Below, one piece after another: positions 1 through 64,000 of a stretch of 64,000 nt of DNA. The stretch spans positions 31,806,001 through 31,870,000 of the forward strand of contig OZ024758.1 in assembly GCA_964016885.1 (NCBI GenBank), written 5' to 3'. Every line of letters starts with the position of its first letter. Within the stretch, counting starts at the first letter, position 1. The translations under genes were made by a program, and so were the position numbers. Under the pieces are notes generated by a model that searched no databases, was not told where the DNA came from, and saw only the letters and a list, made by a program, of their open reading frames with translations. Origin of the DNA: Eledone cirrhosa. Its lineage: Eukaryota.

Positions 1-119
1 TTACGATTGGGTTGATAAAGGTTTTCCTTTTTCTTCAGTTAATTCACGCATTTTTAATACTTTCATTATTCTACATATTTATGAACGTCAACTCTCATTT
101 CCTCCAACTACATCTAGGA

Positions 120-240
120 ATTAAATACGTAGCATAATCTTAATTCAATATATTGTGTCGTCATAACCATTTATTATATGCTAATTATCAATCCTGTAAA
201 TGTTGTACATGTGAGTGTGTATGTATATAACGTGCTGAAT
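120..240 (+). promoter_or_regulatory. Diverged direct copy of the U6 proximal promoter (P'), present in all 19 unit copies
   Basis: Colinear with 1393-1515: attgtg.cgt.ataa, atatgctaatt (176-186 vs 1451-1461), atcct..aaat.ttgtaca, tatgtatataa (220-230 vs 1497-1507). Function is untested. Confidence 0.7.
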
Positions 241-252
241 TGTCACTTCATC

Positions 253-419
253 ATATGCCTAATAAGAAGAAGCAATGTAAAAACAGTAATGGTCTGGTTT
301 CTATGTTGGTGTTAACAACCATATCTCCGTTTAATGTCTATCTGATATCTTTAGAATACAATACATCGTATAATGTAGTCTCAGATATATTATGACAGAA
401 GTGAAGATAAGATGTTTTT
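253..419 (+). ncRNA. Hypothetical ~165-nt Pol III transcript downstream of P' (unknown RNA; repeated in every unit)
   Basis: Start inferred ~30 nt after the TATA at 224. The first run of 4 or more T is T5 at 415-419. Internal stems tatctga/tcagata and tacat/atgta. No recognisable RNA family. Confidence 0.3.
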
Positions 420-1362
420 ATTGTTTGAACTCTTTTCAAACTGGATCAGCTCTCTCACGACAGAGAGGGAGATAACAACAACGACTACAGACAGATAAGA
501 TTTACTTTCTTCTAATATCGTTTCAATATTCTATAAAGGTATTCTCTCCATTTATTGTAAGTGTATTTCATATTGCTTAAACTCCGAAAACTTACGAAGA
601 TCAGAAACGGTATTTATGATTCACCAGATTTTAGTTAGTGCTACCTCCCTCACCAAATTTGTTTCGTCCTCATTTTCTCAATAATACATGTTTTTTACCT
701 GAAATCTTTCAGAGACACAGTTTCGAACATATAGATTACGATTTGTTCGATAGATTTCCTTAAAAAACTATTTATTTATCGTATTTATTAATTTGTTTTC
801 TGTTTTTTAAATATAAAAATATTGTGTTTGTATATAAAATCTGTGACATCACCATTACCTGATAGTGTTTAGACATTTTCTCAAAGTATTTGCTCCATTT
901 ACTTGAATTATATATCATATTGCTACCAGATCTTAAATTTACAACAGACAGAGAAAGATGATATATATTATTACAGTTATGCACAAATGTTATCTGTACT
1001 TTAGAAATGGTGCATATGTAAATTCCATGACAAAATATATTCATTATAGAGAAAATAAAGAGGAAGTTAAATTTGGAGGGATGGCATTAAAGTGTAGTTT
1101 TGCAGAAAATCCAATTCTAATCTGTATAAGCTGTAGGAGTTTAAGGAATATGATGTATTTATAGTTTAAATGAAGGGGGCAAAGAATAACTTGGTTAAAC
1201 AACTTCAGAGCAGGAAACATTGATAATTTGTAGTAATTGTTGTTATCTCCCTTTCTTCCTTGGTAGAACAGACCCATGTTGAAAGTCATAACAACATCCA
1301 ATTTCCAATTCTGTCATATTGTACCCGAGACTACATTATACAATGTATTCTTTTCTAAAGAC
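345..1362. repeat. Degenerate ~1-kb palindrome (arms ~345-840 and ~905-1362) in every unit
   Basis: Reverse-complement anchors: 368-382/1327-1341 (15/15), 466-481/1237-1252 (16/16), 568-585/1136-1153 (17/18), all centred near 860. Confidence 0.85.
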
Positions 1363-1530
1363 AATAAATATGTAAATACAAATGCCATATCACTATTAAT
1401 TACGTGACACAATCATCAGTTTATTTATTGTGACGTAATAAACTTTTATCATATGCTAATTCGCTATCCTAGAAATTTTGTACAAAGAGGTTAGAGTATG
1501 TATATAAAGTGTTGTTTACCAGAAGCCATT
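1327..1530 (+). promoter_or_regulatory. U6 type-3 Pol III promoter (ACTACA SPH-like motif ~-200, ATGCTAAT octamer-like -78, putative PSE, TATA at -30)
   Basis: TATATAAA at 1501 is exactly 30 nt before U6 +1. The SPH, octamer and PSE assignments rest on position and resemblance only. Confidence 0.7.
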
Positions 1531-1554
1531 GTACTAGCTACGGCAGTACATATT

Positions 1555-1587
<33 letters not shown>

Positions 1588-1637
1588 GGCCCCTGCGCAA
1601 GGATGACACGCAAATTCGTGAAGCGTTCCATATTTTT
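1531..1637 (+). ncRNA. U6: U6 snRNA (copy 1, A6 variant)
   Basis: Matches metazoan U6: 5' stem-loop, ACAGAGA box, AGC triad, ISL, T7 terminator. Confidence 0.98.
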
Positions 1638-3365
1638 TTAATTTCATTTAATATTTATAACATTATATACGTAAGATAGTATTAAATGAATACGTGTACA
1701 TTTCATTGAATAACATGTAATCATTTTTACAGTTGAGGGTCACATCACCCCATCTGATTATGTCTCATATATAATATTGTTAATAATCTATAATTTTAAT
1801 GACATTTTACACCAATACCTTTTCCATGATATACATTACGATTGGGTTGATAAAGGTTTTCCTTTTTCTTCAGTTAATTCACGCATTTTTAATACTTTCA
1901 TTATTCTACATATTTATGAACGTTAACTCTCATTTCCTCCAACTACATCTAGGAATTAAATACGTAACATAATCTTAATTCAATATATTGTGTCGTCATA
2001 ACCATTTATTATATGCTAATTATCAATCCTGTAAATGTTGTACATGTGAGTGTGTATGTATATAACGTGCTGAATTGTCACTTCATCATATGCCTAATAA
2101 GAAGAAGCAATGTAAAAACAGTAATGGTCTGGTTTCTATGTTGGTGTTAACAACCATATCTCCGTTTAATGTCTATCTGATATCATTAGAATACAATACA
2201 TCGTATAATGTAGTCTCAGATATATTATGACAGAAGTGAAGATAAGATGTTTTTATTGTTTGAACTCTTTTCAAACTGGATCAGCTCTCTCACGACAGAG
2301 AGGGAGATAACAACAACGACTACAGACAGATAAGATTTACTTTCTTCTAATATCGTTTCAATATTCTATAAAGGTATTCTCTCCATTTATTGTAAGTGTA
2401 TTTCATATTGCTTAAACTCCGAAAACTTACGAAGATCAGAAACGGTATTTATGATTCACCAGATTTTAGTTAGTGCTACCTCCCTCACCAAATTTGTTTC
2501 GTCCTCATTTTCTCAATAATACATGTTTTTTACCTGAAATCTTTCAGAGACACAGTTTCGAACATATAGATTACGATTTGTTCGATAGATTTCCTTAAAA
2601 AACTATTTATTTATCGTATTTATTAATTTGTTTTCTGTTTTTTAAATATAAAAATATTGTGTTTGTATATAAAATCTGTGACATCACCATTACCTGATAG
2701 TGTTTAGACATTTTCTCAAAGTATTTGCTCCATTTACTTGAATTATATATCATATTGCTACCAGATCTTAAATTTACAACAGACAGAGAAAGATGATATA
2801 TATTATTACAGTTATGCACAAATGTTATCTGTACTTTAGAAATGGTGCATATGTAAATTCCATGACAAAATATATTCATTATAGAGAAAATAAAGAGGAA
2901 GTTAAATTTGGAGGGATGGCATTAAAGTGTAGTTTTGCAGAAAATCCAATTCTAATCTGTATAAGCTGTAGGAGTTTAAGGAATATGATGTATTTATAGT
3001 TTAAATGAAGGGGGCAAAGAATAACTTGGTTAAACAACTTCAGAGCAGGAAACATTGATAATTTGTAGTAATTGTTGTTATCTCCCTTTCTTCCTTGGTA
3101 GAACAGACCCATGTTGAAAGTCATAACAACATCCAATTTCCAATTCTGTCATATTGTACCCGAGACTACATTATACAATGTCTTCTTTTCTAAAGACAAT
3201 AAATATGTAAATACAAATACCATATCGGTATTAATTACGTGACACAATCATCAGTTTATTTATTGTGACGTAATAAACTTTTATCATATGCTAATTAGCT
3301 ATCCTGGAAATTTTGTACAAAGGGCTTAGAGTATGTATATAAAGTGTTGTTTACCAGAAGCCATT

Positions 3366-3389
3366 GTACTCGCTACGGCAGTACATATT

Positions 3390-3422
<33 letters not shown>

Positions 3423-3472
3423 GGCCCCTGCGCAAGGATGACACGCAAATTCGTGAAGCGTTCCATATTTTT
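3366..3472 (+). ncRNA. U6: U6 snRNA (copy 2, C6 variant)
   Basis: Full-length U6, TATA at -30, T7. Confidence 0.98.
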
Positions 3473-5134
3473 TTAATTTCATTTAATATTTATAACATTA
3501 TATTCGTAAGATACACATCACCCCATCTGATTATGTCTCATATATAATATTGTTAATAATCTATAATTTTAATGACATTTTACACCAATACCTTTTCCAT
3601 GATATACATTACGATTGGGTTGATAAAGGTTTTCTTTTTTCTTCAGTTATTTCACGTATTTTTAATACTTTCATTATTCTATATTTTTGTGAACGTTAAC
3701 TCTCATTTCCTCCAACTACATCTAGGAATTAAATACGTAACATAATCTTAATTCAATATATTGTGTCGTCATAACCATTTATTATATGCTAATTATCAAT
3801 CCTGTAAATGTTGTACATGTGAGTGTGTATGTATATAACGTGCTGAATTGTCACTTCATCATATACCTAATAAGAAGAAGCAATGTAAAAACAGTAATGG
3901 TCTGGTTTCTATGTTGGTATTAACAACCATATCTCCGTTTAATATCTATCTGATATATTTAGAATACAATACATCGTATAATGTAGTCTCAGATATATTA
4001 TGACAGAAGTGAAGATAAGATGTTTTTATAGTTTGAATTCCTTTCAAACTGGATCAGCTCTCTCACGACAGAGAGGGAGATAACAACAACGACTACAGAC
4101 AGATAAGATTTACTTTCTTCTAATATCGTTTCAATATTCTATAAAGGTATTCTCTCCATTTATTGTAAGTGTATTTCAAATTGCTTAAACTCCTAAAACT
4201 TACGAAGATCAGAAACGGTAATTCTAATTAACCAGATTTTAGTGCTACCTCCCTCACCAAATTTGTTTCGTCCTCATTTTCTCAATAATACATGTTTTTT
4301 ACCTGAAATCTTTCAGAGTCACAGTTTCGAACATATAGATTACGATTTGTTAGATAGATTTCCTTTCAAAACTATTTATTTATTGTATTTATTAATTTGT
4401 TTTCTATTTTTTAAATATAAAAATATTGTGTTTGTATATAAAATCTATCACATCACCATTACCTGATAGAGTTTCGACATTTTCTCAAACTATTTGCTCC
4501 TTTCACTTGAATTATATATCATATTGCTACCAGATCTTAAATTTACAACAGACAGAGAAAGATGATATATATAATTACAGTTATGCACAAATGTTATCTG
4601 TACTTTGGAAATGGTGCATCTGTAAATTCCATGACAAAATATATTCATTATAGAGAAAATAAAGAGGAAGTTAAGTTTGGAGGGATGGCATTAAAGTGTA
4701 GTTTTGCAGAAAATCCAATTCTAGTCTGTATAAGTTGTAGGAGTTTAAGGAATATGATGTATTTACTGTTTAAATGAAGGGGACAAAGAATAACTTGGTT
4801 AAACAACTTCAGAGCAGGGAAACATTGATAATTTGTAGTAATTGTTGTAATCTCCCTTTCTTCCTTGATAGAACAGACCCATGTTGAAAGTCATAACAAC
4901 ATCCAATTTCCAATTCTGTCACATTGTACCCGAGACTACATTATACAATGTCTTCTTTTCTAAAGACAATAAATATGTTAATACAAATACCATATCGCTA
5001 TTAATTACGTGACACAATCATCAGTTTATTTATTGTGACGTAATAAACTTTTATCATATGCTAATTAGCTACCTGGAAATGTTGTACAAAAGGGTTAGAG
5101 TATGTATATAAAGTGTTGTTTACCAGAAGCCATT

Positions 5135-5158
5135 GTACTAGCTACGGCAGTACATATT

Positions 5159-5191
<33 letters not shown>

Positions 5192-5241
5192 GGCCCCTGC
5201 GCAAGGATGACACGCAAATTCGTGAAGCGTTCCATATTTTT
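5135..5241 (+). ncRNA. U6: U6 snRNA (copy 3)
   Basis: Full-length U6, TATA at -30, T7. Confidence 0.98.
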
Positions 5242-6901
5242 TTAATTTCATTTAATATTTATAACATTATATTCGTAAGATACACATCACCCCATCTGAT
5301 AATGTCCCATATATAATCTTGTTAATAATCTATAATTTTAATGACATTTTACACCAATACCTTTTCCATGATATACATTACGATTTGGTTGCTAAAAGGT
5401 TTTCTTTTTTCTTCAGCTAATTCACGTATTTTTAATACTTTCATTATTCTATATATCTATGAACGTTAACTCTCACTTCCTCCAAATACGTCTAGGAATT
5501 AAATACGTAACATAATCTTAATTCAATATATTGTGTCGTCATAACCATTTATTATATGCTAATTATCAATCCTGTAAATGTTGTACATGTGAGTGTGTAT
5601 GTATATAACGTGCTGAATTGTCACTTCATCATATACCTAATAAGAAGAAGCAATATAAAAACAGTAATGGTCTGGTTTCTATGTTGGTATTAACAACCAT
5701 ATCTCCGTTTAATATCTATCTGATATATTTAGAATACAATACATCGTATAATGTAGTCTCAGATATATTATGACAGAAGTGAAGATAAGATGTTTTTATA
5801 GTTTGAATTCCTTTCAAACTGGATCAGCTCTCTCACGACAGAGAGGGAGATAACAACAACGACTACAGACAGATAAGATTTACTTTCTTCTAATATCGTT
5901 TCAATATTCTATAAAGGTATTCTCTCCATTTATTGTAAGTGTATTTCAAATTGCTTAAACTCCTAAAACTTACGAAGATCAGAAACGGTAATTCTAATTA
6001 ACCAGATTTTAGTGCTACCTCCCTCACCAAATTTGTTTCGTCCTCATTTTCTCAATAATACATGTTTTTTACCTGAAATCTTTCAGAGTCACAATTTCGA
6101 ACATATAGATTACGATTTGTTCGATAGAATTCCTTTAAAAACTATTTATTTATTGTATTTATTAATTTGTTTTGTTTTTTAAATATAAAAATATTGTGTT
6201 TGTATATAAAATCTGTGACATCACCATTACCTGATAGTGTTTCGACATTTTATCAAAGTATTTGCTCCTTTCACTTGAATTATATATCATATTGCTACCA
6301 GATCTTAAATTTACAACAGACAGAGAAAGATGATATATATAATTACAGTTATGCACAAATGTTATCTGTACTTTGGAAATGGTGCATCTGTAAATTCCAT
6401 GACAAAATATATTCATTATAGAGAAAATAAAGAGGAAGTTAAATTTGGAGGGATGGCATTAAAGTGTAGTTTTGCAGAAAATCCAATTCTAATCTGTATA
6501 ATTTGTAGGAGTTTAAGAATATGATGTATTTATAGTTTAAATGAAGGGGCCAAAGAATAACTTGGTTAAACAACTTCAGAGCAGGAAACATTGATAATTT
6601 GTAGTAATTGTTGTTATCTCCCTTTCTTCCTTGGTAGAACAGACCCATGTTGAAAGTCATAACAACATCCAATTTCCAATTCTGTCATATTGTACCCGAG
6701 ACTACATTATACAATGTCTTCTTTTCTAAAGACAATAAATATGTAAATACAAATACCATATCGGTATTAATTACGTGACACAATCATCAGTTTATTTATT
6801 GTGACGTAATAAACTTTTATCATATGCTAATTAGCTATCCTGGAAATTTTGTACAAAGGGCTTAGAGTATGTATATAAAGTGTTGTTTACCAGAAGCCAT
6901 T

Positions 6902-6925
6902 GTACTAGCTACGGCAGTACATATT

Positions 6926-6958
<33 letters not shown>

Positions 6959-7008
6959 GGCCCCTGCGCAAGGATGACACGCAAATTCGTGAAGCGTTCC
7001 ATATTTTT
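6902..7008 (+). ncRNA. U6: U6 snRNA (copy 4)
   Basis: Full-length U6, TATA at -30, T7. Confidence 0.98.
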
Positions 7009-8728
7009 TTAATTTCATTTAATATTTATAACATTATATTCGTAGGATAGTATTAAATGAATACGTTTACATTTCATTGAATAACATGTAATCATCTTTA
7101 CAGTTGAGGGTCACATCACCCCTCTGATTATGTCTCATATATAATATTGTTAATAATCTATAATTTTAATGACATTTTACACCAATACCTTTTCCATGAT
7201 ATACATTACGATTGGGTTGATAAAGGTTTTCCTTTTTCTTCAGTTAATTCACGCATTTTTAATACTTTCATTATTCTACATATTTATGAACGTTAACCCT
7301 CATTTCCTCCAACTAAGTCTAGGAATTAAATACGTAACATAATCTTAATTCAATATATTGTGTCGTCATAACCATTTATTATATGCTAATTATCAATCCT
7401 GTAAATGTTGTACATGTGAGTGTGTATGTATATAACGTGCTGAATTGTCACTTCATCATATACCTAATAAGAAGAAGCAATGTAAAAACAGTAATGGTCT
7501 GGTTTCTATGTTGGTATTAACAACCATATCTCCGTTTAATATCTATCTGATATATTTAGAATACAATACATCGTATAATGTAGTCTCAGATATATTATGA
7601 CAGAAGTGAAGATAAGATGTTTTTATAGTTTGAATTCCTTTCAAACTGGATCAGCTCTCTCACGACAGAGAGGGAGATAACAACAACGACTACAGACAGA
7701 TAAGATTTACTTTCTTCTAATATCGTTTCAATATTCTATAAAGGTATTCTCTCCATTTATTGTAAGTGTATTTCAAATTGCTTAAACTCCTAAAACTTAC
7801 GAAGATCAGAAACGGTAATTCTAATTAACCAGATTTTAGTGCTACCTCCCTCACCAAATTTGTTTCGTCCTCATTTTCTCAATAATACATGTTTTTTACC
7901 TGAAATCTTTCAGAGTCACAATTTCGAACATATAGATTACGATTTGTTCGATAGAATTCCTTTAAAAACTATTTATTTATTGTATTTATTAATTTGTTTT
8001 GTTTTTTAAATATAAAAATATTGTGTTTGTATATAAAATCTGTGACATCACCATTACCTGATAGTGTTTCGACATTTTATCAAAGTATTTGCTCCTTTCA
8101 CTTGAATTATATATCATATTGCTACCAGATCTTAAATTTACAACAGACAGAGAAAGATGATATATATAATTACAGTTATGCACAAATGTTATCTGTACTT
8201 TGGAAATGGTGCATCTGTAAATTCCATGACAAAATATATTCATTATAGAGAAAATAAAGAGGAAGTTAAATTTGGAGGGATGGCATTAAAGTGTAGTTTT
8301 GCAGAAAATCCAATTCTAATCTGTATAATTTGTAGGAGTTTAAGAATATGATGTATTTATAGTTTAAATGAAGGGGCCAAAGAATAACTTGGTTAAACAA
8401 CTTCAGAGCAGGAAACATTGATAATTTGTAGTAATTGTTGTTATCTCCCTTTCTTCCTTGGTAGAACAGACCCATGTTGAAAGTCATAACAACATCCAAT
8501 TTCCAATTCTGTCATATTGTACCCGAGACTACATTATACAATGTCTTCTTTTCTAAAGACAATAAATATGTAAATACAAATACCATATCGGTATTAATTA
8601 CGTGACACAATCATCAGTTTATTTATTGTGACGTAATAAACTTTTATCATATGCTAATTAGCTATCCTGGAAATTTTGTACAAAGGGCTTAGAGTATGTA
8701 TATAAAGTGTTGTTTACCAGAAGCCATT

Positions 8729-8752
8729 GTACTAGCTACGGCAGTACATATT

Positions 8753-8785
<33 letters not shown>

Positions 8786-8835
8786 GGCCCCTGCGCAAGG
8801 ATGACACGCAAATTCGTGAAGCGTTCCATATTTTT
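8729..8835 (+). ncRNA. U6: U6 snRNA (copy 5)
   Basis: Full-length U6, TATA at -30, T7. Confidence 0.98.
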
Positions 8836-10547
8836 TTAATTTCATTTAATATTTATAACATTATATTCGTAGGATAGTATTAAATGAATACGTTTACATT
8901 TCATTGAATAACATGTAATCATCTTTACAGTTGAGGGTCACATCACCCCTCTGATTATGTCTCATATATAATATTGTTAATAATCTATAATTTTAATGAC
9001 ATTTTACACCAATACCTTTTCCATGATATACATTACGATTGGGTTGATAAAGGTTTTCCTTTTTCTTCAGTTAATTCACGCATTTTTAATACTTTCATTA
9101 TTCTACATATTTATGAACGTTAACCCTCATTTCCTCCAACTAAGTCTAGGAATTAAATACGTAACATAATCTTAATTCAATATATTGTGTCGTCATAACC
9201 ATTTATTATATGCTAATTATCAATCCTGTAAATGTTGTACATGTGAGTGTGTATGTATATAACGTGCTGAATTGTCACTTCATCATATACCTAATAAGAA
9301 GAAGCAATGTAAAAACAGTAATGGTCTGGTTTCTATGTTGGTATTAACAACCATATCTCCGTTTAATATCTATCTGATATATTTAGAATACAATACATCG
9401 TATAATGTAGTCTCAGATATATTATGACAGAAGTGAAGATAAGATGTTTTTATAGTTTGAATTCCTTTCAAACTGGATCAGCTCTCTCACGACAGAGAGG
9501 GAGATAACAACAACGACTACAGACAGATAAGATTTACTTTCTTCTAATATCGTTTCAATATTCTATAAAGGTATTCTCTCCATTTATTATTGTAAGTGTA
9601 TTTCAAATTGCTTAAACTCCTAAAACTTACGAAGATCAGAAACGGTAATTCTAATTAACCAGATTTTAGTGCTGCCTCCCTCACCAAATTTGTTTCGTCC
9701 TCATTTTCTCAATAATACATTTTTTTTACCTGAAATCTTTCAGAGTCACAATTTCGAACATATAGATTACGATTTGTTAGATAGAATTCCTTTAAAAACT
9801 ATTTATTTATTGTATTTATTAATTTGTTTTGTTTTTTAAATATAAAAATATTGTGTTTGTATATAAAATCTGTCACATCACCATTACCTGATAGTGTTTC
9901 GACATTTTATCAAAGTATTTGCTCCTTTCACTTGAATTATATATCATATTGCTACCAGATCTTAAATTTACAACAGACAGAGAAAGATGATATATATAAT
10001 TACAGTTATGCACAAATGTTATCTGTACATTGGAAATGATGCATCTGTAAATTCCATGACAAAATATATTCATTATAGAGAAAATAAAGAGGAAGTTAAA
10101 TTTGGAGGGATGGCATTAAAGTGTAGTTTTGCAGAAAATCCAATTCTAGTCTGTATAAGTTGTAGTAGTTTAAGGAATATGATGTATTTACTGTTTAAAT
10201 GAAGGGGGCAAAGAATAACTTGGTTAAACAACTTCAGAGCAGGGAAACATTGATAATTTGTAGTAATTGTTGTTATCTCCCTTTCTTCCTTGATAGCACA
10301 GACCCATGTTGAAAGTCATAACAACATCCAATTTCCAATTCTGTCATATTGTACCCGAGACTACATTATACAATGTCTTCTTTTCTAAAGACAATAAATA
10401 TGTAAATACAAATGCCATATCGCTATTAATTACGTGACACAATCATCAGTTTATATATTGTGACGTAATAAACTTTTATCATATGCTAATTAGCTATCCT
10501 AGAAATTTTGTACAAAGGGGTTAGAGTATTTATATAAAATGTTGTTT

Positions 10548-10724
10548 CTACTTTAGACACAAGGCCAGCAATTATCCAGTACATTACTGGTACTTTATTT
10601 TATCGACCTCGTAAGGATGAAAGGCAAAGTCAACCTCGGCGGGATTTGAACTCAGATCGTAAAGGGACGTAACTATGCTGGAAAGCATGGCGTCCGACCC
10701 TCTACCGATACTGCCAATCCACCG
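10548..10724 (-). mobile_element. tRNA-derived SINE (family 1) inserted in the U6 promoter
   Basis: Minus-strand A box TGGCAGTATCGG and B box GAGTTCAAATCC. 15-bp TSD tataaaatgttgttt at 10533-10547 and 10725-10739. Confidence 0.92.
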
Positions 10725-10752
10725 TATAAAATGTTGTTTACCAGAAGCTATT

Positions 10753-10776
10753 GTACTCGCTACGGCAGTACATATT

Positions 10777-10809
<33 letters not shown>

Positions 10810-10859
10810 GGCCCCTGCGCAAGGATGACACGCAAATTCGTGAAGCGTTCCATATTTTT
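10753..10859 (+). ncRNA. U6: U6 snRNA (copy 6, C6, SINE-interrupted promoter)
   Basis: Full-length U6 sequence. Confidence 0.96.
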
Positions 10860-12587
10860 TTAATTTCATGTAATATTTATAACATTATATTCGTAAGATA
10901 CTATTAAATTAATACGTTTACAATTCATTGAATAACATGTAATCATTTTTACAGTTGAGGGTCACATCACCCCATCTGATTATGTCTCATATATAATATT
11001 GTTAATAATCTATAATTTTAATGACATTTTACACCAATACCTTTTCCATGATATACATTACAATTAGGTTGATAAAGGTTTTATTTTTTCTTCAGTTAAT
11101 TCACGTATTTTTAATACTTTCATTATTCTATATATTTATGAACGTTAAATCTCATTTCCTCCAACTACGTCTAGGAATTAAATACCTAACATAATCTTAA
11201 TTCAATATATTGTGTCGTCATAACCATTTATCATATGTTAATTATCAATCCTGTAAATGTTGTACATGTGAGTGTATATGTATATAACGTGCTGAATTGT
11301 CACTTCATCATATGCCTAATAAGAAGAAGCAATGTAAAAACAGTAATGGTTTGGTTTCTGTATTGGTATTAACAACCATATCTCCGTTTAATGTCTATCT
11401 GATATCTTTAGAATACAATACATCGTATAATGTAGTCTCAGATATATTATGACAGAAGTGAAGATAAGATGTTTTTATAGTTTGAATTCCTTTCAAACTG
11501 GATCAGCTCTGTCACGACAGAGAGGGAGATAACAACAACGACTACAGACAGATAAGATTTACTTTCTTCTAATATCGTTTCAATATTCTATAAAGGTATT
11601 CTCTCCATTTATTGTACGTGTATTTCATATTGCTTAAACTCCGAAAACTTACGAAGATCAGAAACGGTAATTCTAATTAATCAGATTTTAGTTAGTGCTA
11701 CCTCCCTCACCAAATTTGTTTCGTCCTCATTTTCTCAATAATACATGTTTTTTACCTGAAATCTTTCAGAGACACAGTTTCGAACATATAGATTACGATT
11801 TGTTCGATAGATTTCCTTTAAAAACTATTTATTTATCGTATTTATTAATTTGTTTTCTGTTTTTTAAATATAAAAATATTGTGTTTGTATATAAAATCTG
11901 TGACATCACCATTACCTGATAGTGTTTAGACATTTTCTCAAAGTATTTGCTCCATTCACTTGAATTATATATCATATTGCTACCAGATCTTAAATTTACA
12001 ACAGACAGAGAAAGATGATATATATTATTACAGTAATGCACAAATGTTATTTTTATTTTAGAAATGGTGCATCTGTAAATTCTATGACAAAATATATTCA
12101 TTATAGAGAAAATAAAGAGGAAGTTAAATTTGGAGGGATGACATTAAAGTGTAGTTTTGCAGAAAATCCAATTCTAATCTGTATAAGTTGTAGGAGTTTA
12201 AGGAATATGATGTATTTATAGTTTAAATGAAGGGGGCAAAGAATAACTTGGTTAAACAACTTCAGAGCAGGAAACATTGATAATTTGTAGTAATTGTTGT
12301 TATCTCCTTTTCTTCCTTGGTAGAACAGACCCATGTTGAAAGTCATAACAACATCCAATTTCCAATTCTGTCATATTGTACCCGAGACTACATTATACAA
12401 TGTCTTCTTTTCTAAAGACAATAAATATGTAAATACAAATGCCATATCACTATTAATTACGTGACACAATCATCAGTTTATTTATTGTGACGTAATAAAC
12501 TTTTATCATATGCTAATTCGCTATCCTAGAAATTTTGTACAAAGGGGTTAGAATATGTATATAAAGTGTTGTTTACCAGAAGCCATT

Positions 12588-12611
12588 GTACTAGCTACGG
12601 CAGTACATATT

Positions 12612-12644
<33 letters not shown>

Positions 12645-12696
12645 GGCCCCTGCGCAAGGATGACACGCAAATTCGTGAAGCGTTCCATATATTTTT
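12588..12696 (+). ncRNA. U6: U6 snRNA (copy 7, 3' variant CCATATATTTTT)
   Basis: Full-length U6 with a T5 terminator after an extra TA. Confidence 0.97.
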
Positions 12697-14418
12697 AATT
12701 TCATTTAATATTTATAACATTATATACGTAAGATAGTATTAAATGAATACGTGTACATTTCATTGAATAACATGTAATCATCTTTACAGTTGAGGGTCAC
12801 ATCACCCCTCTGATTATGTCTCATATATAATATTGTTAATAATCTATAATTTTAATGACATTTTACACCAATACCTTTTCCATGATATACATTACGATTG
12901 GGTTGATAAAGGTTTTCCTTTTTCTTCAGTTAATTCACGCATTTTTAATACTTTCATTATTCTACATATTTATGAACGTTAACCCTCATTTCCTCCAACT
13001 AAGTCTAGGAATTAAATACGTAACATAATCTTAATTCAATATATTGTGTCGTCATAACCATTTATTATATGCTAATTATCAATCCTGTAAATGTTGTACA
13101 TGTGAGTGTGTATGTATATAACGTGCTGAATTGTCACTTCATCATATACCTAATAAGAAGAAGCAATGTAAAAACAGTAATGGTCTGGTTTCTATGTTGG
13201 TATTAACAACCATATCTCCGTTTAATATCTATCTGATATATTTAGAATACAATACATCGTATAATGTAGTCTCAGATATATTATGACAGAAGTGAAGATA
13301 AGATGTTTTTATAGTTTGAATTCCTTTCAAACTGGATCAGCTCTCTCACGACAGAGAGGGAGATAACAACAACGACTACAGACAGATAAGATTTACTTTC
13401 TTCTAATATCGTTTCAATATTCTATAAAGGTATTCTCTCCATTTATTATTGTAAGTGTATTTCAAATTGCTTAAACTCCTAAAACTTACGAAGATCAGAA
13501 ACGGTAATTCTAATTAACCAGATTTTAGTGCTGCCTCCCTCACCAAATTTGTTTCGTCCTCATTTTCTCAATAATACATTTTTTTTACCTGAAATCTTTC
13601 AGAGTCACAATTTCGAACATATAGATTACGATTTGTTAGATAGAATTCCTTTAAAAACTATTTATTTATTGTATTTATTAATTTGTTTTGTTTTTTAAAT
13701 ATAAAAATATTGTGTTTGTATATAAAATCTGTCACATCACCATTACCTGATAGTGTTTCGACATTTTATCAAAGTATTTGCTCCTTTCACTTGAATTATA
13801 TATCATATTGCTACCAGATCTTAAATTTACAACAGACAGAGAAAGATGATATATATAATTACAGTTATGCACAAATGTTATCTGTACATTGGAAATGATG
13901 CATCTGTAAATTCCATGACAAAATATATTCATTATAGAGAAAATAAAGAGGAAGTTAAATTTGGAGGGATGGCATTAAAGTGTAGTTTTGCAGAAAATCC
14001 AATTCTAATCTGTATAATTTGTAGGAGTTTAAGGAATATGATGTATTTATAGTTTAAATGAAGGGGGCAAAGAATAACTTGGTTAAACAACTTCAGAGCA
14101 GGAAACATTGATAATTTGTAGTAATTGTTGTTATCTCCCTTTCTTCCTTGGTAGAACAGACCCATGTTGAAAGTCATAACAACATCCAATTTCCAATTCT
14201 GTCATATTGTACCCGAGACTACATTATACAATGTCTTCTTTTCTAAAGACAATAAATATGTAAATACAAATACCATATCGGTATTAATTATGTGACACAA
14301 TCATCAGTTTATTTATTGTGACGTAATAAAATTTTATCATATGCTAATTAGCTATCCTGGAAATTTTGTACAAAGGGCTTAGAGTATGTATATAAAGTGT
14401 TGTTTACCAGAAGCCATT

Positions 14419-14442
14419 GTACTAGCTACGGCAGTACATATT

Positions 14443-14475
<33 letters not shown>

Positions 14476-14525
14476 GGCCCCTGCGCAAGGATGACACGCA
14501 AATTCGTGAAGCGTTCCATATTTTT
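14419..14525 (+). ncRNA. U6: U6 snRNA (copy 8)
   Basis: Full-length U6. Confidence 0.98.
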
Positions 14526-16176
14526 TTAATTTCATTTAATATTTATAACATTATATTCGTAAGATACACATCACCCCATCTGATTATGTCTCATATATAA
14601 TATTGTTAATAATCTATAATTTTAATGACATTTTACACCAATACCTTTTCCATGATATACATTACGATTGGGTTGATAAAGGTTTTCTTTTTTCTTCAGT
14701 TAATTCACGTATTTTTAATACTTTCATTATTCTATATTTTTGTGAACGGTAACTCTCATTTCCTCCAACTACATCTAGGAATTAAATACGTAACATAATC
14801 TTAATTCAATATATTGTGTCGTCATAACCATTTATTATATTCTAATTATCAATCCTGTAAATGTTGTACATGTGAGTGTGTATGTATATAACGTGCTGAA
14901 TTGTCACTTCATCATATACCTAATAAGAAGAAGCAATGTAAAAACAGTAATGGTCTGGTTTCTATGTTGGTATTAACAACCATATCTCCGTTTAATATCT
15001 ATCTGATATATTTAGAATACAATACATCGTATAATGTAGTCTCAGATATATTATGACAGAAGTGAAGATAAGATGTTTTTATAGTTTGAATTCCTTTCAA
15101 ACTGGATCAGCTCTCTCACGACAGAGAGGGAGATAACAACAACGACTACAGACAGATAAGATTTACTTTCTTCTAATATCGTTTCAATATTCTATAAAGG
15201 TATTCTCTCCATTTATTGTAAGGGTATTTCATATTGCTTAAACTCCGAAAACTTACGAAGATCAGAAACGGTATTTATGATTCACCAGATTTTAGTTAGT
15301 GCTACCTCCCTCACCAAATTTGTTTCGTCCTCATTTTCTCAATAATACATGTTTTTTACCTGAAATCTTTCAGAGACACAATTTCGAACATATAGATTAC
15401 GATTTGTTAGATAGAATTCCTTTAAAAACTATTTATTTATTGTATTTATTAATTTGTTTTGTTTTTTAAATATAAAAATATTGTGTTTGTATATAAATCT
15501 GTGACATCACCATTACCTGATAGTGTTTCGACATTTTCTCAAAGTGTTTGCTCCTTTCACTTGAATTATATATCATATTGCTACCAGATCTTAAATTTAC
15601 AACAGACAGAGAATGATGATATATATAATTACAGTTATGCACAAATGTTATCTGTACTTTGGAAATGGTGCATCTGTAAATTCCATGACAAAATATATTC
15701 ATTATAGAGAAAATAAAGAGGAAGTTAAATTTGGAGGGATGGCATTAAAGTGTAGTTTTGCAGAAAATCCAATTCTAGTCTGTATAAGTTGTAGTAGTTT
15801 AAGGAATATGATGTATTTACTGTTTAAATGAAGGGGGCAAAGAATAACTTGGTTAAACAACTTCAGAGCAGGGAAACATTGATAATTTGTAGTAATTGTT
15901 GTTATCTCCCTTTCTTCCTTGATAGCACAGACCCATGTTGAAAGTCATAACAACATCCAATTTCCAATTCTGTCATATTGTACCCGAGACTACATTATAC
16001 AATGTCTTCTTTTCTAAAGACAATAAATATGTAAATACAAATGCCATATCGCTATTAATTACGTGACACAATCATCAGTTTATATATTGTGACGTAATAA
16101 ACTTTTATCATATGCTAATTAGCTATCCTAGAAATTTTGTACAAAGGGGTTAGAGTATTTATATAAAATGTTGTTT

Positions 16177-16353
16177 CTACTTTAGACACAAGGCCAGCAA
16201 TTATCCAGTACATTACTGGTACTTTATTTTATCGACCTCGTAAGGATGAAAGGCAAAGTCAACCTCGGCGGGATTTGAACTCAGATCGTAAAGGGACGTA
16301 ACTATGCTGGAAAGCATGGCGTCCGACCCTCTACCGATACTGCCAATCCACCG
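16177..16353 (-). mobile_element. SINE family 1 in the U6 promoter (same site as 10548)
   Basis: Same sequence and TSD as the 10548 copy. Confidence 0.92.
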
Positions 16354-16381
16354 TATAAAATGTTGTTTACCAGAAGCTATT

Positions 16382-16405
16382 GTACTCGCTACGGCAGTAC
16401 ATATT

Positions 16406-16438
<33 letters not shown>

Positions 16439-16488
16439 GGCCCCTGCGCAAGGATGACACGCAAATTCGTGAAGCGTTCCATATTTTT
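16382..16488 (+). ncRNA. U6: U6 snRNA (copy 9, C6, SINE-interrupted promoter)
   Basis: Full-length U6. Confidence 0.96.
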
Positions 16489-18216
16489 TTAATTTCATGT
16501 AATATTTATAACATTATATTCGTAAGATACTATTAAATTAATACGTTTACAATTCATTGAATAACATGTAATCATTTTTACAGTTGAGGGTCACATCACC
16601 CCATCTGATTATGTCTCATATATAATATTGTTAATAATCTATAATTTTAATGACATTTTACACCAATACCTTTTCCATGATATACATTACAATTAGGTTG
16701 ATAAAGGTTTTATTTTTTCTTCAGTTAATTCACGTATTTTTAATACTTTCATTATTCTATATATTTATGAACGTTAAATCTCATTTCCTCCAACTACGTC
16801 TAGGAATTAAATACCTAACATAATCTTAATTCAATATATTGTGTCGTCATAACCATTTATCATATGTTAATTATCAATCCTGTAAATGTTGTACATGTGA
16901 GTGTATATGTATATAACGTGCTGAATTGTCACTTCATCATATGCCTAATAAGAAGAAGCAATGTAAAAACAGTAATGGTTTGCTTTCTGTATTGGTATTA
17001 ACAACCATATCTCCGTTTAATGTCTATCTGATATCTTTAGAATACAATACATCGTATAATGTAGTCTCAGATATATTATGACAGAAGTGAAGATAAGATG
17101 TTTTTATAGTTTGAATTCCTTTCAAACTGGATCAGCTCTGTCACGACAGAGAGGGAGATAACAACAACGACTACAGACAGATAAGATTTACTTTCTTCTA
17201 ATATCGTTTCAATATTCTATAAAGGTATTCTCTCCATTTATTGTACGTGTATTTCATATTGCTTAAACTCCGAAAACTTACGAAGATCAGAAACGGTAAT
17301 TCTAATTAATCAGATTTTAGTTAGTGCTACCTCCCTCACCAAATTTGTTTCGTCCTCATTTTCTCAATAATACATGTTTTTTACCTGAAATCTTTCAGAG
17401 ACACAGTTTCGAACATATAGATTACGATTTGTTCGATAGATTTCCTTTAAAAACTATTTATTTATCGTATTTATTAATTTGTTTTCTGTTTTTTAAATAT
17501 AAAAATATTGTGTTTGTATATAAAATCTGTGACATCACCATTACCTGATAGTGTTTAGACATTTTCTCAAAGTATTTGCTCCATTCACTTGAATTATATA
17601 TCATATTGCTACCAGATCTTAAATTTACAACAGACAGAGAAAGATGATATATATAATTACAGTAATGCACAAATGTTATTTTTATTTTAGAAATGGTGCA
17701 TCTGTAAATTCTATGACAAAATATATTCATTATAGAGAAAATAAAGAGGAAGTTAAATTTGGAGGGATGACATTAAAGTGTAGTTTTGCAGAAAATCCAA
17801 TTCTAATCTGTATAAGTTGTAGGAGTTTAAGGAATATGATGTATTTATAGTTTAAATGAAGGGGGCAAAGAATAACTTGGTTAAACAACTTCAGAGCAGG
17901 AAACATTGATAATTTGTAGTAATTGTTGTTATCTCCTTTTCTTCCTTGGTAGAACAGACCCATGTTGAAAGTCATAACAACATCCAATTTCCAATTCTGT
18001 CATATTGTACCCGAGACTACATTATACAATGTCTTCTTTTCTAAAGACAATAAATATGTAAATACAAATGCCATATCACTATTAATTACGTGACACAATC
18101 ATCAGTTTATTTATTGTGACGTAATAAACATTTATCATATGCTAATTAGCTATCCTAGAAATTTTGTACAAAGGGGTTAGAATATGTATATAAAGTGTTG
18201 TTTACCAGAAGCCATT

Positions 18217-18240
18217 GTACTAGCTACGGCAGTACATATT

Positions 18241-18273
<33 letters not shown>

Positions 18274-18325
18274 GGCCCCTGCGCAAGGATGACACGCAAA
18301 TTCGTGAAGCGTTCCATATATTTTT
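18217..18325 (+). ncRNA. U6: U6 snRNA (copy 10, 3' variant CCATATATTTTT)
   Basis: Full-length U6, T5. Confidence 0.97.
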
Positions 18326-20046
18326 AATTTCATTTAATATTTATAACATTATATACGTAAGATAGTATTAAATGAATACGTTTACATTTCATTGAATAAC
18401 ATGTAATCATCTTTACAGTTGAGGGTCACATCACCCCTCTGATTATGTCTCATATATAATATTGTTAATAATCTATAATTTTAATGACATTTTACACCAA
18501 TACCTTTTCCATGATATACATTACGATTGGGTTGATAAAGGTTTTCCTTTTTCTTCAGTTAATTCACGCATTTTTAATACTTTCATTATTCTACATATTT
18601 ATGAACGTTAACCCTCATTTCCTCCAACTAAGTCTAGGAATTAAATACGTAACATAATCTTAATTCAATATATTGTGTCGTCATAACCATTTATTATATG
18701 CTAATTATCAATCCTGTAAATGTTGTACATGTGAGTGTGTATGTATATAACGTGCTGAATTGTCACTTCATCATATACCTAATAAGAAGAAGCAATGTAA
18801 AAACAGTAATGGTCTGGTTTCTATGTTGGTATTAACAACCATATCTCCGTTTAATATCTATCTGATATATTTAGAATACAATACATCGTATAATGTAGTC
18901 TCAGATATATTATGACAGAAGTGAAGATAAGATGTTTTTATAGTTTGAATTCCTTTCAAACTGGATCAGCTCTGTCACGACAGAGAGGGAGATAACAACA
19001 ACGACTACAGACAGATAAGATTTACTTTCTTCTAATATCGTTTCAATATTCTATAAAGGAATTCTCTCCATTTATTGTACGTGTATTTCATATTGCTTAA
19101 ACTCCGAAAACTTACGAAGATCAGAAACGGTAATTCTAATTAATCAGATTTTAGTGCTACCTCCCTCACCAAATTTGTTTCGTCCTCATTTTCTCAATAA
19201 TACATGTTTTTTACCTGAAATCTTTAAGAGACACAGTTTCGAACATATAGATTACGATTTGTTAGATAGAATTCCTTTAAAAACTATTTATTTATTGTAT
19301 TTATTAATTTGTTTTCTGTTTTTTAAATATAAAAATATTGTGTTTGTATATAAAATCTGTGACATCTCCATTACCTGATAGTGTTTCGACATTTTACCAA
19401 AGTATTTGCTCCATTCACTTGAATTATATATCATATTGCTACCAGATCTTAAATTTACAACAGACAGAGAAAGATGATATATATAATTACAGTTATGCAC
19501 AAATGTTATCTGTACTTTGGAAATGGTGCATCTGTAAATTCCATGACAAAATATATTCATTATAGAGAAAATAAAGAGGAAGTTAAATTTGGAGGGATGG
19601 CATTAAAGTGTAGTTTTGCAGAAAATCCAATTCTAGTCTGTATAAGTTGTAGGTGTTTAAGAATATGATGTATTTACTGTTCAAATGAAGGGGGCAAAGA
19701 ATAATTTGGTTAAACAAATTCAGAGCAGGGAAACATTGATAATTTGTAGTAATTGTTGTTATCTCCCTTTCTTCCTTGGTAGAACAGACCCATGTTGAAA
19801 GTCATAACAACATCCAATTTCCAATTCTGTCACATTGTACCCGAGACTACATTATACAATGTCTTCTTTTCTAAAGACATTAAATATGTAAATACAAATA
19901 CCATATCGGTATTAATTACGTGACACAATTATCAGTTTATTTATTGTGACGTAATAAACTTTTATTATATGCTAATTAGCTATCCTGGAAATTTTGTACA
20001 AAGGGCTTAGAGTATGTATATAAAGTATTGTTTACCAGAAGCCATT

Positions 20047-20070
20047 GTACTAGCTACGGCAGTACATATT

Positions 20071-20103
<33 letters not shown>

Positions 20104-20153
20104 GGCCCCTGCGCAAGGATGACACGCAAATTCGTGAAGCGTTCCATATTTTT
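20047..20153 (+). ncRNA. U6: U6 snRNA (copy 11)
   Basis: Full-length U6. Confidence 0.98.
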
Positions 20154-21815
20154 TTAATTTCATTTAATATTTATAACAGTATATTCGTAAGATACACATC
20201 ACCCCATCTGATTATGTCTCATATATAATATTGTTAATAATCTATAATTTTAATGACATTTTACACCAATACCTTTTCCATGATATACATTACGATTGGG
20301 TTGATAAAGGTTTTCTTTTTTCTACAGTTAATTCCCGTATTTTTAATACTTTCATTATTCTATATATTTATGAACGTTAACTCTCATTTCCTCCAACTAC
20401 GTCTAGGAATTAAATACGTAACATAATCTTAATTCAATATATTGTGTCGTCATAACCATTTATTATATGCTAATTATCAATCCTGTAAATGTTGTACATG
20501 TGAGTGTGTATGTATATAACGTGCTGAATTGTCACTTCATCATATACCTAATAAGAAGAAGCAATGTAAAAACAGTAATGGTCTGGTTTCTGTATTGGTA
20601 TTAACAACCATATCTCCGTTTAATGTCTATCTGATATGTTTAGAATACAATACATCGTATAATGTAGTCTCAGATATATTATGACAGAAGTGAAGATAAG
20701 ATGTTTTTATAGTTTGAATTCCTTTCAAACTGGATCAGCTCTGTCACGACAGAGAGGGAGATAACAACAACGACTACAGACAGATAAGATTTACTTTCTT
20801 CTAATATCGTTTCAATATTCTATAAAGGAATTCTCTCCATTTATTGTACGTGTATTTCATATTGCTTAAACTCCGAAAACTTACGAAGATCAGAAACGGT
20901 AATTCTAATTAATCAGATTTTAGTGCTACCTCCCTCACCAAATTTGTTTCGTCCTCATTTTCTCAATAATACATGTTTTTTACCTGAAATCTTTAAGAGA
21001 CACAGTTTCGAACATATAGATTACGATTTGTTAGATAGAATTCCTTTAAAAACTATTTATTTATTGTATTTATTAATTTGTTTTCTGTTTTTTAAATATA
21101 AAAATATTGTGTTTGTATATAAAATCTGTGACATCTCCATTACCTGATAGTGTTTCGACATTTTACCAAAGTATTTGCTCCATTCACTTGAATTATATAT
21201 CATATTGCTACCAGATCTTAAATTTACAACAGACAGAGAAAGATGATATATATAATTACAGTTATGCACAAATGTTATCTGTACTTTGGAAATGGTGCAT
21301 CTGTAAATTCCATGACAAAATATATTCATTATAGAGAAAATAAAGAGGAAGTTAAATTTGGAGGGATGGCATTAAAGTGTAGTTTTGCAGAAAATCCAAT
21401 TCTAGTCTGTATAAGTTGTAGGTGTTTAAGAATATGATGTATTTACTGTTCAAATGAAGGGGGCAAAGAATAATTTGGTTAAACAAATTCAGAGCAGGGA
21501 AACATTGATAATTTGTAGTAATTGTTGTTATCTCCCTTTCTTCCTTGGTAGAACAGACCCATGTTGAAAGTCATAACAACATCCAATTTCCAATTCTGTC
21601 ACATTGTACCCGAGACTACATTATACAATGTCTTCTTTTCTAAAGACATTAAATATGTAAATACAAATACCATATCGGTATTAATTACGTGACACAATTA
21701 TCAGTTTATTTATTGTGACGTAATAAACTTTTATTATATGCTAATTAGCTATCCTGGAAATTTTGTACAAAGGGCTTAGAGTATGTATATAAAGTATTGT
21801 TTACCAGAAGCCATT

Positions 21816-21839
21816 GTACTAGCTACGGCAGTACATATT

Positions 21840-21872
<33 letters not shown>

Positions 21873-21922
21873 GGCCCCTGCGCAAGGATGACACGCAAAT
21901 TCGTGAAGCGTTCCATATTTTT
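21816..21922 (+). ncRNA. U6: U6 snRNA (copy 12)
   Basis: Full-length U6. Confidence 0.98.
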
Positions 21923-22584
21923 TTAATTTCATTTAATATTTATAACAGTATATTCGTAAGATACACATCACCCCATCTGATTATGTCTCATATATAATAT
22001 TGTTAATAATCTATAATTTTAATGACATTTTACACCAATACCTTTTCCATGATATACATTACGATTGGGTTGATAAAGGTTTTCTTTTTTCTTCAGTTAA
22101 TTCACGTATTTTTAATACTTTCATTATTCTATATATTTGTGAACGTTAACTCTCATTTCCTCCAACTACGTCTAGGAATTAAATACGTAACATAATCTTA
22201 ATTCAATATATTGTGTCGTCATAACCATTTATTATATGCTAATTATCAATCCTGTAAATGTTGTACATGTGAGTGTGTATGTATATAACGTGCTGAATTG
22301 TCACTTCATCATATACCTAATAAGAAGAAGCAATGTAAAAACAGTAATGGTCTGGTTTCTATGTTGGTATTAACAACCTTATCTCCGTTTAATGTCTATC
22401 TGATATCTTTAGAATACAATACATCGTATAATGTAGTCTCAGATATATTATGACAGAAGTGAAGATAAGATGTTTTTATTGTTTGAACTCTTTTCAAACT
22501 GGATCAGCTCTCTCACGACAGAGAGGGAGATAACAACAACGACTACAGACAGATAAGATTTACTTTCTTCTAATATCGTTTCAA

Positions 22585-23670
22585 TCTATATATATAAAAC
22601 TGTGGTTGTCTGTCTGTCTATCGATTTTTGGCACACATCTCCTCTTAGAATCTCTCACGGAATTGCACCGAAATTGCTATACTTGTACATTGAGCCCTAG
22701 CGAAGACATCGGAAAAAAAAAATTTCAAATTGACCCACCCTATGTCACGAAATCGAATATAATGTATCGATTTTTGAGCGTAAGTTATCAGTTATTTCCC
22801 TTTGTTCTGTTTACATTGAGCGTCTTACGTAAAAAATTACGCTGGCTTTCTCAGCGTTCGAGCCAGCAAAATATTGACCTGCAAAGTTCATCAGTTCGAA
22901 CACTAAGCTTCCGTTTTGCTTCATTTCCATTTAAAAGCATTTTAAAACAATATTTTTACTTGAAAACAAGTCTATTTAAAGACTACGTAAAACAAGCAAA
23001 TATTTCAGGCGTGCAGACAGATAGTCGTGCAGAGAGGTGATATAGGCGTGCAGACAGACATAACTGATAATTTGGTTACGCTAATGTTTTTCTCTGCGTT
23101 GCAGTGTTTACATTTTCGATCTTTGTTAATAAATAACCAGTGCAGTTTTTATCCCCAGCATCCTCTTTTATTATAACATTCGGGTTATCGTTATGTTTTC
23201 TTAACTTCATAAGGCATATTGTTGGTTGAGGGAATATTAATCAAAAACACCACATGCAAGTCTGCACAGTAGACACTACAGTTTTTAAGCCAAAAAAGAA
23301 ACTTAACATTGTAACTTTAACACAGCTACTGAGCGACCCCGAGCAACGCCGGGCTTTACTGCTAGTAACTGATAATTTGGTTACGCTAATGTTTTTCTCT
23401 GCGTTGCAGTGTTTACATTTTCGATCTTTGTTAATAAATAACCAGTGCAGTTTCTATCCCCAGCATCCTCTTTTGTTATAACATTTGGGTTATCGTTATG
23501 TTTTCTTAACTTCATAAGGCATATTGTTGGTTGAGGGAATATTAATCAAAAACACCACATGCAAGTCTGCACAGTAGACACTACAGTTTTTAAGCCAAGA
23601 AAGAAACTTAACATTGTAACTTTAACACAGCTACTGAGCGACACCGAGCAACGCCGGGCTTTACTGCTAG
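22585..23670 (+). mobile_element. Non-autonomous Helitron with a tandemly duplicated 305-bp 3' end
   Basis: Starts TC and ends CTAG. Inserted between A and T of ttcaa^tattc with no TSD (empty site in other units). Subterminal GC hairpin ccgagcaacgccggg. 23061-23365 is repeated at 23366-23670. Confidence 0.9.
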
Positions 23671-24662
23671 TATTCTATAAAGGAATTCTCTCCATTTATT
23701 GTAAGTGTATTTCAAATTGCTTAAACTCCGAAAACTTACGAAGATCAGAAACGGCATTTATGATTCACCAGATTTTAGTTAGTGCTACCTCCCTCACCAA
23801 ATTTGTTTCGTCCTCATTTTCTCAATAATACATGTTTTTTACCTGAAATCTTTCAGAGTGACAGTTTCGAACATATAGATTACGATTTGTTAGATAGATT
23901 TCCTTTCAAAACTATTTATTTATTGTATTTATTAATTTGTTTTTTGTTTTTTAAATATAAAAATATTGTGTTTGTATATAAAATCTGTCACATCATTATT
24001 ACCTGATAGTGTTTCGACATTTTCTCAAAGTGTTTGCTCCTTTCACTTGAATTATATATCATATTGCTACCAGATCTTAAATTTACAACAGACAGAGAAT
24101 GATGATATATATAATTACAGTTATGCACAAATGTTATCTGTACTTTGGAAATGGTGCATCTGTAAATTCCATGACAAAATATATTCATTATAGAGAAAAT
24201 AAAGAGGAAGTTAAATTTGGAGGGATGGCATTAAAGTGTAGTTTTGCAGAAAATCCAATTCTAGTCTGTATAAGTTGTAGGAGTTTAAGGAATATGATGT
24301 ATTTATAGTTTAAATGAAGAGGGCAAAGAATAACTTGGTTAAACAACTTCAGAGCAGGGAAACATTGATAATTTGTAGTAATTGTTGTTATCTCCCTTTC
24401 TTCCTTGATAGAACAGACCCATGTTGAATGTCATAACAACATCCAATTTCCAATTCTGTCATATTGTACCCGAGACTACATTATACAATGTATTCTTTTC
24501 TAAAGACAATAAATATGTAAATACAAATGCCATATCGCTATTAATTACGTGACACAATCATCAGTTTATATATTGTGACGTAATAAACTTTTATCATATG
24601 CTAATTAGCTATCCTAGACATTTTGTACAAAGGGGTTAGAGTATGTATATAAAATGTTGTTT

Positions 24663-24839
24663 CTACTTTAGGCACAAGGCCAGCAATTATCCAGTGCATT
24701 ACTGGTACTTTATTTTATCGACCCCGTAAGGATGAAAGGCAAAGTCAACCTCGGCGGGATTTGAACTCAGATCGTAAAGGGACGTAACTATGCTGGAAAG
24801 CATGGCGTCCGACCCTCTACCGATACTGCCAATCCACCG
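24663..24839 (-). mobile_element. SINE family 1 in the U6 promoter
   Basis: Same site and TSD; 3 substitutions relative to the 10548 copy. Confidence 0.92.
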
Positions 24840-24867
24840 TATAAAATGTTGTTTACCAGAAGCTATT

Positions 24868-24891
24868 GTACTCGCTACGGCAGTACATATT

Positions 24892-24924
<33 letters not shown>

Positions 24925-24974
24925 GGCCCCTGCGCAAGGATGACACGCAAATTCGTGAAGCGTTCCATATTTTT
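24868..24974 (+). ncRNA. U6: U6 snRNA (copy 13, C6, SINE-interrupted promoter)
   Basis: Full-length U6. Confidence 0.96.
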
Positions 24975-26686
24975 TTAATTTCATGTAATATTTATAACAT
25001 AATATTCGTAAGATAGTATTAAATGAATACGTTTACATTTCATTGAATAACATGTAATCATTTTTACAGTTGAGGGTCACATCACCCCATCTGATTATGT
25101 CTCATATATAATATTGTTAATAATCTATAATTTTAATGACATTTTACACCAATACCTTTTCCATGATATACATTACAATTAGGTTGATAAAGGTTTTATT
25201 TTTTCTTCAGTTAATTCACGTATTTTTAATACTTTCATTATTCTATATATTTATGAACGTTAAATCTCATTTCCTCCAACTACGTCTAGGAATTAAATAC
25301 GTAACATAATCTTAATTCAATATATTGTGTCGTCATAACCATTTATTATATGCTAATTATCAATCCTGTAAATGTTGTACATGTGAGTGTGTATGTATAT
25401 AACGTGCTGAATTGTCACTTCATCATATACCTAATAAGAAGAAGCAATGTAAAAACAGTAATGGTCTGGTTTCTGTATTGGTATTAACAACCATATCTCC
25501 GTTTAATGTCTATCTGATATCTTTAGAATACAATACATCGTATAATGTAGTCTCAGATATATTATGACAGAAGTGAAGATAAGATGTTTTTATAGTTTGA
25601 ATTCCTTTCAAACTGGATCAGCTCTGTCACGAAAGAGAGGGAGATAACAACAACGACTACAGACAGATAAGATTTACTTTCTTCTAATATCGTTTCAATA
25701 TTCTATAAAGGTATTCTCTCCATTTATTGTACGTGTATTTCATATTGCTTAAACTCCGAAAACTTACGAAGATCAGAAACGGTAATTCTAATTAATCAGA
25801 TTTTAGTGCTACCTCCCTCACCAAATTTGTTTCGTCCTCATTTTCTCAATAATACATGTTTTTTACCTGAAATCTTTCAGAGACACAGTTTCGAACATAT
25901 AGATTACGATTTGTTCGATAGATTTCCTTTAAAAACTATTTATTTATCGTATTTATTAATTTGTTTTCTGTTTTTTAAATATAAAAATATTGTGTTTGTA
26001 TATAAAATCTGTGACATCACCATTACCTGATAGTGTTTAGACATTTTCTCAAAGTATTTGCTCCATTTACTTGAATTATATATCATATTGCTACCAGATC
26101 TTAAATTTACAACAGACAGAGAAAGATGATATATATTATTACAGTTATGCACAAATGTTATCTGTACTTTAGAAATGGTGCATATGTAAATTCCATGACA
26201 AAATATATTCATTATAGAGAAAATAAAGAGGAAGTTAAATTTGGAGGGATGGCATTAAAGTGTAGTTTTGCAGAAAATCCAATTCTAGTCTGTATAAGTT
26301 GTAGGAGTTTAAGGAATATGATGTATTTATAGTTTAAATGAAGAGGGCAAAGAATAACTTGGTTAAACAACTTCAGAGCAGGGAAACATTGATAATTTGT
26401 AGTAATTGTTGTTATCTCCCTTTCTTCCTTGATAGAACAGACCCATGTTGAATGTCATAACAACATCCAATTTCCAATTCTGTCATATTGTACCCGAGAC
26501 TACATTATACAATGTATTCTTTTCTAAAGACAATAAATATGTAAATACAAATGCCATATCGCTATTAATTACGTGACACAATCATCAGTTTATATATTGT
26601 GACGTAATAAACTTTTATCATATGCTAATTAGCTATCCTAGACATTTTGTACAAAGGGGTTAGAGTATGTATATAAAATGTTGTTT

Positions 26687-26863
26687 CTACTTTAGGCACA
26701 AGGCCAGCAATTATCCAGTGCATTACTGGTACTTTATTTTATCGACCCCGTAAGGATGAAAGGCAAAGTCAACCTCGGCGGGATTTGAACTCAGATCGTA
26801 AAGGGACGTAACTATGCTGGAAAGCATGGCGTCCGACCCTCTACCGATACTGCCAATCCACCG
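26687..26863 (-). mobile_element. SINE family 1 in the U6 promoter
   Basis: Same as the 24663 copy. Confidence 0.92.
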
Positions 26864-26891
26864 TATAAAATGTTGTTTACCAGAAGCTATT

Positions 26892-26915
26892 GTACTCGCT
26901 ACGGCAGTACATATT

Positions 26916-26948
<33 letters not shown>

Positions 26949-26998
26949 GGCCCCTGCGCAAGGATGACACGCAAATTCGTGAAGCGTTCCATATTTTT
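26892..26998 (+). ncRNA. U6: U6 snRNA (copy 14, C6, SINE-interrupted promoter)
   Basis: Full-length U6. Confidence 0.96.
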
Positions 26999-28722
26999 TT
27001 AATTTCATGTAATATTTATAACATAATATTCGTAAGATAGTATTAAATGAATACGTTTACATTTCATTGAATAACATGTAATCATTTTTACAGTTGAGGG
27101 TCACATCACCCCATCTGATTATGTCTCATATATAATATTGTTAATAATCTATAATTTTAATGACATTTTACACCAATACCTTTTCCATGATATACATTAC
27201 AATTAGGTTGATAAAGGTTTTATTTTATCTTCAGTTAATTCACGTATTTTTAATACTTTCATTATTCTATATATTTATGAACGTTAAATCTCATTTCCTC
27301 CAACTACGTCTAGGAATTAAATACGTAACATAATCTTAATTCAATATATTGTGTCGTCATAACCATTTATTATATGCTAATTATCAATCCTGTAAATGTT
27401 GTACATGTGAGTGTGTATGTATATAACGTGCTGAATTGTCACTTCATCATATACCTAATAAGAAGAAGCAATGTAAAAACAGTAATGGTCTGGTTTCTGT
27501 ATTGGTATTAACAACCATATCTCCGTTTAATGTCTATCTGATATCTTTAGAATACAATACATCGTATAATGTAGTCTCAGATATATTATGACAGAAGTGA
27601 AGATAAGATGTTTTTATAGTTTGAATTCCTTTCAAACTGGATCAGCTCTGTCACGAAAGAGAGGGAGATAACAACAACGACTACAGACAGATAAGATTTA
27701 CTTTCTTCTAATATCGTTTCAATATTCTATAAAGGTATTCTCTCCATTTATTGTACGTGTATTTCATATTGCTTAAACTCCGAAAACTTACGAAGATCAG
27801 AAACGGTAATTCTAATTAATCAGATTTTAGTGCTACCTCCCTCACCAAATTTGTTTCGTCCTCATTTTCTCAATAATACATGTTTTTTACCTGAAATCTT
27901 TCAGAGACACAGTTTCGAACATATAGATTACGATTTGTTCGATAGATTTCCTTTAAAAACTATTTATTTATCGTATTTATTAATTTGTTTTCTGTTTTTT
28001 AAATATAAAAATATTGTGTTTGTATATAAAATCTGTGACATCACCATTACCTGATAGTGTTTAGACATTTTCTCAAAGTATTTGCTCCATTTACTTGAAT
28101 TATATATCATATTGCTACCAGATCTTAAATTTACAACAGACAGAGAAAGATGATATATATTATTACAGTTATGCACAAATGTTATCTGTACTTTAGAAAT
28201 GGTGCATATGTAAATTCCATGACAAAATATATTCATTATAGAGAAAATAAAGAGGAAGTTAAATTTGGAGGGATGGCATTAAAGTGTAGTTTTGCAGAAA
28301 ATCCAATTCTAATCTGTATAAGCTGTAGGAGTTTAAGGAATATGATGTATTTATAGTTTAAATGAAGGGGGCAAAGAATAACTTGGTTAAACAACTTCAG
28401 AGCAGGAAACATTGATAATTTGTAGTAATTGTTGTTATCTCCCTTTCTTCCTTGGTAGAACAGACCCATGTTGAAAGTCATAACAACATCCAATTTCCAA
28501 TTCTGTCATATTGTACCCGAGACTACATTATACAATGTCTTCTTTTCTAAAGACAATAAATATGTAAATACAAATGCCATATCACTATTAATTACGTGAC
28601 ACAATCATCAGTTTATTTATTGTGACGTAATAAACTTTTATCATATGCTAATTCGCTATCCTAGAAATTTTGTACAAAGGGGTTAGAGTATGTATATAAA
28701 GTGTTGTTTACCAGAAGCCATT

Positions 28723-28746
28723 GTACTAGCTACGGCAGTACATATT

Positions 28747-28779
<33 letters not shown>

Positions 28780-28829
28780 GGCCCCTGCGCAAGGATGACA
28801 CGCAAATTCGTGAAGCGTTCCATATTTTT
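28723..28829 (+). ncRNA. U6: U6 snRNA (copy 15)
   Basis: Full-length U6. Confidence 0.98.
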
Positions 28830-30557
28830 TTAATTTCATTTAATATTTATAACATTATATACGTAAGATAGTATTAAATGAATACGTGTACATTTCATTG
28901 AATAACATGTAATCATTTTTACAGTTGAGGGTCACATCACCCCATCTGATTATGTCTCATATATAATATTGTTAATAATCTATAATTTTAATGACATTTT
29001 ACACCAATACCTTTTCCATGATATACATTACGATTGGGTTGATAAAGGTTTTCCTTTTTCTTCAGTTAATTCACGCATTTTTAATACTTTCATTATTCTA
29101 CATATTTATGAACGTTAACTCTCATTTCCTCCAACTACATCTAGGAATTAAATACGTAACATAATCTTAATTCAATATATTGTGTCGTCATAACCATTTA
29201 TTATATGCTAATTATCAATCCTGTAAATGTTGTACATGTGAGTGTGTATGTATATAACGTGCTGAATTGTCACTTCATCATATGCCTAATAAGAAGAAGC
29301 AATGTAAAAACAGTAATGGTCTGGTTTCTATGTTGGTGTTAACAACCATATCTCCGTTTAATGTCTATCTGATATCTTTAGAATACAATACATCGTATAA
29401 TGTAGTCTCAGATATATTATGACAGAAGTGAAGATAAGATGTTTTTATTGTTTGAACTCTTTTCAAACTGGATCAGCTCTCTCACGACAGAGAGGGAGAT
29501 AACAACAACGACTACAGACAGATAAGATTTACTTTCTTCTAATATCGTTTCAATATTCTATAAAGGTATTCTCTCCATTTATTGTAAGTGTATTTCATAT
29601 TGCTTAAACTCCGAAAACTTACGAAGATCAGAAACGGTATTTATGATTCACCAGATTTTAGTTAGTGCTACCTCCCTCACCAAATTTGTTTCGTCCTCAT
29701 TTTCTCAATAATACATGTTTTTTACCTGAAATCTTTCAGAGACACAGTTTCGAACATATAGATTACGATTTGTTCGATAGATTTCCTTAAAAAACTATTT
29801 ATTTATCGTATTTATTAATTTGTTTTCTGTTTTTTAAATATAAAAATATTGTGTTTGTATATAAAATCTGTGACATCACCATTACCTGATAGTGTTTAGA
29901 CATTTTCTCAAAGTATTTGCTCCATTTACTTGAATTATATATCATATTGCTACCAGATCTTAAATTTACAACAGACAGAGAAAGATGATATATATTATTA
30001 CAGTTATGCACAAATGTTATCTGTACTTTAGAAATGGTGCATATGTAAATTCCATGACAAAATATATTCATTATAGAGAAAATAAAGAGGAAGTTAAATT
30101 TGGAGGGATGGCATTAAAGTGTAGTTTTGCAGAAAATCCAATTCTAATCTGTATAAGCTGTAGGAGTTTAAGGAATATGATGTATTTATAGTTTAAATGA
30201 AGGGGGCAAAGAATAACTTGGTTAAACAACTTCAGAGCAGGAAACATTGATAATTTGTAGTAATTGTTGTTATCTCCCTTTCTTCCTTGGTAGAACAGAC
30301 CCATGTTGAAAGTCATAACAACATCCAATTTCCAATTCTGTCATATTGTACCCGAGACTACATTATACAATGTATTCTTTTCTAAAGACAATAAATATGT
30401 AAATACAAATGCCATATCACTATTAATTACGTGACACAATCATCAGTTTATTTATTGTGACGTAATAAACTTTTATCATATGCTAATTCGCTATCCTAGA
30501 AATTTTGTACAAAGAGGTTAGAGTATGTATATAAAGTGTTGTTTACCAGAAGCCATT

Positions 30558-30581
30558 GTACTAGCTACGGCAGTACATATT

Positions 30582-30614
<33 letters not shown>

Positions 30615-30664
30615 GGCCCCTGCGCAAGGATGACACGCAAATTCGTGAAGCGTTCCATATTTTT
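30558..30664 (+). ncRNA. U6: U6 snRNA (copy 16)
   Basis: Full-length U6. Confidence 0.98.
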
Positions 30665-32392
30665 TTAATTTCATTTAATATTTATAACATTATATACGTA
30701 AGATAGTATTAAATGAATACGTGTACATTTCATTGAATAACATGTAATCATTTTTACAGTTGAGGGTCACATCACCCCATCTGATTATGTCTCATATATA
30801 ATATTGTTAATAATCTATAATTTTAATGACATTTTACACCAATACCTTTTCCATGATATACATTACGATTGGGTTGATAAAGGTTTTCCTTTTTCTTCAG
30901 TTAATTCACGCATTTTTAATACTTTCATTATTCTACATATTTATGAACGTTAACTCTCATTTCCTCCAACTACATCTAGGAATTAAATACGTAACATAAT
31001 CTTAATTCAATATATTGTGTCGTCATAACCATTTATTATATGCTAATTATCAATCCTGTAAATGTTGTACATGTGAGTGTGTATGTATATAACGTGCTGA
31101 ATTGTCACTTCATCATATGCCTAATAAGAAGAAGCAATGTAAAAACAGTAATGGTCTGGTTTCTATGTTGGTGTTAACAACCATATCTCCGTTTAATGTC
31201 TATCTGATATCTTTAGAATACAATACATCGTATAATGTAGTCTCAGATATATTATGACAGAAGTGAAGATAAGATGTTTTTATTGTTTGAACTCTTTTCA
31301 AACTGGATCAGCTCTCTCACGACAGAGAGGGAGATAACAACAACGACTACAGACAGATAAGATTTACTTTCTTCTAATATCGTTTCAATATTCTATAAAG
31401 GTATTCTCTCCATTTATTGTAAGTGTATTTCATATTGCTTAAACTCCGAAAACTTACGAAGATCAGAAACGGTATTTATGATTCACCAGATTTTAGTTAG
31501 TGCTACCTCCCTCACCAAATTTGTTTCGTCCTCATTTTCTCAATAATACATGTTTTTTACCTGAAATCTTTCAGAGACACAGTTTCGAACATATAGATTA
31601 CGATTTGTTCGATAGATTTCCTTAAAAAACTATTTATTTATCGTATTTATTAATTTGTTTTCTGTTTTTTAAATATAAAAATATTGTGTTTGTATATAAA
31701 ATCTGTGACATCACCATTACCTGATAGTGTTTAGACATTTTCTCAAAGTATTTGCTCCATTTACTTGAATTATATATCATATTGCTACCAGATCTTAAAT
31801 TTACAACAGACAGAGAAAGATGATATATATTATTACAGTTATGCACAAATGTTATCTGTACTTTAGAAATGGTGCATATGTAAATTCCATGACAAAATAT
31901 ATTCATTATAGAGAAAATAAAGAGGAAGTTAAATTTGGAGGGATGGCATTAAAGTGTAGTTTTGCAGAAAATCCAATTCTAATCTGTATAAGCTGTAGGA
32001 GTTTAAGGAATATGATGTATTTATAGTTTAAATGAAGGGGGCAAAGAATAACTTGGTTAAACAACTTCAGAGCAGGAAACATTGATAATTTGTAGTAATT
32101 GTTGTTATCTCCCTTTCTTCCTTGGTAGAACAGACCCATGTTGAAAGTCATAACAACATCCAATTTCCAATTCTGTCATATTGTACCCGAGACTACATTA
32201 TACAATGTATTCTTTTCTAAAGACAATAAATATGTAAATACAAATGCCATATCACTATTAATTACGTGACACAATCATCAGTTTATTTATTGTGACGTAA
32301 TAAACTTTTATCATATGCTAATTCGCTATCCTAGAAATTTTGTACAAAGAGGTTAGAGTATGTATATAAAGTGTTGTTTACCAGAAGCCATT

Positions 32393-32416
32393 GTACTAGC
32401 TACGGCAGTACATATT

Positions 32417-32449
<33 letters not shown>

Positions 32450-32499
32450 GGCCCCTGCGCAAGGATGACACGCAAATTCGTGAAGCGTTCCATATTTTT
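32393..32499 (+). ncRNA. U6: U6 snRNA (copy 17)
   Basis: Full-length U6. Confidence 0.98.
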
Positions 32500-34224
32500 T
32501 TAATTTCATTTAATATTTATAACATTATATACGTAAGATAGTATTAAATGAATACGTGTACATTTCATTGAATAACATGTAATCATTTTTACAGTTGAGG
32601 GTCACATCACCCCATCTGATTATGTCTCATATATAATATTGTTAATAATCTATAATTTTAATGACATTTTACACCAATACCTTTTCCATGATATACATTA
32701 CGATTGGGTTGATAAAGGTTTTCCTTTTTCTTCAGTTAATTCACGCATTTTTAATACTTTCATTATTCTACATATTTATGAACGTTAACTCTCATTTCCT
32801 CCAACTACATCTAGGAATTAAATACGTAACATAATCTTAATTCAATATATTGTGTCGTCATAACCATTTATTATATGCTAATTATCAATCCTGTAAATGT
32901 TGTACATGTGAGTGTGTATGTATATAACGTGCTGAATTGTCACTTCATATGCCTAATAAGAAGAAGCAATGTAAAAACAGTAATGGTCTGGTTTCTATGT
33001 TGGTGTTAACAACCATATCTCCGTTTAATGTCTATCTGATATCTTTAGAATACAATACATCGTATAATGTAGTCTCAGATATATTATGACAGAAGTGAAG
33101 ATAAGATGTTTTTATTGTTTGAACTCTTTTCAAACTGGATCAGCTCTCTCACGACAGAGAGGGAGATAACAACAACGACTACAGACAGATAAGATTTACT
33201 TTCTTCTAATATCGTTTCAATATTCTATAAAGGTATTCTCTCCATTTATTGTAAGTGTATTTCATATTGCTTAAACTCCGAAAACTTACGAAGATCAGAA
33301 ACGGTATTTATGATTCACCAGATTTTAGTTAGTGCTACCTCCCTCACCAAATTTGTTTCGTCCTCATTTTCTCAATAATACATGTTTTTTACCTGAAATC
33401 TTTCAGAGACACAGTTTCGAACATATAGATTACGATTTGTTCGATAGATTTCCTTAAAAAACTATTTATTTATCGTATTTATTAATTTGTTTTCTGTTTT
33501 TTAAATATAAAAATATTGTGTTTGTATATAAAATCTGTGACATCACCATTACCTGATAGTGTTTAGACATTTTCTCAAAGTATTTGCTCCATTTACTTGA
33601 ATTATATATCATATTGCTACCAGATCTTAAATTTACAACAGACAGAGAAAGATGATATATATTATTACAGTTATGCACAAATGTTATCTGTACTTTAGAA
33701 ATGGTGCATATGTAAATTCCATGACAAAATATATTCATTATAGAGAAAATAAAGAGGAAGTTAAATTTGGAGGGATGGCATTAAAGTGTAGTTTTGCAGA
33801 AAATCCAATTCTAATCTGTATAAGCTGTAGGAGTTTAAGGAATATGATGTATTTATAGTTTAAATGAAGGGGGCAAAGAATAACTTGGTTAAACAACTTC
33901 AGAGCAGGAAACATTGATAATTTGTAGTAATTGTTGTTATCTCCCTTTCTTCCTTGGTAGAACAGACCCATGTTGAAAGTCATAACAACATCCAATTTCC
34001 AATTCTGTCATATTGTACCCGAGACTACATTATACAATGTATTCTTTTCTAAAGACAATAAATATGTAAATACAAATGCCATATCACTATTAATTACGTG
34101 ACACAATCATCAGTTTATTTATTGTGACGTAATAAACTTTTATCATATGCTAATTCGCTATCCTAGAAATTTTGTACAAAGAGGTTAGAGTATGTATATA
34201 AAGTGTTGTTTACCAGAAGCCATT

Positions 34225-34248
34225 GTACTAGCTACGGCAGTACATATT

Positions 34249-34281
<33 letters not shown>

Positions 34282-34331
34282 GGCCCCTGCGCAAGGATGA
34301 CACGCAAATTCGTGAAGCGTTCCATATTTTT
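34225..34331 (+). ncRNA. U6: U6 snRNA (copy 18, last in array)
   Basis: Full-length U6. Confidence 0.98.
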
Positions 34332-35692
34332 TTAATTTCATTTAATATTTATAACATTATATACGTAAGATAGTATTAAATGAATACGTGTACATTTCAT
34401 TGAAAAACATGTAAGCATTTTTAGAGTTGAGGGTCACATCACCCCTCTGATTATGTCTCATATATAATATTGTTAATAATCTATAATTTTAATGACATTT
34501 TACACCAATACCTTTTCCATGATATACATTACGATTGGGTTGATAAAGGTTTTCCTTTTTCTTCAGTTAATTCACGCATTTTTAATACTTTCATTATTCT
34601 ACATATTTATGAACGTTAACTCTCATTTCCTCCAACTATGTCTAGGAATTAAATACGTAACATAATCTTAATTCAATATATTGTGTCGTCATAACCATTT
34701 ATTATATGCTAATTATCAATCCTGTAAATGTTGTACATGTGAGTGCGTATGTATATAACGTGCTGAATTGTCACTTTATCATATACCTAATAAGAAGAAG
34801 CAATGTAAAAACAGTAATGGTCTGGTTTCTATGTTGGTATTAACAACCATATCTTCGTTTAATGTCTATCTGATATCTTTAGAATACAATACATCGTATA
34901 ATGTAGTCTCAGATATATTATGACAGGAGTGAAGATAAGATGTTTTTATAGTTTGAATTCCTTTCAAACTGGATCAGCTCTCTCACGACAGAGAGGGAGA
35001 TAACGACAACGACTACAGACAGATAAGATTTACTTTCTTCTAATATCGTTTCAATATTCTATAAAGGTATTCTCTCCATTTATTGTACGTGTATTTCATA
35101 TTGCTTAAACTCCTAAAACTTACGAAGATCAGAAACGGTAATTCTAATTAAACATATTTTAGTGCTACCTCCCTCACCAAATTTGTTTCGTCCTCATTTT
35201 CTCAATAATACATGGTTTTTACCTGAAATCTTTCAGAGACACAGTTTCGAACATATAGATTACAATTTGTTAGATAGGTTTCCTTTAAAAACTATTTATT
35301 GTATTTATTAATTTGTTTTCTGTCTTTTAAATATAAAAATATTGTGTTTGTATATAAAATCTGTGACACCTCCATTACCTGATACTGTTTCGACATTTTA
35401 TCAAAGTATTTGCTCCATTCACTTGAATTATATATCATATTGCTACCAGATCTTAAATTTACAACAGACAGAGAAAGATGATATATATAATTACAGTTAT
35501 GCACAAATGTTATCTGTACTTTAGAAATGGTGCATCTGTAAATTCCATGACAAAATATATTCATTATAGAGAAAATAAAGAGGAAGTTAAATTTGGAGGG
35601 ATGGCATTAAAGTGTAGTTACGTCTGTATAAGTTGTAGGAGTTTATACGTGGATAAATCTGTTTGAAAATATTTTTCATATTTTCATTCACT

Positions 35693-36030
35693 ATCATCAT
35701 TATAACATCCACTTTCCCTCCTAGGAGGGACTTGACAGGTCTACATAGACCAAGTCAGTACTGAAGAGGGGCTAGTGATCCCCCAGACAGGCCAGGGATG
35801 CATCTCGCTCACGTATTGTCTCGATTTACCAAGTGTATGGAAGAAGGTTTCATGTCCTTGACACAACTGAAGGGTCCTTCCAACTCATTGTTTAACAAGC
35901 CTTCTATGGTTGTATGCCCTTCCTATTACCAACCACTTTACAGCGTGTACTGTGTGTGTTTATCCTGTAGACCACCAACATTAGGGAGGTTGTCATGTCC
36001 TTGACATGACTGAAAGGTCCTCCCAACCTC
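35693..36030 (-). mobile_element. Degenerate SINE family 2 remnant at the array edge
   Basis: atcatcattataacatccactttcc and cccttcctattaccaaccactttacag resemble the reverse complement of the tail and body of the 42892 SINE. Confidence 0.5.
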
Positions 36031-36976
36031 TGGCATTATCGTGTACATTTAAGTTTGTTAACTCATTTATTAATCAGGATAATGCTATAAGGACGGAATA
36101 TTCTTTCAACAATTCTGAATTGTGAAAAAATAAATAACAAATAAATAATTAAAGAAATAATTTCAACCTAATCTGGAAACACCAGTGTTCATAATTTCTC
36201 AATGTTGGTCCCTGTTCTTTAGATTTCTAGTTAGAAGAAAATCACATACTAATCTTGTTCCTGTATTCTCAACTAATAGCTGCATTAAAATTGTTTTAAA
36301 CCTGAAGTAAATCTTTCTTTCTCTCTTGTTGTGCATCTCTGTTGGACTATTTGGCTGTATTGGAAACTTTCTCTACTCAACATTAAATGTATCCATTACA
36401 TAACCAATCAAATTCTCTTCTTAGCAATAATGATACTTTATCTAAATCTTATAAACCCTCATACTTAATACATCTACGTTTTCCAACCATTTCCCTTGCA
36501 ACAGAACCCTCTTCTTGCATATCTTTTCATCCACTTTATTTAACCTAAACACATCTATACTAACCCTCATCTAATCAGTTTAAAACTGCACAATGGATTG
36601 GGAGAACGTCTACGTGGTCCTTAACCTGCTAAAAATAGTAACCAACTCCCTTTTAAATTATACCTTCCTGCCTTGAAAGCAGGTGGGACATATTAAATAA
36701 TGTAATCCTAGATATGTAGTTCCCAAAAGATGAGGGTGATCATGGTTGAAATACTTTTGACTATAGGTCTACACAGTTAAAGCTGATTGCGATTAAACAT
36801 TTCCTTCTTACTCTCACTGTCAAAAATGCAGTGAAACAGTGGAAATCTATAACTAACGCTGTTTTTATCAAATTGCTATATTAAATATACTCCAATATAA
36901 TCTGAGGAATATATAACCTAAAAATTGATGGTAGAAGGGGGATAGACTTATATTCAGGGTTATTATTTTAACAAAG

Positions 36977-37154
36977 GGCGGGGGATTGGCAGTATCATTA
37001 GAAGGTCGGACGCCATGCTTTGCAGCAAAGAGTTTATGGTGTGAGTTCAAATCCCGCCGAGGTTAACTTTGCCTTTCATCCTTACGGGGTCGGTAAAATG
37101 AAGTACCAGTAATACACTGGAATAATTGCTGGCCTTGTGCCAAAAGTAGAAACA
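36977..37154 (+). mobile_element. SINE family 1, full length
   Basis: A and B boxes, central gcctttcatccttacggggtcg domain, ~16-bp TSD attatttt(a/g)acaaagg. Confidence 0.88.
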
Positions 37155-37170
37155 ATTATTTTGACAAAGG

Positions 37171-37290
37171 TGAAGGTGCATGGTTTAGTGGTTAGGGCAT
37201 TGGGCTTGCAACCCTGAAGTTGTGAGTTCAATTCTTGGACCAGGTAACGCATTGTGTTCTTGAGCAAGATGCATTATTTCACGTTGCTCT
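37171..37290 (+). mobile_element. SINE family 2 head (tRNA-like plus CORE-like)
   Basis: tggtttagtggttagg, gagttcaattc, cttgagcaaga; similar to the 42892 copy. Confidence 0.7.
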
Positions 37291-37524
37291 TTCTGCCAGG
37301 AGTTGGTGTCCAGTAGATAGTATCAGCAATGGAAACATTGTTTCCTTGGTTCAATTTGATGAGATCCATCCCACTCAACGAATGAGGTCTGGGATCTTGT
37401 TGATCGATTTAAGAAAAAAATCTTGACAACTTTCACCAACTTCAAAATTTATGTAAATAAGGTTTGGATTTTTGCTCATTTATCAGGGGGATAGATTTAT
37501 ATTCAAGTATATACAGCAACAGTT

Positions 37525-37630
37525 TCTCTGAGTTCCGCTGAGGTTAGCTTTGCCTTTCATCCTTACGGGGTCGATTAAATTGATTTCCCCCTCCCTTCAA
37601 ATTGCTGGCCTTGTGCTTAAAGTAGAAAAA
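37525..37630 (+). mobile_element. SINE family 1 fragment
   Basis: gcctttcatccttacggggtcgat ... gctggccttgtgcttaaagtagaaa. Confidence 0.75.
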
Positions 37631-37858
37631 ATTATATTTTGTTCACCACCTAACCTAACATCCCAAAATAAAACCATGTATTTTAAATGGAAATGACTGT
37701 GCTGTATTTTGTCTATTTTTCTGTTGTCTTCACTTACCTCTTTTTGAATTAATTTCATAAGAACTTAGCTGTGCAAGACATTCTTTCAAATTTTAATGTT
37801 TTAAACATTACACCGTCTACATTCTCTCTCCTCTCCCTGTTCGTGGTATCCTGTCTGT

Positions 37859-38150
37859 AAAGGTCTCCAACCTTTTTTATACCATGGACCGGCTTCAATC
37901 TTTCCGCAGACCAGTAGCTGCATATATGTGTTATTTAAGTGTATTTCGATAAAGAGATCAATAATAAAAAGAACAATTTATTAAAGGGAAGAAAAAGTGT
38001 ATAATATTTTGATTTTCATGTAAATCTTTTAAAATTAAAGTCCAATATTCAATTTATCTATTATGTTATTTTAAATGTTATCTCTTTGCGGCCCGGAAGC
38101 ATATTATCCATGGACCAGTACCGGTCTGTTGCCCAGTGGTTGGGGACCTC
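37859..38150. mobile_element. hAT/Charlie-type MITE
   Basis: Imperfect TIRs aggtctccaacc / ggttggggacct with repeated subterminal ccatggacc motifs. Confidence 0.6.
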
Positions 38151-38564
38151 ACCTATATACGACTAACATCTAAACAAACAAATTTTTTTTTATTAATCCT
38201 TGTATATTTTCCACCTTCTCTTTGTATTTAAGCTTTACACTGCCTCTCTTCTCTGTTCTCTCTCTCTTTCTGTCTATAGAAGACTAACATCCAAATGTTT
38301 GTATATTCTCTGTCTCTACCACCTTCTCTTCTTGGCTTTCTTTCTATCTCTTCTTCCCAGCTGTTGCACATTCATTTATAGCAAATCTTATTTTATTTGT
38401 AAATAACCGAAAGACCCATTGTCCTGTCTTGTGTCCATTGTTATTGTCCTATGTGTGCTGGAGCTACCTTAAAGCACCAAAACCACAAAGACCTCCAGAG
38501 GTCTACTGATGAAAAGGGAATGTCCTGTGTTTTGTCTTCGGCCACCTTTTTAAAAAAATATATG

Positions 38565-38650
38565 TACAGTGGTACCCTGGTTCATGAATGCTGTTCATTA
38601 CCCAAAATGTTCGTAAATTGAAACTATTTTCCCTTAGGAAATATTGAGAA
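38565..38650 (+). mobile_element. Tigger/pogo-like MITE end
   Basis: ta-cagtggtacc terminus; the other end was not found. Confidence 0.35.
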
Positions 38651-38938
38651 AGAGACTGTGTGTAAAAGATAGATAGATATCACCATAGTAACTAACTACA
38701 CAGCAAGTGACATTTTCTCGATGATACTACAAGTTTGTTGCCGGCTTGCATGTTTGTTACTCAAGACACCATTCGTGCACCAAGATAATGATGACACAGG
38801 ACTGAGATTTCTAACGTTACGCAGTAATACAAAAGACCTGACTTCCCATGGGCACAGGCTGAAGATGAAGCATACGCATATTCCACTCCACCCACTCCCA
38901 TGAGGACAAGCTGAAGTATACATCCAGTGAAGCCTCCA

Positions 38939-39140
38939 ACACTGTAAAGTGGTTGGGATGGTGACATGACAAAAAGTTCCCAGTCCACACTGTAAAATGG
39001 TCATGTAGGTGTCATGGCAAAAATCATCCAGTCCACATTGTAAAATGGTCATATAGGTGTCATGGCAAAAATCACCCAGTCCACACTGTAAAATGGTCAT
39101 GTAGGTGTCACGGCAAAAATCACCCAGTCCACACTGTAAA
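38939..39140. repeat. 48-bp minisatellite (~4 copies) derived from the SINE family 2 body
   Basis: Unit ccagtccacactgtaaaatggtcatgtaggtgtcatggcaaaaatca; compare 47258-47314. Confidence 0.8.
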
Positions 39141-39500
39141 GTTCATTGTGGGGGTCGGCTGGACTTTGGCCTGTGTAAGGATGTTTTTTATTGATTTAGG
39201 TTGTCTTTTGCTCTTTATGATTTTGTGCATTTGGAGGATTTGGTTCATTCTTAGGTCTCTTTTTAGTAAAGGTATGTTCTGGAGGATGGTGTTGAATGCC
39301 TCATTGTTAAGGGGGTTGTATGTGGAGATGTATGGTAGAGTTTTCACTTTTGATTCATTCTTGGATTTGGGATGTCTAAGTTCCTGGATGTTGAACTTTA
39401 GGGCACGTTGGAATCCATTGTTGATTAAGGATGGTGGGTAATTTCTGCTGATAAGTGTGTTCTTTAATTCTTCTAGTCGTGTGTAGCATATGTATTTATC
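39133..39500 (-). mobile_element. Penelope-like element, RT C-terminal/linker segment (inverted)
   Basis: RLEELKNTLISRNYPPSLI...LPYISTYNP...SKRQPKSIKNIL resembles the PLE linker region. Confidence 0.75.
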
Positions 39501-39960
39501 AGTCCAGTCGACCCCCACAATGAACCCTACAGTAAAAAAATGTGGAAGACTCAACAGTGGTATATGTACCAATCTAAAAGAGGGGTCGGAGTTTCACTTC
39601 AAACAAGGACAACACTTTACAGTTAAGTGCAATTTCACATGTGCATCAGAAAACCTGATTTATGTGTTGACCTGCTCAGGTTGTCGAGAGCACTACATAG
39701 GACAGACCAAAAACAGCCTCCAACAACGTATGACCGTCCATAGATCCCAAATCAAAATACGGGAATACAGAAAGATAGCACTGAGTGAACACATCGCGAC
39801 CTGTGCATCCAATGAACCCAGTTTTAGAATTTTTTCCATCATCAAATTCAAAGACAACGCTTCCTACATGAAATGCATTAGCAAGAAATCACAATTTATC
39901 GCCAAATGCTTCCACTTTGGACTAAACCAAAGCTGGCACACTTTAAAATTAACATCCTAG
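39501..39960 (+). mobile_element. Penelope-like element GIY-YIG endonuclease segment
   Basis: FTCASENLIYVLTCSGCREHYIGQT...RMTVH...EH: GIY-YIG with the CxxC/H/H motif typical of PLEs; decayed C-terminus. Confidence 0.85.
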
Positions 39961-40617
39961 ACAAATTAACCCTTTAGCAATGTATCCTTCTCCAAGATTC
40001 CAGCAACCTCTGACAACTATATAATGCAGACCAAGCAACCACATAGTAACACCCATATCAGCAAGTCCTGGAGGACTTCCACGAAGATAATCAGATAAAT
40101 GGAAACATTCAGGTGCCAAACTAAATGCTTTACATTCCCCTGAATCTGGAAGTTTCTGCTGTAGATAGAATGGGTATTCCAGTGGTTCTGAACCTCTCTT
40201 TGTGGCAAAATTTTCTCCCTCCCCCTAAATATAAAATTCCTGCTAGGGATGGAATTAGTATCTCAATAACTCTTAATCTTCTTTGTGACAAAACACAAGG
40301 TCAATGTGGATGATTTCGTCTAAGAAAAAAATACCAAGATAGATATTTTTAGAAGCCTGGTCAACTCTAAGGTCACTCAGCCTTTCAAATCGCAGCCAAA
40401 CCTTGTATCCACTATTCAAAGGGTCCCACATAGCAGTCTGCAGCCACAACATCTCCTACCTCCTCCTCCTCTCCCCGCCTGCTTCTACCCTCTCCAGTCA
40501 CAACAAAGCCATTAGCAGAGAAGGATGGACAGACAAAATGACTTTCTTCTCTGAAGGATCACATCTGTGAAAATTAACTTTTCTTCCCCTCTCTATATTT
40601 TTTTTTGTTATTATCAT

Positions 40618-40722
40618 TAAATCCCGTCAAGGTTAACTTTGCCCTTCATCCTTACGGGGTTGATAAAATAAAGTACCAGTAATGTACTGGGTAATTGTTG
40701 GCCTTGTGTCAAAAGTAGAAAC
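40618..40722 (+). mobile_element. SINE family 1, 5' truncated
   Basis: Central domain and gtagaaaca tail. Confidence 0.8.
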
Positions 40723-41147
40723 AGTTATCATTATTTTCATAATTGTACAAATATGCAACTTAACACTATTCTGCATATCTGCAATTAATGCTGAAACTGG
40801 TATTGTAAATAAATTAATGCTTTGAAATTTCACTAAAAATATCTCTTCAACATTTTTTACAGAAAAAACCCTTTTTCCTTTCTACTATTTATTTTTTTAT
40901 ATATATCAACTCGTGTGTTACCTTTCTACATTCGATATATATATATAAAAGAGAAAACACAGGTAAGCCTTAAGAGAAGGATTTTATCCAGGTATTCACA
41001 ACTGTTTCATTGGTAAGTGCAACCTTATATTGCTATACTGCAAATAGCAGCCACTCAATTATAATTGTTGTTCACAGTCCAAATTTTCAAAATAGTACTA
41101 TATAAATACTATATATAGAACTATATATATATATATATAAATATATA

Positions 41148-41757
41148 CATGGTGGCTGCCAACTCGTTTTCGAGTACGGCCACTACTTTATATCCATGTA
41201 GGAGAACCCCTACCAATGCGCTGAAGGAGTGTGACTTTTTAGTCCAGCCAGCGACTTGAAAACTCTGGTACAAACACTACACTTGTCACAATTATTGACA
41301 CATAGTGCTGGGCCCATGGTACCATGTGATGACAAGTGCAGAGAGATCTCCAGATATAAAGCAATGCCTGCGCCGTGAAGCTTTTATAGTGAGCAAAGGC
41401 ACTGCACAAAGCCAGTCCCACTCTCTTAACTAAGATGATATTTACCAAAAAGAAGAACAAGTCAACATCATTGGATACCATCAGGGTTGCAGGTGTTATA
41501 TCAGAGTTTTCCTTCTCCTAGAATTCTGCCTTGACAAAGGCTAAGGGGTCATCTCTCCCGGTGATTTTGGATGGCCATTGACTCTTAAGAGCTCCTTGGC
41601 CCTTTGACAGGTTGTTTTTAGTCCTGCAGGATGTCCAAAGTCACCCTCCTCACCAAAAACCTTGGTGGGGTTGCTAGTTTAGTCGCCAACGACCCGACCA
41701 TGAGACAGGTTGTACTGGGATACATGTTACCAGTAGCACCAGCTGGTGACCTGACAT
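41148..41757 (-). mobile_element. Bipartite non-autonomous RTE derivative (~610 bp)
   Basis: The 5' part is similar to the 5' UTR of the RTE at 57290-57520 (ccttctcctagaa, tcccactctct, caacatcat). The 3' part has a decayed last zinc finger and the RTE terminal hairpin (ggctgcc..ctcgtt.tcgagta.ggcca). Confidence 0.85.
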
Positions 41758-42380
41758 AAATATATATATATATACATATATACATACACACATAAACGTA
41801 AGTTTGTGTCCCTGAGCAAGACACTCTGTAATTCAAAGGACCAGTCTTGTTACCTACTGTCTCATGCTGAATATCCATGAGAATTACATTAAGGGTGCAC
41901 ATAAATGTGGAATATTCAGCCACTTGTACATCAATTTCATGAGCTGGCTGTTCCTTTGTTTAACCCTTTAGTATTTAAACTGGCTGGATCCGGCCAGAAT
42001 TCTTTCCCCTTTTTGAAACCGGCTGTAACCAGCAGCTCACACTGACGTCAAGATATTGTTTTCTACTATAATGATTTCTACTATAGGCACACAGTAATTT
42101 TTGCAGAGAGGAAAGTCGATTAAATTGACATCAAAATCTCGTAAACTTGAGATTATGAGATAATTATGTGAAATAAAGCCTTTACCATGAATGTGCAATA
42201 GTAAATATAGAGTAATGTAAATTCTAAAGGGTTAAACAACTGGAATACTTGTCATTGGAACTGATGGAGATCTAATGTACAATGGCTGACTAAATATGCA
42301 CGTGTTTTTTAAAATTATTTTTCCCGTTCCTTCCTTTTCTCACTTTTTATCTTTCTAGTTTATCTTCTATTTCTAACTCT

Positions 42381-42417
42381 ATCTTCTGATGAAGGACTAG
42401 TGTCCAAAACATTAAGA
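42381..42417 (+). other. Decayed minimal hammerhead ribozyme (PLE type)
   Basis: tct-t-CTGATGA-a-ggac tagt gtcc-aAAAC-atta-aga; CGAAACG appears to have become CAAAACA. Confidence 0.55.
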
Positions 42418-42661
42418 CTCTTTTCCTACTATTTCAAGCATTAAACTAATATATTTCTTCAATGTACTGTATCATTTGCTTTGTTATTTCTGTTTATGTT
42501 TTATATATATATATATATTTAGTGATTGTAATGTCCAGATAGTGTGAGTTCACCAAAGTGAGCACTCGATGCGTAGTTTCCAGTAGTTTCCATATTGATG
42601 TACAAAGCAGAGTGTAATATTAATAATAATAATAAAAAGGAGGAAGTGTTAGGTCTTCATT

Positions 42662-42713
42662 TCATTTATTGAGGTTTTGAAAAAGTATACTTTTTCAAAA
42701 CCTCAATAAATGA
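42662..42713. repeat. Perfect 52-bp palindrome
   Basis: tcatttattgaggttttgaaaaagta|tactttttcaaaacctcaataaatga. Confidence 0.95.
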
Positions 42714-42891
42714 GAATCGTTCTGTCGTTACCATAACAGTAGTTCAACAAGCTTTTGATTCCAGAGTCTGACCAGATCAATACAGATTGAGCCATGAGCT
42801 GATCAATTGTGAAACATGTGTCTCACCTCAATAACTGTAATGAAGATTTAATACTTTGTCCTTTTTATTATTATTAATTATATATATATAT

Positions 42892-43228
42892 GGAGGCACA
42901 TGGCTTAGTGGTTAGAGCATTGGCGTTGCAATCGAAAGGTTGTGAGTTCAATTCTCAGACCGGGTGATGTGTTGTTTCCTTGAGCAAGACACTTTATTTC
43001 ACATTGCTCCAGTTTACTCAGCTGTAGAAATGAGATGATAGGGACTGGGTTCCCTATCATTCCACTATAAAGTGGTCGTGGAGGTGCCATGGCAAAAAAA
43101 GCACCCAGCACTCACTGTAAATGAGGTTGGTGTTAGGAAGGGCATCCAGCTGTAGAAATCAAGCCAGAATCAGTTTCCGTCCCACCCTTGCAAGCAGGGC
43201 AAAGCGGACGTAAAATGAAATGATGATA
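42892..43228 (+). mobile_element. SINE family 2, full length (tRNA head, CORE-like body, RTE-like tail)
   Basis: A box tggcttagtgg, B box gagttcaattc, tail gcggacgtaaaatgaaatgatgat. Confidence 0.85.
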
Positions 43229-43479
43229 TATGTATGATGATGATGATATGTATATATATCAAAGGTATATATTGAGTTAGAAACTCAAAATAGTCTCTTA
43301 CAATAGAATAGCTCAAGGAAAGAGATTTTTCCAAGCCATATATTATAACTGAATATAAAAGAGAGATAAACACAGATATATACATATATGTGTTCAAATT
43401 GTAAGGGACCGAATTCACTAGGGTGAAAAAGAATAAACCAAGAAAATAAATACAAACCGGAATTGTGGTAACTTCCAAT

Positions 43480-43557
43480 CACCTAGACAGCTTTGGTAAT
43501 GCTGTTTTGCAAAATCAATTGTGAAGAGGAATACCAATTCTTGCTCATCAGTGGGTG
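43480..43557 (-). other. Type I hammerhead ribozyme remnant (G12 to A)
   Basis: Minus strand: cacc-ca-CTGATGA-gcaa...ttgc-aAAA-cagc(loop)gctg-TC-ta-ggtg; all three stems are present. Confidence 0.65.
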
Positions 43558-43764
43558 AAGAATTATTAGTATCCTGGTCACTTCTAAGTATATTAAAAAA
43601 CTGAATAGTGTGCTATATATAATAACGCACATGGTATCTGAACTTAGCATGTCTCACAAACTCACACCACTAAAAATCTGGTCCCTTACGATTTGAACAC
43701 ATATGTATATACCTGTGTTTGTCCTTTTATATTCAATTATAATTATATATATATATATATATAT

Positions 43765-43853
<89 letters not shown>

Positions 43854-43965
43854 TATGATAATAATGGAGCTGCGTGTTGCAAATGGGATACATATGAAAA
43901 AGTAAGTCCTTCATCAGTGACCCTCCAACCGTCCCAGGCATTTCATCGCTTTAAGGGCCACATGT

Positions 43966-44016
<51 letters not shown>

Positions 44017-44084
44017 TACATATATATAGAAGATCCCGTTAAGGGTGAAAGCAGCGATATTTTAATAAATATATCTGGGAGAAG

Positions 44085-44393
44085 CTGGGTTTAAGAGGCA
44101 GGAGAGATTATTGCATTGGTACGGACATGTGATGTGCAGGGGTGATGATCAATGGGTGAAGAAGTGCCAGGAAATTGCAGTAAAGGGGAGCCACAGTAGA
44201 AGTAGACCAACAAAGACCTGGGCTGAAGTGGTGAGAGTTGACCTCAATTCGTTGAGACTCAGAGGAGATGACAAATGAACATATCGAGTGGAAAGATGTC
44301 GTGTTGAGAAGGACCAGACCAATCCATGCAAGCGGTGGGTGGGGGTGGGGGGTGGACATAAAAACGATGATGAGGATGATGATGATGATGATG
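44085..44393 (+). mobile_element. 3' fragment of a second RTE LINE family
   Basis: Translates LHWYGHVM...WVKKC...SRPTKTWAEVVRVDL. (GAT)n tail shared with SINE family 2. Confidence 0.8.
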
Positions 44394-44704
44394 TAATGCA
44401 CAGTAAATTATACCATGCATTACATAATTTCTATTAAATTTTATTTCATAAAAATTAAATTTAAAAAAAAAAGCATTTTGTAAAACAATACAATTTATTA
44501 CTATCATAATAATTATAATAATAATAATAATAATCATGATAATAATAATAATAATAATTATTACCATTATTATTTATTTTTGTATCTGCCATGATACTTT
44601 CCTCGCTGTTTACCAGATAACTGGAACTAGGAGAAGGGAAACAATGTATTAGGAGAGAGGGGAATGTGGAATGGTCAAATAACCCAACATTATTTCAAAT
44701 AAAA

Positions 44705-44810
44705 AATCCCGCTGAGGTTGACTTTGCCTTTCATCCTTACGGGGTCGATAAAATAAAGTACCAGTAATACACTGAGTAATTGCTGGCCTTGTGCCAAAAA
44801 GTAGAAACAA
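44705..44810 (+). mobile_element. SINE family 1, 5' truncated
   Basis: Central domain; flanking direct repeat attatttcaaataaaaaa. Confidence 0.8.
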
Positions 44811-45037
44811 TTATTTCAAATAAAAAAATGTAAAAAATAAAAAAAGTAATCTAATTTGTAAATTACTGAAAGTAAAGATGGATATAGTATTAACCCTGCA
44901 CTCAACACCCACATCACCCCTCACTTGGCCCTACTCTTGAAATTGTATCTATGTTCAGATTTCCATTTAATATATTAAAATATCCCTAGTATAAAAATAA
45001 ATTAATATTAATGAAAAGGGTAAACTTTATATATATA

Positions 45038-45078
<41 letters not shown>

Positions 45079-45088
45079 GTGTATGTAT

Positions 45089-45738
45089 ATATACAGACGT
45101 ACAGTAGTATGTATATATATATACATACATGCACACATATATATATGTACGTATGGATTCACCGAACATTTATTATAATGTTCGGTGTGTTTGTAAACAA
45201 ACATCCCGTATTAAGCCGTAGTGTCTAGCAACCATCGTTGCTCGTTTGTTCAACACTGACAAAAGAACGCTGTACTAGTTTCAAGCTTATTAGCTATCGT
45301 CAGCAACGTATACCTTCCTGCCATATTGTTGAACGTATATACTTACCTTATGCATATTAACGGCTACTCAGCCGTTAATATGCATAAGGTAAGTATATAC
45401 GTTCAACAATATGGCAGGAAGGTATACGTTGCTGACGATAGCTAATAAGATTGAAACTAGTGCCGTTAATATGCATAAGGTAAGTATATACTTTCAACAA
45501 TATGGCAGGAAGGTATACGTTGCTGACGATAGCTAATAAGCTTGAAACTAGTACAGCGTTCCTTTGTCAGTGTTGAACAAACGAGCAACGATGGTTGCTA
45601 GACACTACGGCTTAATACGGGATGTTTGTTTACAAACACACCGAGCATTATAATAAATGTTCGGTGAATCCATACGTACATATATATATGTGTGCATGTA
45701 TGTATATATATATATACATACTACTGTACGTCTGTATA
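45089..45738. repeat. Near-perfect palindrome (~277-bp arms, 4-nt loop at 45366-45369) with a 91-bp tandem duplication in the right arm
   Basis: Direct reverse-complement comparison; 45371-45461 is repeated at 45462-45552. Confidence 0.92.
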
Positions 45739-45961
45739 CATATATGTATGTATGTACGTGTACGTACTTATATTTAAGTAACAGCCGTACTAAGAGTGGG
45801 AAATGAAATTTCGTTTCATTTTTTCCGTTTATATATATATATATATATGTATATATATCAAATATATATATATAGTAATAATAATAAATGTGAAGACTAA
45901 AATCCAAAGAGGGCTCGATAAGGATAAATATATATCAAATATATAAGAACTATAGACCAAA

Positions 45962-46049
45962 TATTTATTAAAATAACAGATTAAAGTTTAAGCAAAGGGC
46001 GAAAGCAGCGATTCTTTGCTTAAACTTTAATCTGTTATTTTAATAAATA
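45962..46049. repeat. 36-bp-arm inverted repeat with a 16-nt spacer
   Basis: tatttattaaaataacagattaaagtttaagcaaag / ctttgcttaaactttaatctgttattttaataaata. Confidence 0.9.
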
Positions 46050-46185
46050 CATATATATATATATATAACGAAGGAGGTGTGGTAAGGAACCAGATAGACC
46101 ATAACGCACCAGAGTACTCAATACTTAGAGTAGTAGAAATAGCCGTTGAAACGGCTTGAGCTCTGCCGTTGGGGTCAAACTTTTT

Positions 46186-46779
<594 letters not shown>

Positions 46780-46998
46780 AATAAGAAACATTCAAAGAGT
46801 CGTTATGCTGTGGAACTAACATGTTTCAACTGCTAGAGGCTCATCCCAAGGATGTGAGATTCTAAAATCAGATTTTAGAATTTTCTTAAGAAGAAAGAAT
46901 CTTTATATAAAGTTCCATTTTATACTTTGACCATCGCGAATAGGCTCAAAATTGGTACCAGTTTATACACATAGGATATGTGTGTGTGTGTGTGTATG

Positions 46999-47048
<50 letters not shown>

Positions 47049-47100
47049 CACATATATACATACACATATGCTTGTGTGTGTGTGTGTGTATATATATATA

Positions 47101-47428
47101 TAGTGGTTAGAGCATTGGCCTTGCAATCGAAAGGTTGTGAGTTCAATTCTCAGACGGGGTGATGTGTTGTTTCCTTGAGCAAGACACTTTATTTCACATT
47201 GCTCCAGTTTACTCAGCTGTAGAAATGAGATGATAGAGACTGGAGTCCCTATCATTCCACTGTAAAGTGGTCGTGTAGGCGCCACAGCAAAAAAGCACCC
47301 AGCCCACACTGTAAATGAGGTTGGTGTTAGGAAGGGCATCCAGCTGTAGAAATCAAGCCAGAATCAGTTCCCATCCCACCCTTGCAAGCAGGGAAAAGTG
47401 GACGTAAAATGAAATGATGATGATGATG
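47101..47428 (+). mobile_element. SINE family 2
   Basis: Highly similar to 42892-43228. Confidence 0.85.
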
Positions 47429-47490
47429 TTGATATATATATATATATATATACATATACATACACATATATGTTTGTGTGTGTGTGTATG

Positions 47491-47536
<46 letters not shown>

Positions 47537-47567
47537 TACATTTACATACATACACTCACACGCATAC

Positions 47568-47638
<71 letters not shown>

Positions 47639-47727
47639 CATACATGTATATATATACATATACATATACATATCTACACACACACACATATATATATATG
47701 TAAAGTGATCCTATGTAATTTGAATCT

Positions 47728-47892
47728 TCATTGTTTGAAGCCATCTAATGATCTAAAATGGTTTAGAACTCCCGAAGACTTCTTCTCAGCAACTTCTTCA
47801 GGCAATTCCTTATCAAGAACATTTAACCGCAACTTTGTTATATCTTCTTGGAAGAATTCAACACTTCCCCTCCCTAACACTAACAACATTTC
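47728..47892 (-). CDS. Putative terminal coding exon ([54 protein letters not shown]) of a small secreted protein
   Basis: Complex-sequence island among microsatellites; T-tract plus tcag acceptor; 54 open codons to TGA, phase 0. Confidence 0.4.
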
Positions 47893-48293
47893 CTGATAAT
47901 ACTTTAAAAAAAAAAAAATTCTCGAATTATAAATATAAATGAAATAAAAACAAAACTACCCTCCCTCTGTCCCCACCCACAACCAATAAATAAATATATA
48001 AATATATGAAGACAAGTAAGAGGAAAAAAAACAAAAAACAGACTGGACACGATGGATATGTTTCACAAATGTTAATGTGTAAGGTGTATATGTTGATATC
48101 TGAGAGAACAATGAGTTTCCCACATGTTAGAATATATTGTGTGAGTGTGTAACTAAGGGGGAAAAATACAGAATGTGTGTGTGTGTGAGAAGGAAATTGT
48201 ATGTGTATGTGAGTGTATATATATATATATATATACATGATATATAAACATCATATACATGATATATAAACATCATATACATGATATATAAAC

Positions 48294-48456
48294 ATTCTGA
48301 CGCAATGCTTTGCAAGCAAAGAGTTACGGCCCTTTATGTTCTGAGTTCAAATCCCGCCGAGGTTTACTTTGTCTTTCATCCTTACGGGGTCGATAAAATA
48401 AAGTACCAGTAATACACTGGGATAATTGCTGGCCTTGTGCCAACAGTAGAAACAAT
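48294..48456 (+). mobile_element. SINE family 1
   Basis: B box, central domain, tail. Confidence 0.82.
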
Positions 48457-48569
<113 letters not shown>

Positions 48570-48646
48570 ACGAAGGAAATGTGGTAAGGAACCAGGTGGA
48601 CCATAACGCACCAAAGTACTCAATACTTAGGGTAGTAGAGTGGGTA

Positions 48647-48762
48647 ATAGGAACGAGTAGGACCCCGATGGCTGAGCTGAAGCCGTTTCAACGGCTAATT
48701 CTGTCTCATCCAGAATTAGCCGTAGAAACAGCTTGAGCTCAGCCGTCGGGGTCCTACTCGTT

Positions 48763-48766
<4 letters not shown>
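48647..48766. repeat. ~56-bp-arm hairpin in a short (TA)n-embedded repeat related to 46067-46188
   Basis: ataggaacgagtaggacccc ... ggggtcctactcgttcctat; shared taacgaagga..tgtggtaaggaaccag start. Confidence 0.8.
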
Positions 48767-48797
<31 letters not shown>

Positions 48798-48865
48798 GTG
48801 TGTGTGTGTGTATGTATGCACGTGTGTGTGTAAAAACAAAACAATGTATATGCTTGACTGTAAAT

Positions 48866-49054
48866 AATTGTTTCTACGTTTGGCACAAGGCCAGCAAATA
48901 CCCAGTGCATTACTGGTACTTTATTTTATTGACCCTGTAAGGATGAAAGACAAAGTTAACCTCGGTGGGATTTGAACTCAGAATGGCAAGGGCCGTAACT
49001 CTATGCGTCAAAGCACGGCGTCCGACTCTCTACTGATACTGCCAATCCACCGCC
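48866..49054 (-). mobile_element. SINE family 1, full length
   Basis: Minus-strand ggcggtggattggcagtatcag head, B box and tail. Confidence 0.85.
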
Positions 49055-49097
49055 ACCGATTCTGAAATAATGATGATCTCTTACTTGAACACAAAAG

Positions 49098-50649
49098 CTT
49101 ATATAAAGGAGAGTGGGGGGAGGAGACAGTCATTGTCTTATATAAAGGAGAGTGGGGGGAGGAGACAGTCATTGTCTTATATAAAGGAGAGTGGGGGGAG
49201 GAGACAGTCATTGTCTTATATAAAGGAGAGTGGGGGGAGGAGACAGTCATTGTCTTATATAAAGGAGAGTGGGGGGAGGAGACAGTCATTGTCTTATATA
49301 AAGGAGAGTGGGGGGAGGAGACAGTCATTGTCTTATATAAAGGAGAGTGAGGGGAGGAGACAGTCATTGTCTTATATAAAGGAGAGTGGGGGGAGGAGAC
49401 AGTCATTGTCTTATATAAAGGAGAGTGGGGGGAGGAGACAGTCATTGTCTTATATAAAGGAGAGTGGGGGGAGGAGACAGTCATTGTCTTATATAAAGGA
49501 GAGTGAGGGGAGGAGACAGTCATTGTCTTATATAAAGGAGAGTGGGGGAGGAGACAGTCATTGTCTTATATAAAGGAGAGTGTGAGGAGGAGACAGTCAT
49601 TGTCTTATATAAAGGAGAGTGAGGGGAGGAGACAGTCATTGTCTTATATAAAGGAGAGTGAGGGGAGGAGACAGTTATTGTCTTATATAAAGGAGAGTGA
49701 GGGGAGGAGACAGTCATTGTCTTATATAAAGGAGAGTGAGGGGAGGAGACAGTCATTGTCTTATATAAAGGAGAGTGAGGGGAGGAGACAGTCATTGTCT
49801 TATATAAAGGAGAGTGAGGGGAGGAGACAGTCATTGTCTTATATAAAGGAGAGTGAGGGGAGGAGACAGTCATTGTCTTATATAAAGGAGAGTGAGGGGA
49901 GGAGACAGTCATTGTCTTATATAAAGGAGAGTGAGGGGAGGAGACAGTCATTGTCTTATATAAAGGAGAGTGAGGGGAGGAGACAGTCATTGTCTTATAT
50001 AAAGGAGAGTGAGGGGAGGAGACAGTCATTGTCCTTATATAAAGGAGAGTGAGGGGAGGAGACAGTCATTGTCTTATATAAAGAGAGTGAGGGGAGGAGA
50101 CAGTCATTGTCTTATATAAAGGAGAGTGAGAGGAGGAGACAGTCATTGTCTTATATAAAGGAGAGTGAGGGGAGGAGACAGTCATTGTCTTATATAAAGG
50201 AGCAGTGAGGGGAGGAGACAGTCATTGTCTTATATAAAGGAGAGTGAGGGGAGGAGACAGTCATTGTCTTATATAAAGGAGAGTGAGGGGAGGAGACAGT
50301 CATTGTCTTATATAAAGGAGAGTGAGGGGAGGAGACAGTCATTGTCTTATATAAAGGAGAGTGAGGGGAGGAGACAGTCATTGTCTTATATAAAGGAGAG
50401 TGAGGGGAGGAGACAGTCATTGTCTTATATAAAGGGCAGTGAGGGGAGGAGACAGTCATTGTCTTATATAAAGGAGAGTGAGGGGAGGAGACAGTCATTG
50501 TCTTATATAAAGGAGAGTGAGGGGAGGAGACAGTCATTGTCTTATATAAAGGAGAGTGAGGGGAGGAGACAGTCATTGTCTTATATAAAGGAGAGTGAGG
50601 GGAGGAGACAGTCATTGTCTTATATAAAGGGCAGTGAGGGGAGGAGACA
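49098..50649. repeat. 39-bp minisatellite (~40 copies) running into an assembly gap
   Basis: Unit cttatataaaggagagtg(g/a)ggggaggagacagtcattgt. Confidence 0.97.
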
Positions 50650-50849
50650 NNNNNNNNNNNNNNNNNNNNNNNNNNNNNNNNNNNNNNNNNNNNNNNNNNN
50701 NNNNNNNNNNNNNNNNNNNNNNNNNNNNNNNNNNNNNNNNNNNNNNNNNNNNNNNNNNNNNNNNNNNNNNNNNNNNNNNNNNNNNNNNNNNNNNNNNNNN
50801 NNNNNNNNNNNNNNNNNNNNNNNNNNNNNNNNNNNNNNNNNNNNNNNNN
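50650..50849. other. Assembly gap (200 N)
   Basis: Run of N. Confidence 1.
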
Positions 50850-51097
50850 CCTTCTCCTAGAATTCTGCCTTGACAAAGGCTAAGGGGTCATCTCTCCTGG
50901 TGATTTTGGATGGCCATTGACTCTTAAGAGCTCCTTTGCCCTTTGACAGGTTTTGTTTTTAGTCCTGCAGGATGTCCAAAGTCACTCTCCTCACCAAGAA
51001 ACCTTGGTGGGGTTGCCAGTTTAGTCGCCAACGACCCGACCATGGGACAGGTTGTACTGGGATACATGTTACCAGTAGCACCAACTGGTGACCTGAC
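50850..51097 (-). mobile_element. Bipartite RTE derivative, 5' half
   Basis: Matches 41511-41757. Confidence 0.82.
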
Positions 51098-51123
51098 ATA
51101 TATATATATACATATATATATAC

Positions 51124-51154
<31 letters not shown>

Positions 51155-51197
51155 CATATATACATACATACATATACATATATATATACATATATAT

Positions 51198-51236
<39 letters not shown>

Positions 51237-51551
51237 CATATATATACATATAATTGTATATATATATACCCATATGTATATACATATATACATATAATTG
51301 TATATATATATACCCATATGTATATATATATATACATATAATTGTATATATATATACCCACATGTATATATATATATATACACACATGTACATACAAACT
51401 CAATTATATTTACATATATATATATATATATATATATATAGGAACCAGTAAGACCCCGACATATATACATACATATATATATACATACATATATACATAC
51501 ATATATACATACATATATACATACATACATATATACATACATACATATATA

Positions 51552-51926
51552 CATGGTGGCTGCCAACTCGTTTTCGAGTACGGCCACTACTTTATATCCA
51601 TGTAGGAGAACCCCTACCGATGCGCTGAACGAGTGTGACATTTTAGTCCTGCCAGCGACTTGAAAACTCTGGTACAAACACTATACTTGTGACAATCATT
51701 GACACATAGTGCTGGGCCCATGGCACCATGTGATGACAAGTGCAGAGGGATCTCCAGATATAAAGCAATGCCTGTGCCGTGAAGCTTTTATAGTGAGCAA
51801 AGGCACTGCACAAAGCCAGTCCCACTCTCTTAACCAAGATGATATTTACCAAAAAGAAGAACAAGTCAACATCATTGGATACCATCAGGGTTGCAGGTGT
51901 TATATCAGAGTTTTCCTTCTCCTAGA
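51552..51926 (-). mobile_element. Bipartite RTE derivative, 3' half (5' truncated)
   Basis: Matches 41148-41524; (CATA)n tail. Confidence 0.82.
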
Positions 51927-52034
51927 ATACATACATACATACATACATGCATGCATACATACATACATACATACATACATACATACATACATACATACAT
52001 ACATACATACATACATACATACATACATACATAC

Positions 52035-52073
52035 ATGATGGCTGCCCCCTCGTTATCGAGTATGGCCATTGCA
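52035..52073 (-). mobile_element. Extreme 3' end of the RTE element (very short 5'-truncated copy)
   Basis: atgatggctgccccctcgttatcgagtatggccattgcac is identical to 53413-53452; preceded by (CATA)n. Confidence 0.8.
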
Positions 52074-52156
52074 CGAGAAGAAAAAAAAAAAAAAATAAAT
52101 AAAAAATAATAATATTTATTTATTATTATTATTATTATTTTATTTTATTTTATTTT

Positions 52157-52195
52157 TTACATATATACATACATATATATATACATACATATACA

Positions 52196-52235
<40 letters not shown>

Positions 52236-53229
52236 CATACATATATACATACATACATATATACATACATACATATATACATACATATATACATACATAC
52301 ATATATACATACATATATACATACATACATATATACATACATACATATATACATACATACATATATATATACATACATATATACATACATACATATATAT
52401 ATACATACATATATATATACATACATACATATATACATACATACATATATACATACATACATACATATATACATACATATATATATACATACATATATAT
52501 ATACATACATATATACATACATACATATATACATACATATATACATACATATATACATACATATATACATACATACATATATATATACATACATATATAT
52601 ATACATATATATATACATACATATATATATACATATATATATACATACATATATATATACATACATACATATATACATACATATATATATACATACATAT
52701 ATACATACATACATATATATATACATACATATATATATACATACATACATACATATATACATACATACATACATATATACATACATACATATATACATAC
52801 ATATATATATACATACATACATATATACATACATACATATATACATACATATATATATACATACATATATATATACATACATATATATATACATACATAT
52901 ATATATACATACATATATATATACATACATATATATATACATACATATATATATACATACATATATATATACATACATATATATATACATACATATATAT
53001 ATACATACATATATATATACATACATATATATATACATACATATATATATACATACATATATATATATACATATATATATATACATATACATACATATAT
53101 ATATATACATATATATATACATACATATATATATACATACATATATATATACATACATATATATATACATACATATATATATACATACATACATATATAT
53201 ATACATACATACATATATATATACATACA

Positions 53230-53261
<32 letters not shown>

Positions 53262-53279
53262 CATATATATATACATACA

Positions 53280-53311
<32 letters not shown>

Positions 53312-53412
53312 CATATATACATACATATATACATACATATATATATACATACATATATATATACATACATATATACATACATATATACATACATATATAC
53401 ATACATATATAT
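52157..53412. repeat. ~1.25-kb compound (CATA)/(TA) microsatellite abutting the RTE 3' end
   Basis: Direct inspection. Confidence 0.95.
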
Positions 53413-53579
53413 ATGATGGCTGCCCCCTCGTTATCGAGTATGGCCATTGCACAATAAAAAAAAAAAAAAAAAAATAATAATAATAATAATAATAATAATA
53501 GCAATAATAATAATAACGACAACAACAATAATAATATACATATTCATATATATATACACACACACGCACGCACATAAGC

Positions 53580-53617
<38 letters not shown>

Positions 53618-56600
53618 GATAGCAACTAACAGTGCTGCGATCGAATGTGGCTTTTTAGCCCAGCCAATGATCCAAAATGTCTTGCACAGAGTCGGCAACC
53701 AAAACATTTACTGGGAATAGTCGGCTGTGGTTGGAGTTCGTGTACTTTTGCATGTCGCTTGAGTCCTCCTGCTGATTTACATTCTCTACCACATGTTTGG
53801 CAAGCATGATGAGTAGCATCTCCAACAGCAGCCTGGTAGTCAACCACTGGTCTTACTTTATGACTGCGAAGATGACTTTCGAGTCCAGCTTTGCTTAGGC
53901 AGAGTCTCGCACAGACGCTGCATGTCAGAAACATAGGAGGACCCTCGCCGTCTGGAAGTGCAACAGCAATACCCTTCCTCACGTCCCGCTTTACTTTCTC
54001 GTGTGCGATTCGAGATGCCTCAAAGGCAACTTTTCCCTCATATACAGTCTTTCTCCATTTATTACGATCAGCAGCAATATTTTCCCACGTATCAGCAGAG
54101 ATGTTAGCGTCTTTCAGAGAGGCCTTCAAGGAATCCTTATACCTCTTTTTTGGTTTATGTGGCGGTCGTTTTCCTTTAACCAACTCTCCATAGAAGAGTT
54201 GTTTTGGTATTCTAGAATCCTTCATCCTGGCAAGGTGACCACTCCAACGGAGTCGCTGCTTAAGCACAAGAGCTTCTATACTGTCACACATAGAGCTTTC
54301 CAAAATCTCGACATCACTGATGTGGTCCCTCCAGCGAACGCCATGTATCCGTCTGAGACACATCTGATGGAAACGCTCCAATTGCTTAAGGTGGCGTCGA
54401 TATGTGACCCAGGTCTCGCAGGCATAAAGAAGACAAGAGAGTACACATGCCCTGTACACCTTTACCTTTGTCCTCCTGCATATGTCTCGCCGACCCCAGA
54501 GTCGCCTTTCTAGCTTTCCGAAAGCATCACTTGCTTTCCTAATCCTAAGTGAGATTTCACCGTCAAGGTTGCCGTATCGATTGACAGTGCTTCCCAGGTA
54601 GACAAACTGATCAACCACTCCAAGTCGTTTGCCATACACATAGATATTTGGTTCAGTGTACTGCCTACCAGGTGCAGGTTGGTACATGACGACGGTTTTC
54701 TTGAGACTGACAGTCAAACCCAGGGCAGTGCAAGCGTCAGAAAATACATTCAAAATGTGCTGCATATCACTCTCTGTGTGCGCTACAAGATCGCAATCAT
54801 CTGCATACAAGAGGTCTCTTATGACTGATGTAAATACTTTTGTCTTCGCAGCAAAGCGCCTGATGTTAAATATGCTGCCCGAGGTTCGATATCGGATGTA
54901 AACACCATGCTCGCAATTCCTGAATGCAATACAGAAAACCATTGCAAAGTATATGGCAAACAGGGTCGGTGCTGGAATATCCCCCTGTTTCACTCCATTT
55001 TTTACTGAGATAGGCTCCGACATGTTACCTCCGACATTAACCCAAGCCTTCATGTCGTCATGGAAAGACCTAACTAAAGCAAGGAACTTATCAGGGCAAC
55101 CAAGTTTCTGGAGAACCTTCCATAATGCATCTCTGTTGACAGTATCGAAAGCCTTTGTCAGATCGACAAAAACCTGATACAGATCCAAGCCCTGTTCAAT
55201 GCACTTCTCCTGGAGCTGTCTAGCTGAGAAGATCATATCAGTAGTGCCGCGTCCAACACGAAAACCAGATTGACTTTCAGGAAGGACACAATCTGCAATG
55301 TGTGTCAGCAGACGGTCCAGAAGCACCCTACATAAAACTTTCCCCACGACAGAAAGCAATGATATACCTCTGTAGTTCCCACAATCATTCCTGTTACCCT
55401 TTCCCTTGTACAAGACCACCATTACTGCATCTCTCCAGTCCTCAGGCACGGATTCATTAGCCCATATCCTTCCAAACAGAGAGTGAAGATGTTGCAGGAG
55501 TCTCTCACCACCATATTGTAGGAGCTCAGCATGTATGCCATCCATACCTGGAGATCTTCCACTGTTTAGCTTCGAAATAGCCACTGCAACCTCCACAAGT
55601 GTCGGAGGCTCTGCGAGAGCTACTTTCACAGGACTTTCCGGAATGAGATTGAGGAAATCTTCACTGACGACAGACGGCTGATTCAAAAGATCATCAAAGT
55701 GCTCCCGCCACCTTCGTAGAATTCCCTGTGAGTCACGAAGAAGTTCTTTGCCATCCTTGCTGCGAATCGGTGTCACCAGAGAAGAAGACGGTCCATAAAC
55801 CTCACGCAAGAGACTGTACAACAGCTTTGTGTTATTGCAATCAGACGCAGTTTGTATCTCACCAGCCTTCTCACTCCACCACTGATCCTTCATCTGAGAA
55901 AGACTCCGCCTAACACGTGATTTTACATCCCTGAGCTCCTCATGCAACGTATTCCTCTCCTGTGGTCTTGCCGTCAAGTAGCGTGACAGAGCGCGCCTCT
56001 TATCAGCCAACAAGTCATCTATATGCACATCTTTCTCATTAAACCAGTCCTGATGTTTTCTCTGCACCAATCCCAGAACACGTCTGCCTACATCATAAAC
56101 CGACTTTTTAAGGGTCGGCCAATCCTCACCAAGATCTGCAGCCTGCATCTCTTCTTCCAATGTCCTCTTCACATTTTTATCCTTAAGACGAGCAGCATTC
56201 AATCTTTTGGGCAGGGTAACACCAGGAGCCCGGATTTTACGTTTGGTGATTAGATTCACTTTTGCGCGTACCAGGCGGTGGTCCGTCCAGCACTCAGCTC
56301 CACGAAGAACACGAACACACCGCACATCCTGTCTGTCACGCATCCTGACTAGGACGTAGTCCAAAAGATGCCATTCCTTAGATGCAGGATGCATCCATGT
56401 GGTCTTGAATTTGTTCTTTTGTTGGAACATGGTGTTGGTAACACACAGATCCAGCTCCTCACACATCTGCAGCAAGAGCATACCATTGCTGTTACACTTT
56501 CCCACCCCATGCCTTCCGATTACATTCCATGTGTTAAAATCCCTACCCACTCTAGCATTAAAGTCACCAAGCACGATGACTTTGTCTGCCTGAGGGATAT

Positions 56601-57235
56601 TTCTTAAAACACCTTTCAAGGCATGGTAAAAGGACAGTTTTTCTTCATCGACAGAATTCATAGTTGGAGCATACACACTCACCAGGGTAGCATATCTTCC
56701 CCTGTCCAGCGGAACTCTCATGGACATAAGACGCTCACTAATCCCCACTGGGAATTCTTCCAATTTATTCACCAGTACAGTCTTAACAGCAAATCCTACC
56801 CCAGCCTCTCTTCTGGTTCCTTCATCTCTTCCTTTCCAGAAGAATGTATATTCTCCACAAAATTCCGTAAGATGACCATCTCCAGCTAACCTCGTCTCAG
56901 ACAAAGCCACGATGTCAAGATCGTAACGTCGAAGCTCCTTCGCAACAAGAGCGGTCCTTCGTTCAGGACGCTCCAAAGAATCCCCGTCAAGCAGCGTCCG
57001 TACGTTCCAGCAGCCAAGACTAAATGCCCTGTTTGGCTCTATTACAATGGCACGATGACGGGCGGGCCCAGGTTGTGATAACTTGGGGCCCCTGCCCTTA
57101 TTGCCAATGATCTTTTTTGTTCCAGAACCCAAATTGGCAATTATCTCGTTTACATTGTTCTGGAACATCATTGAATTGGAAAAAAAAAAAAAAAAAAAAA
57201 AAAAGGGAGGAAAAAAAAAAAAAAAAGTAATAATA

Positions 57236-57270
<35 letters not shown>

Positions 57271-57571
57271 ACACTATTAATAATTATTAATGCACTCGTG
57301 CAATGCCTGTGCGTGACGAATATTTTTAAAGTGAGGAAAGACTGTGCACTGAACCAATCCCACTCTCTGAGCGACAGTAGCTATAACCCGAAAAGAAGAA
57401 AAGATCAACATCATCGGTAACTACTGAGCCGCAGGTTTTTTATCGGAGTTAACCCAGTTTCCTGAGATGCCTTCTCCTAGAAGAATACCCTGACATGGGC
57501 TAGGGGTTCTTCACTCCCAGTGGTTTAACTGCGCGATCGGGCATCCAGCCCGATTATTTCTATGTCCCCGC

Positions 57572-57573
<2 letters not shown>
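53413..57573 (-). mobile_element. Apparently full-length RTE-clade LINE
   Basis: Structured 5' UTR (57290-57573), single ORF, 3' hairpin at 53413-53452 and microsatellite tail. TSD not resolvable. Confidence 0.92.
53626..57171 (-). CDS. RTE ORF: APE endonuclease + reverse transcriptase + three C2H2 zinc fingers (1181 aa)
   Basis: [29 protein letters not shown] (APE); [32 protein letters not shown] (RT); three CxxC-x12-H-x3/4-H fingers. Confidence 0.95.
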
Positions 57574-57613
<40 letters not shown>

Positions 57614-58749
57614 ACTTATTGACACTTATACGTACGACATACACACACACGCATACATATGCGTGCACACAGCAACACTCACACACACAACAAACACACA
57701 CACACGCTACTCTACTCACTTACACGCACACACACACATATATATATATATATTACCGTCATTACTGATACAAGATTACCAGATTATGTCAACTGTTGAC
57801 TTTCAAGAGTTTGTATAGTTGAAGCCGATCGTATTACAGTCCAGTATTACTATAATTGCTTTACAGCATAGAGTTATGGCTCTCCACGGAGTCAACAAAA
57901 GAGAGTACCAGTGATGCGCTGGCCAGTCGCTGGATCCGTGCCAAAAGCAGAAAAATTATTATTAAAGTTGTTCTTAAGGCCAGGTCGCTGGTGATGGTGA
58001 TGGCGACGGCGGTGGCGGTGGTGGTGGTGGTGGCAGTTGATGTTGTTGTTCTGTTGTGTGTGTGTGTGTGTGTGTGTGTTTTGTTATTTTGAGTTTTTTT
58101 TTTTTTTTTTTCCTTTAGGGAGCTTATAGATAGGACAACACACGCTGTCTCTTCGTGGGGTAAGTTTTTAATTAATTTTTGTATTCTGAAACATCAAAAT
58201 ACAACAATTTGTTGGTTACTGGTCTCGGGAATGTCACGACAGAAGTTTGTGGAAGTTACACAAATATTTTAGTATATTTTAGCAGAGCAATCCTTATTTA
58301 TATTTTACATTTACTTACATCTCAATATAACATGGCTAGAATTCAAATTTTGCTAAGAGAAGAAAACGGTCAAATGAACTAGATACATCTCACTGTCCAC
58401 ACCACCACAATAACGTCTACACTCTCTCCCCACCATCACATGTCATTACCATACCATACCCTATCGAGACTAAAGTCATCGACCTGTTGTCAAACTCTCT
58501 ACTCTCTGATGAATGTATATATATATATGTGTGTGTATGTATATGTGTGTATATACATCACTCAGTCAAACAACCAGATTTCAACCCCAACATCTACAAC
58601 AACAACAACAACACCGGCCCTAATGTTTACAGCAACAACAGCTTCAGAATGAACTGAAATGAACATTTACAACAATTACAACAACAACAACAACAGCGGC
58701 ATCAAAACATAAAAAAAGGAAGGGAAAAGAAAAAAGAAAAAGGGAAGGG

Positions 58750-58785
<36 letters not shown>

Positions 58786-59098
58786 AGGAAGAAAAAAAAA
58801 AAAAAAAGGAAGAAGAAAAAAAAAAAAAAAAAAAAAGAAAAAAAAAGAAAGGAAAAAAGGGAAAGGAAAAAAAAAAAAAAAAAAAAACATATATATATAC
58901 ATACATATATACATACATATATACATACATATATATATACATACATATATACATACATATATACATACATATATATATACATACATATATACATACATAT
59001 ATATATACATACATATATACATACATATATACATACATATATATATACATATATATATACATACATATATACATACATATATACATATACATACATAT

Positions 59099-59710
59099 AT
59101 GGTGGCTGCCAACTCGTTTTCGAGTACGGCCACTACTCTACATCCATGTAGGATAACCCCTACCGAAGCGCTGAACGAGTGTGACTTTTTAGTCCAGCCA
59201 GCGACTTGAAACCTCTGGTACAAACACCACACCTGTGACAATCACTGACACATAGTGCTAGGCCCATGGTAGGACAACCATTGACACATAGTGCTGGGCC
59301 CATGTGAGGACAAGTGCAGAGAGATCTCCAGATATAAAGCAATGCCTGTGCCGTGAAGCTTTTATAGTGAGCAAAGGCACTGCACAAAGCCAGTCCCACT
59401 CTCTTAACCAAGATGCTATTTACCAAAAAGAAGAACAAGTCAACATCATTGGATACCATCAGGGTTGCAGGTGTTATATCAGAGTTTTCCTTCTCCTAGA
59501 ATTCTGCCTTGACTAAGGCTAAAGGGGTCATCTCTCCCGGTGATTTTGGATGGCCATTGACTCTTAAGAGCTCCTTTGCCCTTTGACAGGTTTTGTTTTT
59601 AGTCCTGCAGGATGTCCAAAGTCACCCTCCTCACCAAGAAACGTTGGTGGGGTTGCCAGTTTAGTCGCCCACGACCCGACCATGGGACAGGTTGTACTGG
59701 GATACATGTT
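59099..59710 (-). mobile_element. Bipartite non-autonomous RTE derivative
   Basis: Matches 41148-41737; encodes [20 protein letters not shown] versus [23 protein letters not shown]. Confidence 0.85.
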
Positions 59711-59770
59711 ATATACATACATGCATACATACACATACATACATACATACATACATACATACATACATAC

Positions 59771-60102
59771 AGAAAAATACAGGAGAAGGAGGACATCTAC
59801 GGACCATTGATGAGGAGTTTACAAATCCAGTATCCAAGATACACCTTTAGCTTCATACCCATCATTATTGGTGCTACGGGTTATATACCAACCCGCTTGG
59901 ACCAAAGTATGACTGAACTTGGATTTGCGGACAAAAAGCGCAGCTCCCTAATTCATAGTCTACAAATGGCTGCGATAGCTGGCACCTTCAAAATATGCAA
60001 AACATTCTTGCAATTCAAGGGATGACAATTTCTTTTCTTTTACAACCTTTCCACCAGGAAGGTGGGCCGTGAAAAAAATATACTCGAAATTAAAAGAGAA
60101 AA
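59771..60102 (+). mobile_element. 5'-truncated R4/Dong-like non-LTR element (restriction-like endonuclease C-terminus) in (CATA)n
   Basis: EKEDIYGPL...PIIIGATGYIP...LGF...GTFKICKTF* followed by a short A-rich 3' UTR; (CATA)n on both sides. Confidence 0.65.
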
Positions 60103-60118
60103 CATACATACATACATG

Positions 60119-60161
<43 letters not shown>

Positions 60162-60175
60162 ATATCTAGATAGAT

Positions 60176-60490
60176 ATATTATTCAAAATATTAATCAATG
60201 AAGACGTTCACATCATCAAAATATGTTTTATTATATATATTTCTGAGTTCAAATCCCGCCGAGGTTAACTTTGCCTTACAGGGTCGATAAAATAAAGTAC
60301 CAGTAATGTACTGGGTTATTGCTGGCCTTGTGCCTAAAGTAGAAACAATTATTTATATTTCGGAGGTACTGTGCTGTTTTTTCAGTACGTCCTCCGAAAT
60401 ATAAACAGCACAGTACCTCCGAAATATATATAATAAAACAGATATTTTGATTATGTGAACGTCTTCATTTATTAATATTTTGAATAATAT
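60176..60490. repeat. Inverted repeat interrupted by a SINE family 1 fragment (60244-60350)
   Basis: tattattcaaaatattaat..gaagacgttcacat / atgtgaacgtcttc..attaatattttgaataata; inner ggaggtactgtgctgttt / aaacagcacagtacctcc. Confidence 0.8.
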
Positions 60491-60629
60491 TAATAACTCC
60501 AGAAAACTTCATTGTTGAGTGCTTTGAATCTAATGTAAAACTATATTCATTGAGTAATCAATGAACCTTAACATTATATATATATATGTGTCCATTAGAT
60601 ATATGGAAGGTTGAGACGAAGTAAACAAC

Positions 60630-60678
60630 TTTAGGAAGGTTTAAATTATCCAACAATTTAAATGTCCAACAGTGAGGG
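60630..60678 (-). CDS. Putative exon 2 ((T)PHCWTFKLLDNLNLPK)
   Basis: ttttattgtag acceptor; phase-2 continuation completes a signal-peptide-like sequence. The donor AAA/GTTGTT is weak. Confidence 0.33.
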
Positions 60679-61018
60679 CTACAATAAAATTATTTGATTT
60701 GATTTTTCATCGAAATTGATAACGGTATAAAACTATTAACGATATATAATAACAATTTAAACATTTTTTTTATTGTTTGAATATTTTTAAAAGTTGTGTA
60801 TTTTCTAAATAATGATGATAGCGTTATTAGATTAAAAAGAAGGAGATATAAATATTTAAAACATCATTTGAAAGCGAACGAATGGCTCACGTAAAGAGTT
60901 TGTAGAGAAGTTTAATTTAACATGAAAACAGTGTGGGAGAGGCATTTGTAAATGAATCAAAATAGAGTGTGTGTTGAGTGTTATAGTTAGACAAACTAGA
61001 TAATAATAAATAACTTAC

Positions 61019-61074
61019 GTCAGACATAGTACTAGAAGAAAGCAGAAGTTGACAATCTGCGTCTTGGTCCCCAT
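61019..61074 (-). CDS. Putative first coding exon (MGTKTQIVNFCFLLVLCL, signal-peptide-like)
   Basis: ATG, basic then hydrophobic residues, consensus GTAAGT donor at 61018. Non-repetitive upstream region with a (TA) tract at ~61440 and TGACGT at 61513. Confidence 0.45.
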
Positions 61075-62366
61075 GAATGCTAGGATAGAATGGTAGATAA
61101 AGTAGTAGTAGCTGGATTATGGTAAAGCATGCCGTGGTAAATATCCAATGTTGTACGGTAAGGTTGTTCTCTGGCGATAGGCAACAACAATGAAAGACAG
61201 TCCCTTAAGGACAGTTACCGTAGTTGTTTATAAAAAAGATTAAGAGAGAATTGTGATTAATATGATGTCTGTTCAAACAAATGCTGTTGTCGTAATAGTG
61301 TAACAGTGGTGATCATCTAAATGGCCTTGCCAAACCAATAGTTCTTCATTTGCGTCTCGTATCTAATGTATCCGTCTATTGGTAGCATGGAAAGTGGTAT
61401 AGGTTCTCGTGTTTTAGTGTGTGTATCTCTCGCTATATATATATATACACCACTTTACGATAGTGACGCTGGCAATGTGTTCCTCTCAACTGCCAAGCTC
61501 CTCCAACGGCGCTGACGTGGTTCAGTTGTATCTACAGCCAAGCATGTATGTCGGGGGAAGCCGCTAATGAAGCAAATCGAGGTCATTATACTGCTCCTTC
61601 TTGTAACATCAACCATGCCGAACTGAATCTTGCTTATTGATTAACACCTGAATATTATATAAACATATATATGTGTATATATATATGTGTGTGTGTATAT
61701 ATAGGTGAGAAACTGCAGAGTTGCAGTAATTAATGTCATTAAAGTAGACAGGCAGTAGTCGTTCTTACGAAACGGTGTCGTAAACAAACTTTAACAAAAC
61801 TACTCTAATTCTCAACATTCATTTTAATGATTGTATTAAATAAAACAAGGTATGACTGAGATTTAATTTATTTGAATATTTCCAGTATATATTGTTGTAG
61901 GGTATTTACTTCTTGTGCTTTCATGTATTTATTTATTCATTTCTTTCTCAATGTGCGAACGTTTTACAAAGATCTGGCACTTACATATGTGAGCCAGCTG
62001 AAAAGTTCGTAGACTGGCTGTGAAGGAGTGATGCTAGAGCTGTGAAATCTTGCATGCATTAATTTCAACTCTTATTAATAACTGCATTTTTTTTTTTTCA
62101 GAGACTGTTGAAAAATAAACCTCATGTGGTCTTCAATGAGAGTACCTTGGTCAGCCGACCTTCCTACAATGACTGTTGCTCGTAAAATCTGTTAAATAAT
62201 AAAAGAAAAATTAATAAATAAATATTAATATCACAGAAGTAATTTGGTAAATCTAAGATTTTGCATATAAATTTAAAGACTAGAGAAAATTTTCTTTTAT
62301 GTAGATGAATGTGTAAACTCTTCTGATTAAGGAAGTTACTTAACCTTCGAATGTACCCCTAAAATA

Positions 62367-62583
62367 ATTGTTTCTACTTTAAGCACAAGGCCAGCAATTA
62401 TTCAGTACATTACTGGTACTTTATTTTATCGTCCCCGTAAGGATGAAAGGCAAAGTTAACCTCGGCGGGATTTGAACTCAGACTGTAAAGGGACGTAACT
62501 ATGCTAAAATAATAATTGTTTCTACTTTAGGCACAAGGCCAGAATTAAACAGTGTATTACTGGTACTTTATTTTATCGACCCC
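62367..62583 (-). mobile_element. Two tandem truncated SINE family 1 copies
   Basis: Two attgtttctacttta..cacaaggccag tails; another fragment at 62891-62935. Confidence 0.8.
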
Positions 62584-63005
62584 AAAATAATAATATTTTA
62601 TTATTATATTTTGTTAAAAACAGATTTCTCCAACGAAGAACCTAACACAACATCGATTCTATGTTAACTTGTCTAACAATTGAAGAAATGATTTCGATAA
62701 ACAATTGTTGAATGATGAGAAATATCAAAACTTAAGTTTAAACACCAGCTGACTGGGGGCTTTGGGGACTTATGTCCCTCCAATAGTGAGGAAACTTGTT
62801 GAATGATCTCTGGTTTTTACTACATGATCATATTTTTAATTTCTTTCTTCGTCTTGTATTGATGATAAAAAAAAGCGTGAGCTAGTAATAATTGTTTCTA
62901 CTTTTGGCACAAGGCCAGCAATTATCCCAGTGTATTATGTACAGTATATATACTTAAGTCCCTCCAACTAATGGAAGTTCTGTTTAATATTGTCCTTTTA
63001 AAATA

Positions 63006-63283
63006 CAGGATGTTTAAAAAAATTTTGAACTCATTTGAGATGTAAATATCCTAGAAACTACCAATATATATTGTAAATTAGTGTTATACCGTTGACAAAT
63101 TTTGAAGAATAAATCTTATATTGCTCAATATTAAGCCTCCTTAGTCCTAGACCAGAGGTTCCCAAACTTTTTGGGCGTCGCCTAAAGGCCACGTAATACC
63201 TACTTTGAGAACTTCTGTCCTAGACTTTGTAGTTCCTGAAATACTTACATTTCAAATGATATCTAAATTTTTGAAACACTCTG
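63006..63283. mobile_element. Tc1/mariner-type MITE
   Basis: TA-flanked TIRs caggatgtttaaaaa / tttttgaaacactctg. Confidence 0.6.
63153..63217. mobile_element. 65-bp hAT mini-element nested in the MITE
   Basis: TIRs cagaggttcccaaa / tttgagaacttctg; perfect 8-bp TSD tcctagac. Confidence 0.8.
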
Positions 63284-64000
63284 TATATTGTATTTCCATT
63301 TTATACATATTGATTTCTGAATTAGGTCCACAGCTTATAGGTTAGGAATGAGATTGTGTGTCGTTTGTCTTTGTTAGGGATATTTAAAATGAATAACCTT
63401 TCAGTTTGTAATAGCTCAGGTTGACATTTACCCCGTTAGTTTTCCAACAATTGTTAATTCAGTTACTATATATATATATATATATATATATTTAGCCGTG
63501 CTGCCAATAAAAACACATGCATGTTGGATTTCACTTCAATTATAAATTTCCGGTTGGTTGGTTCAATATTGCCAAAGCTTTTTCGTCACACATTCTGTGA
63601 CCTGCTCGGTGACTGATTTCATATTTTGTGTCTCTCCTTTGTTCTGTCCACCATCTTGTTTTTCAAGAGCTTTGACGATATATAAATAACCATCTGGTTA
63701 TTGAACCAACCAAACAGAAATTTATAATAAAAGTGGAAACCAACAGGTGCATGTGTTTTTATTGGCAACATGACCCTCCCAAAGTATAACAATATCTGTT
63801 TCAACACATGTTTTCAGATAAGAAATCTTGCAAAACAAATTCAAAAACGAAGTATATATATATTACGGAGTTCGATTCTTTGTAGTGGCTGCTGCCAACA
63901 TTTTTTCCCTCTCTAAGGATCTTTAACTGATTTTTATAAACTATTTTATAACAACTGACTAATTACAGTTATTTTCTGTGCTTGAGCATTCCACATTTTA

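Follow-up and report, generated by a model that had tools for sequence, protein, structure and literature searches.

Does every unit of a U6 snRNA gene array contain a second promoter of the U6 type, and does this promoter direct an RNA of its own? A first-pass annotation of the 64,000-nt stretch of DNA analysed here (the window) had proposed a hidden Pol III promoter in each repeat unit, which might either drive an undescribed RNA of about 165 nt or serve as a decoy site for SNAPc and TBP. A covariance-model search of the window identified 18 U6 genes, and U6 was the only Rfam family to reach the gathering threshold. The genes belong to a tandem array of units of ~1.8 kb, near-identical when compared with one another, which fills the first 35.6 kb of the window within a genome of 3.0 Gb. 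The array extends a further 27 kb to the left of the window and comprises a total of 33 forward units (32 with a U6 gene) and one inverted unit.

Table 1. Features of the U6 array unit and their coordinates in the window.
Feature	Position	Strand	Remarks
P', paralogue of the U6 proximal promoter (1395-1514)	120..237	+	93/118 aligned columns identical between array-majority sequences, one gap
P' copy of the upstream box	177..188	+	8/9 invariant positions kept, final G changed to T
P' TATA box	224..231	+	47 nt after box start
Unique segment	238..338		no homologue found in unit, U6 or the genome candidates scored; spacer-level variation
Predicted start region (A253 or A255)	253..255	+	TATA+30 is T254
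D', inverted paralogue of the U6 upstream region (983-1370)	339..746	-	275/379 columns identical, 12 gap events
T5 run	415..419	+	inside D'; kept in 33/33 forward units
Inverted copy of the distal motif, downstream of P'	466..474	-	from motif comparison with small RNA genes of the genome
Third fragment, 73% identical to 512-577	859..924	+	further trace of old internal duplication
D, U6 upstream region	983..1370	+	distal motif at 1244-1253
P, true U6 proximal promoter	1395..1514	+	box at 1452-1463, TATA from 1501
U6 snRNA gene	1531..1637	+	Rfam RF00026, 115 bits; T7 terminator
~180-bp insertion	10548..10724		further copies in the units that begin at 14662, 22059 and 25173, and in three units left of the window

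A partial duplicate of the U6 upstream region

Our analysis did confirm that P' is a true paralogue of the U6 proximal promoter with a TATA box at natural spacing. The colinear match of ~120 bp on which the annotation had built its proposal was borne out, with 74-77% identity between 120-237 and 1395-1514 across units and a local alignment score of 114 that none of 500 shuffles reached (shuffle maximum 56). All three promoter motifs named by the annotation are retained in this alignment, and the box-to-TATA distance is indeed 2 nt shorter in P' than in the array U6 promoter (47 versus 49). The similarity fades after the TATA box as described, with homology ending 7 nt past it, and P' is present in each of the 19 units of the window, alongside the 18 U6 genes. 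Genome-wide we counted 34 copies of P'. In a genome search with P' all 39 candidates were scored and consisted of these 34 copies and five matches to P, every one of them located in the U6 array. The sequence behind P' (238-345) showed no similarity to the U6 leader or gene, since 463 of 500 shuffles scored equally well. A decayed U6 gene after P' was ruled out, as no similarity was found on either strand, and so was a minus-strand promoter continuing from D', because reversed 238-345 did not match 1365-1530 (459 of 500 shuffles scored as well).

The annotation had further noted that the 3' part of the predicted RNA is antisense-homologous to the U6 distal element. This holds true insofar as 339-421 is 80% complementary to 1288-1370; however, the homology does not end at the T5 run but proceeds for another ~330 bp to about position 746. 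Because D' continues this far, the predicted terminator and the antisense 3' half represent the interior of duplicated DNA and fall within the first 80 nt of a duplicate of ~400 bp. P' in direct and D' in inverted orientation match adjacent, non-overlapping parts of one block (983-1514) that ends 16 nt before the U6 gene. A second copy of the distal motif was observed inside D' on the plus strand (642-650).

We consider it likely, at a probability of roughly 0.6, that P' is a worn copy of the U6 promoter, left over from an old duplication and inversion and carried passively by the array. A single old duplication of ~530 bp of U6 upstream DNA together with one local inversion would explain the layout of P' and D'. 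In the simplest scenario the duplicate would have arisen in inverted (head-to-head) orientation, and 120-338 would then have flipped locally, leaving the distal motif reversed and downstream of P'. Homogenisation of the array now likely carries P' and D' along. Weak factor binding and some leaky Pol III transcription may persist at P', yielding a short, AU-rich RNA that ends at the T5 (415) or at a T4 (433); such an RNA would be a by-product without selected sequence or fold. The origin of 238-338, which is not decayed U6, is left unexplained by this history.

Promoter grammar of the genome and its bearing on P'

The promoter grammar used for comparison was drawn from the genome's own genes for U6atac, RNase MRP, RNase P, 7SK, U12, U1 and U2, as well as from two solo U6 genes. 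For U6atac six loci out of 15 matches were read, one of which had a promoter, and 12 of 16 U6 loci outside the array were read, two of them being the solo U6 genes with a promoter. Five promoters, namely those of the two solo U6 genes, array U6, U6atac and RNase MRP, share an upstream box at -77 to -79, which we take to be octamer-like, a TATA box at -30, a spacing of 47-49 and a T-G step at the start. A short motif of the TCAGT type is found in U1, U2, 7SK and RNase P, located around -53 to -66. U1, U2, U12, RNase P and U6 have a distal motif, TAYCTCCCT, between -256 and -287, with fixed orientation and distance in the eight genes or arrays that carry it; it is absent from four real Pol III genes (U6atac, MRP, 7SK and one solo U6). 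TATA-like stretches are present in the Pol II snRNA genes of this genome as well. As a by-product, this comparison provides a first promoter grammar for small RNA genes of this genome. The two solo U6 genes have full promoters and a 5' U6 sequence unlike the array type, and they are candidate promoters for small-RNA expression in this lineage. A perfect upstream box was also seen at -276 of one U6 copy that lacks a proximal promoter.

P' shares with the type-3 Pol III genes of this genome a TATA box, the spacing and a downstream oligo-T and has a candidate for the box found at -77 to -79, but it differs from them in the loss of an invariant G, in the lowest box and TATA scores, in the start position and in the AU-rich, unstructured sequence that follows. 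Specifically, on matrices built from the four non-array promoters the P' box, a putative functional PSE, scored 9.5 bits compared with 13.2-17.8 for the five real promoters (leave-one-out), and the P' TATA box scored 5.0 bits compared with 6.9-12.0. The G missing from the P' box is invariant in all five real promoters. The gap in box score is not decisive, because a minor U6 allele of the array, found in 7 of 32 copies, reaches only 10.7 bits and is thus nearly as low as P'. One of the real solo U6 genes likewise has a spacing of 47, the CCT that follows the box is intact, and P' and P are separated by one indel in 118 nt. Spacing is tightly kept in insects, yet shifts of 1-2 bp between species have been described (PMC1761439). 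At TATA+30 all five real promoters have T-G, whereas P' has A-T, with A253 or A255 as possible starts. No distal element lies upstream of P' in gene orientation, the motif being found downstream and inverted instead. The T5 run lies within the range of real genes (T5 to T9), although it is located inside D'. Some factor binding or leaky firing at P' is possible on these grounds, and the decoy site for SNAPc and TBP named by the annotation is a candidate reading of the same elements.

P' could in principle be a Pol II snRNA-type (U2-like) promoter for a capped transcript, given that its TATA region resembles one U2 promoter (local z 3.2) and that TATA-like stretches accompany Pol II snRNA genes here. 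We regard this as very unlikely: the other U2 promoter yielded a z of only 0.5, P' contains the box of U6, U6atac and MRP instead of a TCAGT-type motif at -53 to -66, and the predicted RNA has no similarity to U1, U2 or U12.

Sequence and variation of the predicted RNA

The functional, undescribed Pol III RNA put forward by the annotation is not supported by our results, since composition, folding, covariation, family searches and variation within the array were all spacer-like. It is correct that 253-414 contains no T4 and is followed by the T5; however, T4-free stretches of 162 nt were found in 398 of 1558 spacer windows and in 12-27% of shuffles. Likewise, both of the stems that had been pointed out exist, but the predicted RNA folds no better than shuffles (z of +0.52 and -0.50), and the tacat/atgta stem is a palindrome that also occurs in the DNA element on the U6 side. 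The GC content of the predicted RNA is 0.29, as in spacer, compared with 0.43-0.57 in eight real RNAs of the genome. Compensatory changes were detected in none of 55 consensus pairs in 18 sequences, which are too alike for a strong covariation test. In the 5' hairpin four of six variable paired sites stay paired via G-U. The predicted RNA showed 14 variants in 167 sites, compared with 85 in 809 spacer sites (p 0.48), and U6 in the same test showed three variants in 107 sites (p 0.008). We thus found no sign of a structured, conserved product.

The annotation had recognised no RNA family in the predicted transcript, and neither an Rfam search nor a comparison with the genome's own small RNAs gave a family match. 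The Rfam 15 search of 1-1520 returned two matches at E-values of 3.7 and 4; these mir-190-like and mir-4875-like matches (E about 4) were rejected as chance. Against the genome's own copies of seven families the predicted RNA reached a z of at most 1.7. Dispersed copies of 238-500 were not found among the genome matches scored (40 of 68 candidates), all 40 of which lie in the array. Array-type U6 sequence, in comparison, was present in eight of ten promoterless dispersed U6 copies (12 loci read), which suggests that the array U6 is expressed. The lack of dispersed copies is a weak argument against an RNA, because only one match each was obtained for MRP, RNase P, 7SK and U12. In summary of these sequence features, 253-419 is probably not a discrete RNA gene.

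This bears on the reading of P' as a live type-3 promoter of a functional RNA of ~165 nt (253/255-419), the 3' half of which would have been co-opted from inverted promoter DNA. By pairing with the upstream DNA of U6 or with transcripts, such an RNA would regulate the array much as pRNA does in rDNA. A TATA box and spacing in the natural range, a T5 run that equals the first T run after MRP, a break in similarity just past the TATA box, as expected for the promoter of another gene, and one-sided hairpin changes that mostly preserve pairing are consistent with this reading. There are also precedents in the pRNA transcribed from a spacer promoter (PMC6628108) and in snRNA-gene-like Pol III units (PMC1790723). 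Given the spacer-like properties described above, the commonness of T4-free stretches and, as a weak point, the restriction of the scored matches to the array, we consider it improbable. Equally improbable in our judgement is the broader circuit, in which duplicated and inverted upstream DNA would have created a second Pol III unit per repeat whose 165-nt antisense RNA tunes U6 output, in a Pol III equivalent of the spacer-promoter/pRNA circuit of rDNA. The pRNA contains sequence of the main promoter itself, whereas the predicted P' transcript would contain a 78-80% antisense paralogue of the distal element. A further parallel are the human snRNA-gene-like Pol III units such as 21A, reported from a search for DSE and PSE elements, where promoter elements likewise predicted an unannotated RNA antisense to another locus (PMC1790723). 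Those units were experimentally tested and target protein-coding genes according to the same report, whereas here the homologous sequence is promoter DNA of the repeat itself, and a duplication accounts for it.

Recurrence in the array and possible constraint on P'

The recurrence of P' in all units is uninformative with regard to function, because insertions that break the promoter have spread in the same way. A shared insertion of ~180 bp with a 15-bp target duplication is located at the U6 TATA box in 7 of 32 units, where it moves the upstream box and the TATA box away from U6; gene function is likely impaired in these copies. The insertion is presumably a tRNA-derived SINE in reverse orientation. 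Another insertion of 1085 bp, ending in a 305-bp tandem duplication, is present in 2 of 33 units (window 22586-23670). The array copies whatever a unit holds. At the left end of the array the inverted unit is joined to a 5'-truncated piece of U6, the breakpoint being unit position 119, where P' starts, and scrambled fragments follow; this indicates that such rearrangements recur in the array. The U6 promoter of the inverted unit has alleles in common with P' at several sites. Promoter duplicates were not found in one U2 array unit, one other U2 locus, U6atac and MRP. In its near-identical units, and in insertions and old internal duplications that are common to units regardless of function, the locus resembles passive spacer in concertedly evolving arrays, but it differs from ordinary passive spacer in that P' originates from the promoter of the gene itself and has remained largely intact. 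If P' is a relic, it cleanly illustrates that the repetition of a feature throughout an array is no evidence for its function. For practical purposes, cloning a U6 promoter from this array carries the risk of picking P' or an insertion-broken copy.

The evidence on constraint at P' is mixed. Nucleotide diversity at P' is very low (0.008), the lowest of the sampled 121-bp windows, with a mean of 0.026 and a value of 0.007 for U6 (33 units; column permutation p 0.005), and this may be counted among the signs of constraint that remain. By number of variable sites the deficit at P' was not significant (p 0.11 and 0.25). The inverted unit differs at no site in P' compared with eight in P. With 19 variants in 121 sites, however, the true promoter P is itself variable, so that this control failed; the test of array variation lacks power for promoters, and its result is compatible with constraint on P'. 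In a loose set of motifs without composition correction 28 of 29 sites were kept (p 0.03-0.08 under a neutral copy). This is superseded by a stricter test of invariant sites corrected for base composition, in which one change in 14 sites was observed compared with 1.9 expected (p 0.40) and one in 22 sites compared with 3.2 expected (p 0.15). After this correction, retention of the P' motifs fits neutral decay. Conversion can also produce low diversity and might have acted between the arms of the paralogous pair or, at the left end, between P' copies that lie head to head. In the same three units (starting at 11058, at 16687 and at one position left of the window) we observed a G-to-A change both at P' 219 and at the homologous position 1496 in P, possibly the trace of a short conversion between P' and P.

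Low diversity at the DNA elements would also fit a reading in which P' and D' are maintained as cis elements, the Pol III equivalent of the spacer promoters and enhancers of rDNA. They would be bound by the factors of P and D and would increase or buffer the output of U6, and any transcript would be incidental. The low diversity is confined to blocks with DNA elements (P' and 339-419, the latter with 0.009) and does not extend to the unique part of the predicted RNA (0.029), the distal motif is kept at nine of nine positions in D', and P' lies upstream of U6 in the same orientation. Promoter duplications in Drosophila have moreover been reported to enhance rDNA transcription (PMC1215480). We nevertheless judge such a role to be unlikely, though less so than an RNA product, since corrected motif retention is not above neutral, the invariant G of the box is lost, and the distal motif is reversed and displaced although its orientation and distance are fixed in the genes that carry it; the low diversity might result from conversion.

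The arrangement is reminiscent of rDNA spacer promoters, as in the duplicated core promoters of Drosophila and mouse rDNA and in the pRNA system, where a diverged copy of the core promoter is found in the array spacer in the same orientation upstream of the gene (PMC1215480, PMC6628108). It differs from these in belonging to a Pol III U6 array rather than to Pol I rDNA and in having one copy per unit that is split by an inversion, and it is at most an analogue. If P' does bind factors or fire, the locus would be an example of a spacer promoter within an snRNA array transcribed by Pol III; in the literature searched this design was described only for rDNA. A duplicated promoter in a U6 array was not found in that literature, which consisted mostly of open-access texts and so falls short of proving that none has been described. 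Metagenome contigs scanned for the motifs yielded six loci, none of which had U6 or extended promoter similarity.

Two further observations concern the array and its surroundings. Identical units form four pairs at distances of 12 to 15 units, as well as one adjacent pair (window 1-34528 and array DNA left of the window), a higher-order duplication within the array. Outside the array, 49098-50649 of the window is a minisatellite with a 39-bp period, 39.8 copies and 98% matches.
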